64,000 bases of DNA, taken from positions 1,000 through 64,999 of the forward strand of contig JBAZRG010000003.1 in the NCBI GenBank assembly GCA_041663145.1, in the 5' to 3' direction. Below are positions 1 to 64,000 of this stretch, in pieces. The stretch is from Minisyncoccota bacterium. GTDB taxonomy: Bacteria; Patescibacteriota; Minisyncoccia; Phycocordibacterales; PALSA-1337. The position numbers were made by a program, and so were the translations under genes. Position 1 is the first letter of the stretch; each line of letters starts with the position of its first letter. The notes under the pieces were generated by a model. It did not search any database, was not told the DNA's origin, and was given only the letters and a program-made list of their open reading frames with translations.

Positions 1-614
1 ACGTTAATTCCAGAAGCCTTATCATTTCCCACACGACTTTCCTGATATGCAATTGTCTTAACCAAATTTGGATCGAGTAATTCCCGGGGCGGATCTGTAT
101 CTTTTGAAAATTCATCATTCCAATAATCAACAATCTTCTTAATAAGTTCATCATACTGATTATAATTCTCATCACCGTTTACTCCCTTATAAGAATATTT
201 CTTTAATTCTATGGCAGAAATAACGGATCTAATCTCTAACTCAATATCAAAAATCGCTTCTATTTTTCCCCAAAACATCCACCAAGACTTTCTTTCGCGC
301 ACTCTTACTTGAAAAGGAATCTGACATGCTTCCTTTGATGAAACATCGATGTTTATGTTTGCCTTAATTTCTCCGCTATCACTAAATGCCAAATCTTTCT
401 CAATAATTTTAATTTGAATATCTGTCTGAAGTGCCTCCTGCTGTGACTCTACAGTACCCAAAAACTGATTAATTTCTTTGTTTTCTCCAAGCCGGATTCG
501 TCTTTCCAGATTGAAAGATTTTCCCAGAATTTTTATTTCCATTCGTATATCGCGGCCGACAGATCTACCGCTGTATGTAACTCTTTTAAGTATGAGATCT
601 AAGGACTTTAACAT
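1..614 (-). CDS. hypothetical protein, 3'-truncated by window edge (start ATG at 612-614 on minus strand)
   Basis: Uninterrupted minus-strand reading frame from the ATG at 612-614 to the window edge. Translation MLKSLDLILKRVTYSG...TIAYQESRVGNDKASGINV; no confident family. Confidence 0.4.
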   Translation of the reverse strand, partial: MLKSLDLILKRVTYSGRSVGRDIRMEIKILGKSFNLERRIRLGENKEINQFLGTVESQQEALQTDIQIKIIEKDLAFSDSGEIKANINIDVSSKEACQIPFQVRVRERKSWWMFWGKIEAIFDIELEIRSVISAIELKKYSYKGVNGDENYNQYDELIKKIVDYWNDEFSKDTDPPRELLDPNLVKTIAYQESRVGNDKASGIN

Positions 615-768
615 AACTGAATTATATCATTGAATAATTAAAAAAAATCACAGTGCGCCCTATTGAACGAAGTCAGAACCGCAGTTCTCGGCATTTTTAG
701 CTATCCGCCGTTTGAGATCGTGAGGTTGTGGTAACATTATTCGTTCAGTTTGATGTTAGAATCATATC

Positions 769-1488
769 ATGGACGAAGCAGAAAAAATAAAACAAGCCGC
801 TGAAGAATATGCTCGGGCGAATAGGCAACGCATAGCCAGAGAATTAACTGATTGGCTAATATACATTCCTGATGCAATTCCTACATCGGTATTTATGGCT
901 GGTTCACCTGGTGCCGGAAAGACTGAATACTCGAGGAACTTGATAAAAATCCTCGAATAAAAAATGAATCACAGGATTATCAGGATTGATGGCGACGAGC
1001 TTCGTGAGCATATGCCCGGCTATACTGGTAATAATTCTTTCCTTTTTCAAACCGCAATATCTCTGGTGGTCGAAAGGATTCATGATATGGTTTTAGATAA
1101 TAAGCAGACATTTCTCCTTGATGGCACTCTTTCAAAATATGATAAAGCCATAGCAAATATTAAGCGCTCGTTAGGTAAGGGACGACGAGTACGCGTTTTC
1201 TATGTATATCAAAAACCTGATGTAGCTTGGGCATTTACTAAAGCTCGTGAGAAAGTAGAAGGTCGACATATTCCTAAAGATGCTTTTATACAGCAATTTA
1301 TTGACTCTCGAGAGACAATTGATCGAATAAGGAAAGATTTCGATGACAACATCATCATATCATTGGTGAAAAAGAATTTTGAGACTCATGCCGTAGAAGA
1401 TCTCATTGAAATCAGGCAAGATGGTCCCCAGATTGAACATTATGTCGGGGTAGGATATACTAGGGATGATTTAGAGAAATTACTATGA
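769..1488 (+). pseudogene. zeta-toxin/AAA_33-like P-loop kinase, single reading frame interrupted by in-frame TAA at 958-960
   Basis: ORFs 769..960 and 964..1488 are in the same frame (964-769=195). Walker A GSPGAGKT lies in the first piece and the zeta-toxin-like IRIDGDELR block starts immediately after the stop. Confidence 0.55.
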
Positions 1489-1667
1489 TAAACAAACTCA
1501 AAAACATATTCAGAGGAAAGAAAGTGGAGGGACCTAAAAAATATGAAGGTCTTTCTGACTTTTTCATGCATGCTCCAGCTGACGAACAAAAGAAAGTCTT
1601 TACCGAAGCCGCTCGAAGGGCAAATGAAGATCAAATGAAAGTCTTCAAGCAAGCTCAAGAGGTTTAG
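1485..1667 (+). CDS. small hypothetical protein (60 aa), start overlaps stop of upstream kinase ORF (ATGA)
   Basis: ORF with ATGA overlap; charged helical sequence; no family recognised. Confidence 0.3.
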   Translation: MINKLKNIFRGKKVEGPKKYEGLSDFFMHAPADEQKKVFTEAARRANEDQMKVFKQAQEV

Positions 1668-1722
1668 GCTTAACAAAAAGTGATGTATGGAGATGGTCTA
1701 TCTCACTGACCAGTAATTTTTG

Positions 1723-1796
1723 TGCGCCCAGTTGGATTCGAACCAACGACCCACTCCTTAAAAGGGAGTTGCTCTACCACCTGAGCTATGGGCGCA
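1723..1796 (-). tRNA. tRNA-Lys (anticodon TTT)
   Basis: Reverse complement GCGCCCATAGCTCAGGTGGTAGAGCAACTCCCTTTTAAGGAG...GGTTCGAATCC...GGGCGCA folds as a cloverleaf with anticodon loop CTTTTAA. Confidence 0.8.
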
Positions 1797-1935
1797 AGCG
1801 AGGACAAAGAACGAATGCTCCTGCGTTCGGTATTGGTCCGAGCGCAGCGCCTATATCGAGCGAAGCGAAGATATGGGCGCAAGCAAACCGTAGCTCACAG
1901 CATACTAATATTTTGATGCTTTAGTCAAATTGGGA

Positions 1936-2262
1936 TTATTTCTTCAAGGGATCCATTTTTTGTTCTTTCATGAACTTTTGCAGTTCCTGCTGATCCCTAT
2001 TGAATTCTTGTTCGATAGTAGCCGCCCGTCTTTTGAGCTCGTCGACATGACTCCGTACGCCATTTGCTTCATTTTCCATTTTTTGGAGTTCTTGTTTTTT
2101 TCTTTCGATCTCACGATCTTTTCTTTCCAATTCAACAGATTTCAATTCTATTTGTTTCCTCTCATCTTGTATTTGTTTTTTTAGAAGTGCCAATGCTTCC
2201 AGTGAATTTGTATGCATATTGAATGAATTAGAGCCTATAATCGAAACCAAATAATCCTGCAC
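1936..2262 (-). CDS. coiled-coil hypothetical protein
   Basis: 108-aa ORF rich in E/K/R/Q heptad-like repeats. Confidence 0.45.
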   Translation of the reverse strand: MQDYLVSIIGSNSFNMHTNSLEALALLKKQIQDERKQIELKSVELERKDREIERKKQELQKMENEANGVRSHVDELKRRAATIEQEFNRDQQELQKFMKEQKMDPLKK

Positions 2263-2590
2263 CTGTAACTAAGATAGATATAGCCATGACCAATAGTAGA
2301 AGGTAATAGTTGATGCCATCAGTGAGAAATGCGCGATTGCGAATCTTACCCACAATGAGCACGATAAGATATATTATTATAAATAAAGCGGCTACCTGAG
2401 ACCAGAGGCCGATCACGAGGAGTAAACCAGCTAACATCTGTGCTGTTGCCAGTGTTTTTCTTGGGATCGTCACGTTTGCTTGTCGAAATGTCTTATAAGC
2501 AAAGAAAAGAAAAGTGATGCCAAGAACAATACGAATCAGAAATGGCGACAATTCGGACCAAGACAAGAGAGATGGAAATACAGAAGTCAT
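2228..2590 (-). CDS. DoxX-like integral membrane protein
   Basis: Three to four predicted TM helices; LRIVLGITFLF...MLAGLLLVIGLW resembles the DoxX family. Confidence 0.5.
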   Translation of the reverse strand: MTSVFPSLLSWSELSPFLIRIVLGITFLFFAYKTFRQANVTIPRKTLATAQMLAGLLLVIGLWSQVAALFIIIYLIVLIVGKIRNRAFLTDGINYYLLLLVMAISILVTGAGLFGFDYRL

Positions 2591-2626
2591 GTTGATGTAT
2601 CGGTTATATTTGGTTAATGTACTTAT

Positions 2627-3106
2627 ATGATAACAAAAACGCGTGATATCCGCCTCCTCCTCGATAACGTTCGTAGTGTTTACAATGTCGGTTCGATATT
2701 TCGAACTGCAGAGACTATGAATGTAACCAGGATCTATTGTCTGGGTACCACTCCAGTGCCTATAGATCGTTTTGGGCGAAAAAGAAAGGATTTCGCCAAA
2801 GTTTCACTCGGTGCCGAAGATATGGTGGCTTGGGAGCATATAAGTGAAGTAGATGAGCTCATAAATGAATTAAAAAAAGATGGGTTTCAAATACTTTCAG
2901 TAGAACAGTCAGAGGATGCGGTTGATTATAAGAAAATTAAACCTCAGTCGAAAACTCTAGTTATTTTTGGTAATGAAGTGGACGGGGTTTCTTCTTCACT
3001 GTTAAAGATGTCAGATCTGATCGCGGAGATCCCACTTCAAGGTAAAAAAGAATCACTAAATGTCTCTGTTTCGGTTGGTATAGCTCTATATGGAATTTTT
3101 GGATAG
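2627..3106 (+). CDS. SpoU/TrmH-family RNA 2'-O-methyltransferase
   Basis: Motifs NVGSIFRTA, IFGNEVDGV and IPLQG..SLNVSVSVGIALY typical of the SPOUT TrmH class. Confidence 0.7.
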   Translation: MITKTRDIRLLLDNVRSVYNVGSIFRTAETMNVTRIYCLGTTPVPIDRFGRKRKDFAKVSLGAEDMVAWEHISEVDELINELKKDGFQILSVEQSEDAVDYKKIKPQSKTLVIFGNEVDGVSSSLLKMSDLIAEIPLQGKKESLNVSVSVGIALYGIFG

Positions 3107-4018
3107 GACTTGATGTAGGGAACAGTAGTGAGTGCTTCTTCCTCCGAGAACAATTCTTTTGATTGTTCCTTTGCATCCTTTCATCTCACAATGTTGTCCA
3201 GTTTTTCTATACGCAAAATGATGTTCTTGGAATTTTCCTTTTTCACCGTCTACGTTGCGATAATCAGACATAGAATCTCCGCCGAGCTTGATGCCCTTGG
3301 ACAAGAGTGATCTTATGGCTACATAAAGCTCTTTTAGTTTATCTTTCGGAATATTTGCGATCTTTTCGGCTGGGTGAATTCGGGCTCGCCAGAGGGTTTC
3401 ATCGGCATAGATATTTCCAATACCAGCAATTATGGACTGATCAATTAGCGATTGTTTGATTTTACTTTGTGGTTTTCGAAAGAGTCGGTCTTTGAATTTA
3501 TCAAAAGTAAATTGTGCTTCCAGTGGTTCTGGACCGATCCCACTCAAATGAATGGAATGATGGGCTGTATCTCTCGGCAGGACTGTCACTTTGGCAAATC
3601 TTCTAACGTCAGATAGGGCGAGATGATAGCCATTTGATAGGGAAATAACCAGCCGAATATGCCTATTATAAGGATCTTTTAATGATTCGGGTTCTATAGG
3701 TACCCACGGATCTTTTTTGATTTTCGCATCGTACTTATAATGCCCAAATAATAAATGTCCAGTCATCTTCATGTGAATGAGTATTGTCTGACCATCCGTT
3801 ACATTTATAAGGATATTTTTTGCCCGTCTTTCGACAGAGATAATCTTTTTTCCAGTTATAGTCTTTTTGAAATATTTGAAATATCGGGGGTCCTTTATTG
3901 TCTCGGATCCTTTGAAGTAGTCACTATTGTAATTTGACCAAACATCTCGAATAGTTAGATTGATTACCTTCGTTTTGAGGCCATTTACAGTTGTTTGGAC
4001 TTCTGGTAGTTCCGGCAT
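3086..4018 (-). CDS. mutM: formamidopyrimidine-DNA glycosylase (Fpg/MutM)
   Basis: N-terminus MPELPEV (catalytic Pro2/Glu3), H2TH region, C-terminal zinc finger CxxC..C..C. Confidence 0.85.
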   Translation of the reverse strand: MPELPEVQTTVNGLKTKVINLTIRDVWSNYNSDYFKGSETIKDPRYFKYFKKTITGKKIISVERRAKNILINVTDGQTILIHMKMTGHLLFGHYKYDAKIKKDPWVPIEPESLKDPYNRHIRLVISLSNGYHLALSDVRRFAKVTVLPRDTAHHSIHLSGIGPEPLEAQFTFDKFKDRLFRKPQSKIKQSLIDQSIIAGIGNIYADETLWRARIHPAEKIANIPKDKLKELYVAIRSLLSKGIKLGGDSMSDYRNVDGEKGKFQEHHFAYRKTGQHCEMKGCKGTIKRIVLGGRSTHYCSLHQVLSKNSI

Positions 4019-4066
4019 AAGTGCAATCTAACACCAGAAGAGAAATGTGTCACTTACATTACTGCT

Positions 4067-5368
4067 TTGCGGTGTCTCTGCTATAATATTGCCATGCGTC
4101 ATTATCTCGTAACTCTCTTTGCCGTCATCGTCTTTGTTTTTCCTTGGTTTGCTATGAGTTATCCAGCGCAAACACACTCATTTTTAAATGAGTTAAGGAC
4201 TATTGGAAATCAATTGGCCTCAGTCATCTTGTCTCATAATCCAAAAACTGTTGATGCGATAAGGTCGCGTTATAATGGAGATAAACCATTCAGTTCTAGG
4301 AGCCAAGCAAAAAAAGTTCGTATTCTACTTGTTCCCGGTCACGAGCCAAATTACGGCGGTGCGGAGTTCGGTTCTCTCAAAGAAAGAAATATGACGGTTG
4401 AATTGGCTGCGGATCTGCGGGATTATATATCCAAGAACGATCGTTATGAAATCTTCGTTAGTCGTGATCATGATTCGTGGCAACCTATATTCGCGGATTA
4501 TTTCAAAACTCATGCTGATGCTATAAATGTCTGGCAGAAAGCTCATAAAGAGGAAATTATCAATCTGGCCCGTCTCGGAGAATACAAGCGCACGACTCCG
4601 GCCGTATTTCACAATGAGGCTCCAACTGATGTGGCTTTGCGTCTGTACGGAATAGATAAATGGTCAAATGAAAATGATATCGATATCATCCTTCACATTC
4701 ATTTCAACGATTATCGTCGTCCTTCCTGGACAGCGTCGGGCGTATATTCTGGTTTTTCCATATATGTGCCGGAAAAACAATATTTTAACAGCACAACTAC
4801 CAATGTTTTGGCTCAGACGATCTTCAAGCGCTTGGAAAAATACAATGCTGTATCTGATCTTCCCGGAGAGAAGACTGGAATAATCGAGGATCAAGACCTG
4901 ATAGCTGTTGGATCTTACAATTCTGTAAATGCCGCAAGCATGCTTATAGAATATGGGTATATTTATGAACCGCAGTTTGCTGATGAAACTATTCGAACTC
5001 TGGCTATTAAGGATTTGGCATATCAGACTTATTTGGGTTTGCAGGATTTCTTTGATGATAAAAGGGATGAGGATTTGGAACATTCATACGAAAGCGCTTT
5101 GTTGCCGTATGTTTGGTCAAAGGTTATTGACGAGAAAACAGTATCTCCAGATGTCTTCACATTGCAAACAGCATTACTCATGGATGGAGTCTATCCACCA
5201 AAAGAAAAAAATAAAAATGATTGTCCTCGCACAGGTATGATAGGGATGTGTACCAAGACGGCCTTGGAAGTCTTTCAAAATAAATACAGGATCACTGGTG
5301 AAAAGGGTACTGTTGGACCAAAAACTATAGAGGTCTTGAATAAAGTCTACGGCAGTAGAACTATGTGA
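4067..5368 (+). CDS. N-acetylmuramoyl-L-alanine amidase (Amidase_3-like) with C-terminal peptidoglycan-binding domain
   Basis: N-terminal TM/signal; LLVPGHEPNYGGAEF...E...H amidase block; C-terminal PG_binding_1-like TVGPKTIEVLNKVYG. Confidence 0.65.
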   Translation: MRCLCYNIAMRHYLVTLFAVIVFVFPWFAMSYPAQTHSFLNELRTIGNQLASVILSHNPKTVDAIRSRYNGDKPFSSRSQAKKVRILLVPGHEPNYGGAEFGSLKERNMTVELAADLRDYISKNDRYEIFVSRDHDSWQPIFADYFKTHADAINVWQKAHKEEIINLARLGEYKRTTPAVFHNEAPTDVALRLYGIDKWSNENDIDIILHIHFNDYRRPSWTASGVYSGFSIYVPEKQYFNSTTTNVLAQTIFKRLEKYNAVSDLPGEKTGIIEDQDLIAVGSYNSVNAASMLIEYGYIYEPQFADETIRTLAIKDLAYQTYLGLQDFFDDKRDEDLEHSYESALLPYVWSKVIDEKTVSPDVFTLQTALLMDGVYPPKEKNKNDCPRTGMIGMCTKTALEVFQNKYRITGEKGTVGPKTIEVLNKVYGSRTM

Positions 5369-5369
5369 G

Positions 5370-5515
5370 CCTGGTGAACATTGTCCCGAAACGACTCGCA
5401 ATGTGATTTGAACCCCGAACAAATTGCCCATATTTGAGTAGTTCCATCTACTCAAATATGGTTGCAATTTGGAGTGGGTGACCTTGCGAGGAGTTGAGGG
5501 ACAATGTTCACCAGG
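5370..5515. repeat. MITE-like element A: perfect 18-bp terminal inverted repeats (5370-5387 / 5498-5515) with nested 14-bp hairpin and conserved 26-nt core (5465-5490)
   Basis: cctggtgaacattgtccc ... gggacaatgttcaccagg; inner hairpin ccatatttgagtag/ctactcaaatatgg; core caatttggagtgggtgaccttgcgag is shared with element C at 45073-45097. Fills the gap between convergent amidase and murE genes. Confidence 0.6.
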
Positions 5516-5529
5516 CTTCACTATCAGTT

Positions 5530-6822
5530 TTACTTGAGAAGTTCTTCCTCAGCGATCCTGTAGTCACTCCATGGGGTTTTTGTTCCATTTGGTCCCATGA
5601 TGTATGGGTCGGTGCCTTTACCGGTGATAAGTATGGAATCACCAGCATTTGCAATACGAATGGCTTCACGAATCGCCAATCTTCTATCCATGATGATCTG
5701 GGGCTTCTTGTTTTTTATGCCAAGAGCGACATCAGCTACGATCTTGTCTGGATCTTCATCGTAAGGATCTTCATTGGTGAGGAATATTATGGAGCAATAT
5801 TTTTCTGCTAGACGTCCCATTTCGGCACGTTTCCATGTATCACGACCTCCACCTGTGCCTCCTAATATGCAGATATTTTGCCCTTGACTATTACGACCTT
5901 GACCAGTCGCGCCAGAGGATTTATCAAAGACTTTGTAAAACTTTTCTAGTGAATCAGGAGTATGCGCATAGTCGACAACTATCTCGAATCCTTTTGGAGA
6001 TTTTATCTTTTGTACGCGACCGGGGATTTCACTTATCTTTTCGATAGCTCGGATGATGGTTTTATCGTCTACGCCGAATGATCGGGCTGTGGTCACTGCG
6101 GATATTATGTTGTAGAGATTGAATATACCTGATAGTTGCGATGATACAGTCTGTCCATTTAAGGTGAATTTCAAACCTTCTTTTTCTATAGAATATGGCT
6201 CAGCGTTTTGAATACCGTAGGTGATTTTATTATCAGCCTCGCAAGCCAGAAATTTTTGACTCTCTTTATCGTCACTATTGGCGATGATGGTTGTGCCAGA
6301 TTTTCCAGATCTGGAAATGTGCTTGGCTAGTTCAAGCTTTGAATTTAAATAATTTTCATATGAACCGTGAGCCTCTATGTGCTCTGGTGAGATATTGGTA
6401 AATACGAGAGTATTGATCTTTATGAATCTGTGACGATATTGGAGAGCGCCTTGAGAAGTCATTTCCATAATTAGAAACTGACACCCAGAATCTACAGCTT
6501 TTCTGATCAGACGTTGAGCAAAAAATCTGCCCGGCATGCTCATTTTGAACAGATTCGGATGTGAATCGTTACCGACTTTATAGCGAATCGTATTTGATAG
6601 GGCGGTCTTGTATCCGGCTTCCTCCAGAATCGCATTCAATATTTCTGTTGTTGAACTTTTGCCTTTTGTGCCTGTTACCGCTATGACGGTGATGTTCTTT
6701 GAAGGGAATCGATACCAAAGGGCGGCCAGGAAGGCCAATTTCCAATGATAAATAGGACTCAAAACTTCGAATAGTTTTTTTGGCATGAGTCTTCGAATTG
6801 TTCCTAAGATATTATCAATCAT
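5530..6822 (-). CDS. murE: Mur ligase, probable UDP-MurNAc-L-Ala-D-Glu:2,6-diaminopimelate ligase (MurE)
   Basis: VTGTKGKSST P-loop, Mur ligase middle and C domains, DYAHTPDSL motif characteristic of MurE. Confidence 0.7.
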   Translation of the reverse strand: MIDNILGTIRRLMPKKLFEVLSPIYHWKLAFLAALWYRFPSKNITVIAVTGTKGKSSTTEILNAILEEAGYKTALSNTIRYKVGNDSHPNLFKMSMPGRFFAQRLIRKAVDSGCQFLIMEMTSQGALQYRHRFIKINTLVFTNISPEHIEAHGSYENYLNSKLELAKHISRSGKSGTTIIANSDDKESQKFLACEADNKITYGIQNAEPYSIEKEGLKFTLNGQTVSSQLSGIFNLYNIISAVTTARSFGVDDKTIIRAIEKISEIPGRVQKIKSPKGFEIVVDYAHTPDSLEKFYKVFDKSSGATGQGRNSQGQNICILGGTGGGRDTWKRAEMGRLAEKYCSIIFLTNEDPYDEDPDKIVADVALGIKNKKPQIIMDRRLAIREAIRIANAGDSILITGKGTDPYIMGPNGTKTPWSDYRIAEEELLK

Positions 6823-6826
6823 ATTA

Positions 6827-7405
6827 TTATCCGAGCATCTTTAATGCGGCTTTGATCTTGGCACTAGTATCTGTGATCTCTGGGGAAACCTTCTTCATGG
6901 CTTCACGAGCATCATCGGCATCATATCCGAGCGCCTTTAGGGCTTCAATAGCGTCCATATCGCTCGATAGTCCAGCGGCAAACTCTGCTCCAGCTTCTCC
7001 GTCTATGACACCGAGCTTGTCTTTGAGTTCCAGTACGATCTTTTCGGCGGTCTTTCGACCAATACCGGAGACCTTTACTAGGTGTGCGGTAGAACCGGTC
7101 CTTATGGCATTTATAAGGGTATCGCTCGATACGGCCGATAGTATATTCAAAGCGCCTTTTGGTCCAATACCGGAGATACTGATCAAGAGTTCAAAGAAAT
7201 CTTTTTCTTTTTTGGAAATGAAACCAAAAAGGTCGAGGGCATCTTCACGAACTGCCAAATATGTGGAAAAAGTCTTTTCATCACCCATTTTCATTCCATG
7301 GATACTGTCGGCAGTCAGAAAAACCTTGTATCCAATGCCATTTACTTCCAAAACCACGAAACGGGTATCGATATGTATTACCTTACCGTGAAGTGAAGCT
7401 ATCAT
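6827..7405 (-). CDS. ruvA: Holliday junction DNA helicase subunit RuvA
   Basis: N-terminal OB fold MIASLHGKV, two HhH motifs (ISGIGPKGA, VSGIGRKTAEKI), C-terminal RuvB-binding domain. Confidence 0.85.
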   Translation of the reverse strand: MIASLHGKVIHIDTRFVVLEVNGIGYKVFLTADSIHGMKMGDEKTFSTYLAVREDALDLFGFISKKEKDFFELLISISGIGPKGALNILSAVSSDTLINAIRTGSTAHLVKVSGIGRKTAEKIVLELKDKLGVIDGEAGAEFAAGLSSDMDAIEALKALGYDADDAREAMKKVSPEITDTSAKIKAALKMLG

Positions 7406-7469
7406 ACGGAAATCATAGCATTTTTTTGCTTTTTTACTTACTATGTGATAGTTTTACCATACAAAAAAT

Positions 7470-7736
7470 ATGGCAATAACCTCATCAGCTAAGAAGGCAC
7501 TCAGAGTCTCAAAAAAGAAGCGCGTCTTCAATTTGCGCCGAAAAAATGAGATCGAGAAGCAACTCAAGGCTTTTCGCAAGTTTATCGAAGCCAAAGACAA
7601 AGATGCGGCTACAAAGATGGTAGCAGTTCTATATAAGGCACTTGACAAGGCCGTTAAGACTGACTACATCAAGGCAAATGCTTCTTCACGTCTGAAATCC
7701 CGCGCAATGAAGGCTTTGAATAAGTTAGTAAAGTAA
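7470..7736 (+). CDS. rpsT: 30S ribosomal protein S20
   Basis: 88 aa basic helical protein; SAKKALRVSKKKRVFNLRRK N-terminus matches S20. Confidence 0.85.
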   Translation: MAITSSAKKALRVSKKKRVFNLRRKNEIEKQLKAFRKFIEAKDKDAATKMVAVLYKALDKAVKTDYIKANASSRLKSRAMKALNKLVK

Positions 7737-7761
7737 AAAAACTTAAATTACTGAATTGAAA

Positions 7762-7800
7762 AACCGTTCTGTGAATTGCACAGAGCGGTTTTTCTTTTTT
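7762..7800 (+). terminator. Rho-independent terminator after rpsT
   Basis: aaccgttctgtgaattgcacagagcggtt followed by tttcttttttt. Confidence 0.7.
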
Positions 7801-7829
7801 ACTGGATGTGATAGTGTAATTCCACAAAC

Positions 7830-7902
7830 GCCCTCGTCGTTCAATGGATAGGACGCAAGATTGCGGATCTTGCAATGTAGGTTCGATTCCTACCGGGGGC
7901 AC
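7830..7902 (+). tRNA. tRNA-Arg (anticodon GCG)
   Basis: GCCCTCGTCGTTCAATGGATAGGACGCAAGATTGCGGATCTTGCAATGTAGGTTCGATTCCTACCGGGGGCA; anticodon loop TTGCGGA; G34 arginine isoacceptor is unusual for bacteria. Confidence 0.7.
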
Positions 7903-8045
7903 AAATGAGCGAAGCGAATTTTGTGCCCCCGAGCAAGGCGCCTGCGCGCCTTGCGGGTAGGAATCGAAGACCTTGAGCATATCCCGATTTCAATCGGGAT
8001 GCGAAAGGTGTACTGAAACTGTAAGTTTCGATTCCTACCGGGGGC
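7903..8045. repeat. partial tRNA-Arg 3'-half copies: one inverted (hairpin-interrupted) and one 23-nt direct repeat (8023-8045) of T-arm+acceptor
   Basis: gttcgattcctaccgggggcac recurs at 8023-8045. The reverse complement of 7919-7975 contains a T-arm and acceptor separated by the palindrome gcaaggcgcgcaggcgccttgc. Confidence 0.55.
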
Positions 8046-8126
8046 ACCTTTAGTGAGACAAACCGAGGTGGGTGAGAGTTGGTAAGTTGCTTTAGAAATA
8101 CTTCATTCTAAGTTAATATTAAGCAT

Positions 8127-8804
8127 ATGATCAAATTCAATGAAGTCACTTGGTATTCAAAACTAGCAGCAATTATATTTTTCATTGGAATTTTGCCTGC
8201 CCTGACCTTTTATATAGGGATGCGATATCAACACGTTTTGGAATCAAGTAACCTCCAGGTAAATATTCCACAAATCACTAAGAAGCCTGAACCAGGAATA
8301 GTTCCTAAACTCATTGGTGAGGAAGGATGCTACCAGAATTCTAATTATTTCGTGATTACAAAAGATCTCTCCGATTCAGTCGGATCAAATATTCTAGTAA
8401 AATATAAGAAAGAAAATAGTCAAAAGTTTGATTGTACATATACGGTTGAGAAAGATGATTTTGAACTGAAGAACGCAGTTGCAGAGTACTTAATGACAAT
8501 AGAAGGAAATTTTTTGATTACGGACGCCGGAACAGGACCAGGTCCAAGAGGAATTCAAATCTATGATTTAAATTTCAAGAAGGAAGTATTCAAAAGTGTC
8601 TACTCAAGCCCGATTGAAATTAAGGATGGATTGATAACATATTGGAAGCCTACAAATGAAGCCGTTACGAAAAACAACTGTCCAAAGCTAGATGAGTATA
8701 CCGCCTCTGGTCTTGGTGTGGGGATAGAATCTCATGTTGCTCTTACTCTTTCCACTTTAAGCCAGAGAGACTTGAGTGAGAAGCGCTGTTCTCCAAGACA
8801 GTAA
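8127..8804 (+). CDS. hypothetical membrane-anchored secreted protein
   Basis: N-terminal TM helix; no recognisable domain. Confidence 0.45.
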   Translation: MIKFNEVTWYSKLAAIIFFIGILPALTFYIGMRYQHVLESSNLQVNIPQITKKPEPGIVPKLIGEEGCYQNSNYFVITKDLSDSVGSNILVKYKKENSQKFDCTYTVEKDDFELKNAVAEYLMTIEGNFLITDAGTGPGPRGIQIYDLNFKKEVFKSVYSSPIEIKDGLITYWKPTNEAVTKNNCPKLDEYTASGLGVGIESHVALTLSTLSQRDLSEKRCSPRQ

Positions 8805-8814
8805 TTGATCCCGA

Positions 8815-8950
8815 CCGAGGTGCCTCGATCTGATATACTGAAACTACCCAAAGAACCCTTGTGGGGTCTCACCTTAGATAATCCGAGACCGAGCAAGGGC
8901 ACTACTTCGCAACCCAGTAACGCACGGGGTTGCTTCGTAGTGCGAGGCAC
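8815..8950 (+). ncRNA. candidate structured RNA (multi-stem, closed by 8-bp long-range helix)
   Basis: GC-rich relative to flanks. Helices gtgcctcg/cgaggcac, ggtctc/gagacc, gcactac/gtagtgc and gcaaccc/ggggttgc, followed by a T-run. Only a weak antisense ORF overlaps. Confidence 0.25.
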
Positions 8951-9368
8951 AATTACTTTTTTATATTAGTCGTGTCAAAACCGATACATTCTTTTTTTGG
9001 TTCTGATGGTGGCGTCATCAATGCGTCTAGTATCTTATATGTTTTGTTTAATGGTAAATATCTACGACCACTATGCTTTTCTAGACTTGAGGTCGCAATT
9101 TGCGACCTCAAGTTATAATGTTTGAGAGATTCTAATTATTCAATTTGCGATAGTAAGCACCACTAGACAAAATGATAATTTTATTGACTTGTGTATAGAA
9201 AAATAGTACCATTAATAACAGTTAAAAAATATATAAGCATGCAAAGCTCAAACGAGTCTAGCGACAATTCCGTCACAGATTCAACGAGTTCAATTCATTC
9301 ATTCATTGACAGTCAAACATTCAATCAAGGAAAATAACAATGAAAGATATAAATAAAGAGGTGGGGCA

Positions 9369-10052
9369 ATGAATCTCAAGGAGCAAGTTGAGAAGTTCCG
9401 AAAGAGCTTCACTCGACAAGGTTTCGACAAAGACGATATAGATATCGCACTCGATCTGTTTGCGGCTCTTGCCAGTCTCGATCAGGCTCTCTTTCCTGGT
9501 AATATCGCTGATATCCAGTTGTGTCTCGTGTCGAGCAAGAAGAAGTTCTATGCCCAGTACTGCAAGCCCGTAAAAGGCAGACAGAAAGAGCATTACACGA
9601 TCTTCGTGCCCGGTCAGCATAACCTTTGGAAGGAGGACTCCAAAATAGTCTTCATTCAAGAAAAAGGCGGTCGAGTCACCGTTTGTCCAGCGGAAAAACA
9701 TCGCAAACTCACTAAAAAGGAATTTGCTTATACCACGGCGGTCCACGAAGTGAGACATCGGTTGCAATTCCAGTACGGAAAGCGCTTGAAGAAATTCAAT
9801 GCTTGGACATGGAAGCGAGCACGGCATCCGCTTCTTCGGAAACTTGGGAAATTCGTCTATCACCTCAATAAGGAACAGAGGAGACTTATGATCAGAGACG
9901 GACTCAGAAAGCAGTTCGCCAGGATACATACGAACAGCAAAGAATTTGACTCGATATTCATAGAGTACCTTGTTTTACATCGGCTTCCGAGCATACACAG
10001 TCGCAGTGATCTCCTGAAGCTCATGAAGGTAGGACCGAGATCAGTTATTTAA
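9369..10052 (+). CDS. hypothetical protein with HExxH (HEVRH) zinc-metalloprotease-like motif; GC-rich relative to genome
   Basis: Strong SD aaagaggtgg 6 nt upstream; terminator follows at 10062-10093. Overlapping minus ORF 9321..9929 judged spurious. Confidence 0.5.
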   Translation: MNLKEQVEKFRKSFTRQGFDKDDIDIALDLFAALASLDQALFPGNIADIQLCLVSSKKKFYAQYCKPVKGRQKEHYTIFVPGQHNLWKEDSKIVFIQEKGGRVTVCPAEKHRKLTKKEFAYTTAVHEVRHRLQFQYGKRLKKFNAWTWKRARHPLLRKLGKFVYHLNKEQRRLMIRDGLRKQFARIHTNSKEFDSIFIEYLVLHRLPSIHSRSDLLKLMKVGPRSVI

Positions 10053-10061
10053 CCAATACGC

Positions 10062-10093
10062 GAGACCGGGGAGAAATTCTCGGTCTTTTTTAT
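10062..10093 (+). terminator. Rho-independent terminator
   Basis: gagaccg-loop-cggtctc followed by tttttta. Confidence 0.65.
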
Positions 10094-10202
10094 CTCAATT
10101 CATTGAAATGCTTAATCCTTCCCACAATCTGGTTCCAATTCCATCTTACCGGGCACGATTAGCTATAAGTCTTATTGTGGTATCATTTTGATGAATAAAT
10201 AA

Positions 10203-12266
10203 ATGAATTTTAGCTTCCACAAATCTTTTATATTGGCGTTATGTATACTTTCGGTGGTTTTTACCTGTTTCCCATCACAGATTGTTCATGGGCAAACAAA
10301 AAATTATGAGAAATTGTTTTATATTGTTGATGGTAAAAACGGTTTAGAAAGTTTTAAGAAGAATATTAAACTAATAGATATCATTGCCCCACAAAGTTAT
10401 ACAGTTCATGCTGATTTAACCATATCAGGTTCAGTGAGTAATGAAATAAAAAATATTGCAAAAGTTAATAATATCAAAATTATTCCCCTTATTGTGAATG
10501 CTGGCTTTAGTCAGAAAATAATTCACGATATTGTAACAGCATCAAATGCTACCCAAAACAGAATCATCGATTTCATGATTAATGAGGCTCAAAAAAATAA
10601 TTATAGTGGGTGGCAATTCGACTTTGAACATATTAGTTACACAGATAGGGATGCTTATAGCAATTTTGTAGAGAAAACATATTCAATATTTGGGAAAAAC
10701 AATTTGTCATTGAGTATTGCAGCTGTTGCCCGTATAAACGACGATAAAACTGATTTTTATAAAAATTGGAGTGGAGCATTCGATTATGAAAGATTGGCAA
10801 AAACTCTAGATTTTATAAGTATAATGACCTACGATGATCCAAACTCAAAAGGTCCTGCGGCATCGATGCCGTTTGTGGAAGATGTCTATGTATATCTCAG
10901 AGATAAAATACCACCAGATAAGCTGTCTTTGGGTGTACCATTTTATTACTGGGGATGGAGTGTAGACCCTTTCAAGCGTGTTCGTTCTGGAGGAACTTAC
11001 GAACGATTGGAATATCTACGTTCAGCATTTAAGGTGGTAGAGGGATTTGATATGAATCTTAAAGTACCTTATCTGAAATATGTGACGGAAGGAAAAGAAT
11101 ATGTTGTATGGCATGAAGACGGTCGAAGCTTTGTCGAGAAAATGAATTTCATGAAAAGGAATAACTTACGTGGATTTTCGGCTTGGGTTCTTGGTCTGGA
11201 AAACCCAGGCATCTGGAATGTTATCAAGAGGGATTTAACCTCTCCGATAATCGATCAAAATAGGAGTGAAATCCAAACAAAAATAAAAGAGATGACCCTT
11301 GAAGAAAAAATCGGCCAAATATTTTTGGTAGGCATATTCACTAATGATAGCAATGCTATACTCGAAAAACTCATTACTGATAAAAAAATCGGCTCCGTTA
11401 TTTTGATGAATCAGAATATCAGAAATAAGAAAGTCCTAGACATTACTAGACGCCTTCAAAACATAGCTTCTAGCACACATCAGCCTCCACTTCTGATATC
11501 GATAGATCAAGAAGGTGGTATTGTTTCTCGTATCACCGATACAGATTCAAACCTCACTTCCGAACCCGAAATAAAGGATTCAACCCAGGCTTATAATGTG
11601 GCACTGGCTCGTGGGAAAGAACTTTATGCAAAAGGAATTAACGTAAATTTTGCACCCGTACTCGAATATATCACGAACCCGTCATCTTTTTTGTATCACA
11701 GAGTTTTTCGAGGCTCAAAAGAGAACGTCACTGCGTATGGAGAAAATATGGTTCGAGGATACCAAGATGCTGGGATAGCTGCTACCGTCAAACATTTTCC
11801 TGGCCATGACGACATTTCAGTTGATTCTCATAAAAATTTACCTATTTCCACAGTTGATAAGAAAGGCCTTCCTGAGTACATGAGTATTTTTAAAGCAGTT
11901 ATTGAAAAAGGGAAACCTATGATGGTTATGACAGCGCATGTGTTATTCACTAAAATCGACCCTGTTTATCCTGCAACGTTGTCGCCGATATTTATTAAAA
12001 TACTGCGAGAAGACTATGGTTATGAGGGCATTATTATTACTGATGATATGAACATGGGAGCAATTACAAAAAGTTTTGGCATTAAAGAGAGTGCTGTACA
12101 AGCTATCAAAGCTGGCAATGATATTCTTTTGTACGTTGCTTCAGTAGAAACGATCAATACAGCGTATCAATCAGTACTCAATGCTGTTCGAGATGGGCAT
12201 ATTAGTGAGGAAAGAATTGACTCAAGTGTGTACAGAGTTTTGAACTTAAAAGAAAAATTACAATAG
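10203..12266 (+). CDS. secreted two-domain glycoside hydrolase: N-terminal GH18-like (YdhD/chitinase-like) + C-terminal GH3 beta-N-acetylhexosaminidase (NagZ-like)
   Basis: Signal peptide; degenerate GH18 motif SGWQFDFEH; GH3 motifs KHFPGHDD and GYEGIIITDDMNMGA. Confidence 0.65.
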   Translation: MNFSFHKSFILALCILSVVFTCFPSQIVHGQTKNYEKLFYIVDGKNGLESFKKNIKLIDIIAPQSYTVHADLTISGSVSNEIKNIAKVNNIKIIPLIVNAGFSQKIIHDIVTASNATQNRIIDFMINEAQKNNYSGWQFDFEHISYTDRDAYSNFVEKTYSIFGKNNLSLSIAAVARINDDKTDFYKNWSGAFDYERLAKTLDFISIMTYDDPNSKGPAASMPFVEDVYVYLRDKIPPDKLSLGVPFYYWGWSVDPFKRVRSGGTYERLEYLRSAFKVVEGFDMNLKVPYLKYVTEGKEYVVWHEDGRSFVEKMNFMKRNNLRGFSAWVLGLENPGIWNVIKRDLTSPIIDQNRSEIQTKIKEMTLEEKIGQIFLVGIFTNDSNAILEKLITDKKIGSVILMNQNIRNKKVLDITRRLQNIASSTHQPPLLISIDQEGGIVSRITDTDSNLTSEPEIKDSTQAYNVALARGKELYAKGINVNFAPVLEYITNPSSFLYHRVFRGSKENVTAYGENMVRGYQDAGIAATVKHFPGHDDISVDSHKNLPISTVDKKGLPEYMSIFKAVIEKGKPMMVMTAHVLFTKIDPVYPATLSPIFIKILREDYGYEGIIITDDMNMGAITKSFGIKESAVQAIKAGNDILLYVASVETINTAYQSVLNAVRDGHISEERIDSSVYRVLNLKEKLQ

Positions 12267-12341
12267 TTCTTCCAGTGTGAGGCACCACCTCTTATCTGAA
12301 GTCAATATTGATTTTATTGTTGGTAATGAGAAAATTGGGGT

Positions 12342-13163
12342 ATGGAAGCTATTACCAAAATCGCCATATTCAAAAAGAAACAGATACGCAAGACACTGCA
12401 TGAGAATGAGTGGTGGTTTGTCATTGTTGATGTGATTGAGGCTTTGACTGATTCAATTGATCCAAGACAATATTTAAAGAACATATTAAATCGAGATGAG
12501 GAATTATCTAAAGGGTGGGGTCAAATTGAACACCCCCTTTCAATAAACACAGCAGGAGGCCCACAAAAAATGCTTTGCGCAAATACTGAAGGTATTTTTA
12601 GAATTATTCAATCTATTCCTTCTCCAAAGGCGGAACCATTTAAGCGGTGGTTAGCTAAAGTCGGATATGAGCGCATTCAGGAGATAGAAAATCCTGAACT
12701 GGCGACAAAAAGAACTCGATTACTTTATAAGCTAAAAGGATACTCAGACAATTGGATCGAGAAAAGGATGCGAGGTATCGCTATTCGCGAGGAATTGACC
12801 GACGAATGGAAAAGACGTGGAGCACAGGAACAGAGAGATTATGAAATATTGACGGCTGAGATTTCCAAAGCAACCTTTGGAATAACGCCAGATGATTACA
12901 AAAAACTCAAAGGCTTAAAGCGTCAAAATTTACGAGATCATATGGACGACTTCGAGCTGATTTTTACTATGCTTGGAGAAAGATCCACAACAGAAATCCA
13001 CCGCCAAGAAAAATCGCTCGGAGTACCAAAGCTCAAAATGGATGCAAATCGTGGAGGAAAGATTGCAGGTGTTGCTCGAAAAGAACTAGAAAAGGAATTG
13101 GGAAGATCTGTGGTTTCAAAGAAGAATTTTCTTGAAAAAAGCAAACGCAAATTGATACGCTGA
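12342..13163 (+). CDS. DinD-like DNA-damage-inducible protein (Bro-N/DinD family)
   Basis: ISKATFGITPDDYKKLKGLKRQNLRDHMDDFELIFTMLGERSTTEI aligns to E. coli DinD TATDFAIFQNHGYQGLYGGL...ILDHMGSTELAANLF. Confidence 0.65.
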   Translation: MEAITKIAIFKKKQIRKTLHENEWWFVIVDVIEALTDSIDPRQYLKNILNRDEELSKGWGQIEHPLSINTAGGPQKMLCANTEGIFRIIQSIPSPKAEPFKRWLAKVGYERIQEIENPELATKRTRLLYKLKGYSDNWIEKRMRGIAIREELTDEWKRRGAQEQRDYEILTAEISKATFGITPDDYKKLKGLKRQNLRDHMDDFELIFTMLGERSTTEIHRQEKSLGVPKLKMDANRGGKIAGVARKELEKELGRSVVSKKNFLEKSKRKLIR

Positions 13164-13174
13164 TTGTTGTGACC

Positions 13175-13639
13175 TCAAAACCCGAACCTCTCCAGAACAT
13201 GCTTTAGGAATGGTTCATGATGCTCGGTTTCGGCAATGAAATTTTGCATTGTTTCGCGGACTGCTTCTGCATCGACTTCATCTATATAGATCACAATATA
13301 GGGCATGAAAGTTTTGCGAGACTTCAAGATCAGTTTGGCGGGGACTTCATCGTGAGGTATCCAGAATGAATCAATGGAAAGGAAAGAGTAAAGCGTATTG
13401 CCGACAATGATGCCTCGATCGTTGATTTCGTGATAGACGTGATTTGGATGTTTGGAAGCGTTGAGGACGAGCGCAACAGCGGCGATCAGTACAAAAATAC
13501 CGGTTATGATATTACCAAAGATAAACGCTACAACCGCGAGTGCTAGAGTGATGATGCCCACAGCCCAATACCAATCAGGAGATTTTTCTCTGTGAATATG
13601 CTCTGGAGCATTCCAGGAAATGAGAGCTTCGGTTGCCAT
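13175..13639 (-). CDS. hypothetical membrane protein
   Basis: Two central TM helices; no family assigned. Confidence 0.45.
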   Translation of the reverse strand: MATEALISWNAPEHIHREKSPDWYWAVGIITLALAVVAFIFGNIITGIFVLIAAVALVLNASKHPNHVYHEINDRGIIVGNTLYSFLSIDSFWIPHDEVPAKLILKSRKTFMPYIVIYIDEVDAEAVRETMQNFIAETEHHEPFLKHVLERFGF

Positions 13640-13695
13640 GGCCTAATTGTACTATAAACACGACTGGCTTGAAATAGAATATAATAGAGGACATT

Positions 13696-15102
13696 ATGAA
13701 ATGGTATGTAATATCGATTCTGTTCTTGAGCGCTCTTTGCCATTTTATTTTCTTTGGTCATCCGCCGGAAGTGGTATTTGATGAAGTGCATTTTGGACGA
13801 TTTTCTTCGGCGTATGAGACCGGAGAATTTTTCTTCGATATTCATCCTCCGCTCGGCAAATTATTGATCAGTACTGCTGGACATGTCTCTGGTTTTGAAG
13901 CTACTTCGATGAATTACGATACTATCGGTAATAGTTTTACTGATTCTGGTTATGTTTGGTACAGAATATTACCGATCTTATCTGGATTGTTTTTACCATT
14001 AGTAATATTTTTTCTTTGTCTCAAACTATCATTTTCTAAGCATGCAGCTTTATTCGCAGCCCTTGCGGTGATATTTGAAAATTCATTATTGGTTCAATCA
14101 CGTTTTATATTTTTGGACAGCTTCTTATTGCTTTTCGGTTTCTCGGCTTTGTTGTTTTATTTCACATCTAGAAATTCCAGCTTGATTCGTCCCGCACGCT
14201 TCAATTACTTATTGTCCGCGATATTTGTCGGCTTAGCCGTAAGTGTTAAGTGGACTGGTCTATCATTTTTAGCAATCATCATTCTTGTCGAAACATGGAG
14301 ATTGATACGCAATATAAAGGATTGGAGTGTTTGGAAAAAGTGGATTTATCGGATCTTCAGTCTGCTCGGCATTGTATTTGTGGTTTATTACATAATATTT
14401 GCTATTCATTTCACATTATTATCAAAATCGGGAACAGGGGACGCTTTCATGTCGGCTGAATTTCAAAAGACTTTGATCGGCAGTAAATACGAATCTTTGT
14501 CAGATATAAAATCAAAAGGTATGCCTAGTAAATTTATTGAATTGAATATAGAGATGTACAAAGCTAATAAAAACCTGACTGCGACGCACGACTATTCGAG
14601 CAAATGGTATAGCTGGCCATTTATGCAAAGACCGATCTATTACTGGGTAGCGTCGGATGATTCCGCTACTGGGGTAAAAGATGAAGTAAAAACAGAATCA
14701 AAAATATATTTACTCGGCAATCCGCTTGTGTATTGGTCAGGGGCCATATCTGTGGTGTTGCTCGCACTCACGTTAATTTTCCGACATCCTTCTCTACGTG
14801 ATAAAAAAGATAGGCGCGTTGGTCTTTTATTACTATTTGGTTTTCTTATAAATTGGCTACCATTCGCTCTTATTGGACGAGTCATGTTCCTGTATCATTA
14901 TCTTGCCGCGCTTATTTTCTCTATTCTCATCATGGCATATCTGATCGATAAGATAGATGAGAGAAAAACTCGTTTGAGGGTCGGCATTATTCTAATTGCT
15001 TTATTTGCGATAGGTTTTATTTTCTACAGTCCTTTGACTTATGGATTACCAATGACTCCTGGAGAACAAGAAGTACGATTGATATTCAATTCATGGAAAT
15101 AA
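13696..15102 (+). CDS. GT39-family (PMT/ArnT-like) dolichyl/polyprenyl-phosphate-mannose protein mannosyltransferase
   Basis: DEVHFGRFSSAYETGEFFFDIHPPLGKLL is the PMT loop-1 DE motif region; about 11 TM helices. Confidence 0.7.
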   Translation: MKWYVISILFLSALCHFIFFGHPPEVVFDEVHFGRFSSAYETGEFFFDIHPPLGKLLISTAGHVSGFEATSMNYDTIGNSFTDSGYVWYRILPILSGLFLPLVIFFLCLKLSFSKHAALFAALAVIFENSLLVQSRFIFLDSFLLLFGFSALLFYFTSRNSSLIRPARFNYLLSAIFVGLAVSVKWTGLSFLAIIILVETWRLIRNIKDWSVWKKWIYRIFSLLGIVFVVYYIIFAIHFTLLSKSGTGDAFMSAEFQKTLIGSKYESLSDIKSKGMPSKFIELNIEMYKANKNLTATHDYSSKWYSWPFMQRPIYYWVASDDSATGVKDEVKTESKIYLLGNPLVYWSGAISVVLLALTLIFRHPSLRDKKDRRVGLLLLFGFLINWLPFALIGRVMFLYHYLAALIFSILIMAYLIDKIDERKTRLRVGIILIALFAIGFIFYSPLTYGLPMTPGEQEVRLIFNSWK

Positions 15103-15106
15103 AAAT

Positions 15107-16759
15107 ATGGAATTTCTCAGATCAAAAAAACATATCATTCTAGCTTGCGTAGCATTTATCATGATGGCGATACTCACGTTGTCTCTGCTCTCTTCACATA
15201 TGCTCGAGCCAAAGAGTGATGGCTTATATTCTGGTGGTTCGACTTGGGGTGACTCGGCTTGGCATATGAGTATCATATCGAGCATCAATGAGAGGGGATT
15301 GTCCGCAACATTATCGAACAATCCTATATATGCTGGACTTTCGATGTCATATCCATTTTTACCCGATATGTTGAGTTCGTTGCTCATGAATATCGGCTTA
15401 TCTTTGCGCAGTTCACTTTTATGGCCCGCTTTCTTTGTAACGATGATAGCTCTTTCGCTAATGTATTTTGTTACTTTGAAAATGACAAAGAGTCATAACG
15501 GAGCATTATTAGTCCCCATCCTTTTTGTATTTAACGGTACTTTTTGGTCGATAAAATATTTTACGCGCGACTTGATCGACAGTGGTAAATCCCTGGGGGG
15601 ATTCTTGCAGGCGATGCCCCTTAATTACGCACATCTCGCCGAGGTTGCTAATATTCGTTTTTCGAATGTTATGTCCGACTATATCTTGCCTCAAAGATCT
15701 TTCGTTTTTGGTCTGGCTATCGGGCTTGTTGCTGTCTATTTTCTCTGGAGATATTGGCAGGATAAAAAAGAAAAGGATCTTCTATATACGTCTTTGACAT
15801 TATCAGCTATGCCTCTTGTTCACACTCATTCATTTTTAGCTCTGGGGATGGTGTCATTCTTTCTTTTTTGTGGAGAGATCATAGTATTTGTGAAGGAAAA
15901 GAATCGGCAAGGCATTATCACGGTCTTAAAACGTTGGAGTATTTATTTCGGTTTACCAATCATCTTATTGGCTTTGCCGCAATTCTTGCTTATTTTTCCA
16001 TTTGATAAGGAAAGTTTCATCAGGTTTCAGATCGGTTGGGCTCATGGAGATGAAAACATCCTTTATTTTTGGATAAAGAATCTATTCCCGTATTTATTTG
16101 TTTTTGCTTTTGCCTATAGATTTGCTCCACTAAAGATTCGTACATTCTACAATGCCTTTCTAGGAGTATTTATCGTTACGAATATTATACTTTTTCAGCC
16201 ACACATATACGACAATATGAAATTTATGCTTTGGTGGTTTATTTTGAGTCTGATATTGACTGTCATATTCTTTAAAAAATTGATAGAAAAATGGTCATGG
16301 AAAGGGAGGGTTGTTGTAGCGATTATGATTTTTACCATGACTTTTATAGGCGCAGTTTCTGTTTATCGGGAGACTCGTCTATCGGATAGGCTTTTCTCCA
16401 ACGATGATCTAATTATTTCTGATTTTGTCCGCAATAATACCGATCCTGCCAGTGTTTTCTTGACCAGTACAAAACATAACAATCCGATAACTTGTCTCTC
16501 TGGACGAGCAGTAATGATCGGTTATATGGGTTGGTTATGGACTCACGGTATCAATTATGGCGATCGGTTCGATGAGATGAAGAAAATATTTTCTGGTAAG
16601 GATGATGGAACATTGGTGACGAAATACAAGATAGACTATATATTGTTGGATAATAAAGCCGTTGAGGAATATGATGCTGATCAGGAGTATTTGGATAAAA
16701 CATACAAGAAGATATATAGTGATGATTCATATATGTTATACAAAATAAACAATGATTGA
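15107..16759 (+). CDS. polytopic membrane protein, putative glycosyltransferase (GT39/GT83-like) partner
   Basis: More than 12 TM helices; adjacent and co-oriented with GT39 and GT2 genes; weak similarity only. Confidence 0.4.
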   Translation: MEFLRSKKHIILACVAFIMMAILTLSLLSSHMLEPKSDGLYSGGSTWGDSAWHMSIISSINERGLSATLSNNPIYAGLSMSYPFLPDMLSSLLMNIGLSLRSSLLWPAFFVTMIALSLMYFVTLKMTKSHNGALLVPILFVFNGTFWSIKYFTRDLIDSGKSLGGFLQAMPLNYAHLAEVANIRFSNVMSDYILPQRSFVFGLAIGLVAVYFLWRYWQDKKEKDLLYTSLTLSAMPLVHTHSFLALGMVSFFLFCGEIIVFVKEKNRQGIITVLKRWSIYFGLPIILLALPQFLLIFPFDKESFIRFQIGWAHGDENILYFWIKNLFPYLFVFAFAYRFAPLKIRTFYNAFLGVFIVTNIILFQPHIYDNMKFMLWWFILSLILTVIFFKKLIEKWSWKGRVVVAIMIFTMTFIGAVSVYRETRLSDRLFSNDDLIISDFVRNNTDPASVFLTSTKHNNPITCLSGRAVMIGYMGWLWTHGINYGDRFDEMKKIFSGKDDGTLVTKYKIDYILLDNKAVEEYDADQEYLDKTYKKIYSDDSYMLYKINND

Positions 16760-17849
16760 ATTATCGGTAATAATTCCGGCCTTCAATGAGGCTGGTCAAA
16801 TAGAAAAGACACTTCGAAATGTGAGTAGTTATTTGGAGTCGCAGTCATACAGTTATGAAATAATCGTAGTCAATGACGGTTCTAGAGATTCCACGTCTAC
16901 GATTGTTGATAAATTGACGGAAAGTATAAAAAATCTGAGACAGATTAGCTATGAAGAAAATAGGGGTAAAGGTTATGCGGTAAGAACTGGCATGAGATCG
17001 GCAACAGGGAAGCGTCGTCTCTTTATGGATGCCGACGGATCTACTCCGATATCCGAAGTCGCCCAACTTCGAAAGTTTATAGATGAAGGATACGATGTGG
17101 TCGTTGGCTCGAGAAGAGTCCAAGGATCGAAGATCAATATCGATCAACCTCCATACCGTCTCTTTCTGGGTTGGATCTTTCGAACACTCATCATGACAGT
17201 TGTGAATCTCGATGTTCGTGATTCACAAAATGGTTTCAAATTGTTTTCGAGTGAGGCGGCCGATGCGCTATTTTCCAGGCAAACTATAAATGGTTGGGCT
17301 TTTGATGTGGAAGTGTTGGCACTGGCTCAATTGCTAGGGTTCAAAATAAAGGAAGTACCAATAGAGTGGACGGACGATCGCCATAGTAAGATGACTCTGT
17401 TCGGCATGTTCAAGATGTTGATCGAGGTTGCATGGATAAAATACACTATTCAAAAATTGAAATTATTGATGTTTGGACGTTTTGTTGTGGTTGGCACGGT
17501 AGGGTATTTGGTGAATGCTTTGTTTCTGGAACTGTTTCCACGAATCATAAATATTGAACCGTTGATCTGGATATTGGCGACCGAGATGGCTATTATCAGT
17601 AATTTTATCTGGAATAATGTTTGGACCTTTGGTGAAAAGAAAATTGTCGGCGCAAAGTCCGTGGCAAAAAAGTTTGGTCAGTTCAATCTGACTTCAGGCG
17701 GAGCTCTCATCATCCAAACAGTTTTGGGTACGGTAGGAGTCGCTATCTTTGGAGCTGAATACCGACAATTGATCTTGCCAGTCATAATTCTTTTGGCAGT
17801 GGTTCCGTATAATTGGTATATGTATAGGAAGTATATTTGGAGGGTGTAG
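16752..17849 (+). CDS. GT2 polyprenol-phosphate mannose/glucose synthase (Dpm1/Ppm1-like) fused to C-terminal GtrA-like membrane domain
   Basis: IIPAFNEAG...VVNDGSRD...DADG GT2 DxD region; C-terminal four TM helices with GtrA-like sequence. Confidence 0.75.
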   Translation: MIELSVIIPAFNEAGQIEKTLRNVSSYLESQSYSYEIIVVNDGSRDSTSTIVDKLTESIKNLRQISYEENRGKGYAVRTGMRSATGKRRLFMDADGSTPISEVAQLRKFIDEGYDVVVGSRRVQGSKINIDQPPYRLFLGWIFRTLIMTVVNLDVRDSQNGFKLFSSEAADALFSRQTINGWAFDVEVLALAQLLGFKIKEVPIEWTDDRHSKMTLFGMFKMLIEVAWIKYTIQKLKLLMFGRFVVVGTVGYLVNALFLELFPRIINIEPLIWILATEMAIISNFIWNNVWTFGEKKIVGAKSVAKKFGQFNLTSGGALIIQTVLGTVGVAIFGAEYRQLILPVIILLAVVPYNWYMYRKYIWRV

Positions 17850-17911
17850 CCGCTTATTTTTCTTGAAATACAAAGTGAATTGGCGTAAAGTGATTTCATA
17901 AAGATAAACTA

Positions 17912-18409
17912 ATGACCGAACTACACTTTACACATTGGACATCAGAGGATAGGATGACACTTGGCAAAGCCCGAACATTCAAGGATTTGGCGGACTTAGC
18001 CATTTCAATTATTGCCCGAATGCCTAGCGGAATAGAAATGGTTTCCGGACCAATTTCAACAGGTGGCGTGGGAAGCATCGAAGGAAATCGAAAAGTGTTC
18101 GAGAATGTAATCGAGATCCTTGTAAATGAACACAAAGCAAACATCTTTAGTCAGATGCCATTTGAAGACAAAATGGTTGAATTCTACAGAGTTTGGCATG
18201 CCGAGCATCCAGAGGAAAAGTATTGCACCCCTATACTCGATGATTTCTATGAACGGATTTTTTCCAGCGGAAAGATCAAAACACTTCATTTTATCAATGG
18301 TTGGGAATCGTCATTTGGAGCGAAATGGGAGCATGATAACTGTGTTCGCTGGAACATAACACGTCAGTATCTTTCAGCAGAACTTTCAGAGAGAGCTTTG
18401 ACCTTATGA
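17912..18409 (+). CDS. hypothetical protein
   Basis: 165-aa ORF translationally coupled (ATGA) to the downstream NUDIX gene. Confidence 0.45.
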   Translation: MTELHFTHWTSEDRMTLGKARTFKDLADLAISIIARMPSGIEMVSGPISTGGVGSIEGNRKVFENVIEILVNEHKANIFSQMPFEDKMVEFYRVWHAEHPEEKYCTPILDDFYERIFSSGKIKTLHFINGWESSFGAKWEHDNCVRWNITRQYLSAELSERALTL

Positions 18410-18957
18410 AAATCGCAACTCACATAGGAAACGTGACCATAGTGCTTGATAGGACACTTGGTCAAGATGATCCTCAAATCCTCATTGGGCTTAAAAAACC
18501 AAAAGGGAAAAAGGATGGGAAGCGGAAACGCAAAAGAATAGGTGTTGGACGCTGGGTACCACCAGGTGGTGCTACCGAGAATGATGATAAGAGTCAGAAA
18601 CACGCGGCACAAAGAGAGCTTCGCCAGGAGACAGGATTAGACTTTCCTTTAAAGCTTTTTCAAAAGGTTGGTGTCCTCCGGGGATATATAAATTCGACCG
18701 ACATACCGACTTGGCTCGTCCACATCTACTTGGTTGATGCTTCGGAAAGAGAAAAGACATTTGTGCCTAATGAAGAATATGTCGAAATGCGTTGGTTCAA
18801 GTTATCCAAACTGCCATTTGAAAAAATGTTGCAGGGAGACAGAAACTGGCTACCAAAAATAGCGAAAGGCCAGAAACTGTCGATCAGGATTGTTGCCAAC
18901 GAAAATGCCGACAGAGCCTTCTCGATAGACATTCGACCGATCCATTCTTTCAATTAA
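18406..18957 (+). CDS. NUDIX hydrolase
   Basis: Nudix box GGATENDDKSQKHAAQRELRQETG (Gx5Ex7REUxEExGU). Confidence 0.75.
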   Translation: MKIATHIGNVTIVLDRTLGQDDPQILIGLKKPKGKKDGKRKRKRIGVGRWVPPGGATENDDKSQKHAAQRELRQETGLDFPLKLFQKVGVLRGYINSTDIPTWLVHIYLVDASEREKTFVPNEEYVEMRWFKLSKLPFEKMLQGDRNWLPKIAKGQKLSIRIVANENADRAFSIDIRPIHSFN

Positions 18958-18979
18958 ATCCTAGATCGCAAGAAGACAC

Positions 18980-19006
18980 AGGCCGACTCATCCTCGGCCT
19001 TTTTTG
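18980..19006 (+). terminator. Rho-independent terminator
   Basis: aggccga-ctcatcc-tcggcct followed by tttttt. Confidence 0.7.
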
Positions 19007-19117
19007 TTACTTTCTTTGTCTATGTACCTACATCACTTTCGAAAAGTGATGCGCTTAGGGATAAGACTAAAACAGCGAAGGTCGCATACGCTTCTTCGAA
19101 GCTATGGCGACCGAAGG

Positions 19118-19204
19118 CGGATGGGGTGAGATTCGAACTCACGGCCCCCTTGCGAGGGCGACGGTTTTCAAGACCGTTGCCTTAGACCACTCAGCCACCC
19201 ATCC
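19118..19204 (-). tRNA. tRNA-Ser (anticodon TGA), long variable arm
   Basis: Reverse complement GGATGGGTGGCTGAGTGGTCTAAGGCAACGGTCTTGAAAACCGTCGCCCTCGCAAGGGGGCCGTGAGTTCGAATCTCACCCCATCCG. Confidence 0.8.
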
Positions 19205-19265
19205 ATAACGTCATAATAAGGGAAAATCCATTGTTCTGCAACGATTTTGCTGTTATTGTTATCGG

Positions 19266-19688
19266 ATGACAGATCAAACAACACAGCACGATATAGTTTC
19301 AAAAAGATTGATGGGTATCGATTTTGGAAAGAAACGAGTCGGAATCGCAGTTTCCGATCCAGATTGTAGTTTCGCTATTCCTGTTTCAGTCATTCAAAAT
19401 ACGCCAGATACCATAGCCGAAATAGAAAAGATCGCTGTAGATAATGAAGTCACAGAGATTGTGCTAGGGGAGTCGCGAGATTACGATGGCAAACCAAACG
19501 ATATCTTTGAAGCCAGTATGAAAATGAAGCAGGCTCTCGAAGCGAAAGGGTTTACTGTTCATTTGGAATTGGAATTTATGACAAGTGTTGCGGCATCTAG
19601 GTTGCAGGGAGAAAATAACATGCTGGATGCTTCCGCCGCCGCTCTCATTCTGCAAAGTTATTTGGATCGGGTAAAGTTGGAAAAATAA
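19266..19688 (+). CDS. ruvX: RuvX/YqgF Holliday-junction resolvase-like pre-16S rRNA nuclease
   Basis: GIDFGKKRVGIAVSD N-terminal RNase H-like motif. Confidence 0.8.
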   Translation: MTDQTTQHDIVSKRLMGIDFGKKRVGIAVSDPDCSFAIPVSVIQNTPDTIAEIEKIAVDNEVTEIVLGESRDYDGKPNDIFEASMKMKQALEAKGFTVHLELEFMTSVAASRLQGENNMLDASAAALILQSYLDRVKLEK

Positions 19689-19702
19689 TATAAACAATAA
19701 TA

Positions 19703-20062
19703 TTGAATAATGTCATGATCACTTACGAAGATTTCAAAAAAGTAGAAATACGAGCAGGAAAGATACTTTCCGCCGAAAAAATACCGGAGACGGACAAGCT
19801 TTTGCGATTGATGGTCGATTTTGCGGAAAAAGACGAAGTTGGAGTTTCGAAACCGAGACAAATAGTTTCGGGTATCAGCGCGTGGTTTCCGGATCCGACA
19901 ACATTGGTCGGTAAAACTTGCATGTTTGTTTCAAACTTGGAGCCGAGAACGATTCGCGGTCTCGAAAGTAACGGAATGTTATTTGCAGTCTCGACTCCTG
20001 AGGGAGGATTTTCATTATTAGAACCAAACCAATCCATTCCACCGGGAACTAAAGCGGCTTAA
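19703..20062 (+). CDS. tRNA-binding domain protein (CsaA/EMAP/Myf-like)
   Basis: OB-fold tRNA-binding motif VEIRAGKILSAEKIPETDKLLRLMVDFAE. Confidence 0.6.
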   Translation: MNNVMITYEDFKKVEIRAGKILSAEKIPETDKLLRLMVDFAEKDEVGVSKPRQIVSGISAWFPDPTTLVGKTCMFVSNLEPRTIRGLESNGMLFAVSTPEGGFSLLEPNQSIPPGTKAA

Positions 20063-20067
20063 TATAT

Positions 20068-20676
20068 ATGATTACAGAATTGATCAACACATTAACCGAT
20101 CCAATGGTCCTTATTGGAGCATTGGGAACCATTGGAGTGATTTCCATTATATTTTTGGAGACTGGAGTTCCGTTTGGTTTTTTCTTTCCAGGCGATTCTT
20201 TATTATTCACAGCTGGTCTTTTGGCATCACAAGGTTACGCATCTTTGACCTGGTTACTTATTGGCACGGTTGTGGCGGCGATCGTAGGGGATAATGTCGG
20301 ATATTATTTCGGCCGTCGAGTCGGCCCATCGATATTCACTAAAGATGATTCATTGTTTTTCAATAAAAAACACGTAGCCAAAGCCCAGTTATTTTTTGAG
20401 AAATATGGCCGAAAAACTATTATTTTGGCCCGATTTATTCCTATAATTCGAACATTTGCCCCAATATTGGCTGGAGTTGGCTCTATGAATTATCGCACCT
20501 TTGTAACATTCAATATTATAGGTGGTTTTTTGTGGACTTGGTCTATGCTTTTGCTCGGTTATGGATTTGGTTCGATTATTCCAGATCCTGAGATATACAT
20601 ATTGCCGATCATTGGACTTATCATTGTAGTTTCATTTATCCCCGCTTTGCTCGCCATATTCAGAAAGAAACAATAG
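20068..20676 (+). CDS. DedA/SNARE-associated family membrane protein
   Basis: FFFPGDSLLFTAGLL and GYYFGR motifs. Confidence 0.7.
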   Translation: MITELINTLTDPMVLIGALGTIGVISIIFLETGVPFGFFFPGDSLLFTAGLLASQGYASLTWLLIGTVVAAIVGDNVGYYFGRRVGPSIFTKDDSLFFNKKHVAKAQLFFEKYGRKTIILARFIPIIRTFAPILAGVGSMNYRTFVTFNIIGGFLWTWSMLLLGYGFGSIIPDPEIYILPIIGLIIVVSFIPALLAIFRKKQ

Positions 20677-20696
20677 GATGCTATAATGTGTAGCAT

Positions 20697-21659
20697 ATGC
20701 ACTCATCGATTTTCTTGCGATTGTTTCCGCCTCCCAAATATCTGGTGATGAAATACACCGGATTACATATATCAGACGACGCGCTATATTGTTTGGATTA
20801 TACGACTAATATTCGTGGTCATTTTATTAGTAAGTTTGGTTGTCTCGACATTCCGCAAGGCATCGTCGAAGGAGGAGAGATCAAGGATGAAAAAAAATTT
20901 AGTGAATTACTCAAGCAGTTCGATCACGATCACGACCTTTCTTTTGTAAAGGTATCAGTGCCAGAAGAGAAGGCTTATCTTTTTCAGACAGATGTGCCAA
21001 GTGCAAATGTTCGTGCCATTGCTCAAAATATCGAGTCAAAACTCGAAGAAAGTGTGCCACTTTCGGCACCTGATGCGGTATTTTATTTCGATCTATTACC
21101 AAAAGCTGTTACCGGAGGAGCTCTCCGAGCCAGTGTCTCGGTCGTAGCAAGATCTTATATAGAAAAGGTCATGGGACTTCTGCGAAATTCAGGAATATTT
21201 CCAGTAGCATTTGAAGTATTACCAAAATCTATTGCAATGGCAGTGATAGAACCAAAAACTCCAGGTGCTGAAATGATAGTTCATATCATGAATCGCAAAA
21301 CCGGAATATATATCGTCTCTGAGAGCGTGGTTTGTTTTACTTCTACGATAAGTTGGGGAAGTCAGGTATCAAACGGTGTTCAGTCAGATATTTCGATTTT
21401 GATCAAAGAGATCAATCGTATCCATGAATACTGGACGACTCATAACCCAGCTACTTCAGCATTGAATAGAATAATATTGGTTGGAAAAGGTTCTTTGGTC
21501 CATGAAAATGTCCTGAAGACAGCCATGTCCGAATTTGGCATTGAAGTCGGTATTGCCGATGTTTGGCGCAATACATTTGATCTGGATAATTACATCCCAC
21601 CGATTTCCAGAGAAGATTCACTCGATTATGCTGTCGCGGCCGGCTTGGCAATATCCTAA
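20697..21659 (+). CDS. pilM: type IV pilus assembly protein PilM-like (actin-like ATPase)
   Basis: GLHISDDALYCLDY...GIVEGGEIKDEKKFSELLKQF resembles PilM N-terminus (GxDIGS..PEGAVENGEI). Confidence 0.55.
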   Translation: MHSSIFLRLFPPPKYLVMKYTGLHISDDALYCLDYTTNIRGHFISKFGCLDIPQGIVEGGEIKDEKKFSELLKQFDHDHDLSFVKVSVPEEKAYLFQTDVPSANVRAIAQNIESKLEESVPLSAPDAVFYFDLLPKAVTGGALRASVSVVARSYIEKVMGLLRNSGIFPVAFEVLPKSIAMAVIEPKTPGAEMIVHIMNRKTGIYIVSESVVCFTSTISWGSQVSNGVQSDISILIKEINRIHEYWTTHNPATSALNRIILVGKGSLVHENVLKTAMSEFGIEVGIADVWRNTFDLDNYIPPISREDSLDYAVAAGLAIS

Positions 21660-21668
21660 TAAATATTT

Positions 21669-22211
21669 ATGTATCACACACTTGTTCCACAATCAGAAAG
21701 ATTAGCACTGAGACGGGCATACCGTAGAAGATATGTCGTCGTATTGTGTTTTGCTCTGTCTATAGCTGGTATTATAGGCATCGTATCACTCATTCCATCA
21801 CTGTTGTTTGTCTCTATTGAGAGAAAATCTGCCGAGATCGAACTTGCATCACTCATTAAAGCCAAAGACATGAGTGGACTCACTGAGATCCAACAACAAG
21901 TTGCGGTGAGTCAGGGATTGTTGGTTCATTTGGCGGCCGGAGCTGTCTCACCCAGGTCCTCTGATCTTATCGAGGATGTCGTACGAAATCGGGGGAATGT
22001 GAGATTGACTTCAGTAGCACTAACTCAGGTCTCGACTTCTTCTGCAAGTATGACTATTCGCGGTGTGGCACCGACACGTGAATCACTATTGTCTTTCAAG
22101 GGTCGACTACTGACGAGTTATCCGGGCAGTAAGGTGGATCTGCCGGTATCCGAACTAGCTCGAAGTGCCGATATAAATTTTTCGATTCAGTTAATTAGAA
22201 AATTACCATGA
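21669..22211 (+). CDS. pilN: PilN-like bitopic membrane protein
   Basis: Single N-terminal TM helix plus periplasmic domain; position after pilM. Confidence 0.45.
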   Translation: MYHTLVPQSERLALRRAYRRRYVVVLCFALSIAGIIGIVSLIPSLLFVSIERKSAEIELASLIKAKDMSGLTEIQQQVAVSQGLLVHLAAGAVSPRSSDLIEDVVRNRGNVRLTSVALTQVSTSSASMTIRGVAPTRESLLSFKGRLLTSYPGSKVDLPVSELARSADINFSIQLIRKLP

Positions 22212-22783
22212 GATATTTGCGAAAACACAGTCTATTGTCGATCTTTGCAGTCTTAGTCACTCTGATTGTGGCCTCGGTATATTTCTATATCTCACAAACT
22301 GTTTCTACTTCTCTAGATGAAACTATCATTGCACGAGATGATCTACAGGCGGGGATTGCTAGCAAAAATAGAGAGAAAGCTTTTTTGGATATTTATGCCA
22401 AGACAGAAAATGACTGGGCACGTCTACCGGACTTCTTTGTATTTTCAGAAAATGTGATTCAATTCATCGAGGCGATGGAATCGTTGGGGAAGTCGGTTGG
22501 TAGTGAAGTTACATTGTCCGAGATCGATGCTGATAATCTGGATTCCTCCAAGAAGAGTGCGCTCGGATCTATACGAGTACATGTCGATGTTAAGGGTTCG
22601 TGGAGCTCTGTGATGAGAACTCTGCGTCTAGCTGAGGCGATGCCATATAAGGTGACGATTAGTGGTGTGAATATAGATGTTGAGGAAGGGGGTAATAAAA
22701 AAACAAATTCTTGGCATCTAACCTTCGATATCAAAGCCGCGATGCTTGCAAATTCACCAGTAAATTCTGTTAAAGCTCAATAA
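22208..22783 (+). CDS. pilO: PilO-like bitopic membrane protein
   Basis: Single TM helix; ATGA-coupled to upstream gene. Confidence 0.4.
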   Translation: MRYLRKHSLLSIFAVLVTLIVASVYFYISQTVSTSLDETIIARDDLQAGIASKNREKAFLDIYAKTENDWARLPDFFVFSENVIQFIEAMESLGKSVGSEVTLSEIDADNLDSSKKSALGSIRVHVDVKGSWSSVMRTLRLAEAMPYKVTISGVNIDVEEGGNKKTNSWHLTFDIKAAMLANSPVNSVKAQ

Positions 22784-22784
22784 T

Positions 22785-23117
22785 ATGAAAATACCTAAAA
22801 TTCGTTTTCATCATAAAGATACCGAGGTGGATATAAACCATCACAAATTTACGCACCGCATCTGGCGTGACCCTTATACTGATTGGGTGGTTATTTGTGT
22901 TATAACAGTGCTCCTATCTGCTTATTTGGTATATGTGGGATTCCAGACATTTCATCATATGAATGACAATGTTAGTAATGCAAATTCGTCTGCAGTTCAG
23001 ACGGCTACGATCGATATAAAGTCATTGACGAATGTTCTCTCAGAATTTGATCTGAAGGAAAGCGAGAGAAAAGATTTGCTCCGTGGGTATAGTGGACCTG
23101 CGGATCCTTCGATATAG
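22785..23117 (+). CDS. small membrane protein (possible PilP-like), hypothetical
   Basis: One TM helix; operonic position only. Confidence 0.3.
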   Translation: MKIPKIRFHHKDTEVDINHHKFTHRIWRDPYTDWVVICVITVLLSAYLVYVGFQTFHHMNDNVSNANSSAVQTATIDIKSLTNVLSEFDLKESERKDLLRGYSGPADPSI

Positions 23118-23155
23118 TTTCGAAATCTGTCGATATATGATAGCTTTGAATATAA

Positions 23156-23228
23156 CCCCTTGTAGTTCAATGGATAGAACAGCGGACTTCTAAGCCGTTG
23201 ATGTTGGTTCGATTCCAACCGAGGGGAC
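23156..23228 (+). tRNA. tRNA-Arg (anticodon TCT)
   Basis: CCCCTTGTAGTTCAATGGATAGAACAGCGGACTTCTAAGCCGTTGATGTTGGTTCGATTCCAACCGAGGGGA; anticodon loop CTTCTAA. Confidence 0.8.
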
Positions 23229-23288
23229 ATGAGATATTGTGAAGAAATAAAGACTTTATGGTTAGTTCATTATTGACCATTATCCTCT

Positions 23289-24677
23289 TTACAAAGAAAC
23301 AAGAGACGATAGAGGAGAGAGATTATCAATCGATACCAATGAATTAATAACAAACGAGGTATTTTTTTGAGGGAATACTATTTGATATTTATATCCCCCA
23401 CCTCCTTCTCCTTCGAATTTCCAACCTGTGATTATTGCGTTCGGTATGAATTGATTAGTTATGCTCAACTCTTTATCATCCTGATATTTAGTTACTAAGC
23501 CTTTGGCTATATAAAGACCATTGCCACTTACACAATCAAAGATCTTATCGTGACCAAATTGTGGTTCAGAAGTGTAATTCCAACCTTTTGGAATTTTAAG
23601 ACGATATCCAATTTTTTTGTCCTCAATAAAAGTATCAGCCGAAACGCATTTAGATCCCGCAAAATATATATTTTCAGAATCAGATATTGTCATTCCTCCC
23701 TTGTAAATAAACGTTGACACATCGACTTCACTCAAAAGAGTGTCGTCGTAAAATACATGATCCTTATCAACTGAATATTGTCCAATGTTGCAATGTCTTC
23801 CTTGGTATTGAATCACCTTGAATGTATTAGGATCAGCTGACTGTATAAGACTTCCTTTGAGATAGACTCCGTGAGTATCTTTCCAGTAACTAAAGCCACA
23901 ATATTCATCTCTTTCAGCTTGATCACTCACTTTTTCAAAATTTACTGGATCGGCTGATGGTACAATTTTGGACTTAAAATAGACATTATTTTTATCAAGA
24001 GCGTATCCATTAGCCATTTCCTTAAATGATTCAGGGTCAGCACCCATTACGATAAAAGCATCATCTCCTTTTCTATATACATTACTAGCATCAGAGACAT
24101 TTTTATTGTCCACAAGATAATTTGACGATATTGGCCGACTATCTGCCATTACACTTTTAAGTGGAAGTATATCTCCATAACCAACGTGCTTTAATATTTG
24201 GTCTGCATCCTTATAAAACCCGAATCCCAAATAAATAGTAGATTTTGATGGAGAAATAAGCCGATGGTCATTATAAATCATGCTTATCTTATCTTTCGCC
24301 ACAAACGAACTTGTGGCGAATGTGGAGAAGGTTGCTAGGTCAGCTGGTGGATTAAGGACGAGTCTTATAGGATAACCACAACGTTGTGTTTCACCCAGAT
24401 TCCAGACGTTGTTCTTATCTTTAGCATACACATCATTTATTATTTGAAACGTATTTGTGTCGATCTCAGTAGGATCAAAATGATCTAATCCATCCACGGA
24501 GCAACGTCGAAAATATATCTCACCTGATATTTCATATAAATGTCCTGCTTCATGAATCAATACAGGATTTCTAGAAGCAACTCCACCCTTATGACTCTTA
24601 AATACAAAGGCAAGCAAAATCAAGATCAGTATCAACCATATTAACAATGCAACTCTTTTTAGATGTGACTTGTTCAT
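23289..24677 (-). CDS. secreted DKNYY-repeat protein
   Basis: Signal/TM N-terminus; repeats DKNNVWN, DNKNVSD, DKNNVYF with ADPxxF / SADPNTF follow-ups (DKNYY-family pattern). Confidence 0.5.
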   Translation of the reverse strand: MNKSHLKRVALLIWLILILILLAFVFKSHKGGVASRNPVLIHEAGHLYEISGEIYFRRCSVDGLDHFDPTEIDTNTFQIINDVYAKDKNNVWNLGETQRCGYPIRLVLNPPADLATFSTFATSSFVAKDKISMIYNDHRLISPSKSTIYLGFGFYKDADQILKHVGYGDILPLKSVMADSRPISSNYLVDNKNVSDASNVYRKGDDAFIVMGADPESFKEMANGYALDKNNVYFKSKIVPSADPVNFEKVSDQAERDEYCGFSYWKDTHGVYLKGSLIQSADPNTFKVIQYQGRHCNIGQYSVDKDHVFYDDTLLSEVDVSTFIYKGGMTISDSENIYFAGSKCVSADTFIEDKKIGYRLKIPKGWNYTSEPQFGHDKIFDCVSGNGLYIAKGLVTKYQDDKELSITNQFIPNAIITGWKFEGEGGGGYKYQIVFPQKNTSFVINSLVSIDNLSPLSSLVSL

Positions 24678-24753
24678 GTTTGATGTATTTTATCAATTTA
24701 ATTTTATTATACACATTGAATTCTGTACGCTTTAGTAGGATACGGATCAGTTG

Positions 24754-24826
24754 TGCGCCCTAAGAGATTCGAACTCCTGACCTTCCCCGTGTAAAGGGGC
24801 TGCTCTACCAACTGAGCTAAGGGCGC
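24754..24826 (-). tRNA. tRNA-Val (anticodon TAC)
   Basis: Reverse complement GCGCCCTTAGCTCAGTTGGTAGAGCAGCCCCTTTACACGGGGAAGGTCAGGAGTTCGAATCTCTTAGGGCGCA. Confidence 0.8.
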
Positions 24827-24890
24827 ATATGATTTATATGATTTTTACATAACGCTTTGCTTATACCATAGACTAGCGTATATTCATGAC

Positions 24891-25661
24891 ATGAGCAATA
24901 AACAGACATCGAACCTGCCAGATATCACCATACTCTATGAAGATGCCGATTGTGTCGTGGTAAATAAACCTGCCGGTCTTTTGGTGCACTCCGATGGGAA
25001 AGCAGTCGGTCCATTTCTCACGGATTGGATAGCCAAACATTATCCACAAACAAAAGATGTTGGTGAAAAGATGAATGGACGAGATGGTAAGCCTGTAGAC
25101 AGGGGAGGTATAGTTCATCGATTGGACAGGGAGACATCAGGCGCATTGCTTATTGCTAAAACAGCAGTCGGTTATGAAGATTTGAAGAAACAATTTCAAG
25201 ATAGGACAATTACAAAGAAATATCTGGCTTTCGTCTGGGGATCGATGGAAGAAGAATTTGGCACTATTGATCGTCCGATCGGTCGAAGCAGTGGCGACTT
25301 TCGTAAGTGGTCGGCTGAACGTGGGACAAGAGGGGAGACAAGGGAAGCGGAGACGTATTGGACATTGATCGCAAATTCCAAGGCTCCAAATCCAGAGGGA
25401 ATATTGGAGAAGGTTGCTCTACTAGAAGTTGAACCAAAGACTGGTCGAACTCACCAGATCAGGGTGCACCTCAAGGCTGTAAATCACCCTATTATCGGTG
25501 ATATGCTCTATGCTCCGAATCGCCCAATGGTTCTAGGCTTTCATAGAACTGCTCTTCATTCTGCCTCGATCGAGTTTGAAACGATAGAAAAAAAGCGATT
25601 GAAAATAGAAGCTCCGTTGCCGGCGGACTTTAGTGAAGCTCGTCGCTTCTTGAATATTTAA
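24891..25661 (+). CDS. RluA-family pseudouridine synthase
   Basis: VVNKPAGLLVH and HRLDRETSGALLIAK catalytic Asp motif. Confidence 0.8.
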   Translation: MSNKQTSNLPDITILYEDADCVVVNKPAGLLVHSDGKAVGPFLTDWIAKHYPQTKDVGEKMNGRDGKPVDRGGIVHRLDRETSGALLIAKTAVGYEDLKKQFQDRTITKKYLAFVWGSMEEEFGTIDRPIGRSSGDFRKWSAERGTRGETREAETYWTLIANSKAPNPEGILEKVALLEVEPKTGRTHQIRVHLKAVNHPIIGDMLYAPNRPMVLGFHRTALHSASIEFETIEKKRLKIEAPLPADFSEARRFLNI

Positions 25662-25687
25662 TGTTGGTGTGATAAGGTATTTCCACT

Positions 25688-26137
25688 ATGAGACCCAAGG
25701 TTATTTCGACAGTCAATACAGCCGAACGTGAAAAACTGGATATTCGTCCTGGTGATTTGGTTCGTGTCTGGCAGAAGATCGAAGAAGACAAAGGCAAATC
25801 TCGTTTGCAGGCCTTCGAAGGTCTAGTCTTGGCTCACAAACATGGTACCGAAGCCGGAGCAACCTTCACTGTTCGCAAAGTCGTAGACGGCGTAGGTGTT
25901 GAGCGTATCTTTCCTCTCTACTCTCCGATGATCGATGAGATCGAACTAGTCCGCCGTTCCAAGGTTCGCCGTGCCAAACTATATTTCATTCGACGCAAGG
26001 CTGCAAAGGAGATCCGACATCAGATGCGACGCATCATGGCTATGAGGGAAGAGCCAGAGGAAGTAGCTCCTGTTTCCGAAGCAGCGCCAGTCGAGACTGC
26101 ACCTACGACTGAACCTACTACTGAGACTGCAAAATAA
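25688..26137 (+). CDS. rplS: 50S ribosomal protein L19 with C-terminal extension
   Basis: [60 protein letters not shown] matches the L19 core. Confidence 0.85.
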
Positions 26138-26249
26138 TTTTATATTTATTGCTGGTGAAAAATGAGATGGCAACATCTCATTTTTGTTTGACACATTGAA
26201 TGTCTAGCGATTATTAGCTATAGTGGTCAAGGTTTGAAAAGGGAAATAC

Positions 26250-26333
26250 GCGCGGGTGGCGAAACTGGTAGACGCACTACCTTGAGGTGGTAGCGCCCTT
26301 TCGGGCATGGAGGTTCGAGTCCTCTCCCGCGCA
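26250..26333 (+). tRNA. tRNA-Leu (anticodon GAG)
   Basis: GCGCGGGTGGCGAAACTGGTAGACGCACTACCTTGAGGTGGTAG + long variable arm + GGTTCGAGTCC...CCCGCGCA. Confidence 0.8.
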
Positions 26334-26367
26334 CTGATCTGGGCCCTTAATCTGTTATACTTACCCC

Positions 26368-26922
26368 ATGCTTTATACTCGAAAAGGCGATGATGGGACG
26401 ACCAAGATGTTCGATTCTTCGTCCGGACAAAGAGTTTCGAAGAATTCTAGTCGAAGTGAAGCCTTGGGTTGCTTGGATGAGTTCAATTCTTTCTTGGGCA
26501 TATTGAAAGTAAAATCAAAAGACCAAAAGTTGAAATTGGGTGATAAGAATCTGGAAGAAGTGATCAATTGGGTGCAGAACTGTCTCTTTACAGTCCAAGC
26601 CGAAGTGGCTGGTTCGGAAAAGAAGATTGGAGAGGATGCTGTGATGCGTCTCGAATCTCTCATCGACGAAGCGGAAAAGGAATTGCCACCAATAAAGACC
26701 TTCTTTATATCCGGAGGAACAGAGTTGGCTGCCATGGCGGACTATTCGAGAACACTTGCTCGTACAGCAGAGAGACGTGTGGTGGGTCTGAGGGAGGGTG
26801 GGGATGTTGTTATAGGTGATCATACGCTAGCTTTCATGAATAGATCGTCGTCACTCTTTTATGTCGTGGCTCGACTTATCAACCATAAATCTGGTATAAA
26901 TGAGCATGCGCCTTCATATTGA
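26368..26922 (+). CDS. PduO-type ATP:cob(I)alamin adenosyltransferase
   Basis: N-terminal MLYTRKGDDGTT signature of the PduO/MMAB family. Confidence 0.7.
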   Translation: MLYTRKGDDGTTKMFDSSSGQRVSKNSSRSEALGCLDEFNSFLGILKVKSKDQKLKLGDKNLEEVINWVQNCLFTVQAEVAGSEKKIGEDAVMRLESLIDEAEKELPPIKTFFISGGTELAAMADYSRTLARTAERRVVGLREGGDVVIGDHTLAFMNRSSSLFYVVARLINHKSGINEHAPSY

Positions 26923-26950
26923 GTTGTGTAGTAGTTAGTGTGCGCAATAT

Positions 26951-27023
26951 GGTGCCTATGGTGTAATGGTTAGCACTGAGGTTTGTGGAACCTCCAGTTC
27001 GGGTTCGAATCCCGATAGGCACC
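26951..27023 (+). tRNA. tRNA-His (anticodon GTG) with encoded G-1
   Basis: GGTGCCTATGGTGTAATGGTTAGCACTGAGGTTTGTGGAACCTCCAGTTCGGGTTCGAATCCCGATAGGCACC. Confidence 0.8.
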
Positions 27024-27070
27024 CAAAAGCGAAAACTCTATTATTGACACAGTCAACTCCTTGGTGTTAT

Positions 27071-27442
27071 ATGAAGATTGAAATCGCCTCTTATGAGGCC
27101 AAGCTCATTACAGTACACACTGCCAACAAACATTTCAAAATGAATAAAAATGAGAAAGTACCAGTTTCGAAAGTGGAAAAAATTCTGGCACCAGAATTGA
27201 AGACAGGTCAGCTAGTTTCCATCGCCGACAGTAATGGTGTCATCTGTCGTGCGAAAGTGCTTTCCGTGGCAAGCGACGGAAATCGAAAAGAGATTAGTAT
27301 CCGACCGACCAGCGGCGAACGAAATGTTACCGAATTCGCTTTCTTTCCTAACAACGGCTGGAAAATGTTATTTGAAGGTCTTGGTGGTGAACGATGCTTT
27401 AGTCAACGTGCACCGTTCTACGGAATTGAATCAATTGAGTAG
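27071..27442 (+). CDS. small hypothetical protein (start taken at internal ATG 27071; track ORF begins inside tRNA-His)
   Basis: ORF 26966..27442 overlaps the tRNA, so the first ATG after the tRNA (27071) is used; terminator follows at 27473-27510. Confidence 0.4.
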   Translation: MKIEIASYEAKLITVHTANKHFKMNKNEKVPVSKVEKILAPELKTGQLVSIADSNGVICRAKVLSVASDGNRKEISIRPTSGERNVTEFAFFPNNGWKMLFEGLGGERCFSQRAPFYGIESIE

Positions 27443-27548
27443 GTCAGTGCCTTTGAATATTCGTTTCCACACAACCGCAGAGTAAAATCTGCGGTTTGTC
27501 TTTTTTCCGGCACTAATTTTAAGTAATTTCTCTTCCATTATGGCTATT

Positions 27549-27577
27549 TTGACTATTGCACAGCAATGTGTTATACT
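27549..27577 (+). promoter_or_regulatory. sigma70-like promoter TTGACT-17-TATACT
   Basis: ttgactattgcacagcaatgtgttatact, about 105 nt upstream of ORF 27685. Confidence 0.5.
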
Positions 27578-27684
27578 TATATAAGTAATTCCTACCGTAT
27601 GGTTAGGTGGTTCCTACAAAGGAATAACAAGGTGGTGCGCTCCTTGATAACACGCACATTCAAAATGAAAGGTAATGAGTTAGT

Positions 27685-27963
27685 ATGAAAAGAACACTGA
27701 AAGTGGAAACCTGCCCCGATAAACTTAAGCTAGCATTTTGCTTATTCGAGGGCGACAACAAGACTCAGGAACCGATTGCGTTCAAGGTTCGGGAGACTGA
27801 TGGAACTCAAGAGTGGACTGAATACGTCAAAGTAAACTCGGTTCAACGAGAAGATGGTAGTGGAAATAACTTCAACATCAAGGGTTACAACACTGCGAAT
27901 TCCTGCTTTGTCAACATTTTCATCTCCACTACTTGGCGCAGTGGCACGATGACCTTCGATTAG
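27685..27963 (+). CDS. small hypothetical protein (92 aa), own promoter and terminator
   Basis: Promoter 27549-27577; terminator hairpin gaaacc..gggtttc + T-run at 27988-28018. Confidence 0.45.
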   Translation: MKRTLKVETCPDKLKLAFCLFEGDNKTQEPIAFKVRETDGTQEWTEYVKVNSVQREDGSGNNFNIKGYNTANSCFVNIFISTTWRSGTMTFD

Positions 27964-28148
27964 CTGACCAATATACCCGTTGCACAGGAAACCTGTCGCA
28001 GCGGGTTTCTTCTTTCTATGCAGTGAGTTCAAGTGGGGTAGAAGTCTGGAATGTATATCGTGGCATCATTTCTCCTCTAAAAATAGTTCGAACCCTAAAG
28101 GACTGAAACAATAATCTCAGCTGATGTCAAATAATCCACCAAACCTGC

Positions 28149-28177
28149 TTGACTTCTTTACATGGTCTGTATATAGT
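28149..28177 (+). promoter_or_regulatory. sigma70-like promoter TTGACT-17-TATAGT, near-leaderless transcript
   Basis: ttgacttctttacatggtctgtatatagt; -10 ends 9 nt before the ATG at 28187. Confidence 0.5.
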
Positions 28178-28186
28178 TAATTACAT

Positions 28187-28888
28187 ATGAGCAACAATTA
28201 TATGCAAAAAGTTAAAGAATTTCGTATTAAAAATAATCTTTCACAAGAGCAACTCGCCAAGTCTATTGGCGTGTCTCGCCCGACTTATACCGCTATCGAG
28301 TCCGGGAAACAAACACTGGCTGCAGACCAGGCGCAAAAATTAGCCTCAATGCTGGGAGTCACTGTTGATGAGCTTCTTTCAGGTAATGTACCAAATATCG
28401 CAAAGTACAAGCATATGATATTGAATTACCTCCGGATGAATCTCACAAGCAAAGCCGATAACAAAATTCCAAAAACGAAACTAGCTAAACTTTTGTATCT
28501 TTCAGATTTTGCTTGGTTCTACGATCATTCAGAAAGTATGAGTGGAATGCAATACAGGAGGATTGCTTACGGTCCTGTGCCGGATACTTTTTTTCGCGCT
28601 ATCGACGAACTCGAAGAAGCGGGGAAGATTGTTGTCGAAAGAAAGAGTGATAATGGTAAAGAGATATTCTTGATCAGTGAATCAGAAAGCAATAAAAATG
28701 AAAAAATTGATGATCTATCTCCTGAGGAAATAAAACTAATGAGTGAAATTGGTAAGAAATGGAAGGATAAAAATACAAACGAGATAGTCAACTTTACTCA
28801 CAACCAACTTCCATACGCGATTTGCCGACCAGATGAGATCATCCCTTATGAGCTTATAACCCAGGAAGATCCAGAAATGGTTTTCTAG
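28187..28888 (+). CDS. XRE-family HTH + Panacea (DUF4065/SocA-like) domain antitoxin candidate (PanA-like)
   Basis: N-terminal HTH LSQEQLAKSIGVSRPTYTAIESGK; C-terminal KLAKLLYLSDFAWFYDH...YGPVPD resembles DUF4065. Confidence 0.6.
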   Translation: MSNNYMQKVKEFRIKNNLSQEQLAKSIGVSRPTYTAIESGKQTLAADQAQKLASMLGVTVDELLSGNVPNIAKYKHMILNYLRMNLTSKADNKIPKTKLAKLLYLSDFAWFYDHSESMSGMQYRRIAYGPVPDTFFRAIDELEEAGKIVVERKSDNGKEIFLISESESNKNEKIDDLSPEEIKLMSEIGKKWKDKNTNEIVNFTHNQLPYAICRPDEIIPYELITQEDPEMVF

Positions 28889-28895
28889 TACACGC

Positions 28896-29288
28896 ATGCA
28901 AGGTAATTATTCTGTACGAATAGAAAAGTTTGCAGAAAGGCATTTCATAAAAAGCTTTGAAAAGAAGTATAAGAGTCACTGGGAAATGACTTTGAAAGCT
29001 ATTGTTGCTGGGCTTGAGCGTATTGATTTACTTATAACCACAAGCAGGGCAGAGACGATCTGCGATGTTGATGGTATTAAAATTATTAAAACTGAGTTTC
29101 GAGTTGATAGAACAAAGGAATCTGCAAAGACATCTGGCAATAGATGTATTGTTGCATGGAATAAAGAAAAACATATTGTTTCTATACTACTCGTATATGG
29201 CAAAACCGATCTTGTTGGCCGTAATGAAACGTCTGAATGGCAGAGAATTGTTAAGGAGAACTACCCGGAATACCGCCATTTAATGTAG
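28896..29288 (+). CDS. RelE/ParE-superfamily-like toxin candidate (PanT-like partner)
   Basis: 130 aa, 8 nt downstream of the Panacea gene; C-terminal NRCIVAWNKEKHIVSILLVYGKTDL resembles the RelE/YafQ beta-strand core. Confidence 0.4.
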   Translation: MQGNYSVRIEKFAERHFIKSFEKKYKSHWEMTLKAIVAGLERIDLLITTSRAETICDVDGIKIIKTEFRVDRTKESAKTSGNRCIVAWNKEKHIVSILLVYGKTDLVGRNETSEWQRIVKENYPEYRHLM

Positions 29289-29405
29289 GGTAACAATACT
29301 TGAAACTTGGAATATAGCATCATTTCGTCTCTCCGACCTCAAAATGAGCTTTTTGCTATCAAAAACGTGAAAATACGTATTTTAGCGTACTTTTTCACGA
29401 TTATC

Positions 29406-29433
29406 TTGACAAAACAGTGAATATGCTTATAAT
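29406..29433 (+). promoter_or_regulatory. consensus sigma70 promoter TTGACA-16-TATAAT
   Basis: ttgacaaaacagtgaatatgcttataat; ATG of fic at 29445, so the leader is very short. Confidence 0.55.
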
Positions 29434-29444
29434 TATAATAGTAT

Positions 29445-30317
29445 ATGGCAAAAACATCTGCGGTATTTAATAAAATCAGCCAGCTCAGGGAGAGATATTA
29501 CAGAGCTTCAATCGACAAAGATGCGCTTATTAGTCTTATTAGCGAAGCAGAAGTCGCAGACCAGGTATACAACTCGAATGCGATCGAAAACAGCACGCTA
29601 AGTCTAGAGGAAACAGAAAAAATACTCCTGCAGATTGATTTGGACAGATATATCTCCGAGAGGGAATTGTTCGAAGCAAAGAATCTAGCTCGAGTTGTTT
29701 CCTACATAGATAAAAAAGCTAAGGAGCAAGAGCTTGGTCCCGATGTTATTTTATCTCTCCATAAGATGCTCTTATCAAATATCCGTGATGATGTTGTCGG
29801 TAGGTTTCGCAAAGATGATGAGTATGTCCGAGTAGGCAGTCACATCGCTCCATCTCCAAAAGAAATTAAGGAGAGCATTCAGAGAATGTTTTCTGAGTAC
29901 AACGCTACAAATCATGAAAATATCATCAAACGCATTGCGCGACTTCACTTGGCTTTTGAGTATCTCCATCCCTTTAACGATGGGAATGGTCGCATAGGGC
30001 GCGTCATCAACAATTACCTGCTCATACGTGAGGGATTTGTGCCGATAAATATCAAGTTTATTGATCGTAAAAAGTATTACGACGCATTCAAAGAGTTTGA
30101 TGAAAAAGGTGTGACGACCATCATGGAAGAAATTGTCGGCAAGGCTCTCACTAACAGCTATCACAAACGTTTGGCGTATCTGGAGGGTAAGAAAATTGTC
30201 ACACTTTCCGAATATGGGAAGAGTAATAAAATTTCTCACTCCAACCTTATTAATAAGGCGAGTCGTCAAACGATCGAAGCCTTCTTAGAAAAGGGTGTGT
30301 GGAAGATTGGAGAGTAG
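29445..30317 (+). CDS. fic: Fic-family protein (class II, AMPylation/phosphocholination fold)
   Basis: Fic motif HPFNDGNGRIGR; N-terminal inhibitory-helix motif SNAIEN (S/TxxxE[G/N]). Confidence 0.85.
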   Translation: MAKTSAVFNKISQLRERYYRASIDKDALISLISEAEVADQVYNSNAIENSTLSLEETEKILLQIDLDRYISERELFEAKNLARVVSYIDKKAKEQELGPDVILSLHKMLLSNIRDDVVGRFRKDDEYVRVGSHIAPSPKEIKESIQRMFSEYNATNHENIIKRIARLHLAFEYLHPFNDGNGRIGRVINNYLLIREGFVPINIKFIDRKKYYDAFKEFDEKGVTTIMEEIVGKALTNSYHKRLAYLEGKKIVTLSEYGKSNKISHSNLINKASRQTIEAFLEKGVWKIGE

Positions 30318-30379
30318 TCTGTAAATGATTAAGGAAATATGTTTCCCATTTCGCTGGAAATCTTGTACTCTATGTTTTC

Positions 30380-31948
30380 ATGGCAAAAACAGCTAAAAAC
30401 GATAAGTCTAACTTCGCGGGAGATAATATCATCAGATTTGATGAGGTGACTTTTGATTGGGGTTCAAATAAGCGAATTCTCGATGAAGTCAGATTTACAG
30501 TGCGCAAAGGAAGTAAGATATCTCTCATGGGTCAAAATGGTGCGGGCAAAAGCACTATCTTCGGACTTATAATCGGTGACAACAAGCCGGAGTCCGGAGA
30601 AATCTTCATAACAAATGGGGTCACTGTCGCAACGGCAAAACAGGTCATTCCTCGGGATCAGATGGAGCTTACTGTTCGTGACTTCTTTTCAAATTGTTTT
30701 CTAGAAAAAATCTATGACATCGATCCTAGAATAGATACTGTCCTTGAAGTAGTAAATCTAAAGACGAGAGGGGATATAAAAGACCGACAAGTCAAATCTT
30801 TCTCGGGAGGTCAGCAGGCACGTCTTCTCTTGGCTTCAGCGCTCATCCAAGATCCAGACATATTGCTACTAGACGAACCGACAAACAATCTCGATAAGGA
30901 AGGGATCGATCATTTGACGCAGTTCCTCATAGATTACAAGAAAACTTGTCTGGTAATTTCTCATGATGCTGACTTTTTGAATTCGTTTACACACGGAGTA
31001 TTGTATCTGGATGTCTACACCAAGAAAGTTGAACAATATGTTGGTGACTATAAAGATGTGCTGGAAGAGATCGGTCGCAGGATCGAAAAAGAGAATATGG
31101 AAAATTCGAGGTTGATGAAGGAGATAGAAGCCAAAAAATATCAGGCTGGTCTCTTCGCGCAGAAAGGAGGACAGATGCGATTGGTTGCGAAACGGATGCG
31201 AGAAAAAGCCGAAGAACTCGAGGGTGACATAGTCGACGTGAGAAAAGAGGATAGAACCATAAAGGAATTTACAATTCCTTCTCAAAAAGATCTGATTGGT
31301 GAAATTATTAAAATAAATGGATACAGCATACTTAGCCCAACAAAACACAAACCTGTGAAGTTGACGTGTAATATAAGTCTAAGGAAGAATACACATTTAC
31401 TTATTTCTGGTCCGAATGGTATTGGTAAATCTACTATGCTAGAAAGTATAGTGTCGAAAGTTGATGATTTGAACATCCAGACTTTACTCAAAAAGAATCT
31501 CGAACATTTGCCACCGGTTGATGCGACTATCGCTTCCGGAGTTCGCGTCGGATATTATCGTCAAGATTTCTCGATGATGGATTTTAATGACACAGTCTAT
31601 GAATCTCTAGAGAAGATAATCCGCGCCACCGAAGGTAGACTTATCGAAACCGAACTGCGTGCGGTTGCCGCGAGTTTTCTCATTTCGGCTGATAATATCC
31701 ACACGAAGATCGCTTCACTTTCTGAAGGTCAAAAAGGGTTAGTGGCCTTTGCTCGATTGGTCCTACTCAAACCGGGATTGTTGATTCTGGATGAACCTAC
31801 GAACCATATCAATTTCCGTCACATTCCACAGATAGCAAAAGCTCTCGATAGTTACGAGGGCGCCATGATTCTCATATCACACGTCCCCGAATTCGTCTCG
31901 CAAATTCGTATAGATCAAACTATTGAGATGGGGAAGGGTAAAAATTAG
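30380..31948 (+). CDS. ABC-F family ATPase (two ABC domains, no TM; translation factor/ribosome-protection type)
   Basis: Walker A GQNGAGKST and GPNGIGKST, signature LSGGQQ and LSEGQK, charged inter-domain linker. Confidence 0.8.
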   Translation: MAKTAKNDKSNFAGDNIIRFDEVTFDWGSNKRILDEVRFTVRKGSKISLMGQNGAGKSTIFGLIIGDNKPESGEIFITNGVTVATAKQVIPRDQMELTVRDFFSNCFLEKIYDIDPRIDTVLEVVNLKTRGDIKDRQVKSFSGGQQARLLLASALIQDPDILLLDEPTNNLDKEGIDHLTQFLIDYKKTCLVISHDADFLNSFTHGVLYLDVYTKKVEQYVGDYKDVLEEIGRRIEKENMENSRLMKEIEAKKYQAGLFAQKGGQMRLVAKRMREKAEELEGDIVDVRKEDRTIKEFTIPSQKDLIGEIIKINGYSILSPTKHKPVKLTCNISLRKNTHLLISGPNGIGKSTMLESIVSKVDDLNIQTLLKKNLEHLPPVDATIASGVRVGYYRQDFSMMDFNDTVYESLEKIIRATEGRLIETELRAVAASFLISADNIHTKIASLSEGQKGLVAFARLVLLKPGLLILDEPTNHINFRHIPQIAKALDSYEGAMILISHVPEFVSQIRIDQTIEMGKGKN

Positions 31949-32088
31949 TTTTTCCCGGCTTGCGCTCGGTGAGACTAAAGATACATGGCAGATTTGACAG
32001 AAAATTATAATGGGTATATACTCAATATAAATATAGTAGTGAAGGTCGACCTGCTAGTCATTATTAATCAAGTAATAAATAAAATTGT

Positions 32089-32328
32089 ATGCCTAAATTA
32101 GATGGAACTGGTCCCACTGGTGCTGGTCCTATGACGGGTAGGGGTCTCGGTTCTTGTCGTGGGGGAATGGGAATCGGTTGGCGTGGTCAGGGGTTGGGTC
32201 TTGGATTTGGTAGATCACTTCGATCACCAAAAAATCAGCTTCAGATTTTGGAAGAGGAAAAGCAAGTCTTGACCAATGAGTTGGAAGCAATAAACTCAGA
32301 GATCGAATCTCTCAAAGATCAGAAATAA
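32089..32328 (+). CDS. DUF5320-like small Gly-rich protein
   Basis: MPKLDGTGPTGAGPMTGRGLGSCRGG N-terminus typical of DUF5320. Confidence 0.5.
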   Translation: MPKLDGTGPTGAGPMTGRGLGSCRGGMGIGWRGQGLGLGFGRSLRSPKNQLQILEEEKQVLTNELEAINSEIESLKDQK

Positions 32329-32375
32329 ATGGATTTGTCTGCAACTTGACCTCTCAAGAAACATAAGGGGTCGAG

Positions 32376-32702
32376 TTGTTGTATAAATACGTTAAAGATT
32401 ACATAATTAATACTATGCCCAGATCACAATTATGCTTTTGTAAAGAAATAAAGTTTAAACCTAATACGGTTTATTTCAAGCCGCAAGGTGTTCCGATTGT
32501 TGATTTACAAGTTGTTGAGCTTTCTCTAGAAGAGATCGAGGCGTACAGGTTGCGCCATATTGACAATCTTGAACAGAAGGAAGCAGCGATAAAGATGCAC
32601 ACTTCAACCAGTACTTATCAGAGAGTCCTCAATTCAGCTTATGAGAAAATTGCCGATGCCTTGATTAACGGCAAAGCGATTAAAATCATTAAACATATAT
32701 AA
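32376..32702 (+). CDS. DUF134/UPF0251 predicted DNA-binding protein
   Basis: MPRSQLCFCKEIKFKPNTVYFKPQGVP...VVELSLEEIEAYRLRHIDNLEQKEAAIKM...INGKAIKI matches the family profile. Confidence 0.6.
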   Translation: MLYKYVKDYIINTMPRSQLCFCKEIKFKPNTVYFKPQGVPIVDLQVVELSLEEIEAYRLRHIDNLEQKEAAIKMHTSTSTYQRVLNSAYEKIADALINGKAIKIIKHI

Positions 32703-32719
32703 AATAATCAATCACTAAT

Positions 32720-32989
32720 ATGAAAGTACTAAAATTTGGAGCGGTGTGGTGTGCAGGTTGTCTTGTTATGAAGCCTAGATGGAAAGAAATTGAGGAAGAG
32801 AATCCGTGGCTAAAGACCGAGTATCATGATTTTGACCAGGATAAAGATGCTGTTCAAAAATATAACATCAATGAGACTTTGCCGACTTTTGTTTTTCTTG
32901 ATAAGGACGAAAAAGAGATATTGCGTTTGAGTGGAGAGGTTGATAAAGCCGAGTTGTTAAAGATAATCGAGCAAAATAAAGATAAATAA
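32720..32989 (+). CDS. thioredoxin-like protein (WCAGC active site)
   Basis: 89 aa; VWCAGCLVMKP...LPTFVFL thioredoxin-fold pattern. Confidence 0.6.
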   Translation: MKVLKFGAVWCAGCLVMKPRWKEIEEENPWLKTEYHDFDQDKDAVQKYNINETLPTFVFLDKDEKEILRLSGEVDKAELLKIIEQNKDK

Positions 32990-32994
32990 TTGTC

Positions 32995-34209
32995 ATGAAG
33001 AAAATTTTCATACCAATATTTGTTTTGTTATTTATATATATTTTCTCAGCTCAATCTGTATGTGCTGATATAAATACAGTTAATGCTTACTTATTTTATG
33101 GAGATGGCTGTCCTCATTGTGCTAAGGAAAGACAATTTTTGTCAGATGAACTGATAAAAAAGTATTCTGATCTAAAAATATATGAGTATGAGGTTTACTA
33201 TAGTAGCAAGAATGTTTCTTTATTCGAAAAAGTTGCAAATGAATTGAAATCTGAAGCAAGTGGGGTGCCGTTTCTCGTTATAGGTGATCAATATTTTGTG
33301 GGTTATTCGGATAGTATTAGCCCGATCGAAATAGAACAACGTGTCGAAGAATGTTCCGTTCAATATTGTCCAGATTCAGTCGCCTCGATTGTGGGAGTTA
33401 ATTTCACCCCCAATACAAGTGTGAGTGACAGTGGTGCTCAAGATAAACCTGAAAAAGGAGAGAAAATCATTGATTTGCCTTTTATTGGTAAGATAAATGC
33501 AATCAAGTATTCTTTGCCAGCATTAACATTCGTAATGGGTTTATTGGATGGATTCAACCCGTGTGCTATGTGGACTCTGTTATTTTTGATAAGTCTACTT
33601 TTAGGTATGAAAGACAGGAAGAGAATGTGGATACTCGGTGCAACCTTCATTGTTGCTTCAGCTTCTGTATATTTTATATTTATGGCCGCTTGGCTGAACC
33701 TAATATTGTTCTTAGGTTTTGTGATCTGGATCCGAATACTGATCGGAATTCTAGCTCTTATTGGCGGTGGGTATAGTCTGAAAGAGTTTATTTTTAATAA
33801 AGATAGTGGATGTAAGGTGACAGGGAATGAAGACAGACAAAAAGTCTTTGAAAGATTGAAATCGGCAGTACAGCAGAATAGTTTGTGGCTAGCTCTCGGT
33901 GGAATTATTATCTTGGCGTTTGCAGTAAACTTGGTCGAGCTTATATGCTCAGCCGGGCTACCTGCAGTCTATACACAAGTCCTGGCTTTGAACGGATTGT
34001 CCAGTTGGCAATATTACTTCTATATATTGTTGTACGTTTTCTTCTTTATGCTTGATGATCTATTCGTGTTTTTCGTGGCTATGTATACACTAGAGATGAC
34101 GGGTATAACAACAAAATACGCACGAGTTTCGCGCTTGGTTGGAGGGATAATAATGCTCGCTATTGGCATCATGCTTATCTTTAAGCCCGAATGGTTGATG
34201 TTTGGGTAG
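32995..34209 (+). CDS. disulfide-reductase membrane protein: N-terminal thioredoxin-like domain (CPHC) fused to CcdA/DsbD-type transmembrane domain
   Basis: GDGCPHCAKE periplasmic domain; TM core GLLDGFNPCAMWTL...; six or more TM helices. Confidence 0.65.
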   Translation: MKKIFIPIFVLLFIYIFSAQSVCADINTVNAYLFYGDGCPHCAKERQFLSDELIKKYSDLKIYEYEVYYSSKNVSLFEKVANELKSEASGVPFLVIGDQYFVGYSDSISPIEIEQRVEECSVQYCPDSVASIVGVNFTPNTSVSDSGAQDKPEKGEKIIDLPFIGKINAIKYSLPALTFVMGLLDGFNPCAMWTLLFLISLLLGMKDRKRMWILGATFIVASASVYFIFMAAWLNLILFLGFVIWIRILIGILALIGGGYSLKEFIFNKDSGCKVTGNEDRQKVFERLKSAVQQNSLWLALGGIIILAFAVNLVELICSAGLPAVYTQVLALNGLSSWQYYFYILLYVFFFMLDDLFVFFVAMYTLEMTGITTKYARVSRLVGGIIMLAIGIMLIFKPEWLMFG

Positions 34210-34275
34210 AGCGCCTATATTGATAACGGTACAGATTTCTTTATGAGCTGAGCATATAGTTTTAGAGAAATAGAT

Positions 34276-34593
34276 TTGGCCGTTGTTGACAGGCATTCGT
34301 CCTTAGTATATCATTCAAATATGCGTTTGAATGAACTGGCAAAACTTATGCGTACGGCTGGAGATGAAAGCAGGCTGAAAATCCTGTGTATTATCTTTGG
34401 TAAGAAAAAAGTATGCGTATCAGATATAGCAGAAGAATTGAATATGAGCGTGGCTATCATATCTCATCATCTTCAGGTTATGTCGAAAGAGGGATTGGTC
34501 GTACCTGTGCGTGAAGGTAAAAGGATCTGTTACGAGCTTCCAAAAGATAAGTTTGTAATGGATCTAAAGAAATTCGTTTGTAAGTATAAATAA
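34276..34593 (+). CDS. ArsR/SmtB-family transcriptional regulator
   Basis: LKILCIIFGKKKVCVSDIAEELNMSVAIISHHLQVMSKEGLV winged HTH. Confidence 0.65.
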   Translation: MAVVDRHSSLVYHSNMRLNELAKLMRTAGDESRLKILCIIFGKKKVCVSDIAEELNMSVAIISHHLQVMSKEGLVVPVREGKRICYELPKDKFVMDLKKFVCKYK

Positions 34594-34632
34594 TTTATCA
34601 GTTAATAAATAAGTATTAAATAATATAAAAAT

Positions 34633-34875
34633 ATGAATACAAAAAATCACAAGGTTATCGTTTACTCAACACCAACTTGTCCCTACTGTGTCTATGCAAA
34701 AGAATATTTTAAGGAAAACAATGTTGCATTTGAAGATATTGATGTTACAAAAGATAGAGCCAAAGCTCAAGAAATGGTTACAAAAAGTGGCCAAATGGGT
34801 GTGCCTGTTATAGATATTGATGGGAACATTTTAGTTGGTTTCCAACCAGAAGCCTTCGAACAACTTTTGAAATAG
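34633..34875 (+). CDS. glutaredoxin-like protein (NrdH/Grx, CPYC)
   Basis: VIVYSTPTCPYCVYAKEYF...GVPVIDIDG. Confidence 0.75.
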   Translation: MNTKNHKVIVYSTPTCPYCVYAKEYFKENNVAFEDIDVTKDRAKAQEMVTKSGQMGVPVIDIDGNILVGFQPEAFEQLLK

Positions 34876-34974
34876 ACGAGGAAAGAAAAAAGACTTTCGT
34901 ATTGTATTAGAAGTGAAAGGCTGAAAGAGACATCAAATCAATCTTTCTTTTATTAATCTTTAATCAAAAACAAT

Positions 34975-35367
34975 ATGAAAAAGACAACATTGGGACTTGG
35001 GGCGTTAGCGCTTGTATTAGGAATTACAGCAATTACTGCCGGATCTGCTCTTGCATACAAAGGAGACCCTGCCGTAAAAGGTCCGAATTATTCAACAGAA
35101 CGCCATACAGCAATGTTAAAGGCATTTGAGAATAAGGACTACACTGCATGGAAAAACCTTATGCAAAATCGAGGTATGGCGACAAAAGTCATTACTGAAG
35201 CAAATTTCGCAAAATTTGTAGAAGCACATAATCTCGCATTGCAGGGTAAAACAGCTGAAGCACAAAAGATTCGCCAAGAACTTGGACTAGGCTTACAAAA
35301 TGGTTCTGGTAGAAGTGGTGGCGGTATGATGAACGGTATGGGAATGGGTAGAAATTTCAATCGTTAA
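34975..35367 (+). CDS. secreted periplasmic protein, CpxP/Spy/ZraP-like with Gly/Met-rich tail
   Basis: Signal peptide; helical; C-terminal GGGMMNGMGMGRN. Confidence 0.35.
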   Translation: MKKTTLGLGALALVLGITAITAGSALAYKGDPAVKGPNYSTERHTAMLKAFENKDYTAWKNLMQNRGMATKVITEANFAKFVEAHNLALQGKTAEAQKIRQELGLGLQNGSGRSGGGMMNGMGMGRNFNR

Positions 35368-35447
35368 GAAAATATAGGCTGAATATCAAACTCCGGCATT
35401 TGTCGGAGTTTGATGTATAAGCTTGGTATATAGGATAAGATACATGT

Positions 35448-35990
35448 ATGAGCGAAACTCTAAAATTAACCGATGAAGAAATAGTAGAAAAAGTTCGCTC
35501 AAACGATCGAGATCTTTATGCTGTCTTAATTGAGAGATATAAAAACAGGCTTTTAAGATATGCGACAAATCTGATTCATGACGAAGATAGAGCTAGTCAC
35601 ATCGTGCAAGATTCACTGGTAAAAGCATATATAAACCTCAATGGTTTTAATACAAATAAGAAATTTTCAAGTTGGATATATCGTATCGTGCACAATGAAG
35701 CGATGAATGTGGTGAAGAAATATCAAAAAGAAGTGCCAATACTAGATGACTTTGATTTTGAAAGCAATGAAGATATCACTAAAGATTTTGAACAGAAAGA
35801 GACAGTCGCGCATGTAGAAAAATGTTTAAATTCAATACCGCTTATATATTCTGAACCTCTTAGCTTGTATTATTTAGATGAAAAGTCCTATGAAGAGATA
35901 AGCGATATTTTGAGGATACCCATGGGCACCGTAGCTATACGTATGAGTCGAGCAAAGAAATTAATGAAAAATATATGTCAAAAGAATTAA
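35448..35990 (+). CDS. ECF-subfamily RNA polymerase sigma factor
   Basis: Region 2 YKNRLLRYATNLIHDEDRASHIVQDSLVKAY; region 4 SYEEISDILRIPMGTVAIRMSRAKKLM. Confidence 0.8.
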   Translation: MSETLKLTDEEIVEKVRSNDRDLYAVLIERYKNRLLRYATNLIHDEDRASHIVQDSLVKAYINLNGFNTNKKFSSWIYRIVHNEAMNVVKKYQKEVPILDDFDFESNEDITKDFEQKETVAHVEKCLNSIPLIYSEPLSLYYLDEKSYEEISDILRIPMGTVAIRMSRAKKLMKNICQKN

Positions 35991-36433
35991 AAAACATAAC
36001 TGAAAATATCATGGATCAAATCCATGAGGATAAGATAAAAATGAGGCCAAAGATATATTTTATCGCTGGGTCAATACTAACATTTGTAGGGCTTGTTTCG
36101 TCTGTTGTCATCTCAGTTTTCTTGGTAGGACTCATAAGATTTTCATTACGGTCTCATGGTCCAATGGGAAGTTATAGATTTGAAGAAATACTTTCTGATT
36201 TTCCCTTATGGGCGCCAGTACTCGCTATTGTCGGATTGATAGTCGGTATTTGGCTACTTCGTAAATATGATTTTTCTTTCAAAATAAATTTTAAATTGGT
36301 TATTATAGGATTTATTCTGGCTATTATTGTCGGTGGTTTGGTTATCGATAGTATCGGATTGAACGATGTTCTTATACGTCGTGGTCCAATGCGGGGCATA
36401 ATGCGACAGTATTTGCAGAATAATAATCTCTGA
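35975..36433 (+). CDS. membrane anti-sigma factor candidate
   Basis: Overlaps the sigma gene end; N-terminal cytoplasmic segment then four TM helices. Confidence 0.4.
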   Translation: MSKELKNITENIMDQIHEDKIKMRPKIYFIAGSILTFVGLVSSVVISVFLVGLIRFSLRSHGPMGSYRFEEILSDFPLWAPVLAIVGLIVGIWLLRKYDFSFKINFKLVIIGFILAIIVGGLVIDSIGLNDVLIRRGPMRGIMRQYLQNNNL

Positions 36434-36481
36434 TATTAGGGTATAATATAACTCATAGTTATATTGTAATCGACGATATTT

Positions 36482-38050
36482 ATGTTACCGAATATACATT
36501 TAGTGCTTCATAATATTGGAGCTATTCTCTCTATCATAACCGGTATTTGGATTGTGGTTTTTCTTCTCATTAACAATCCTCGAAAGACGGTCAACATTGC
36601 TCTCGCGCTTACGAACTTATCGGTAATTGTGTTTATCGTTTCTCATGTTATCGGCACAAATACTGTCGATCCGCATTTATCAAAGATGATACTAATGGCT
36701 AATATCAGCATCATCTTTGTGGTTATTTTTACCATGCATACGACTCTCGCCGTTCTCAATATAGACAAACAACGTCGCGCTCTTTTGGGTAGCGTATACA
36801 TAATAGGTATTGCGCTGGCCGTTTTTTATCTGATTTATCCCGATACATTTTTGCTCGATTCGATTCCTAAGATGTATTTTCCCAATTACTACAATCCAGG
36901 CGAATTGCATTGGATCATGCGGGTCATATTCGACATCGCCATCCCCATCCTTCTTTTGTATGAACTTCTGGCGGTCTACAGAAATTCAAGTAATATGATC
37001 GAGAAGAATCGTATCAAATATTGGACAGCCACTGTCATATTTGGTTATATTGTGGGATCAATACCTATACTTCTCGTATATGATATTCCTATAAATCCGG
37101 CATGGGGTATTTGGTTTGTTCCTTTTTATTCGATACCACTCGTGTATGGTGCGGTTACTTATTCGATGGTGGATGTTAGGATCATTGCCAAAAAAGCATT
37201 TCTGTACGGTCTTGCCGTCGTTGTAATAGGAGGTTTTATTACGCTTATAAATATAGTTAACGATGTTATACAAAGTGTCTATCCTGAATTTCCATTTTGG
37301 ATAGCACCGTTTACATCCGCTATTATTCTAGTCGGCTTTGGTATCTTGGTCTGGAAAAAGTTGCGTGAGAGCGATATTTTGAAATACGAATTCATCACTA
37401 CGGTTACTCACAAATTTCGCACGCCCCTCACTCATATAAAATGGGCGGCCGAAAATCTAAATAATATGTCTATTCCAGAAGAGGGTAAAGAACAGCTCAA
37501 ATATATAGAGAGTTCGAATACTAAATTGGTGGAACTCACTAACGTACTCGTAAATGTGGCTGATGCCGAATCTACGGCATATCAATATCATTTTGCCAAG
37601 ACTGATATTTCAGTTTTGACGCAGGAAGTCTTGGACGCGACAGAATCGCGATCTTTGACGAAAACAATATCTTGGGAAAAAGATCTGACACCCCGAATAT
37701 ACGTCAATTGCGATGAACGTATAAAATTTGTAGTACAGACCTTATTGGAGAATGCGATACAGTATACGCCCGAAAAAGGAAAAATATCGATATCTGTCAA
37801 ACAGGTTTCTGATAATATGGTGTTTCGAGTGAGTGATACGGGTATAGGGGTGAGTAGGGAAGAATTGCCTCTTATCTTTTCTAAATTCTATAGAACCAAA
37901 AAAGCCAAAGAAGCGGATACTGAGGGGATGGGAGTCGGTCTGTATATTTCAAAGAGTATTGTTCTGCGCCATCATGGTAAGATTTGGGTCGAATCTGAAG
38001 GCGTGGATAGCGGTAGCACATTTGTGTTTACGTTACCCATTGGTAAATGA
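36482..38050 (+). CDS. sensor histidine kinase with polytopic N-terminal sensor domain
   Basis: HisKA H-box THKFRTPLTHIKW; HATPase N/G boxes (DTGIGVSREELPLIFSKFYR, GMGVGLYISKSIV); no adjacent response regulator. Confidence 0.8.
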   Translation: MLPNIHLVLHNIGAILSIITGIWIVVFLLINNPRKTVNIALALTNLSVIVFIVSHVIGTNTVDPHLSKMILMANISIIFVVIFTMHTTLAVLNIDKQRRALLGSVYIIGIALAVFYLIYPDTFLLDSIPKMYFPNYYNPGELHWIMRVIFDIAIPILLLYELLAVYRNSSNMIEKNRIKYWTATVIFGYIVGSIPILLVYDIPINPAWGIWFVPFYSIPLVYGAVTYSMVDVRIIAKKAFLYGLAVVVIGGFITLINIVNDVIQSVYPEFPFWIAPFTSAIILVGFGILVWKKLRESDILKYEFITTVTHKFRTPLTHIKWAAENLNNMSIPEEGKEQLKYIESSNTKLVELTNVLVNVADAESTAYQYHFAKTDISVLTQEVLDATESRSLTKTISWEKDLTPRIYVNCDERIKFVVQTLLENAIQYTPEKGKISISVKQVSDNMVFRVSDTGIGVSREELPLIFSKFYRTKKAKEADTEGMGVGLYISKSIVLRHHGKIWVESEGVDSGSTFVFTLPIGK

Positions 38051-38069
38051 TTAAATAACATTAAAAACC

Positions 38070-38912
38070 ATGACTAAATTTAAAAAGACAGTTCTCGTTT
38101 CTGTTGTTGGTATGTCACTTTGCGCGATCGCCGGTATTGCATATGCGACTGTCGGTGGACCGACTCTTGTATACGATATGAAGTACGATACAAAGACGAA
38201 TTCAATTTATTTTACAGAACAAGATTTTGGTGGAAAGGGATGTCCACCAGAACTAAAGGCAATATCAGTCAAAGATAATGTTGGCAGAGTTGTGCTGTCT
38301 TGTGATGATGGTTTGGCAAAAGATCATAGTAAGGAATTGATCGCTATGACTGAGAATTTTGCACCGCTTATACCAGTAAGTTTAAAGAAGAATGGCATAA
38401 CCGCTTCTATCGAGGCTGTTGGTGTTGAGAAAATCGAGGAGGACTGGATAATAAAGACGAATTTTATTGCTCATATTTTCCAAGATAATAAGAATGTAGC
38501 CAACATTCCTATTTCCGGTTGCAATCTCGAGCAACCCTTTATCATCGATGGATATCGTATACCAGGACAAATGGATAAGATGGTTTTGTTGGTTTCAACA
38601 AAAGGTGACTGTTTCGAAGGTGGATATATCAGGGAGTCATTGAATGTGATCTCTGGAGTAAAACAGATCGAAGACTCGTATACAAATACATACAAGACAA
38701 ATTCACCTTTGGTACCAAACGATGGAAGTCTGATCATTTATGCAAAAGCATCTTCTGGCGATGTGTCTCCGAGTCCTACAGATAATGATCAAGAGCTGAT
38801 TGGTTCAAATAATAATAAATATTCGAGTACAGTTTTGGTTATTTGTGCTCTCATAGCTCTCATTTTAGGTGTACTCATCGGTAGATCGATGAAAGTCCGA
38901 ACTAGTCAATAG
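38070..38912 (+). CDS. hypothetical secreted protein with C-terminal TM anchor
   Basis: Signal peptide, C-terminal hydrophobic helix; no family. Confidence 0.45.
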   Translation: MTKFKKTVLVSVVGMSLCAIAGIAYATVGGPTLVYDMKYDTKTNSIYFTEQDFGGKGCPPELKAISVKDNVGRVVLSCDDGLAKDHSKELIAMTENFAPLIPVSLKKNGITASIEAVGVEKIEEDWIIKTNFIAHIFQDNKNVANIPISGCNLEQPFIIDGYRIPGQMDKMVLLVSTKGDCFEGGYIRESLNVISGVKQIEDSYTNTYKTNSPLVPNDGSLIIYAKASSGDVSPSPTDNDQELIGSNNNKYSSTVLVICALIALILGVLIGRSMKVRTSQ

Positions 38913-38939
38913 TTTAGTTGTCTGTGCTATAGTGCCATA

Positions 38940-40997
38940 ATGAAAATAAAGAATACCCGATTTACCGCCAAGAAAGGCGGGCAAAAGACTATAAACGGCA
39001 TCATATCTACTACCGCTAAAGGTGCTGGATATATAGACATAAACGGCATACGAGGAAATTCTATATATATAGAATCGGGTCTTTTGAATACCGCTTTGGA
39101 TGGGGATAGTGTAGAAGTTGAAACAGTAGAGAAGCGCGTAAATGGTAAAACTGAAATTCAAGGAAAAGTCATCAAAGTATTGAAACGTTCCAGAGAGGAG
39201 TTTGTCGGTAATGTTGAAATTAAGGATGGAAAAGTATCCATAGTACCCGATGATCGCAAGATGTATATGAACGTTTCTATTTCGAGTGAAGATTCTAAAA
39301 ATGTTAAAAATGATGACAAAGTTTTCATAAGATTACTTGAATGGACAGATCCACGAAAAAATCCGGAAGGTCGCATCATTCGTGTACTAGGTCAAAAGGG
39401 AAACAATAATGTCGAAATGGAATCGATAGTATTGGAGAAGGGTTTTGCTATGGAGTTTCCTCCTAATGTTGAAGCTGAAGCCGGGGAGATCGGCAAAAAT
39501 AAAGTCATTGTGTCGGAGGAGATCGCTAAGCGCCGTGATATGCGAGATACTTTGACTTTTACTATTGACCCCTTTGATGCAAAGGACTTTGATGATGCAA
39601 TCTCTTTTCGTGCATTGGATCAAGTAGAAATAGATAAACTCGAGCATAAAGGACCTCTGTATGAGATCGGTGTACATATTGCCGACGTCTCTCACTATGT
39701 TCGAGAGGGTACATCTCTCGATAAGGAGGCTATTAAACGCGGTTGTTCTATATATCTAGTCGATCGGACGATACCGATGTTGCCCGAAACTTTGTCAAAT
39801 GATGTGTGCAGTTTGAATCCTCGTGAAGACAAGCTTACATTTTCAGCCATCTTTATTTTGGATGCTAAAGCTCGTATCATTTCGCGTTGGTTTGGAAAGA
39901 CGATAATAAATTCGACTCATCGATTTACCTATGAGACTGCACAGGCTGTGATAGATGGAAAGCCGGCTAACATCGAAAAATACTCGAACGGTATTCAGAG
40001 TGTAGCTTCCGCAGAAGCGGGAATGGAATATCAAAAAGAACTTGTGATATTGGATCGTCTGGCTCAGGTTTTGAAGAAAGATAAATTTTCGAGAGGTGCC
40101 ATAGAGTTTGAACAAGAAGAAATAAAGTTTCGTCTGGACGGATCCGGTAAACCGATCGGCGTCTATAAATACGAGCGTCTGGATACGCACAAACTCGTCG
40201 AAGAATATATGTTGCTGGCAAATCGTGAGGTTGCGAAATTTATTTTTGATTCCATAAAAAGAAAGGGAAAGAGAGACACTGGCGCTATATATCGCATACA
40301 CGATGTGCCGGATAAAGATAAGATCCAAAATTTGGCTAGCTTTGTCAAAGCTCTGGGGTACACGCTCAAGGTAAATAAAGATGGAACTGTGACCGCTTCT
40401 GATCTCAACAATCTCTTGGATCAGATCGAAGATACTCCACACGAATCATTGATCAGGACGGCGACCATTCGTTCTATGCAAAAAGCTGTTTATTCGACAA
40501 AAAATATCGGTCACTTTGGTCTGGCATTTCATTTTTACACTCACTTCACTTCGCCTATCCGTCGTTATCCAGATCTACTAGTTCATCGTGTTCTGGCTAA
40601 ACATCTGAACAATGAAGCTTTTGGTGATCGTGATATAGTCGTGTTTCAGAATATTGCCGAGAGTTCCACGAATAGGGAGATCGACGCTTCTGAAGCGGAA
40701 CGTGCTTCGAAAAAATTGAAACAAGTCGAGTATATGAGCACTCGAATCGGACAAGAATTCGAAGGTTCTATAACCGGTGTGACAAAATGGGGAATATATA
40801 TCGCTGAAGTCATTTCTGGATCTGAAGGATTGGTTCATGTCACAAATCTCGGAGATGAATACTTCAATTTTGAAGAAAAAAAATATGCCATGGTTGGCGA
40901 GAAAACTGGTAAGAAATATGTATTGGGAGATAAGGTTAGATTTAGGGTTAAAGGCGCGGATCTGGACAGGCGAGTATTGGATTATGAGCTTGTTTAG
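38940..40997 (+). CDS. rnr: ribonuclease R (RNB-family 3'-5' exoribonuclease with C-terminal S1 domain)
   Basis: RNB motifs TFTIDPFDAKDFDDAISF and HFGLAFHFYTHFTSPIRRYPDLLVHR; S1 domain at C-terminus. Confidence 0.85.
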   Translation: MKIKNTRFTAKKGGQKTINGIISTTAKGAGYIDINGIRGNSIYIESGLLNTALDGDSVEVETVEKRVNGKTEIQGKVIKVLKRSREEFVGNVEIKDGKVSIVPDDRKMYMNVSISSEDSKNVKNDDKVFIRLLEWTDPRKNPEGRIIRVLGQKGNNNVEMESIVLEKGFAMEFPPNVEAEAGEIGKNKVIVSEEIAKRRDMRDTLTFTIDPFDAKDFDDAISFRALDQVEIDKLEHKGPLYEIGVHIADVSHYVREGTSLDKEAIKRGCSIYLVDRTIPMLPETLSNDVCSLNPREDKLTFSAIFILDAKARIISRWFGKTIINSTHRFTYETAQAVIDGKPANIEKYSNGIQSVASAEAGMEYQKELVILDRLAQVLKKDKFSRGAIEFEQEEIKFRLDGSGKPIGVYKYERLDTHKLVEEYMLLANREVAKFIFDSIKRKGKRDTGAIYRIHDVPDKDKIQNLASFVKALGYTLKVNKDGTVTASDLNNLLDQIEDTPHESLIRTATIRSMQKAVYSTKNIGHFGLAFHFYTHFTSPIRRYPDLLVHRVLAKHLNNEAFGDRDIVVFQNIAESSTNREIDASEAERASKKLKQVEYMSTRIGQEFEGSITGVTKWGIYIAEVISGSEGLVHVTNLGDEYFNFEEKKYAMVGEKTGKKYVLGDKVRFRVKGADLDRRVLDYELV

Positions 40998-41101
40998 TTG
41001 GATTACGCTTCATAGAGTAACCGCACACACCCTTATTTGTCTTCCTCGAACTCTGCTTACAAATATACCAATACATTTTCTGCTATAATTGGAGCACTCT
41101 T

Positions 41102-41869
41102 TTGAATCCGACATCTGAAACATCTCAACAATGGCTTATCAAAAAGTTTGGTTTACTGATATTTTTAGTATTTCTATTAGGAATAATGCTCGGTATCGAA
41201 TATCTCTTGAAACCTGTTGTGTCACGCCAGATCGCTATTCCAATAGAATCAAAACGAGCAGAGTCTTCTGTTGAAATTGTTCGTGGTAATCATTTAAAAA
41301 GACAAGTCATTTTCACTTTCGACGGTGGCAGTGGGGCACAATCAACTGAAAAAATATTGATTACACTTCGCAAATATAACGTCAGAGGCACTTTCTTTTT
41401 GACTGGAAAATTTGTTGAAAAATATCCGGATTTAGTCAGAGAGATTGTCGCGGGTGGACACGAAGTATTCAATCACACTTACGATCATCAGCATCTTCCT
41501 CTGCTCAGTGATCGAGAAATCATATCGGAACTCGACCAAATGGAGAGGGCACTTCGTCGTGTGGGCGGTGTCTCGTCGGCACCATATTTTCGGGCACCTT
41601 ACGGTGATCGTGATTCGCGGGTTTTGTCAATAGCCTTTAAGGCTGGTTATCAGTCGGTTTATTGGGGTGTCGATGCTCGTGATTGGATGGAAGATTTGGG
41701 TACGACTGCCGAGGAAGTGCGTACTACAATCCTCTCAAATATTTATCCAGGCGCGATATTCCTTCTTCATCTGGGAGATAATATCTCTGGTCAGATCTTG
41801 GATGATGTATTTTTGTTTATCAAATCACAGGGTTATGATATCGTCCCCTTGAGTAAAGGGGTGCTATAA
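41102..41869 (+). CDS. polysaccharide (peptidoglycan GlcNAc) deacetylase, NodB homology
   Basis: FTFDGGSG, NHTYDHQHL and LLHL motifs. Confidence 0.8.
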   Translation: MNPTSETSQQWLIKKFGLLIFLVFLLGIMLGIEYLLKPVVSRQIAIPIESKRAESSVEIVRGNHLKRQVIFTFDGGSGAQSTEKILITLRKYNVRGTFFLTGKFVEKYPDLVREIVAGGHEVFNHTYDHQHLPLLSDREIISELDQMERALRRVGGVSSAPYFRAPYGDRDSRVLSIAFKAGYQSVYWGVDARDWMEDLGTTAEEVRTTILSNIYPGAIFLLHLGDNISGQILDDVFLFIKSQGYDIVPLSKGVL

Positions 41870-41879
41870 TTTCTTAATC

Positions 41880-42437
41880 ATGCGACACAATCAAGCAAGA
41901 AAAGATTTAGGAAAGGATATTGTGCTTATTATTGCTGGAGCAGTATTGGCTTTGCTTCTTTCCAAGATTGGGGCAGTAGACTGGCTGATTTCATTTTTGG
42001 GTGGTGGAGTGATTGCCAGCTTCGTATCGGGAATATTTTTTACTTCGGTTTTTACTCTGGCTCCCGCCTCAGTTGCTTTGGTTCATCTGGCAGAGATATA
42101 TTCACCTCTTTCAGTCGCCTTTTGGGGAGCATTGGGAGCCATGTGCGGTGATTTGATTTTGTTCTTATTTATTCGGGATCGTTTTACGGATGATCTCATT
42201 CACTCAATCAAACCAAAAGTTGTGAAGTCTATAATGAAAACTTTCCATTTTGGTTTTCTAAAATGGCTAGCACCGATTCTGGGTGCAGTTATCATCGCTT
42301 CACCTTTGCCAGATGAGTTGGGGCTAACTCTCCTAGGTATGTCAAAAACAAAGATTGCTTTTCTTCTGCCACTCGCATTTGTGATGAACTTTATTGGCAT
42401 ATATTTGATTGCTTTTTTAGCAAATTTCTGCGTATAA
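41880..42437 (+). CDS. hypothetical membrane protein
   Basis: Five or more TM helices; no family. Confidence 0.45.
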   Translation: MRHNQARKDLGKDIVLIIAGAVLALLLSKIGAVDWLISFLGGGVIASFVSGIFFTSVFTLAPASVALVHLAEIYSPLSVAFWGALGAMCGDLILFLFIRDRFTDDLIHSIKPKVVKSIMKTFHFGFLKWLAPILGAVIIASPLPDELGLTLLGMSKTKIAFLLPLAFVMNFIGIYLIAFLANFCV

Positions 42438-42446
42438 TACGAACCT

Positions 42447-43118
42447 ATGAATACAAGACGATTTATATTTTGGGGTGGTTTTATTATTATACTAGGACTC
42501 ATTATTTGGGGATTGATCGTGGCTATGAACAAGCCGACTGGTGCCGATGTGGGCGCTCCGGCTCCGATCACAGTCACTGACCATGTTCAAGGTCCAGTCG
42601 ATGCTCCTATTACAATCATTGAATACAGTGATTTTCAGTGTCCAGCTTGTGCATATTTCCAGCCATTTGTAACACGATTTTGGAATGAAGCATCAACTTC
42701 TGTGAGAATAGTTTACAGACATTTTCCTCTGGACAATCTATTGCCTGACGGTTCTGTACAACATCCAAATGCCGTGCCTGCGGCTATGGCATCTGAAGCT
42801 GCTGCTAAACAAGGTAAATTTTGGGAGATGGTAGATATGTTATTCGAAGGACAGAGCGATTGGGAATCCCTTCCTAATGCCAGTTCGACTTTTCTCGCAT
42901 ACGCGACCGAGCTTGGACTCGATCCAGTCAAGTTCACGGCTGATTTCGAAGACAAAACAAATGAAGACCTGATTCAGAGTCAAAAAAATGAAGGTATCAG
43001 GATCGGGATCAGTTACACACCGACATTTTTCGTGAACGGTAAGATCATAAACAACCCTCAAACCTATGAAGAATTTAAAACACTTGTTGAGTCAACCGCT
43101 TCAGCAAATCCACTCTAG
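42447..43118 (+). CDS. DsbA-like thiol:disulfide oxidoreductase
   Basis: Signal anchor; active site DFQCPACAYF. Confidence 0.75.
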   Translation: MNTRRFIFWGGFIIILGLIIWGLIVAMNKPTGADVGAPAPITVTDHVQGPVDAPITIIEYSDFQCPACAYFQPFVTRFWNEASTSVRIVYRHFPLDNLLPDGSVQHPNAVPAAMASEAAAKQGKFWEMVDMLFEGQSDWESLPNASSTFLAYATELGLDPVKFTADFEDKTNEDLIQSQKNEGIRIGISYTPTFFVNGKIINNPQTYEEFKTLVESTASANPL

Positions 43119-43536
43119 TGCGATTGTATTCATCCTAATAATCGCCCTTATTGGCTTTATTGATGCTAGTTATCTAACTATCGAACATTATCGCGGAGTA
43201 ATTCCACCATGTTCGATTACAGCCGGTTGTGAAGATGTTTTGACGAGTGGATATTCGATCATTCTGGGTATTCCCGTGTCTATCGTCGGTTCATTGTTTT
43301 ATTTATTTATCTTGATCGGGGCATTTGCTTATTTAGAAAGTAAGAATACTCTGATTCTTAAATGGGCTTTGGTGAGTACGATTCTCGGTTTTCTATTTTC
43401 ACTTTGGTTTACTTTCATTCAGGTATTTATCCTCCATTCATATTGTATATATTGTCTCGGGTCAGCGTTCTCCTCAACAATACTCTTTGTTACGGCTATG
43501 CATATTTTTTCCAGATATCAAGAACAAAATATATGA
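43066..43536 (+). CDS. vitamin K epoxide reductase (VKOR)-family membrane protein, DsbB-functional analogue
   Basis: Loop Cys pair plus TM CxxC (CSITAGCEDVLTS, CIYCL); overlaps the DsbA gene. Confidence 0.7.
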   Translation: MKNLKHLLSQPLQQIHSSAIVFILIIALIGFIDASYLTIEHYRGVIPPCSITAGCEDVLTSGYSIILGIPVSIVGSLFYLFILIGAFAYLESKNTLILKWALVSTILGFLFSLWFTFIQVFILHSYCIYCLGSAFSSTILFVTAMHIFSRYQEQNI

Positions 43537-44435
43537 AAAATTCAAACATACTTGTAACAGAAAAAAGCCGGGATTATGAGCTCATAGACTCTGGCTTAGG
43601 GGAAAAACTCGAACGTTTCGGTAAATTTGTATTGTCTCGACCGGATCCTCAGGCTTTGTGGCCAAAGAGATTGGATGAGACATCGTGGAAACTTGCCGAT
43701 GCAGTTTTCAATCGAAATGAAACAAAAGGCGAGTGGAACATCAAAAAAACTTTACCTGATCGTTGGGAAGTGGGTCTAGCCGGTCTCAAATTTTATATAA
43801 AGCCAACACCCTTCAAACATGTTGGAATGTTTCCGGAGCAATCAGTCAATTGGGATTGGATGCAAACTAAGATCAGTGAAAAAATAGTGGAATATAAAGA
43901 TGGAAAAGAAGATTCTGAGACAGAAATATTGAATCTGTTTGGATACACAGGAGGAGCGACTCTCGCTTGCGCCAAGGCTGGTGCCAAAGTTGTTCATATC
44001 GACGGATCAAAGTCGGCAATGTCTTGGGGTCGGGAAAATGCCGAATTGTCTGGTTTGAATGATATGCCTATAAGATGGATACTCGATGATGCTAGAGAAT
44101 TCGTAAAACGTGAGATCAAACGCGAAAGGAAATATGACGGTATTGTTATGGATCCGCCGGCTTTCGGTCATGGTCCAGACAATGAGCTTTGGAAGATAGA
44201 AGATGATCTCTCGGGATTGATCGCTGATTGTTTTTCTATATTGAAAGACAAACCGACATTCTTTATTATAAATGGTTATTCGGCAGGATATTCTTCTGTG
44301 GCTTATGAAAATATGTTGTTGCCACTAATTGCGAAATATGGCGGATCGATCGAAATAGGGGAATTGGCTATAAGAGAATCGGGCAAAGACGGGAGACTCT
44401 TGCCGGCAGGAATATTTGCTAGGTGGGGAATTTGA
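43534..44435 (+). CDS. class I SAM-dependent methyltransferase (RlmI/YccW-like rRNA MTase C-terminal region)
   Basis: Start ATG 43534 overlaps the upstream stop (ATGA); motifs LFGYTGGATLACAKAGA and MDPPAFGHGP. Confidence 0.6.
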
Positions 44436-44443
44436 TCTGCATA

Positions 44444-44592
44444 GACCCCCAACATAATGTTCCCAGAACAATCCTGCGTAATCGCTTCTCAAATTACAAC
44501 CGTGTTTGGTTCCAAGGCTTCACCAAACACGGGTAATTTTTCGAAGCTCAATCGCATACTCGGATTGTTCTGGGAACATTATGTTGGGGGTC
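44444..44592. repeat. MITE-like element B: perfect 31-bp terminal inverted repeats (44444-44474 / 44562-44592) with nested 11-bp hairpin
   Basis: gacccccaacataatgttcccagaacaatcc ... ggattgttctgggaacattatgttgggggtc; inner ccgtgtttggt/accaaacacgg. Confidence 0.6.
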
Positions 44593-44697
44593 TTATCGTA
44601 TCGCAACCCCGCATACCCTCATTTATCTTCCTCGAACTCTGCTCATTGCCGTATTCTCGATAAGTGATAGTATGAGACCCAGATTAGAGATTATCTT

Positions 44698-44937
44698 ATG
44701 CCTCATTTACACGTTATACATTCAGAAGAATCCATTGACGTGGATTCAGGAACTACGGTTCTCGATGCTCTCCATCAGTTGGGCTATGCTCTCGGTGGAG
44801 AGAAATCATTTCGTATATGGCTTACGAATCGTTCATCGAACTGGATCAAGTTGACATTGGATGATGTTCTCGGTGATGGTGATATCGTCGAAATCAGTCA
44901 TACGGAAATGGGTGAAATGGTTGACCAACATCCATAG
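44698..44937 (+). CDS. small ubiquitin-fold-like (ThiS/MoaD/TGS-like) hypothetical protein flanked by IR elements B and C
   Basis: 79 aa; TVLDALHQLGY...GDGDIVEISH resembles beta-grasp carrier proteins but lacks a C-terminal GG. Confidence 0.35.
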   Translation: MPHLHVIHSEESIDVDSGTTVLDALHQLGYALGGEKSFRIWLTNRSSNWIKLTLDDVLGDGDIVEISHTEMGEMVDQHP

Positions 44938-44955
44938 ATCCGCGTCGAACAAAAG

Positions 44956-44992
44956 TAAAGCCCGTTTTTTCATGAAGAACGGGCTTTGTGTT
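44956..44992. terminator. 10-bp stem hairpin (bidirectional terminator-like)
   Basis: aaagcccgtt-loop-aacgggcttt. Confidence 0.45.
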
Positions 44993-45032
44993 GCCACGTG
45001 ATTTGTATGACTTTTACTGGTTGTCTATTAAA

Positions 45033-45127
45033 GAGCTCGGCGAATACTGTGTGGGCAAATAACTTACAATGTAATTTGGAGCGGGTGACCTTGTGAGTTA
45101 TTTGCTCACACAGTATTCGCCGAGCTC
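45033..45127. repeat. MITE-like element C: 32-bp terminal inverted repeats (1 mismatch) enclosing the 25-nt core shared with element A
   Basis: gagctcggcgaatactgtgtgggcaaataact ... agttatttgctcacacagtattcgccgagctc; core aatttggagcgggtgaccttgtgag (45073-45097). Confidence 0.6.
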
Positions 45128-45165
45128 GATTCCAATTCCAATATACAAAATCTTCAGTAAATGGT

Positions 45166-46014
45166 ATGGTATATCTCATCATGTCAACTCTAATCGATGG
45201 TCGCAAGACTCGGGAAGCATTGCTCCCAGGTCTTATAAAGAAAATAGAGAAGCTTTCAAAAGCTCCGACTTTGGCCATTGTTCAGATCGGAGACAGACCG
45301 GACTCTACAGCATTCATTCGTGCAAAAAAATCTTTCGCAAAGAAGATTGGTGTTTTTGAAAAGCATATTCAACTCAAAGAGAACGCTTCACTAGAAGAGG
45401 TTTTGACTGTGATAAAAGAATGCAACGACGATCCTGTTGTGACTGGTATTATTGTACAGTTACCTTTGCCGGCTCATCTCGACCGCGACGCTGTTATAGA
45501 TGCAATCGATCCCAAAAAAGATGCAGATGGACTCACGGCATCAAATGTAAAATCTTGGCTAGAAGGTAGGAGTGATGCAGTCTGGCCGGCCACAGCTAGG
45601 GGGATTAGGGAGATGCTTCACCATTACAATATTTCAATGAAAGGTAAAAAAGTCACCGTGGTTGGCCGTTCGATGCTAGTAGGTAAGCCGATTGCGGCCA
45701 TGTGTCTAAATGAGAATGCTACAGTTACTATTTGTCACAGAGAGACAGTCGATCTTGCAAAAGAGACATCGGAAGCAGACATAATCATCGTGGCAACAGG
45801 TAAACCGGGTCTAATCGGCAGGGAACACGTGAGATCTGGTCAGATCGTGATAGATGTTGGGATTAGTCGTAAAGCCGACAATACTCTTTCTGGAGATGTT
45901 GACTATGATTCTGTTCATGAATCGGTGGAAGCTATATCTCCAGTGCCTGGTGGTGTTGGACCCATGACAGTCTTCGCGCTTTTCGAAAACTTGATTGATC
46001 TCGGAAATCGATGA
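45166..46014 (+). CDS. folD: bifunctional methylenetetrahydrofolate dehydrogenase/methenyl-THF cyclohydrolase
   Basis: FolD family blocks LAIVQIGDRPDS, VTVVGRSMLVGKPIA and PVPGGVGPMT. Confidence 0.85.
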   Translation: MVYLIMSTLIDGRKTREALLPGLIKKIEKLSKAPTLAIVQIGDRPDSTAFIRAKKSFAKKIGVFEKHIQLKENASLEEVLTVIKECNDDPVVTGIIVQLPLPAHLDRDAVIDAIDPKKDADGLTASNVKSWLEGRSDAVWPATARGIREMLHHYNISMKGKKVTVVGRSMLVGKPIAAMCLNENATVTICHRETVDLAKETSEADIIIVATGKPGLIGREHVRSGQIVIDVGISRKADNTLSGDVDYDSVHESVEAISPVPGGVGPMTVFALFENLIDLGNR

Positions 46015-46834
46015 TATACTGCCATTATTAGCCAATAATGATACAAATTATATGAATATACCAAGTAAATTTTGGTCGGCTGCTATGGGCGCTTTGGGAA
46101 TACTAACGATCTTCCTTGTTGCCGCAGCCATAAAAGAGTTCAAATCCATAGGTTATGTTGGAGCAAGCGAAAATATGGTAAATAGCATCAATGTAAATGG
46201 TACAGGAGAAGCTGTTTCTATTCCTGATATTGCAACATTTTCTTTCTCAGTTACAGAGACAGCCAAAACTGTCTTAGAGGCACAGACAAAGGCTACCGAA
46301 AAGACCAATGCCGCTTTGAAGGCGGTCAAAGATGGTGGAGTTGAGGATAAAGATGTAAAGACACAGAATTATTCGATCAACCCTCATTATGAATATCAGA
46401 GCAGTGTCTGCACTCAGTACAGTTGTCCTTCATCAAAATCTATTTTGACTGGTTACGATGTTTCTCAGTCTATCGAAGTTAAGGTTCGAGATTTGTCAAA
46501 AGCTGGAGCACTGTTCTCAGCAATAGGTGCTCTAGGAGTCCAGAATGTTAACGGCCTTTCTTTCTCGATCGACAAGCCGGAAGCTCTTCGTGCTGAAGCT
46601 CGCGCCAAAGCGATCGCCGATGCACAATCAAAAGCAAAAGAACTTTCCAAACAGTTGGGTGTTCGTTTGGTTAGGATCATTAGCTTCTCAGAATCTGGCG
46701 ATGAACGTCTATTTGCTTACGGAAAGGGTGGAGCGATGGATATGGCGGTTTCTTCAGTCGCACCAGCTCCGACAGTGCCGGTTGGTGAAAACAAGATTGT
46801 TGCGAATGTAAATATAAGCTACGAGATTCGATAA
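45995..46834 (+). CDS. SIMPL-domain (DUF541/YggE-like) periplasmic protein
   Basis: GYDVSQSIEVKVRDLSKAGAL...SKAKELSKQLGV matches SIMPL family architecture. Confidence 0.65.
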   Translation: MISEIDDILPLLANNDTNYMNIPSKFWSAAMGALGILTIFLVAAAIKEFKSIGYVGASENMVNSINVNGTGEAVSIPDIATFSFSVTETAKTVLEAQTKATEKTNAALKAVKDGGVEDKDVKTQNYSINPHYEYQSSVCTQYSCPSSKSILTGYDVSQSIEVKVRDLSKAGALFSAIGALGVQNVNGLSFSIDKPEALRAEARAKAIADAQSKAKELSKQLGVRLVRIISFSESGDERLFAYGKGGAMDMAVSSVAPAPTVPVGENKIVANVNISYEIR

Positions 46835-47014
46835 TAATACTTTAGCGCTATTGACATATACCATACACATGGTGTACAACAGTACAAGTAATTAAGCTCA
46901 TTTTCAACCTATTTTGCGAACCCAGTAGGTGAACCTGCTGATTCACATCGCCATAGCAGAAAGTGGCTCATTCGTGGGCTATTCTCTGCTATGGCGATAA
47001 GGTAGCCCTCTAGC

Positions 47015-47710
47015 ATGTTAGACAGAAAACAAACATGCTCCTCGAAAGAGACAGCATTCATACTGGAGATATTCCACATGAATACGCACACATCAGCACA
47101 ATCAAAGAAGTTCATTGAACTCTTGGAACAGAAATGGGTTACTCCCGAACGTTTCCAAACAGTTCTCGGAAGTGGCATCCTGAGCGATATCTTTGAAGAA
47201 AAGGCGACGCTCAGCAATCGTTTCGCCGTCCGGCAAGCTCTCTGCCTCGGTCCGCTTCCGTCAGAACCGATCGTGCTCATCGTTGACTACGGTCAGACGC
47301 TAGAGCAGATGATCGTCGCCGGTCGCTACGACTGGAAGAACGATGATATCACCGTGTCGCGGTTCCCGATCGAAGGGAAGGGCACGGTCGAATTCGAAGC
47401 CGTTCTCTTTCACTTCGACAAGGACATTTCGTCCGAGGATGCCAAGAAGCAGATCGAAGAAGCTGGCTACGAAGTCGGCAAGATCGAGCACGTGCTCTCC
47501 TTTGGGGCAAATTACCCCGAAGAACAGAGGAAGTTCCCGATCGTCGGTCTAGGCTCCGTTGGGGAGGTCGGTGGCCGCCGCTACGTTCCGGACCTGTACG
47601 GGGACGGTTCCGATCGCGACCTGAACCTCGGTTGGTGGGACAGTGACTGGGATGCCGACTGCCGCTTCCTCGGTGTTCGCAAAAAGGTCTCTCAGATCTC
47701 AGTGTCTTGA
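47015..47710 (+). CDS. DGR variable (target) protein; C-terminal variable repeat region, GC-rich gene (about 57% GC)
   Basis: C-terminal ...GGRRYVPDLYGDGSDRDLNLGWWDSDWDADCRFLGVRK carries the VR. Actual start may be ATG 47081 (MNTHTSAQ). Confidence 0.7.
   Translation: MLDRKQTCSSKETAFILEIFHMNTHTSAQSKKFIELLEQKWVTPERFQTVLGSGILSDIFEEKATLSNRFAVRQALCLGPLPSEPIVLIVDYGQTLEQMIVAGRYDWKNDDITVSRFPIEGKGTVEFEAVLFHFDKDISSEDAKKQIEEAGYEVGKIEHVLSFGANYPEEQRKFPIVGLGSVGEVGGRRYVPDLYGDGSDRDLNLGWWDSDWDADCRFLGVRKKVSQISVS
47542..47680 (+). repeat. DGR variable repeat (VR)
   Basis: 139 nt aligned to TR 48144-48272 with about 19 differences, 18 of them at TR adenines. Confidence 0.8.
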
Positions 47711-47751
47711 TTCCTCGAGCTTGTCTCTTGGAATCTTTGACCCTTGGTCCC

Positions 47752-47779
47752 GCACGGCGTATGCTTCAAGCTACGCCGT
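47752..47779 (+). promoter_or_regulatory. 9-bp stem hairpin 70 nt downstream of VR (DGR homing-associated stem-loop candidate)
   Basis: cacggcgta-tgcttcaagc-tacgccgtg. Confidence 0.5.
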
Positions 47780-48143
47780 GTTTTCTATTCAGCAGAATTT
47801 TCTAATTGGTGCTATACTAATCCCCGACAAGTGAAAAATCTAAGGTCAACCACAGTAGGTGATTCTACTGAATCAGGCTTTAGGTAATTTGTCCGCAACC
47901 TCCGCGACGAGAGTTTGAACAGTCAACCCAGTGGTCATTGTGCTCAGTGAGGCTTTTCAAAGAGTGCCGCAGAGTGTTCTCTAAAAAATCAGAGACAGTT
48001 GGTGTGAGAAGCTAAGTGATGTTCAGTCAATAAATAATATTGGTGAATGACCCAGTAGGTGATTCAACTGAATGAGATCACGGATTCGATACAGTCTACG
48101 CGAAGCTATCGGTAGGCAGTGGGATGGACAGCTTTTCGCACAA

Positions 48144-48272
48144 GGCTCCGTTGGGAAGGTCAATGGCAACCGCAACGTTCCGTACCTGAACAGGAACGGT
48201 TCCAATCGCAACCTGAACCTCAATTGGTGGGACAATGACTGGAATGCCAACTACCGCTTCCTCGGTGTTCGC
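48144..48272 (+). repeat. DGR template repeat (TR); overlaps artefactual Asn-rich ORF 48072..48293
   Basis: In-frame translation is AAC/AAT-rich (NGNRNVPYLNRNGSNRNLNLNWWDNDWNANYRFLGVR), the TR hallmark; hairpin ctcctgagaattctcaggag at 48283-48302. Confidence 0.8.
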
Positions 48273-48274
48273 CA

Positions 48275-48706
<432 letters not shown>

Positions 48707-48730
48707 TTATTTCTGTTTCTAAATTATTCA

Positions 48731-49713
48731 TGATGTACAACCATATCATATCCTTAGAAAATTTGCTCGAGGCCTGGAAAGAATTTCTTAAAGGGAAGCG
48801 GAGCAAGAAAGATGTGCAGGAATTCCAATATAAGCTTTCTGATAACATATTTGCGCTTAATGCCGATCTAAGAAATAAAACCTATGTACATGGGGGATAT
48901 TATGCTTTCAATATTTCTGATCCAAAACCAAGAAATATTCATAAAGCAAAAGTACGGGATAGGCTTTTGCATCACGCACTCTATAGGAAGCTTTATCAAG
49001 TATTCGATATACATTTCATTCATGATTCATATTCGTGCCGAAAGTTTCGGGGAACTCATCGAGCATTGAAGTGTTTCAGAAAGTTTGCACTCAAGGGTAG
49101 TAAGAATAATACAAAGACATTATGGATCCTGAAATGCGATATAAAAAAGTTTTTTGCTTCAGTTGATCAGAAAATTCTTGGTGAAATTCTGAAAAAATAT
49201 ATTACTGACCTTGATGTTATCGACCTTATTAAGCGAGTGACTGACAGCTTCAGCAGTACGGCTGTTGGGAAGGGATTGCCGTTAGGAAATCTGACATCGC
49301 AGCTATTGGTGAATGTATACATGAATGAATTTGATCAATTTATGAAACATGATCTGAAGGCTAAATATTACGTCCGCTATGCTGACGATTTTGTTATCAT
49401 GAGTAGAAATAAGACATGGCTTCAAGCGATCTTGATACAGATAAGCGATTTCCTATATGAAAGATTAGCGTTGAAACTCCACCCAGACAAAATCAGCATC
49501 AAGACGTTCGCTTCAGGAGTGGATTTTTTGGGATGGGTTAATTTTCCTGATCACAGTGTCTTACGGACAACAACCAAAAAAAGAATGTTTAATCGACTGA
49601 ACATAAGTAAAGGTAAGCGGGAAGTTTTAAGTTCGTACATCGGATTATTGATTCACGGTAATAGCAAAAAACTAAGAAATAGAATTGAAAGGGAATATGA
49701 TAACGATAAATAA
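48731..49713 (+). CDS. DGR reverse transcriptase
   Basis: NLLEAWKEFLKGKRSKK N-terminus; motif 4 GLPLGNLTSQLLVNVYMN (SQ rather than the group II SP); motif 5 YVRYADDFVI. Track ORF starts at 48655 through the microsatellite; ATG 48731 is preferred. Confidence 0.85.
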
Positions 49714-49757
49714 TGAATGACGAAAAGAACCGATAAAAACTCCCGGTGAAAAAAATT

Positions 49758-49786
49758 TGACTTCGTCTATAACTAGGTATACTATG
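49758..49786 (+). promoter_or_regulatory. sigma70-like promoter TTGACT-17-TACTAT upstream of secE
   Basis: ttgacttcgtctataactaggtatactat, then the short hairpin cccc-agga-gggg + T-run at 49797-49812. Confidence 0.4.
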
Positions 49787-49831
49787 TATATGTAATCCCC
49801 AGGAGGGGTTTTTTAATAAAAAGACAAAAAT

Positions 49832-50011
49832 ATGAGCAGACTAAGCAATTACATCAAGGAAACACAAGCCGAAATGACACATGTCAATTGGCCTTCAAAG
49901 GCGGAGACTATTCGTTTTACAGTACTTGTGATCGTCGTTTCTGTGGCAGTTTCCATTCTTCTCGGAGTTTCGGATTTCGTATTTGGCAAATTGCTTACCC
50001 TCCTTTTCTAA
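49832..50011 (+). CDS. secE: preprotein translocase subunit SecE (59 aa; below ORF-track threshold)
   Basis: MSRLSNYIKETQAEMTHVNWPSKAETIRFTVLVIVVSVAV... single TM; canonical position before nusG. Confidence 0.65.
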   Translation: MSRLSNYIKETQAEMTHVNWPSKAETIRFTVLVIVVSVAVSILLGVSDFVFGKLLTLLF

Positions 50012-50059
50012 AGTATTGAGCTTTGTTTGATATTATTTATATTTTCACTTTAATCATCT

Positions 50060-50605
50060 ATGACTAAACAACACGCAACAGGGGAACGCAACTGGTACGC
50101 GATACATACATACGCGGGCTATGAAAATGCGGTTGCCAGAAACCTAAAACAGCGTATTGACTCATTGGGCATGGAAGGAAAAATCTTCGCGGTTATTGTG
50201 CCAACCGAAAAAAAGATCAAGATCAAGGCCGGCAAGCGTGTCGAAGAAGAAGAAAAGATATACCCCGGTTATGTTTTGGTCGATATGGTAGTCACGGATG
50301 ATTCCTGGTATGTTGTTCGAAATACACCTAGAGTTACCGGTTTCGTCGGTGCAGGTGTTTCTCCTGTGCCACTTGATGCCAAAGAAGTCGAATCATTGTT
50401 CGCCAGAATGAAAAAAGACAATATGGAACATTCCATAGATTTGGTCGTAGGTGATCTAGTCAAGGTTGCCGATGGTCCATTCAAGGACTTTGAGGGCAAG
50501 GTTGCAGAAGTCGACAATCAACGAGGCAAGATCAAAGTCCTGGTATCGATGTTCGGTCGTGAGACTCCGGTCGAGCTTGATTTCTTGCAAGTAAAGAAAG
50601 TATAA
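50060..50605 (+). CDS. nusG: transcription termination/antitermination factor NusG
   Basis: NGN domain NWYAIHTYAGYENAVARNL; KOW motif GDLVKVADGPFKDFEGKVAEVD. Confidence 0.85.
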   Translation: MTKQHATGERNWYAIHTYAGYENAVARNLKQRIDSLGMEGKIFAVIVPTEKKIKIKAGKRVEEEEKIYPGYVLVDMVVTDDSWYVVRNTPRVTGFVGAGVSPVPLDAKEVESLFARMKKDNMEHSIDLVVGDLVKVADGPFKDFEGKVAEVDNQRGKIKVLVSMFGRETPVELDFLQVKKV

Positions 50606-50649
50606 GGTAAGGTGAGATTACATTTCATTCATTCGTAAGTTATATAAAT

Positions 50650-51072
50650 ATGGCTAAAAAAATAATCAAAAAAGTTAAAGTAATCGCTCCAGCAGGCAAA
50701 GCTACGCCAGCTCCTCCTTTGGGCCCTACTTTGGGTCAGGCGGGCGTCAATATCGGTGATTTTACAAAGAAGTTTAATGATGCTACCAAAGACAAGATTG
50801 GCGACATGATTCCGGTTGTTATTACTGTCTATGAAGATCGTACCTATTCCTTCGTTTTGAAGACTCCGCCAGCATCAAGTCTCATCTTGAAGGCTTTGAA
50901 ACAAGAAAAGGGTTCTGGTAAGCCAAATACAAAAAAGGTTGGAACTCTGACGAAAGCACAGCTCAAGGATATTGCAGAAAAGAAAATGCAAGATTTGAAT
51001 GCAAATTCCATCGAAGCAGCTATGAAAATCATTGCCGGTTCAGCAAGATCTATGGGTGTGGAAGTGAAGTAG
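50650..51072 (+). CDS. rplK: 50S ribosomal protein L11
   Basis: [35 protein letters not shown]. Confidence 0.9.
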
Positions 51073-51143
51073 TCACTATCTCTACGGAACTATTTGTAAT
51101 CGAAATCGAGTAGGTGAATAGTTTGGAAGGAATAAATAAAAGA

Positions 51144-51170
51144 AAAACACGTCTACGTAGGCGTGTTTTT
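51144..51170 (+). terminator. Rho-independent terminator after rplK
   Basis: acacgtctacg/cgtaggcgtgt stem followed by ttttt. Confidence 0.55.
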
Positions 51171-51197
51171 AAGTCCGTGTGTCGTCATGGAGGAGAC

Positions 51198-51917
51198 TTA
51201 TAGATAAGATTCGAAATATAGACGTCGCTTGGTTGTCCAAACCACTTCACCAAACCCGCGAAGTTCTTCTGATATCTCTTCAATTCTGCCAAAATGTTGC
51301 TTGGTAATATCTTGGAGGACGCGATTTATCCCGTGTTCTTTTTCGCATTCGACTGCGTAATACAAATAGTCGATCTTTTGGAGGCCTTCAAAAAATAGAG
51401 CTTCAGCTTGATTGCTATTCCTCAAAGTGAGCAGGATCTTTCGGGCATCCGGTGGTAAGTCAGGATGATCTTCTAGTGCCCACTGAAGGAGGAAACATCT
51501 GTGGTATTCGGACCAAAGTTCTATTCCCAGAGCTTCGAATGCATCTCTGAATGCCTTGTATTCTTCCAAATCTTCATGACCTTTCTTAAAGGGAAGCGGT
51601 ATGTCTCGTTCCAACAAACCTTCCGGTATGTCGTGAATCTGACACGCTCGAGTGATGAGAAGTTCGTCCAGTCTGATATATGGACGCATTTGCAATAGGT
51701 ACGTCATGCATAGAAAATTTATTGAACTGGCATGGTCGTATCCCGTTTGGTGCCGAAGTTTGCCATCAAACATTTTTACGTATTGGCCGAACCGGACAAC
51801 TTTTTCCTGTCCTGATTGGAGCCTAAGCCAGACTTGATAAGTCTGACCGAAAGGTTCTGAAGTTGCTTTTTCACAGGCACCGTGACTAACCTGTAGAGTC
51901 GTTGATGCGTTTTTCAT
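51198..51917 (-). CDS. HD-domain hydrolase (YfbR-like 5'-deoxynucleotidase candidate)
   Basis: CQIHDIPEGLLERDIPLPFKK aligns with YfbR YHDASEVLTGDLPTPVK. Confidence 0.45.
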   Translation of the reverse strand: MKNASTTLQVSHGACEKATSEPFGQTYQVWLRLQSGQEKVVRFGQYVKMFDGKLRHQTGYDHASSINFLCMTYLLQMRPYIRLDELLITRACQIHDIPEGLLERDIPLPFKKGHEDLEEYKAFRDAFEALGIELWSEYHRCFLLQWALEDHPDLPPDARKILLTLRNSNQAEALFFEGLQKIDYLYYAVECEKEHGINRVLQDITKQHFGRIEEISEELRGFGEVVWTTKRRLYFESYL

Positions 51918-51998
51918 TTTGATTGTACAGTTGAGGTTTACTCAATGGCTGAGTATAGAATAGGTATATGAATACATAAAGTCAATCTTCTAGGCGTA

Positions 51999-52532
51999 TT
52001 AAATCAAATCTGATTGAGTTCCGTTCTCGGGACTTCCTGAATAATCAACAGCGTATTCGAGTAGAAGTGCGCCATTTTCGGCCTGTGAGGAACTGACTAG
52101 TCGGAGGTGATAGAGCATATCTTCTTTGAAAAGTCGGATGCCACTGCCAAATAGTATCGGCTCGATGGTGAGGAAAAGTCTATCGACGACTCCGGCTTTC
52201 ATGAACATCGTGTATATTTCAGATCCTCCACATATAGCCACCTCTTGGTGCCCGCGTCTTTCCAATTCAGCCAAAAGATCTTTCGGACCGGCATTCATGG
52301 TCTCGGCTCCTTCATAAGTTTTGGAACGGGAATAGACTATATTTACACGCTCTTTGAGTGCCCTTGGTAGTGTTTGAAATGTTTTTGAGCCCATTACAAC
52401 AACTCCAGCGCGTTTTGTTAGTTCGACGAATCTCTTTTTATCTTCTTTACTCGTCCAAAAAGCGGGATGTTTGTCATTTTTGGCTATGTAGCCATCGGCA
52501 GTCAATGCGGCAATGATGAATGTCTTTATCAT
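51999..52532 (-). CDS. dihydrofolate reductase-family protein (RibD C-terminal/DHFR fold)
   Basis: IKTFIIAALTADGYIA...VVMGSKTF...ICGGSEIY pattern; start taken at ATG 52532. Confidence 0.6.
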   Translation of the reverse strand: MIKTFIIAALTADGYIAKNDKHPAFWTSKEDKKRFVELTKRAGVVVMGSKTFQTLPRALKERVNIVYSRSKTYEGAETMNAGPKDLLAELERRGHQEVAICGGSEIYTMFMKAGVVDRLFLTIEPILFGSGIRLFKEDMLYHLRLVSSSQAENGALLLEYAVDYSGSPENGTQSDLI

Positions 52533-52570
52533 AATAATATTGTAGCATAAGATTTTATATGATAAGTTAG

Positions 52571-53215
52571 TTGAATAATACTTATATGACAAAAAAAGGA
52601 TTTATCACAAATGGGGGTATTTTTTCAATAGAGTCAAATTTCAATGATAGATTTGTGCCAAATTATAAAGATCTCAGCGATCTCGTGGTACATTGCAGAG
52701 GTTTGGGTTTAAAAATTGTTTTGACACAAGGTACTTATGATATGGTTCATATTGGCCATGCCCGTTATTTTGAGGAAGCTCGTAAACATGGCGATCTTTT
52801 GATTGTTGGTGTTGATAGTGATAAAAAAGTTCGTCAGCGCAAAGGGCCAGAACGACCGATTGTGCCTCAAAGTGAAAGGCTTGAAATGATAACTCATTTA
52901 AGATCAGTTGATATTGTTACTTTGAAGGAAAATAACATGCCTCGTTGGCATCTTATCAAAACTGTACGACCAGATGTTCTCATTGTGACCAAAGAGACAA
53001 TGGTTAAGTATGATGAGAAAGAAATCAGAGAGATGCGTTCGTATTGCGGGAAGGTTGTTGTGTTAAATCCGATGGCTACTACTTCGACGAGTGCAAAGAT
53101 AAGATTGCTTCAGATTAAATTGGCCAAAAAGTTTGAAAAAGCAATTGTTCCAAAACTGGCAGATATGATAAGTGCTGCGCTTGGACATCCACAAAATGCA
53201 GATAAAAAGAAATAA
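52571..53215 (+). CDS. cytidylyltransferase-like nucleotidyltransferase (HIGH motif; RfaE-II/TagD-like)
   Basis: VLTQGTYDMVHIGHARYFEEAR...IVGVDSD. Confidence 0.6.
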   Translation: MNNTYMTKKGFITNGGIFSIESNFNDRFVPNYKDLSDLVVHCRGLGLKIVLTQGTYDMVHIGHARYFEEARKHGDLLIVGVDSDKKVRQRKGPERPIVPQSERLEMITHLRSVDIVTLKENNMPRWHLIKTVRPDVLIVTKETMVKYDEKEIREMRSYCGKVVVLNPMATTSTSAKIRLLQIKLAKKFEKAIVPKLADMISAALGHPQNADKKK

Positions 53216-54059
53216 TCTTAAGAAGAAAATCGAGGTTATCATAGCCTATGTGCCTGTTCTGCATGAAGGATATCGCCGGTTCTTCGAGAAGCATCCAAAA
53301 GCCGACGCCCTTTATTTATTGAGCAGCGACATAACCAAAGAGTTCGTTCCTTTGGTCAAAGATATCAGAGCTTTGCCACCGGAGATGATCAGAGACTCAT
53401 TGATTGCTTGGAAAAGATTCAAAAAGATAGAGATCATAGATTCGTCCGACCTAAAGAAGGTGGCTGGCAATCGCAAAGTGATAATGCCTGATGAAGATGT
53501 TATGCATGAGATTAAGGAAAAGTTTTTACCTGATTTAGAAATCATCTTTGATACAATATTTTTGCGTTGGGATAAACACAAATCAAGCGAGGGACAGCCT
53601 GTGGATGTCGATCAGACGATCTCGGTAAAAGATTCCGATCAGGAGATCATCGCTCTTTTGAAAGCTGAAGCTGAAAAAAGCTCTGATTTTTGGAGGCATA
53701 TCGGCGCTGCAATAATGAAAGACGGCAAGATCGTCTTACAAGGGCATAATCATCACGTTCCTAGCGAGCAGACGCCTTACGTCGATGGCGATCCGCGCAG
53801 TGATTTTCATAAAGGAGTGAACCTAGAGCTCTCTACAGCTATCCACGCTGAGGCTTCCTTGATCGCTGAAGCAGCTAGGAAGGGGATAAAATTAGAAGGA
53901 GCAGAGATGTATGCTACTACTTTTCCTTGTCCTCCTTGCGCAAAATTGATTGCTTATTCAGGAATTAAAAAACTTTACTATGCGGATGGTTATGGTGTTC
54001 TTGATGCGGCGAAGATATTAAAAAGTAGAGGAGTAGAGATAGTGTTCGTAAGAAAATGA
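53172..54059 (+). CDS. dCMP deaminase (CMP/dCMP deaminase zinc-binding domain) with N-terminal extension
   Basis: HAEASLIAEAARKG ... PCPPCAKLI. Confidence 0.7.
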   Translation: MLRLDIHKMQIKRNNLKKKIEVIIAYVPVLHEGYRRFFEKHPKADALYLLSSDITKEFVPLVKDIRALPPEMIRDSLIAWKRFKKIEIIDSSDLKKVAGNRKVIMPDEDVMHEIKEKFLPDLEIIFDTIFLRWDKHKSSEGQPVDVDQTISVKDSDQEIIALLKAEAEKSSDFWRHIGAAIMKDGKIVLQGHNHHVPSEQTPYVDGDPRSDFHKGVNLELSTAIHAEASLIAEAARKGIKLEGAEMYATTFPCPPCAKLIAYSGIKKLYYADGYGVLDAAKILKSRGVEIVFVRK

Positions 54060-54111
54060 TGTTTTAGAAAATAAAGGCATCTGTTAAGACTGGAATCTTT
54101 TTTTGTATCCA

Positions 54112-54585
54112 TTATTCTATCTTATAATCTTTTGGTTGACCGAATTTGAATTTCCAAGCCTCGTCACTATTCAACGCTTCGAGGTCTGGCTCTATCATGT
54201 GGGCGTGGATATGGAGGACACTGTTGCCGTATGATCCATGTGGAGGGTTGCTGCCAAAGCGCATGGCGATACCGCCGCCAGGAATATTTCTTTTTATCGC
54301 TTCTTCTTTGAACATCTCTATGAGCTCTGCTCCAGCATCTGGATCCATCTCAGATATATGCTCGATATGGGTTTTATATATGGCTAATAACTGATGTTTG
54401 ATCTTTTCATATGGCCACTGATTGTCGGTGAGGATCCAAAATTTACCCTCTTTCAGGATCGGCTTCTTGTGATATTTCAGGAGATTCTCCGTACAAAAAG
54501 GACAATGCTTCTGTTCAGCGATCTCATTCATGACTTCTTTCTGATCTTCGCGACGGATATTGTCCAAGATTATAAATTTTTTCAT
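54112..54585 (-). CDS. HIT-family nucleotide hydrolase/transferase
   Basis: Histidine triad VLHIHAHMI plus N-terminal CPFC zinc motif. Confidence 0.55.
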   Translation of the reverse strand: MKKFIILDNIRREDQKEVMNEIAEQKHCPFCTENLLKYHKKPILKEGKFWILTDNQWPYEKIKHQLLAIYKTHIEHISEMDPDAGAELIEMFKEEAIKRNIPGGGIAMRFGSNPPHGSYGNSVLHIHAHMIEPDLEALNSDEAWKFKFGQPKDYKIE

Positions 54586-54603
54586 AGCAGATATCTGTGG
54601 AGT

Positions 54604-55515
54604 TTATATAGCAACTGGTATGCCTTTTATCCCCGGATGAGGAGCATAGTCGGAGAGAGCGAAATCTTCCTTCCTGAAATCAAATAGATTCTTCTTGTCT
54701 GGATTTATGGTTATAGTCGGAAATGCTTTAGCCTCGCGCTTGATCATCTCCTCTACAGCAGGGATCTGATCGACGTAGATATGACAGTCAGAGATCGTGT
54801 GGATATATTCATATGGCTCGGTTCCAGTGGCTTGGGCTATGGCCATGAGAAGTGCAGCGTACTGGATCATATTGGCGGGAACGCCTACAGGCAGATCTCC
54901 AGAGCGCTGGATCATATGAAGGGTTAATTTATTATCAAGGATGCGCAGGTGGATCCAGCCATGACAAGGAGCGACGACAACTTTCTGCTGTTTTCCAGTC
55001 CCACGGATGGTGTATTGAGGTATCCATGGGGTGATGAAGTGCGTGCGTAGGTGAGGGAATTCTTTCATCTGTTCGATAATATTCTTGAATTGATTGTAAT
55101 TTGAACCTTCAGATGTTGGAAAATCATGAAAAGCTGCTCCGTAAGATCCAGGGCCGAGGTCGCCAATTTCCAAATCGCGCTTCGAGCATTTAGCTTCTGT
55201 GCCCCAAGGTGCCCACCAATGACAGCCGAATTCCTCAAGCTTATTTAGGGTTCTAGCGCCATTTATGAAAGCTAGTATCTCTGCGATGGCTTGTTGCCAG
55301 ATCGTGACCTTGAGTATCTCGGAGACTTTTGGATTCATATTCCTCTCTGTTATCATGGGGAAGCCATTTTCCATTTTGAAATGCATCGATCCTGGTCCCA
55401 TGAGAGTTATGGCATCGACTTCTTGTTGGGTATTCGTGCGCACGCCTTTTTCTAATACTTGTCGCAAGAAATCGCGATACTGAGTGTCGGGTGTCCTTTC
55501 AGAGAATAGTTTCAT
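54604..55515 (-). CDS. thyA: thymidylate synthase
   Basis: Catalytic PCHGWIHLRI and LHMIQRSGDLPVGVPANMIQYALL. Confidence 0.85.
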   Translation of the reverse strand: MKLFSERTPDTQYRDFLRQVLEKGVRTNTQQEVDAITLMGPGSMHFKMENGFPMITERNMNPKVSEILKVTIWQQAIAEILAFINGARTLNKLEEFGCHWWAPWGTEAKCSKRDLEIGDLGPGSYGAAFHDFPTSEGSNYNQFKNIIEQMKEFPHLRTHFITPWIPQYTIRGTGKQQKVVVAPCHGWIHLRILDNKLTLHMIQRSGDLPVGVPANMIQYAALLMAIAQATGTEPYEYIHTISDCHIYVDQIPAVEEMIKREAKAFPTITINPDKKNLFDFRKEDFALSDYAPHPGIKGIPVAI

Positions 55516-55636
55516 AAGATAGATTTGCTCTTTGTGTTTATAATGAATGAATTATATCATGTTAAAATAAAAGTGAAGACGTTTAAAACCATGTAAAAAC
55601 TAGGATAAATAAGAGAATAATTTTAACGATAAGCCG

Positions 55637-56059
55637 ATGAACCTCAAGGTAAAAAAGCTCCACCAAAATGCCAAGATCCCATCCTACGCCCACCAAGGCG
55701 ATGCGGGCATGGATATATTCACTTTGGAAAGGACGGTGTTGAAGCTAGGGGAGAGGGTGGCTGTTAAGACTGGCATCTCGATGGAGATACCAGATGGCTA
55801 TGTCGGCTTGGTTTGGGATAAGAGCGGCATCGCGATACATGAAGGATTGAAAATCATTGGTGGAGTGATCGATAGCGGATATCGCGGGGAGATAATGATC
55901 GGTGTGATAAATCTTTCCGATAGAGAATATACCTTTGAAGCAGGTCATAAGATCGCACAGATGTTGATCCAAAAGATTGAGTCTCCAGAGATAGAAGAAG
56001 TCGATGGATTGTCTGAAACGGAAAGGGGACATGGAGGATTCGGCAGTACAGGGAAGTGA
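55637..56059 (+). CDS. dut: dUTP diphosphatase
   Basis: Motifs HQGDAGMDI, GGVIDSGYRGE, RGHGGFGSTG. Confidence 0.85.
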   Translation: MNLKVKKLHQNAKIPSYAHQGDAGMDIFTLERTVLKLGERVAVKTGISMEIPDGYVGLVWDKSGIAIHEGLKIIGGVIDSGYRGEIMIGVINLSDREYTFEAGHKIAQMLIQKIESPEIEEVDGLSETERGHGGFGSTGK

Positions 56060-56219
56060 TTTAATTAATAAAAACGATGATTTGATGAGAAAGATCGAAA
56101 ATAGGGCATACATATTAGTCTGTGTATAACCTGTTGATAATATGGGTATTGCTTTTTTAAATGAAAGGCGTACTGTATTAATAGGTTAGTTCTATAGCAG
56201 AGCAATACACCATCGCACA

Positions 56220-56352
56220 TAGTCGGGCTTTCTTTTCACTTTCTCTCCCGGCGGTTCGCTTCATGGTTGGTGCAAGCTAGGCTAGACACCGTTCTGCCCT
56301 TCGGTGTCGGGGCCGTCGATTCATTCCCTACAGATCGACGGCCCTTTTTTTT
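56220..56352 (+). promoter_or_regulatory. structured 5' leader with strong intrinsic terminator immediately upstream of glyA (attenuator/riboswitch candidate)
   Basis: Hairpin gacaccg..cggtgtc, then 11-bp stem gggccgtcgat/atcgacggccc + T8, ending 21 nt before the glyA ATG. Confidence 0.35.
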
Positions 56353-56372
56353 ATCTCAAAAAATGATAGGAT

Positions 56373-57575
56373 TTGAATATGAACGATATACAAATAAAAA
56401 AACTTATTGAAACAGAGAAGAAAAGGCAGAAGAAAGTTATCAATTTGATCGCTTCGGAAAATTACGTGTCGAAAGATGTACTAGAGGCACTTGGTTCTGA
56501 GCTTACAAATAAATATGCCGAAGGGTATCCCGGTAAAAGATATTATGGAGGCAATGATATTGTCGATAAGATAGAATCTTTGTGTCAAAAGAGAGCATTG
56601 GAACTATTTGGACTTGATCCGGATAAATGGCATGTGAATGTTCAGCCGTTGTCTGGTTCGCCGGCAAATACCGCGGTTTACACAGCGCTCGTGCCACCCT
56701 TGGGAAAAATCATGGGTATGTCACTCGATCAAGGGGGACACCTTACTCATGGTCACAAAGTTTCGGCTACAGGTAAATTTTGGACTCAGGTTCCATATGG
56801 TTTGGATGGAACAACGGAAGTTTTGAATTACGATCAGCTTCGTGAGACGTCCATCAAGGAAAAGCCGGCTATCATTGTGACTGGATATACCGCCTATCCG
56901 CGCATTATAGATTGGTCGGAGATGAAAGAAGTTGCACAAGTCTCTGGCGCACTCCTCATGGTCGACATGTCGCATATTGCTGGTTTGGTAGCTGGTAAAG
57001 CATATCCTTCACCTTTTCCTTTTGCTGATATTGTGACGACAACGACGCACAAAACACTCCGAGGACCGCGCGCGGCTCTCATATTTGTAAAGAAAGATGC
57101 CCGTGAACTCGATCGAAAGATCGATAAGGCGGTATTTCCAGGTTTGCAGGGGGGACCTCATATAAATCAGATTGCCGCGGTGGCAGTCGCTCTCAAAGAA
57201 GCGGCCAGTCCAGCTTTCAAAAAATACGCCGCACAGGTAACGAAAAATGCAAAAGTTCTGGCAGAAACTCTGAGTCAGAACGGCTGGCGTCTGATCTCTG
57301 GTGGTACGGATTCACATCTCATATTGGTTGATACATGGAATGGTGGAAAAAAGAATGAAAATGGCGCCGGAGGTATTTCTGGTAAAGAGGCTAGTCTCAA
57401 ACTAGAATCTGCCGGAATTATAGTGAATAAAAACGCCATACCTTTTGACTCTAGACCTCCGATGGATCCTTCCGGTATTCGTTTGGGTACGGCTGCCGAG
57501 ACGACTCGAGGTGCTAAAGAAAAAGATTTCAAAGCTATTGCCCAAAAGATCGATAAGATATTGAGGTCAGAATAG
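56373..57575 (+). CDS. glyA: serine hydroxymethyltransferase
   Basis: PLP-Lys region VTTTTHKTLRGPRAALIF; GYPGKRYYGG. Confidence 0.9.
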   Translation: MNMNDIQIKKLIETEKKRQKKVINLIASENYVSKDVLEALGSELTNKYAEGYPGKRYYGGNDIVDKIESLCQKRALELFGLDPDKWHVNVQPLSGSPANTAVYTALVPPLGKIMGMSLDQGGHLTHGHKVSATGKFWTQVPYGLDGTTEVLNYDQLRETSIKEKPAIIVTGYTAYPRIIDWSEMKEVAQVSGALLMVDMSHIAGLVAGKAYPSPFPFADIVTTTTHKTLRGPRAALIFVKKDARELDRKIDKAVFPGLQGGPHINQIAAVAVALKEAASPAFKKYAAQVTKNAKVLAETLSQNGWRLISGGTDSHLILVDTWNGGKKNENGAGGISGKEASLKLESAGIIVNKNAIPFDSRPPMDPSGIRLGTAAETTRGAKEKDFKAIAQKIDKILRSE

Positions 57576-57585
57576 GAGTGCAAGA

Positions 57586-57625
57586 AAAGTGTTTTTGAAA
57601 AGATATCATTGAACACTTTTTAAAA
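57586..57625 (+). terminator. Rho-independent terminator after glyA
   Basis: aaaagtgtt-loop-aacactttt + T-run. Confidence 0.6.
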
Positions 57626-57639
57626 AGAAAAAAGCGCGA

Positions 57640-58004
57640 GCCATCCTGTGATGTGCCTCGCGCCGTGTCTGCTAAAGTGGCCTCTCTCGATCATGATTGG
57701 AAACAGATCAACCCAATCATGAGAAGCGAGAGAGGAGCGATTTTTTCCACCATCAACTACCAAACGGACGCCTGTAGATGAGGAACCGATGCGATGGTGG
57801 AATATTTAAAGAACAATACTACTGAGTACCGCGAAGTATCATTCCCAACCGAAGGCTAGCATCCCAGACGGATGTCGCATATCGCCGGTTTACGGGAGAA
57901 TCACTCAAACCCGTAGCGTCTGACAATAGTATATCTATTTTGTGTAAAATGTCAAATTTGACAGTTTTTAGGCACTTAATCAAAATTTTTGCTAGAATAA
58001 TACG
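57640..58004 (+). promoter_or_regulatory. about 360-nt structured non-coding leader upstream of argS (T-box-like candidate, unconfirmed)
   Basis: Nested long hairpins (cctctctcgatcatgattgg...caatcatgagaagcgagagagg; tccaccatc...gatggtgga); GUACCGCG motif at about 57826; palindrome tgtcaaatttgaca + T-run before argS. Confidence 0.25.
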
Positions 58005-59684
58005 ATGAATAAGCTTATTTTGAACCGATTGAATGAAATAGCAGGTGGATTGTCCATAGATCCTCATTCGATCAGATTGGATATACCTGAGTCTGTCGAG
58101 CATGGTGACTTCTCATCGAATGTAGCGATGGTGAATGCTAAGAAGTTAGGTCTATCGCCAAAGGATTTGGCGGAGAAGATCATCATTGAATTTGAGAAGG
58201 AAATGCCTGAGGCTATAGAATCTGTACATATCGCTGGACCGGGATTCATCAACTTTCGTTTCAAAGATGATTTTTTGGCTAAAAAAGTATTGGAGAGCCC
58301 ACAAGCAAAACAGGATTCAGTGAAAGAAAAAGTAATGGTCGAATATACAGACCCAAATCCTTTCAAGGTTTTTCATATAGGTCATCTGATGTCGAATGCC
58401 ATAGGTGAATCTATTTCGAGACTTATAGGATATTCTGGAAAACAGATTATCCGCGCAAACTGGCAAGGAGATGTTGGACCACATGTTGCCAAAGCGATTT
58501 GGGGGTCATTACACTTGGAAAGTAAAACAGATGAAATGCCAGAAGAGTATTGGGGTCGGGCTTATGTTCTCGGTAATGTGCAATCAGAATCGGACCCAGT
58601 AGCTAAACAGGAGATCGATGAAATCAACAGGAAGATTTACGATAGGAGTGATGAGAAAATAAATGAGATATATGATAAAGGACGCAGACAATGTCTAGAT
58701 GCATTTGAGAAAATATATGCGAGGTTGGGGACAAAATTCGATAATTATTTCTTTGAGGGCATCGAAGGTAGAAAAGGGCAGGCTATTGTAGATGAATTTC
58801 GAGAGCAGGGCGTCTTTGAGGAGAGTGATGGAGCGATCGTCTTTAAGGGGGAAAAATACGGTTTGCATACCCGAGTCTTCACAACTTCAAAAGGATTGCC
58901 TACTTATGAAACCAAGGAACTGGGTTTGAATCGGGAAAAGTTTTCTCTATATCCTGATCTAGATCAGTCGATCATCATCACTGCGAATGAACAGAGTGAT
59001 TATTTCAGGGTTTTGCTAAAAGTCATGGATCTCGTATATCCGGAGATCGCCACAAAGACCAAGCATATTTCGCATGGTATGTTACGTTTTGCATCTGGAA
59101 AGATGTCTTCGCGTACAGGCAACGTCATCTCGGCTGAATCTTTGATCTCGGAAATCAAAGAGATGGTGATAAAAAAGATAGCTGACAGAGATTTTTCCAA
59201 ATCAGAAACTGATCAGATATCCGATGAAATAGCGATAGGCGCGATAAAGTATACAATACTCCGTTCTTCCATCGGTGGCGATATCATATTTGATTCGGCA
59301 TCCTCAATATCATTTGAAGGAGACTCTGGACCGTATTTGCAGTATTCGGCGGTTAGAGCGGCGTCGGTTTTGGAGAAAGCTCGATCGGCAGAGCAAAAAA
59401 ATTCCGGTGAAATCGTTTTTCCGGATAAAGTCGGAATTCTAGAGAGATTGATAGTTTGTTTTTCGTATACTGTAGAGAGAGCTCAAAGTGAACTTGCTCC
59501 ACAGATCGTGGCAAACTATCTGATCAGTTTGGCTGGGGCATTCAACGCCTATTACGCTACACAAACTATTATCGACAACAACGATCCGTTATCACCTTAT
59601 CGGCTGGCTCTGGTTAAAGCATTTAGGGATACGATGGAGCAAGGATTGTTCATTCTTGGTATCAAGATTCCAACGAAGATGTGA
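58005..59684 (+). CDS. argS: arginine--tRNA ligase
   Basis: Class I HIGH (FHIGHLMS) and KMSSRTG motifs; DALR anticodon-binding domain. Confidence 0.9.
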   Translation: MNKLILNRLNEIAGGLSIDPHSIRLDIPESVEHGDFSSNVAMVNAKKLGLSPKDLAEKIIIEFEKEMPEAIESVHIAGPGFINFRFKDDFLAKKVLESPQAKQDSVKEKVMVEYTDPNPFKVFHIGHLMSNAIGESISRLIGYSGKQIIRANWQGDVGPHVAKAIWGSLHLESKTDEMPEEYWGRAYVLGNVQSESDPVAKQEIDEINRKIYDRSDEKINEIYDKGRRQCLDAFEKIYARLGTKFDNYFFEGIEGRKGQAIVDEFREQGVFEESDGAIVFKGEKYGLHTRVFTTSKGLPTYETKELGLNREKFSLYPDLDQSIIITANEQSDYFRVLLKVMDLVYPEIATKTKHISHGMLRFASGKMSSRTGNVISAESLISEIKEMVIKKIADRDFSKSETDQISDEIAIGAIKYTILRSSIGGDIIFDSASSISFEGDSGPYLQYSAVRAASVLEKARSAEQKNSGEIVFPDKVGILERLIVCFSYTVERAQSELAPQIVANYLISLAGAFNAYYATQTIIDNNDPLSPYRLALVKAFRDTMEQGLFILGIKIPTKM

Positions 59685-59726
59685 TGATGATTGAAATAAG
59701 CGTTATTTTACCGTAAGCTGTAGGAC

Positions 59727-62700
59727 ATGGATCAAAGTTCAAAATCAGAAAAATCAACGCACGCTCTACGTGAGGAAAAGATCCTTGCTTATTGGAAGGA
59801 TAAAAATATATTCGAAAAGACCATGACTCTGCCTGCATCCGGCGGAAAGTCCAAGGGAGAGTTCATATTTTACGAAGGACCACCGACTGCCAATGGTCAT
59901 CCGGGCATACATCATCTGGTCGCCAGAGCTTTTAAGGATGCTGTTCCACGTTTCAAAACCATGCGTGGATATCACGTTCGTCGCAAGAGCGGTTGGGACA
60001 CTCATGGTCTGCCTGTTGAATTGCAAGTCGAAAAGGAGTTGGGACTTAAATCAAAAAAAGAGATAGAAAAATACGGTATCGCTGCTTTTAATGAAAAATG
60101 CAAAGAAAGCGTCTGGACATACGTTCATGAATGGGAACAATTTACCGATAGGATAGGGTATTGGGTCGATCTCAAGGATCCTTATATAACCTACAAGAGC
60201 AATTATATAGAATCTCTATGGAGTATTGTGGAAACTGTCGAAGAGAAAGGTTTACTTTATAAAGATTATAAAGTCGTTCCATGGTGTCCGCGTTGCGGAA
60301 CCGGACTTTCTTCGCATGAGTTGGCACAAGGATACGCCGATGTTAAAGATTTATCAGTCACTGTAAAATTCAAGATCGAAAAATCTGATAAGTTTGATTC
60401 TGACAAAGATACCTTTATTTTGGCTTGGACGACCACGCCGTGGACATTGCCGGGAAATGTCGCTTTGGCAGTCAATGAAAAGATTGAATATATAAGAGTT
60501 CGTACCGAGGATTGCGATCTTATTTTGGCTAAGGAAAGAATTGTGGTACTAAAAGATATTAAGTATGAAATCATCGACACCGTGAAGGGCACTGATTTGA
60601 TCGGACTAAAATACGAGCATCTCTATTCTTTCATCAAAGATAATATCGATGGTACGGAAAAAGGTAAACTGGATAATGCCTACAAAGTCTATTCTGCCGA
60701 TTTTGTAAATACTTCAGATGGTACGGGTATAGTTCATACAGCTGTCATGTATGGTCAAGACGATTTTGAATTGGGAAGCAAGATTGGTTTACCAAAATAT
60801 CATCTTGTAAATGAAGATGGAACTTTCAAGACTCAAGCTGGATTTTTGTCAGGTAAGTTTGTGAAAGATGAAGCGACCGATGTTGAAATCATAAAAGATC
60901 TAGCTAAGCGCGGTCTTCTGTTTGCCAAAGAAAAATATCAACATAGTTATCCATTTTGCTGGAGATGTCATACACCTCTCATATATTTCGCGCGCGATTC
61001 ATGGTACATAAAGATGTCAGATTTGCGAAAGAAACTCGTCAAAGAAAATGAGGACATAAACTGGGAACCAAAACACATCAGAGACGGTCGTTTCGGTGAG
61101 TGGCTTCGAGAAGTCAAAGATTGGGCGATTTCTAGAGAAAGATATTGGGGTACACCACTTCCGATCTGGGTTTGTGATGTATGTAAAGAAAGGAAAGTGG
61201 CAGGTTCCGTCGAAGATATTGCCAAGAAATCCAAAAACTCGTATTTCGTCATGAGACACGGTGAGGCGGAGAATAACGCGGCTCATTTGTTGGATTCGGA
61301 ATCTAATTCTACGAGCCATCTCACGACTAAAGGTCAGGATGATGTCAAAAATGCCGCAAATAGCTTGAAGAAATCCAAGATTGATATCATCTACTATTCA
61401 CCTCTGGCTCGGACAAAGGAGACTGCCACTATTGTTAAAGAAACATTGGGATTGGCCGATGATAAGTTTATTGCAGATGAGAGACTGAGAGAAATGGATC
61501 AGGGGCAGTGGTCAGGCAGATCGGCTGTCGAATTTGATGAGAAGTTTCCTTTGCACGAGCGTTTCGATGAATTGCCAGACGGAGTCGAGGATTACACGCA
61601 AATACGTCGGCGTGTAGGTGATCTCTTGTACGAGATAGAAAATAAACACAAGAATCAAAATATTTTATTTGTTACACATGGATCGCCAGCCATGATGCTC
61701 ATGTCAGTAGGGCAAGGGTATTCAAAAGAGCAGACGATTCGAAATGAAATCGAAAATTATATCAGCAAATCTGAGAGTCGAATCCTTGATGTAAAAATAT
61801 TGCCTCATAATCAGGATTATGAGCTCGATCTGCATCGCCCGTATATAGATGAAGTCAAACTGAATTGTAAATGCGGTGCTTCCATGACTAGAGTAAAGGA
61901 GGTGATGGATGTTTGGTTCGATTCTGGAGCGATGCCTTTTGCTCAGGACCATTATCCATTTGAGAATAAAAAATATGTAGATAAGATCGGATATCCGGCT
62001 GATTTTATCTCTGAAGCTATCGATCAAACTCGTGGCTGGTTTTATACTTTGCATGCGATAGGCGCGCTTCTCGGCAAAGGTAAAGCTTATAAAAACGTCA
62101 TTTGTTTGGGACATATATTGGATGCGGAAGGAAAGAAGATGTCGAAGTCTATAGGCAATGTCGTCAATCCTTGGGAAATGATAGACAAGTTTGGCGCTGA
62201 TGCGCTCCGGATGTGGATGTATTCGGTCAATCAGCCGGGTGATTCGAAAAACTTTGATCCCAAGACTGTTGATGAAATCAATAAGAAAGTTTTCAATCTC
62301 GCTTTGAATGTTCTCGCATTTTACGAACTTTATGCCGGAGGAGCGGATAGTGAAGACGGGGTCGCGCGTATTCCAAATTCTCAAAATGTCTTGGATCGAT
62401 GGATTGTGGCACGTCTGGCGCAACTTTTGGAAATTGTCACAAATAAACTGGAGAACTACGAGTTTTTCGAGCCAACCAGAGCTATCCGAGATTTCATCGG
62501 AGATTTGTCACAGTGGTATATCCGCCGTTCTCGCGACAGATTCAAATCCGACAATGAAAATGATAAGCGATCCGCTTTAGAGACTACAAGGTTTATTCTT
62601 ATCACTCTAGCAAAGATCATGGCCCCATTTACTCCGTTCTTCGCCGAGCATATATACCAAGGATTGAAAGGTGAAAAAGAGAGTGTTCATCTCGAATCGT

Positions 62701-63182
62701 GGCCGGATTCAAAAGATTTCAAGACCAAATCAGATCATGATCTGATAAACAATATGGACACAATCAGGAGCCTTTCGTCAAAAGGTTTGGAAGCCAGGAT
62801 GATGGCTAAGATAAATGTCCGCCAGCCACTTGCTTCTCTTAAGATACGCGAGATCGAAGCTGTGCCCGATGAATTGGCTGTACTTATAAAAGATGAGGTC
62901 AATGTCAAAAATATCGTTTGGAATGCCAAAACAGAAAAAGACGTGGAATTGGATATTATTCTCACTCCAGAATTGAAAGAAGAAGGAGAAGTGCGAGAAT
63001 TGTTGCGTCGCATTCAGGATCTCCGTAAGGAGAAAGGATTTAAGGTAAATGATATAGCTATTTTAGTGGCGACGGCGGATCTGCGTGATCTGATCAGTAA
63101 AGACGAGAATACAATCAAAATACAGACGAAACTCTCCAAGATCGAATACGGTCAAGAGTTCGGGTTAAAAGAGGGCAATTGA
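59727..63182 (+). CDS. ileS: isoleucine--tRNA ligase with ~170-190 aa insertion containing a histidine-phosphatase (PGAM-like) domain
   Basis: HIGH PPTANGHPGIHH; WCPRCGT and CWRCHTP zinc/editing motifs; DWAISRERYWG; KMSKS. Insertion at about codons 495-690 (nt 61200-61790) carries RHGEAENN...SPLARTKE...REMDQGQW...THGS. Confidence 0.85.
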   Translation: MDQSSKSEKSTHALREEKILAYWKDKNIFEKTMTLPASGGKSKGEFIFYEGPPTANGHPGIHHLVARAFKDAVPRFKTMRGYHVRRKSGWDTHGLPVELQVEKELGLKSKKEIEKYGIAAFNEKCKESVWTYVHEWEQFTDRIGYWVDLKDPYITYKSNYIESLWSIVETVEEKGLLYKDYKVVPWCPRCGTGLSSHELAQGYADVKDLSVTVKFKIEKSDKFDSDKDTFILAWTTTPWTLPGNVALAVNEKIEYIRVRTEDCDLILAKERIVVLKDIKYEIIDTVKGTDLIGLKYEHLYSFIKDNIDGTEKGKLDNAYKVYSADFVNTSDGTGIVHTAVMYGQDDFELGSKIGLPKYHLVNEDGTFKTQAGFLSGKFVKDEATDVEIIKDLAKRGLLFAKEKYQHSYPFCWRCHTPLIYFARDSWYIKMSDLRKKLVKENEDINWEPKHIRDGRFGEWLREVKDWAISRERYWGTPLPIWVCDVCKERKVAGSVEDIAKKSKNSYFVMRHGEAENNAAHLLDSESNSTSHLTTKGQDDVKNAANSLKKSKIDIIYYSPLARTKETATIVKETLGLADDKFIADERLREMDQGQWSGRSAVEFDEKFPLHERFDELPDGVEDYTQIRRRVGDLLYEIENKHKNQNILFVTHGSPAMMLMSVGQGYSKEQTIRNEIENYISKSESRILDVKILPHNQDYELDLHRPYIDEVKLNCKCGASMTRVKEVMDVWFDSGAMPFAQDHYPFENKKYVDKIGYPADFISEAIDQTRGWFYTLHAIGALLGKGKAYKNVICLGHILDAEGKKMSKSIGNVVNPWEMIDKFGADALRMWMYSVNQPGDSKNFDPKTVDEINKKVFNLALNVLAFYELYAGGADSEDGVARIPNSQNVLDRWIVARLAQLLEIVTNKLENYEFFEPTRAIRDFIGDLSQWYIRRSRDRFKSDNENDKRSALETTRFILITLAKIMAPFTPFFAEHIYQGLKGEKESVHLESWPDSKDFKTKSDHDLINNMDTIRSLSSKGLEARMMAKINVRQPLASLKIREIEAVPDELAVLIKDEVNVKNIVWNAKTEKDVELDIILTPELKEEGEVRELLRRIQDLRKEKGFKVNDIAILVATADLRDLISKDENTIKIQTKLSKIEYGQEFGLKEGN

Positions 63183-63194
63183 CGTTAAGGTGAT

Positions 63195-63776
63195 ATGTAT
63201 CATATTAGAACAACCCCGGGCTTTATAATCGGTTCCAGGCCATTTGGAGAGGCCGGGAAGGCTATGTCGATTTTTACTCGAGAATTCGGTCTCCTAAATG
63301 TGAGAGCCTTGGGAATCCGTCTGGAAAAATCCAAATTGAGATATCATGCAAGAGAATATACATTTGGTCATTTTTCTCTAGTTAAAGGCAAAGAATATTG
63401 GCGACTTACTGGAGCGATTTCGGATTCTACTCCACTTGATAGTAAGATTGGAAACGGTTTGCTCGGTAAGATCGCTTTTATTCTAGATCGCTTACTCCAT
63501 GGAGAAGATCCGAATCCAGAACTTTTTGACGGGGTTAAAGCCTGTGAATCTTTTCTGAGAGACAATGCGAGTCTTTCAAGAGAGCGAGCATGTACACTCG
63601 AATCTCTAGTTATGATTCGGATTATGCGTGAGCTCGGATATGTCGGAGGAAAGATGGAAGATTTGCGGTATGTCGATTCGATAGTTCTTACAATTGAAAT
63701 CTTGGATGAAATCGCTCCAAAGAGGCAGATGATGAATAAACATATAAATAAGGCTTTGCGTGAATCACATCTTTAA
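63195..63776 (+). CDS. recO: DNA repair protein RecO
   Basis: N-terminal OB-fold pattern TPGFIIGSRPFGEAGKAMSIFTREFGLLNVRALG; length and fold consistent with RecO. Confidence 0.65.
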   Translation: MYHIRTTPGFIIGSRPFGEAGKAMSIFTREFGLLNVRALGIRLEKSKLRYHAREYTFGHFSLVKGKEYWRLTGAISDSTPLDSKIGNGLLGKIAFILDRLLHGEDPNPELFDGVKACESFLRDNASLSRERACTLESLVMIRIMRELGYVGGKMEDLRYVDSIVLTIEILDEIAPKRQMMNKHINKALRESHL

Positions 63777-63795
63777 TAGTAGAATATACAACGTG

Positions 63796-64000
63796 CCTCC
63801 TTCTTCGGACAAAAGTTATATTGATGAATTGAAAAAGTCGTTGTATGATCGCACGACTCCGGATATCCGTACAAAACGCAAATTACGATTTGATGAGACA
63901 CCGAGTCAGGTAAAGTCTGATTGGGAACATCCAGTCACTCCGTCTCCAACTCCAGTAGAATCAGATAATAAAAAATCATCACATATGTCTTTTTTTACAA
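63796..64000 (+). CDS. 5'-uncertain, 3'-truncated ORF at window edge (possible GTG start)
   Basis: Open frame ...DKSYIDELKKSLYDRTTPDIRTKRKLRFDETPSQ... running off the window; no ATG. Confidence 0.2.

Follow-up and report, generated by a model that had tools for sequence, protein, structure and literature searches.

Histidine phosphatases such as PspA of Hydrogenobacter thermophilus (4IJ5/4IJ6), PhoE/YhfR of Geobacillus stearothermophilus (1EBB/1H2E), CobC and Rv2419c are free-standing enzymes with defined small substrates, and a nucleic-acid enzyme joined to a CobC-like member of this group is found in the bifunctional RNase H/acid phosphatase (Rv2228c type, PRK07238), where the fusion is end to end. 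On the synthetase side, IleRS, ValRS and LeuRS universally carry the CP1 editing domain, a hydrolytic domain of unrelated fold that is nested in a connective peptide of the Rossmann fold and hydrolyses aminoacyl esters, and a further enzymatic domain of another class is curated in one group of ileS genes (NCBIfam NF040702, ileS_w_GNAT). Lineage-specific insertions ahead of the KMSKS loop are known in related class Ia synthetases, for example the leucine-specific domain of LeuRS. Aminoacyl-tRNA synthetases rank among the most conserved enzymes, and editing domains aside, catalytic domains nested in their Rossmann fold are to our knowledge rare. The locus described here follows the same principle as CP1, with a phosphatase predicted to hydrolyse phosphomonoesters nested within an isoleucyl-tRNA synthetase, in an arrangement that is confined to a lineage of CPR bacteria.

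The gene in question is the ileS of a 64,000-nt window (the whole stretch of DNA that was analysed); NCBI lists its identical product under MFA6315383.1, in a Candidatus Paceibacterota MAG (Table 1). In a profile search the product passes the TIGR00392 ileS equivalog cut-off (900.1 versus 621.4 bits), and its best solved relatives are the type-2 enzymes of P. megaterium (PmIleRS2, 8C8U-8C9D) and T. thermophilus (TtIleRS, 1ILE), with E values of ~1e-240 as against ~1e-100 for S. aureus IleRS and PmIleRS1, assigning it to IleRS2. Both class I signatures (GIHH and KMSKS) and the CP1 editing-domain motifs WTTTPWTLPGN and GTGIVHTA are present, the latter pair aligning to PmIleRS2, and G/AXHH is the non-canonical class I signature form of IleRS2 (PMC10485003). 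The GXHH signature, editing-domain motifs, KMSKS loop and C-terminal DUF5915 region are common to this product and type-2 bacterial IleRS, and from these intact motifs ileS is predicted to encode a working type-2 enzyme. Two special forms of the synthetase were rejected: the MupA/MupB mupirocin-resistance IleRS (823.6 and 805.8 bits versus an NCBIfam exception cut-off of 1900) and ileS_w_GNAT (326 versus a cut-off of 1999, with no acetyltransferase Pfam match in the product).

The two solved type-2 enzymes are collinear with the ileS product on both sides of an extra segment, near full length, and solved or described IleRS have a short Zn knuckle hairpin where this segment stands. Because the alignment to 8C8W breaks between chain residues 478 and 479 (ileS aa 502 and 693), the insert is exactly aa 503-692 (190 aa, nt 61233-61802), and since residues 478 and 479 are adjacent in the Priestia IleRS2 structure it is a clean addition with nothing replaced. 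The first-pass annotation, made from the letters of the window and their reading frames, had claimed an in-frame histidine-phosphatase insert at 61200-61790, and the comparison with a characterised IleRS upholds that claim with sharper ends. The spacing between DWAISRERYWGTPLPIW (aa 465-481) and DVWFDSGAMPF (aa 728), put there at ~230 aa, is 246 aa, and the displacement of KMSKS by ~200 residues becomes 190 by the 8C8W alignment. In the Pfam search the His_Phos_1 match likewise splits the tRNA-synt_1 match. Within the last connective peptide, the hairpin formed by the Zn knuckle would carry the phosphatase at its tip, directly ahead of the second half of the Rossmann fold that bears KMSKS.

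Table 1. Features of the ileS region, in coordinates of the window.
Feature	Coordinates	Strand	Basis
argS, conserved upstream neighbour of ileS	58005..59684	+	synteny, L001-L003, L084-L088, L089-L154
ileS, type-2 (eukaryote-like) isoleucyl-tRNA synthetase, 1151 aa	59727..63182	+	one unbroken ORF
Class I signature, non-canonical G-I-H-H, aa 60-63	59904..59915	+	aligns with GVHH mutant of PmIleRS2
Second Zn knuckle, first half, C483-x-x-C486, base of insert-carrying hairpin	61173..61184	+	sequence
Predicted nested histidine-phosphatase domain, branch 1, PspA/PhoE/CobC-like, aa 503-692	61233..61802	+	PF00300, 8C8W alignment, AF2, Foldseek
R510-H511-G512, putative phosphate-binding Arg and nucleophilic His	61254..61262	+	all three invariant, 67/67
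R562, putative second phosphate-binding Arg	61410..61412	+	invariant, 67/67
E589, putative general acid/base, RLRE motif	61491..61493	+	E in 66/67, D in 1/67
H651, putative distal catalytic His	61677..61679	+	invariant, 67/67
DLHRPYID, IleRS chain restarts past insert	61827..61850	+	H703 invariant; aligns to 'ELHKPYVD' of PmIleRS2
Second Zn knuckle, second half, C714-K-C716	61866..61874	+	sequence, conservation
KMSKS loop, intact, aa 804-808	62136..62150	+	K804 and K807 invariant, 67/67
Anticodon-binding domain, aa 890-1035	62394..62831	+	Pfam PF08264, E=1.3e-31
C-terminal DUF5915 region, aa 1072-1144	62940..63158	+	Pfam PF19302, E=2.9e-13
recO, conserved downstream neighbour of ileS	63195..63776	+	Pfam RecO_N; synteny

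The inserted segment is a member of the phosphoglycerate mutase-like superfamily. Judged by its profile score, the match to Pfam PF00300 (His_Phos_1) is far above chance, with E=8e-32 and 110.9 bits where the gathering cut-off is 21.7, and it spans positions 2-173 of a 194-position profile; an AF2 model of the insert (pLDDT 95.8, pTM 0.92) has the PGAM-like alpha/beta fold at a Foldseek probability of 1.00, with TM scores of 0.70-0.77 to PspA, PhoE, Rv2419c and dPGMs. A segment lacking such a fold, which would have spoken against the first-pass annotation, is not what the structure prediction returns. Its quoted motifs and their flanks also lie where it had placed them: RHGEAENN begins at aa 510 (nt 61254), SPLARTKE at aa 558, REMDQGQWSG at aa 588 and VTHGSPA at aa 649, so that the RHG, second Arg, acidic donor and distal His of the superfamily are all present. 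The closest relatives by sequence and structure are the PspA, PhoE, CobC and Rv2419c enzymes (Foldseek top matches 4IJ6/4IJ5, 1H2E/1EBB, Rv2419c and CobC), which share with the insert the fold, the size (~190-210 aa), the RHG...R...E...H set and a motif of the 'RLRE..G.W.G' type; they differ in being free-standing, where the insert is nested in, or its homologue encoded beside, a tRNA synthetase. The top-scoring phosphatase-containing NCBIfam model is PRK07238 (E=2.4e-22, below cut-off at 79.8 versus 326), in which the partner enzyme is RNase H and the join is terminal.

As to the type of phosphatase, the description of the insert as PGAM-like holds for superfamily and fold and fails for the mutase itself. 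Phosphoglycerate mutases of the dPGM class have a NERHYG-type motif after the catalytic Glu and an HGN-type motif at the distal His; the insert instead reads RLREMDQGQW and THGS, without the mutase residues, and falls far below the dPGM cut-offs (dPGM_arch 77.3 versus 225, PRK01295 40.1 versus 316, GpmB 42.8 versus 261). It is of the small-phosphatase (PspA/PhoE/CobC-like) type. Against NCBIfam equivalog cut-offs we also rejected PspA phosphoserine phosphatase (70.7 versus 350), CobC alpha-ribazole phosphatase (72.3 versus 162.9) and SixA (44.2 versus 74.5), and as the insert lies below every family-level cut-off, no substrate can be transferred to it from the PspA, PhoE or CobC relatives. Among PADLOC anti-phage defence models there was no match for the insert or for the stand-alone homologues P0011 and P0020, and PHROGs gave nothing for the phosphatase beyond one generic family of unknown function.

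Conservation was counted over 67 full-length family members, in which the mean pairwise identity of the insert is 38%, compared with 46-58% for the IleRS core. Since the catalytic set is invariant across these sequences at so low an identity, catalysis appears to be under selection; S558 and R629 are likewise kept in 67/67, and the region corresponding to the substrate-pocket cap is poorly conserved. The pattern extends to the best 150 cluster representatives, nearly all of which keep the catalytic set, tandem and ValRS copies included: the R and H of RHG are found in every representative covering the position (the G is replaced by A, S or T in some), and the position of E589 is E or D in almost all, the sole exception being P0227 (V). 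That the catalytic residues R510, H511, R562, E589 and H651 are intact, as had been claimed, is thus borne out by their presence here and near-invariance in the 67, and we hold with high confidence that the nested domain is a real, conserved and catalytically intact phosphatase, whose activity is predicted.

This architecture is clade-wide and not peculiar to the genome of the window. The best 80 loci from a survey of GTDB genomes cover the whole insert, and 66 of them are complete single-frame genes, one from each of 66 species representatives of Paceibacteria/Parcubacteria in which ileS has this insert-bearing layout without interruption; an exhaustive protein library adds many full-length representatives (1147-1197 aa). 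A word-indexed protein database returned only short fragments of insert-bearing synthetases (≤431 aa), which first raised the suspicion of split genes. This was rejected after tblastn traced the breaks to contigs rich in errors, with shifted frames and an in-frame TAA, and given the intact genes in the genome scan and the library, that database is no gauge of rarity. An ancestral, selected feature of Paceibacteria IleRS is the best explanation of this distribution.

Related lineages carry the two enzymes as neighbouring genes. In these (L084, L085, L086 and L088) the insert's closest homologue has a gene of its own, 189 aa long, with argS on one side and an ileS lacking the insert on the other, and a more divergent stand-alone protein (P0020) has an equivalent position. 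Across 66 stand-alone metagenome loci, an insert-less ileS lies downstream on the same strand in 56 and abuts the phosphatase gene in 51; the remainder are contig ends or have one additional ORF, and no locus contradicts the arrangement. The synteny of argS, ileS and recO is itself conserved, so that neighbouring position by itself says little about function. The stand-alone phosphatases are strongly basic (median charge +15; +7.8 per 100 aa), far more so than the neighbouring IleRS (+1.5/-0.25 per 100 aa) and ArgRS (+2.4), whereas the nested forms are mildly acidic (-2.6). The surplus positive charge is spread across the domain, the surroundings of the catalytic motifs included, a distribution that is suggestive and not decisive. 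Neighbour-joining trees built from the phosphatase domains, and likewise from the IleRS core, have saturated distances and very short internal branches (0.01-0.05), a resolution too low for counting fusion and fission events, and in the saturated tree the stand-alone-type IleRS fall into three groups, with monophyly in 0/50 bootstraps under midpoint rooting.

The phosphatase also occurs in other numbers and other places. Some IleRS have two tandem copies, and ValRS genes contain one to four copies at three different sites, best explained by independent nesting of the His_Phos domain in ValRS. Taken together, the split genes, the basic charge of stand-alone forms, the tandem copies and the ValRS copies point to an active phosphomonoesterase that has been repeatedly coupled to the Ile- and Val-tRNA synthetases.

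The reading we prefer, at a probability of roughly 55%, is that an active, selected phosphatase is nested in and paired with IleRS and serves the aminoacylation complex. Chemically, it would be a competent phosphomonoesterase in which H511 is transiently phosphorylated, the phosphate is held by R510, R562 and H651, and E589 acts as general acid/base. The functional pairing of the two enzymes is probable, and in the split-gene lineages the pair would consist of the insert-less synthetase and a separate, strongly basic protein encoded directly upstream. We infer that the activity serves the complex in preference to unrelated metabolism: it would take a terminal phosphate off a molecule that the synthetase binds or releases, candidates being a tRNA blocked at its 3' end and a by-product nucleotide. 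That the phosphatase acts on a ligand of the complex is a more tentative proposition, which we place a little short of even odds. The tandem copies (two to four) and the three ValRS sites speak against a single, exact spatial coupling with the active site, and the nested domain, being acidic, is not obviously RNA-binding on its own.

The main rival is an autonomous housekeeping phosphatase, a broad-specificity, small-molecule enzyme of the PhoE/PspA/CobC type whose chemistry is separate from aminoacylation, and for which a permissive surface hairpin, or the adjacent gene, of an essential constitutive protein would ensure co-expression in a minimal genome. That the nearest relatives in sequence and structure, the closest characterised ones among them, are all small-molecule phosphatases speaks for it and against a role in aminoacylation, as does the weak conservation of the cap that would shape a substrate pocket, and the tandem copies and several insertion sites resemble cargo more than a precisely placed module. 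The same hairpin region accepts a GNAT domain alongside His_Phos in the relative P0207, NCBI curates a separate IleRS family with GNAT, and the site can do without its Zn knuckle, all four Cys being kept in only ~27 of the 67 family members and the knuckle lost in ~40. Yet the phosphatase has been joined to Ile- and Val-tRNA synthetases repeatedly and in three ways (nested, as an adjacent gene and at other sites), which goes beyond a one-off accident; the untethered form is more basic than would be expected of a soluble metabolic phosphatase; and in the full-length AF2 model (pTM 0.86) the junctions are ordered (pLDDT 95-96) and do not resemble flexible linkers. We consider this alternative unlikely, though of appreciable weight.

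A specific form of the preferred reading, action on the aminoacylation complex, is a cis-acting phosphomonoesterase (trans-acting and tRNA-binding in the split lineages) that strips a terminal phosphate off the acceptor end of the tRNA or off a nucleotide bound to the synthetase. On the acceptor end, nucleases or tRNA-pyrophosphorylating toxins could for instance have left a 3'-phosphate or 3'-pyrophosphate, and its removal would precede or accompany charging by IleRS and ValRS. It would be an unrecognised catalytic step in class Ia synthetases, and a second built-in substrate repair or proofreading activity alongside CP1 editing, and we regard it as something of a long shot. A general repair enzyme would not be expected solely on IleRS and ValRS, which is an observation against tRNA-end repair.

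More improbable is a protein phosphatase or regulatory module acting on IleRS itself or one of its partners, where it might, for instance, take off an inhibitory phosphate that a HipA-like kinase toxin had placed close to the KMSKS/ATP site; such a module could alternatively sense a phosphorylated metabolite and signal to the KMSKS half. SixA, PGAM5 and Sts-1 are protein phosphatases within the superfamily, and the position directly before the KMSKS-bearing half, the ordered junctions and a weak similarity to SixA (profile; 1UJB) would suit such a role; against it, SixA scores below its cut-off, a conserved kinase is absent from the neighbourhoods examined, and neither tandem copies nor a basic stand-alone form would follow from it. 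Less probable again is a purely structural or tRNA-binding role, the active site being no more than an ancestral remnant, by analogy with the leucine-specific domain of LeuRS, to which the insert is comparable in position; the low overall conservation of the insert would fit, but not the invariance of the full catalytic set in 67 sequences and its retention in nearly all of the best 150 representatives, nor the acidity of the nested form. Finally, we can dismiss the ideas that the assembly is chimeric here, that the gene was called wrongly or that an intein or mobile element breaks up ileS, since the unbroken frame recurs in 66 independent species-level assemblies and in full-length library proteins, the three related contigs (L001-L003) that, together with the uniformly fragmented word-indexed matches, had favoured such a view also have frameshifts and stop codons in argS and look error-rich, insert and flanks differ little in GC content (0.43-0.45 against 0.39-0.42), His_Phos_1 is the sole Pfam family in aa 503-692, and a Pfam search of the ileS product shows neither Hint nor intein nor transposase domains.

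In the literature searched we came across no account of a synthetase carrying a histidine phosphatase, and none is mentioned in AARS Online (PMC11580382), so that the nested phosphatase in IleRS appears to be a previously undescribed, lineage-wide feature. Its interest lies in an apparently active phosphatase embedded in or paired with an essential IleRS across a class of CPR bacteria, with a parallel in ValRS. Should the phosphatase act on the aminoacylation complex, it would represent a new accessory reaction in tRNA charging; should it be autonomous, minimal genomes would be using permissive loops of essential proteins to carry other enzymes. The existing annotation of the ileS product reads 'class I tRNA ligase family protein' or 'isoleucyl-tRNA synthetase', names that refer to the synthetase only and hide the second enzyme. 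At the other end of the protein, the DUF5915 region is likewise present in the insert-less IleRS of L084, L085 and L088.

The ileS gene of the window is one unbroken ORF, and the in-frame histidine-phosphatase insertion that the first-pass annotation read in it is real and far beyond chance. Each of the motifs quoted in support of that reading was found at its position, and in the Pfam analysis of the protein the tRNA-synt_1 match is split in two by His_Phos_1 (PF00300; E=8e-32, 110.9 bits against a cut-off of 21.7), with Anticodon_1 and then DUF5915 downstream. The protein (NCBI MFA6315383.1, ‘class I tRNA ligase family protein [Candidatus Paceibacterota bacterium]’) is an ileS product by NCBIfam TIGR00392 (900 bits vs 621) and belongs with the type-2, MupA/MupB-like enzymes; its nearest solved IleRS are those of Priestia megaterium (IleRS2, 8C8U-8C9D) and Thermus thermophilus (1ILE). 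When aligned with the former, aa 13-502 correspond to residues 11-478 of the 8C8W chain and aa 693-1110 to residues 479-897; as residues 478 and 479 flank the extra segment directly, it is a clean 190-aa insertion that replaces nothing.

The hairpin that carries the insert is bounded by C483-x-x-C486 and C714-x-C716, which make up the second Zn knuckle. The WGTPLPIW strand lies upstream of the insert, and downstream of it comes DVWFDSG, where the catalytic core resumes with its second half; in PmIleRS2 that core comprises residues 40-168 and 513-632 (PMC10485003). In the nomenclature of yeast IleRS (CP core, CP1/editing, CP2 and CP3; PMC11685878), this region is the last connective peptide, and the order of elements suggests that it is CP3. 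The second knuckle is kept in only ~27 of 67 insert-bearing IleRS, and the first Zn site (C187/C190/C411/C414) is essentially invariant in the family alignment. Judging by their motifs, the IleRS portions look functional: KMSKS is intact, with K804 and K807 invariant across the family, the editing-domain motifs WTTTPWTLPGN and GTGIVHTA line up with PmIleRS2, and the class I signature is G-I-H-H, the non-canonical G/AXHH variant of IleRS2 that is tied to mupirocin hyper-resistance (Brkic et al., 2023; PMC10485003). The last residue of this signature, H63, is His in 60 of 67 relatives and Ser in seven. Long antisense ORFs that overlap ileS look like side effects of the coding frame and not like genes.

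By sequence, the insert is a histidine-phosphatase superfamily member of the small-phosphatase kind. Among solved structures it matches PspA phosphoserine phosphatase best (4IJ5, E=2.4e-14), then PhoE/YhfR (1EBB and 1H2E, ~1.6e-11) and yeast dPGM at only ~1e-4, and it carries the phosphatase-type ‘RLREMDQGQW’ without the mutase-type motif. An AlphaFold2 model of the insert, built on an 88-sequence alignment (pLDDT 95.8, pTM 0.92), bears out the proposed fold; Foldseek against the PDB places PspA, PhoE, mycobacterial Rv2419c, CobC and a riboflavin-pathway HFP first, and the longer dPGM/BPGM enzymes after them. Every family-level NCBIfam model leaves the insert far under its curated cut-off, including PspA (70.7 vs 350), CobC (72.3 vs 162.9), dPGM_arch (77.3 vs 225) and SixA (44.2 vs 74.5), and homology cannot give it a substrate. 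The catalytic set is intact and under selection: over 67 complete insert-bearing sequences, R510, H511, G512, S558, R562, R629 and H651 are invariant and E589 is Glu in 66 and Asp in one, while mean pairwise identity of the insert is only 38%, against 46-58% for IleRS core regions. Across the best 150 representatives the R-H...R...E/D...H set is kept in nearly every covered case, and those lacking ‘RHG’ have RHA, RHS or RHT. As read from the alignments, this conservation pattern fits an enzyme, not a scaffold.

The insertion recurs clade-wide. GTDB species-representative genomes scanned with the insert alignment gave at least 582 matching stretches, some of which may be insert-less IleRS caught via their flanks; the best 80 of these span the entire insert with identities of 37-50% and belong to MAGs of Patescibacteria (under the labels Parcubacteria, Paceibacterota, Zambryski-, Taylor-, Nomura-, Adler-, Wolfe- and Kaiserbacteria, and Minisyncoccia). 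In these 80 loci ileS runs across the insert in one reading frame of ~1120-1240 aa, complete in 66 of them, and this unbroken frame in related genomes excludes an assembly chimera. An exhaustive 50%-identity representative library likewise holds many full-length examples (1147-1197 aa), in which the match lies at ~aa 485-720, so that the lack of full-length members in a word-indexed protein collection, which gives only fragments of at most 431 aa, does not indicate rarity. In three related contigs (L001-L003) ileS is fragmented by frameshifts or an in-frame TAA, and argS is likewise broken in L002; the most likely cause is error-rich (long-read) assembly, with pseudogenes a lesser possibility.

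The same phosphatase also occurs as a separate gene. Of the stand-alone relatives, the closest ones (P0010-P0017) are 180-189 aa long and match the insert profile at E=1e-54 to 1e-47. They start and end precisely where the nested domain does, and their genes lie in the order argS, phosphatase, insert-less ileS (929-967 aa), recO, an order matched by argS-ileS-recO in the window. When metagenomes were scanned with this group, 80 loci came up, 66 of them stand-alone and 14 nested. Insert-less ileS follows on the same strand in 56 of the 66, abutting or overlapping the phosphatase gene in 51 and separated from it by one extra ORF of ~250-340 aa in five; the other ten are cut off by the end of the contig, four of them past the start of an extra ORF of the same kind. 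None of the 66 has a different gene arrangement. Among more distant cases, the divergent stand-alone relative P0020 occupies the same place between argS and ileS, the gene for P0005 comes after argS, and that for P0024 sits elsewhere. The extra ORF in L106, L109, L137 and L139 has an acidic low-complexity N-terminus (MSE..EEEPK..).

Stand-alone and nested forms differ markedly in charge. The stand-alone phosphatases (loci L089-L154) are highly basic (median net charge +15, pI ~9.8, +7.8 per 100 aa), unlike their neighbours (IleRS +1.5/-0.25 and ArgRS +2.4 per 100 aa), and a slight negative charge (-2.6 per 100 aa) marks the nested domains of the GTDB set. The additional basic residues are scattered over the domain, also beside the catalytic motifs. 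This may mean that the phosphatase, when untethered, has to bind a polyanion (tRNA) or the synthetase by itself.

Tandem copies in IleRS and insertions in ValRS indicate that the phosphatase has repeatedly been joined to Ile- and Val-tRNA synthetases. Six IleRS (P0166, 1419 aa; P0257, 1468 aa; P0171, P0192, P0169 and P0226) carry two copies at the insertion site, with catalytic residues kept in each. Nesting in ValRS, seen in enzymes of uncultured bacteria, is independent; one to four copies occur at three sites, ahead of the CP2 ‘IPxRF’ segment, following WGHRIPVW and following DTWFSSGLW. ValRS P0136 (valS models 380-410 bits), a real ORF present in two assemblies, has four copies at two sites. 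Five more ValRS fragments carry the domain. In P0274, P0275 and P0278 it is at the IleRS-equivalent site (after WGHRIPVW, before DTLDTWFSSG), with KMSKS downstream in one ORF with it in P0274; P0276 has two sites occupied, and in P0277 the domain is at the third. One truncated IleRS, P0207 (1066 aa), combines a RAYT-like transposase, His_Phos and GNAT.

Coordinates of the insert-bearing ileS, its neighbourhood and features of related loci
Feature	Location	Remark
ileS	window 59727..63182 (+)	1151 aa
Class I signature	aa 60-63; window 59904-59915	G-I-H-H
Insert	aa 503-692; window 61233-61802	
His_Phos_1 match	aa 507-677	
Second Zn knuckle	window 61173-61184, 61866-61874	C483/C486/C714/C716
Antisense ORF (example)	window 61722-62423 (-)	233 aa
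ORF with RVT_1	window 48655-49713 (+)	E=1e-23
Metabolism cluster	window 51999-57575	DHFR/RibD_C-like, cytidylyltransferase, dCMP deaminase, HIT-like, thymidylate synthase, SHMT
Cluster, partly conserved	L002:1-1845	
Fragmented ileS	L001:4714-8242; L002:4747-8204; L003:4496-7869	
Extra ORFs between phosphatase and ileS	L091:5181-5816; L106:1482-2234; L109:5134-6135; L125:4575-5597; L139:756-1616	
ValRS P0136	L175:366-3851	
P0207 transposase	aa 326-472	REP-associated tyrosine transposase (IS200-like Y1), within first tRNA-synt_1 match stretch
P0207 His_Phos	aa 680-854	
P0207 GNAT	aa 935-1063	acetyltransferase

An AlphaFold model of full-length ileS, built on 56 insert-bearing sequences (mean pLDDT 92.3, pTM 0.86), gives pLDDT 95-96 for the junction blocks (aa 491-510 and 681-710), so that short ordered connections are predicted instead of flexible linkers. 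We propose that the insert would be an active phosphomonoesterase with a phospho-H511 intermediate and would work jointly with the synthetase. Our favoured reading, to which we give a probability of roughly 40-45%, is that its substrate is a ligand of the aminoacylation complex that carries a phosphate, for example a nucleotide by-product or the 3′ end of a tRNA that is blocked there. The main rival, which we consider rather unlikely, is an autonomous small-molecule phosphatase for which permissive loops of an essential protein serve as carrier; four features support such a passenger, namely the nearest relatives of the insert, a cap region that varies, copies in tandem and insertion at several sites. 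A protein-phosphatase or regulatory role is less likely, as is a purely structural one.

The component parts, a type-2 IleRS and a branch-1 histidine phosphatase, are known, and there are precedents both for extra enzymatic domains in synthetases (the CP1 editing domain, the NCBI ileS_w_GNAT family) and for a histidine phosphatase fused to a nucleic-acid enzyme (Rv2228c-type RNase H/acid phosphatase). Our literature search found no paper with both ‘isoleucyl-tRNA synthetase’ and ‘histidine phosphatase’, related searches gave no description of such a phosphatase either inside a class I synthetase or in an operon with one, and public protein names do not mention the phosphatase domain. The nested phosphatase is robust and widespread, and would surprise a synthetase specialist. 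Elsewhere in the window, the ORF with a reverse-transcriptase domain just upstream of nusG could be that of a group II intron, a retron or a diversity-generating retroelement, and argS-ileS-recO is preceded by a cluster of genes for nucleotide and one-carbon metabolism.
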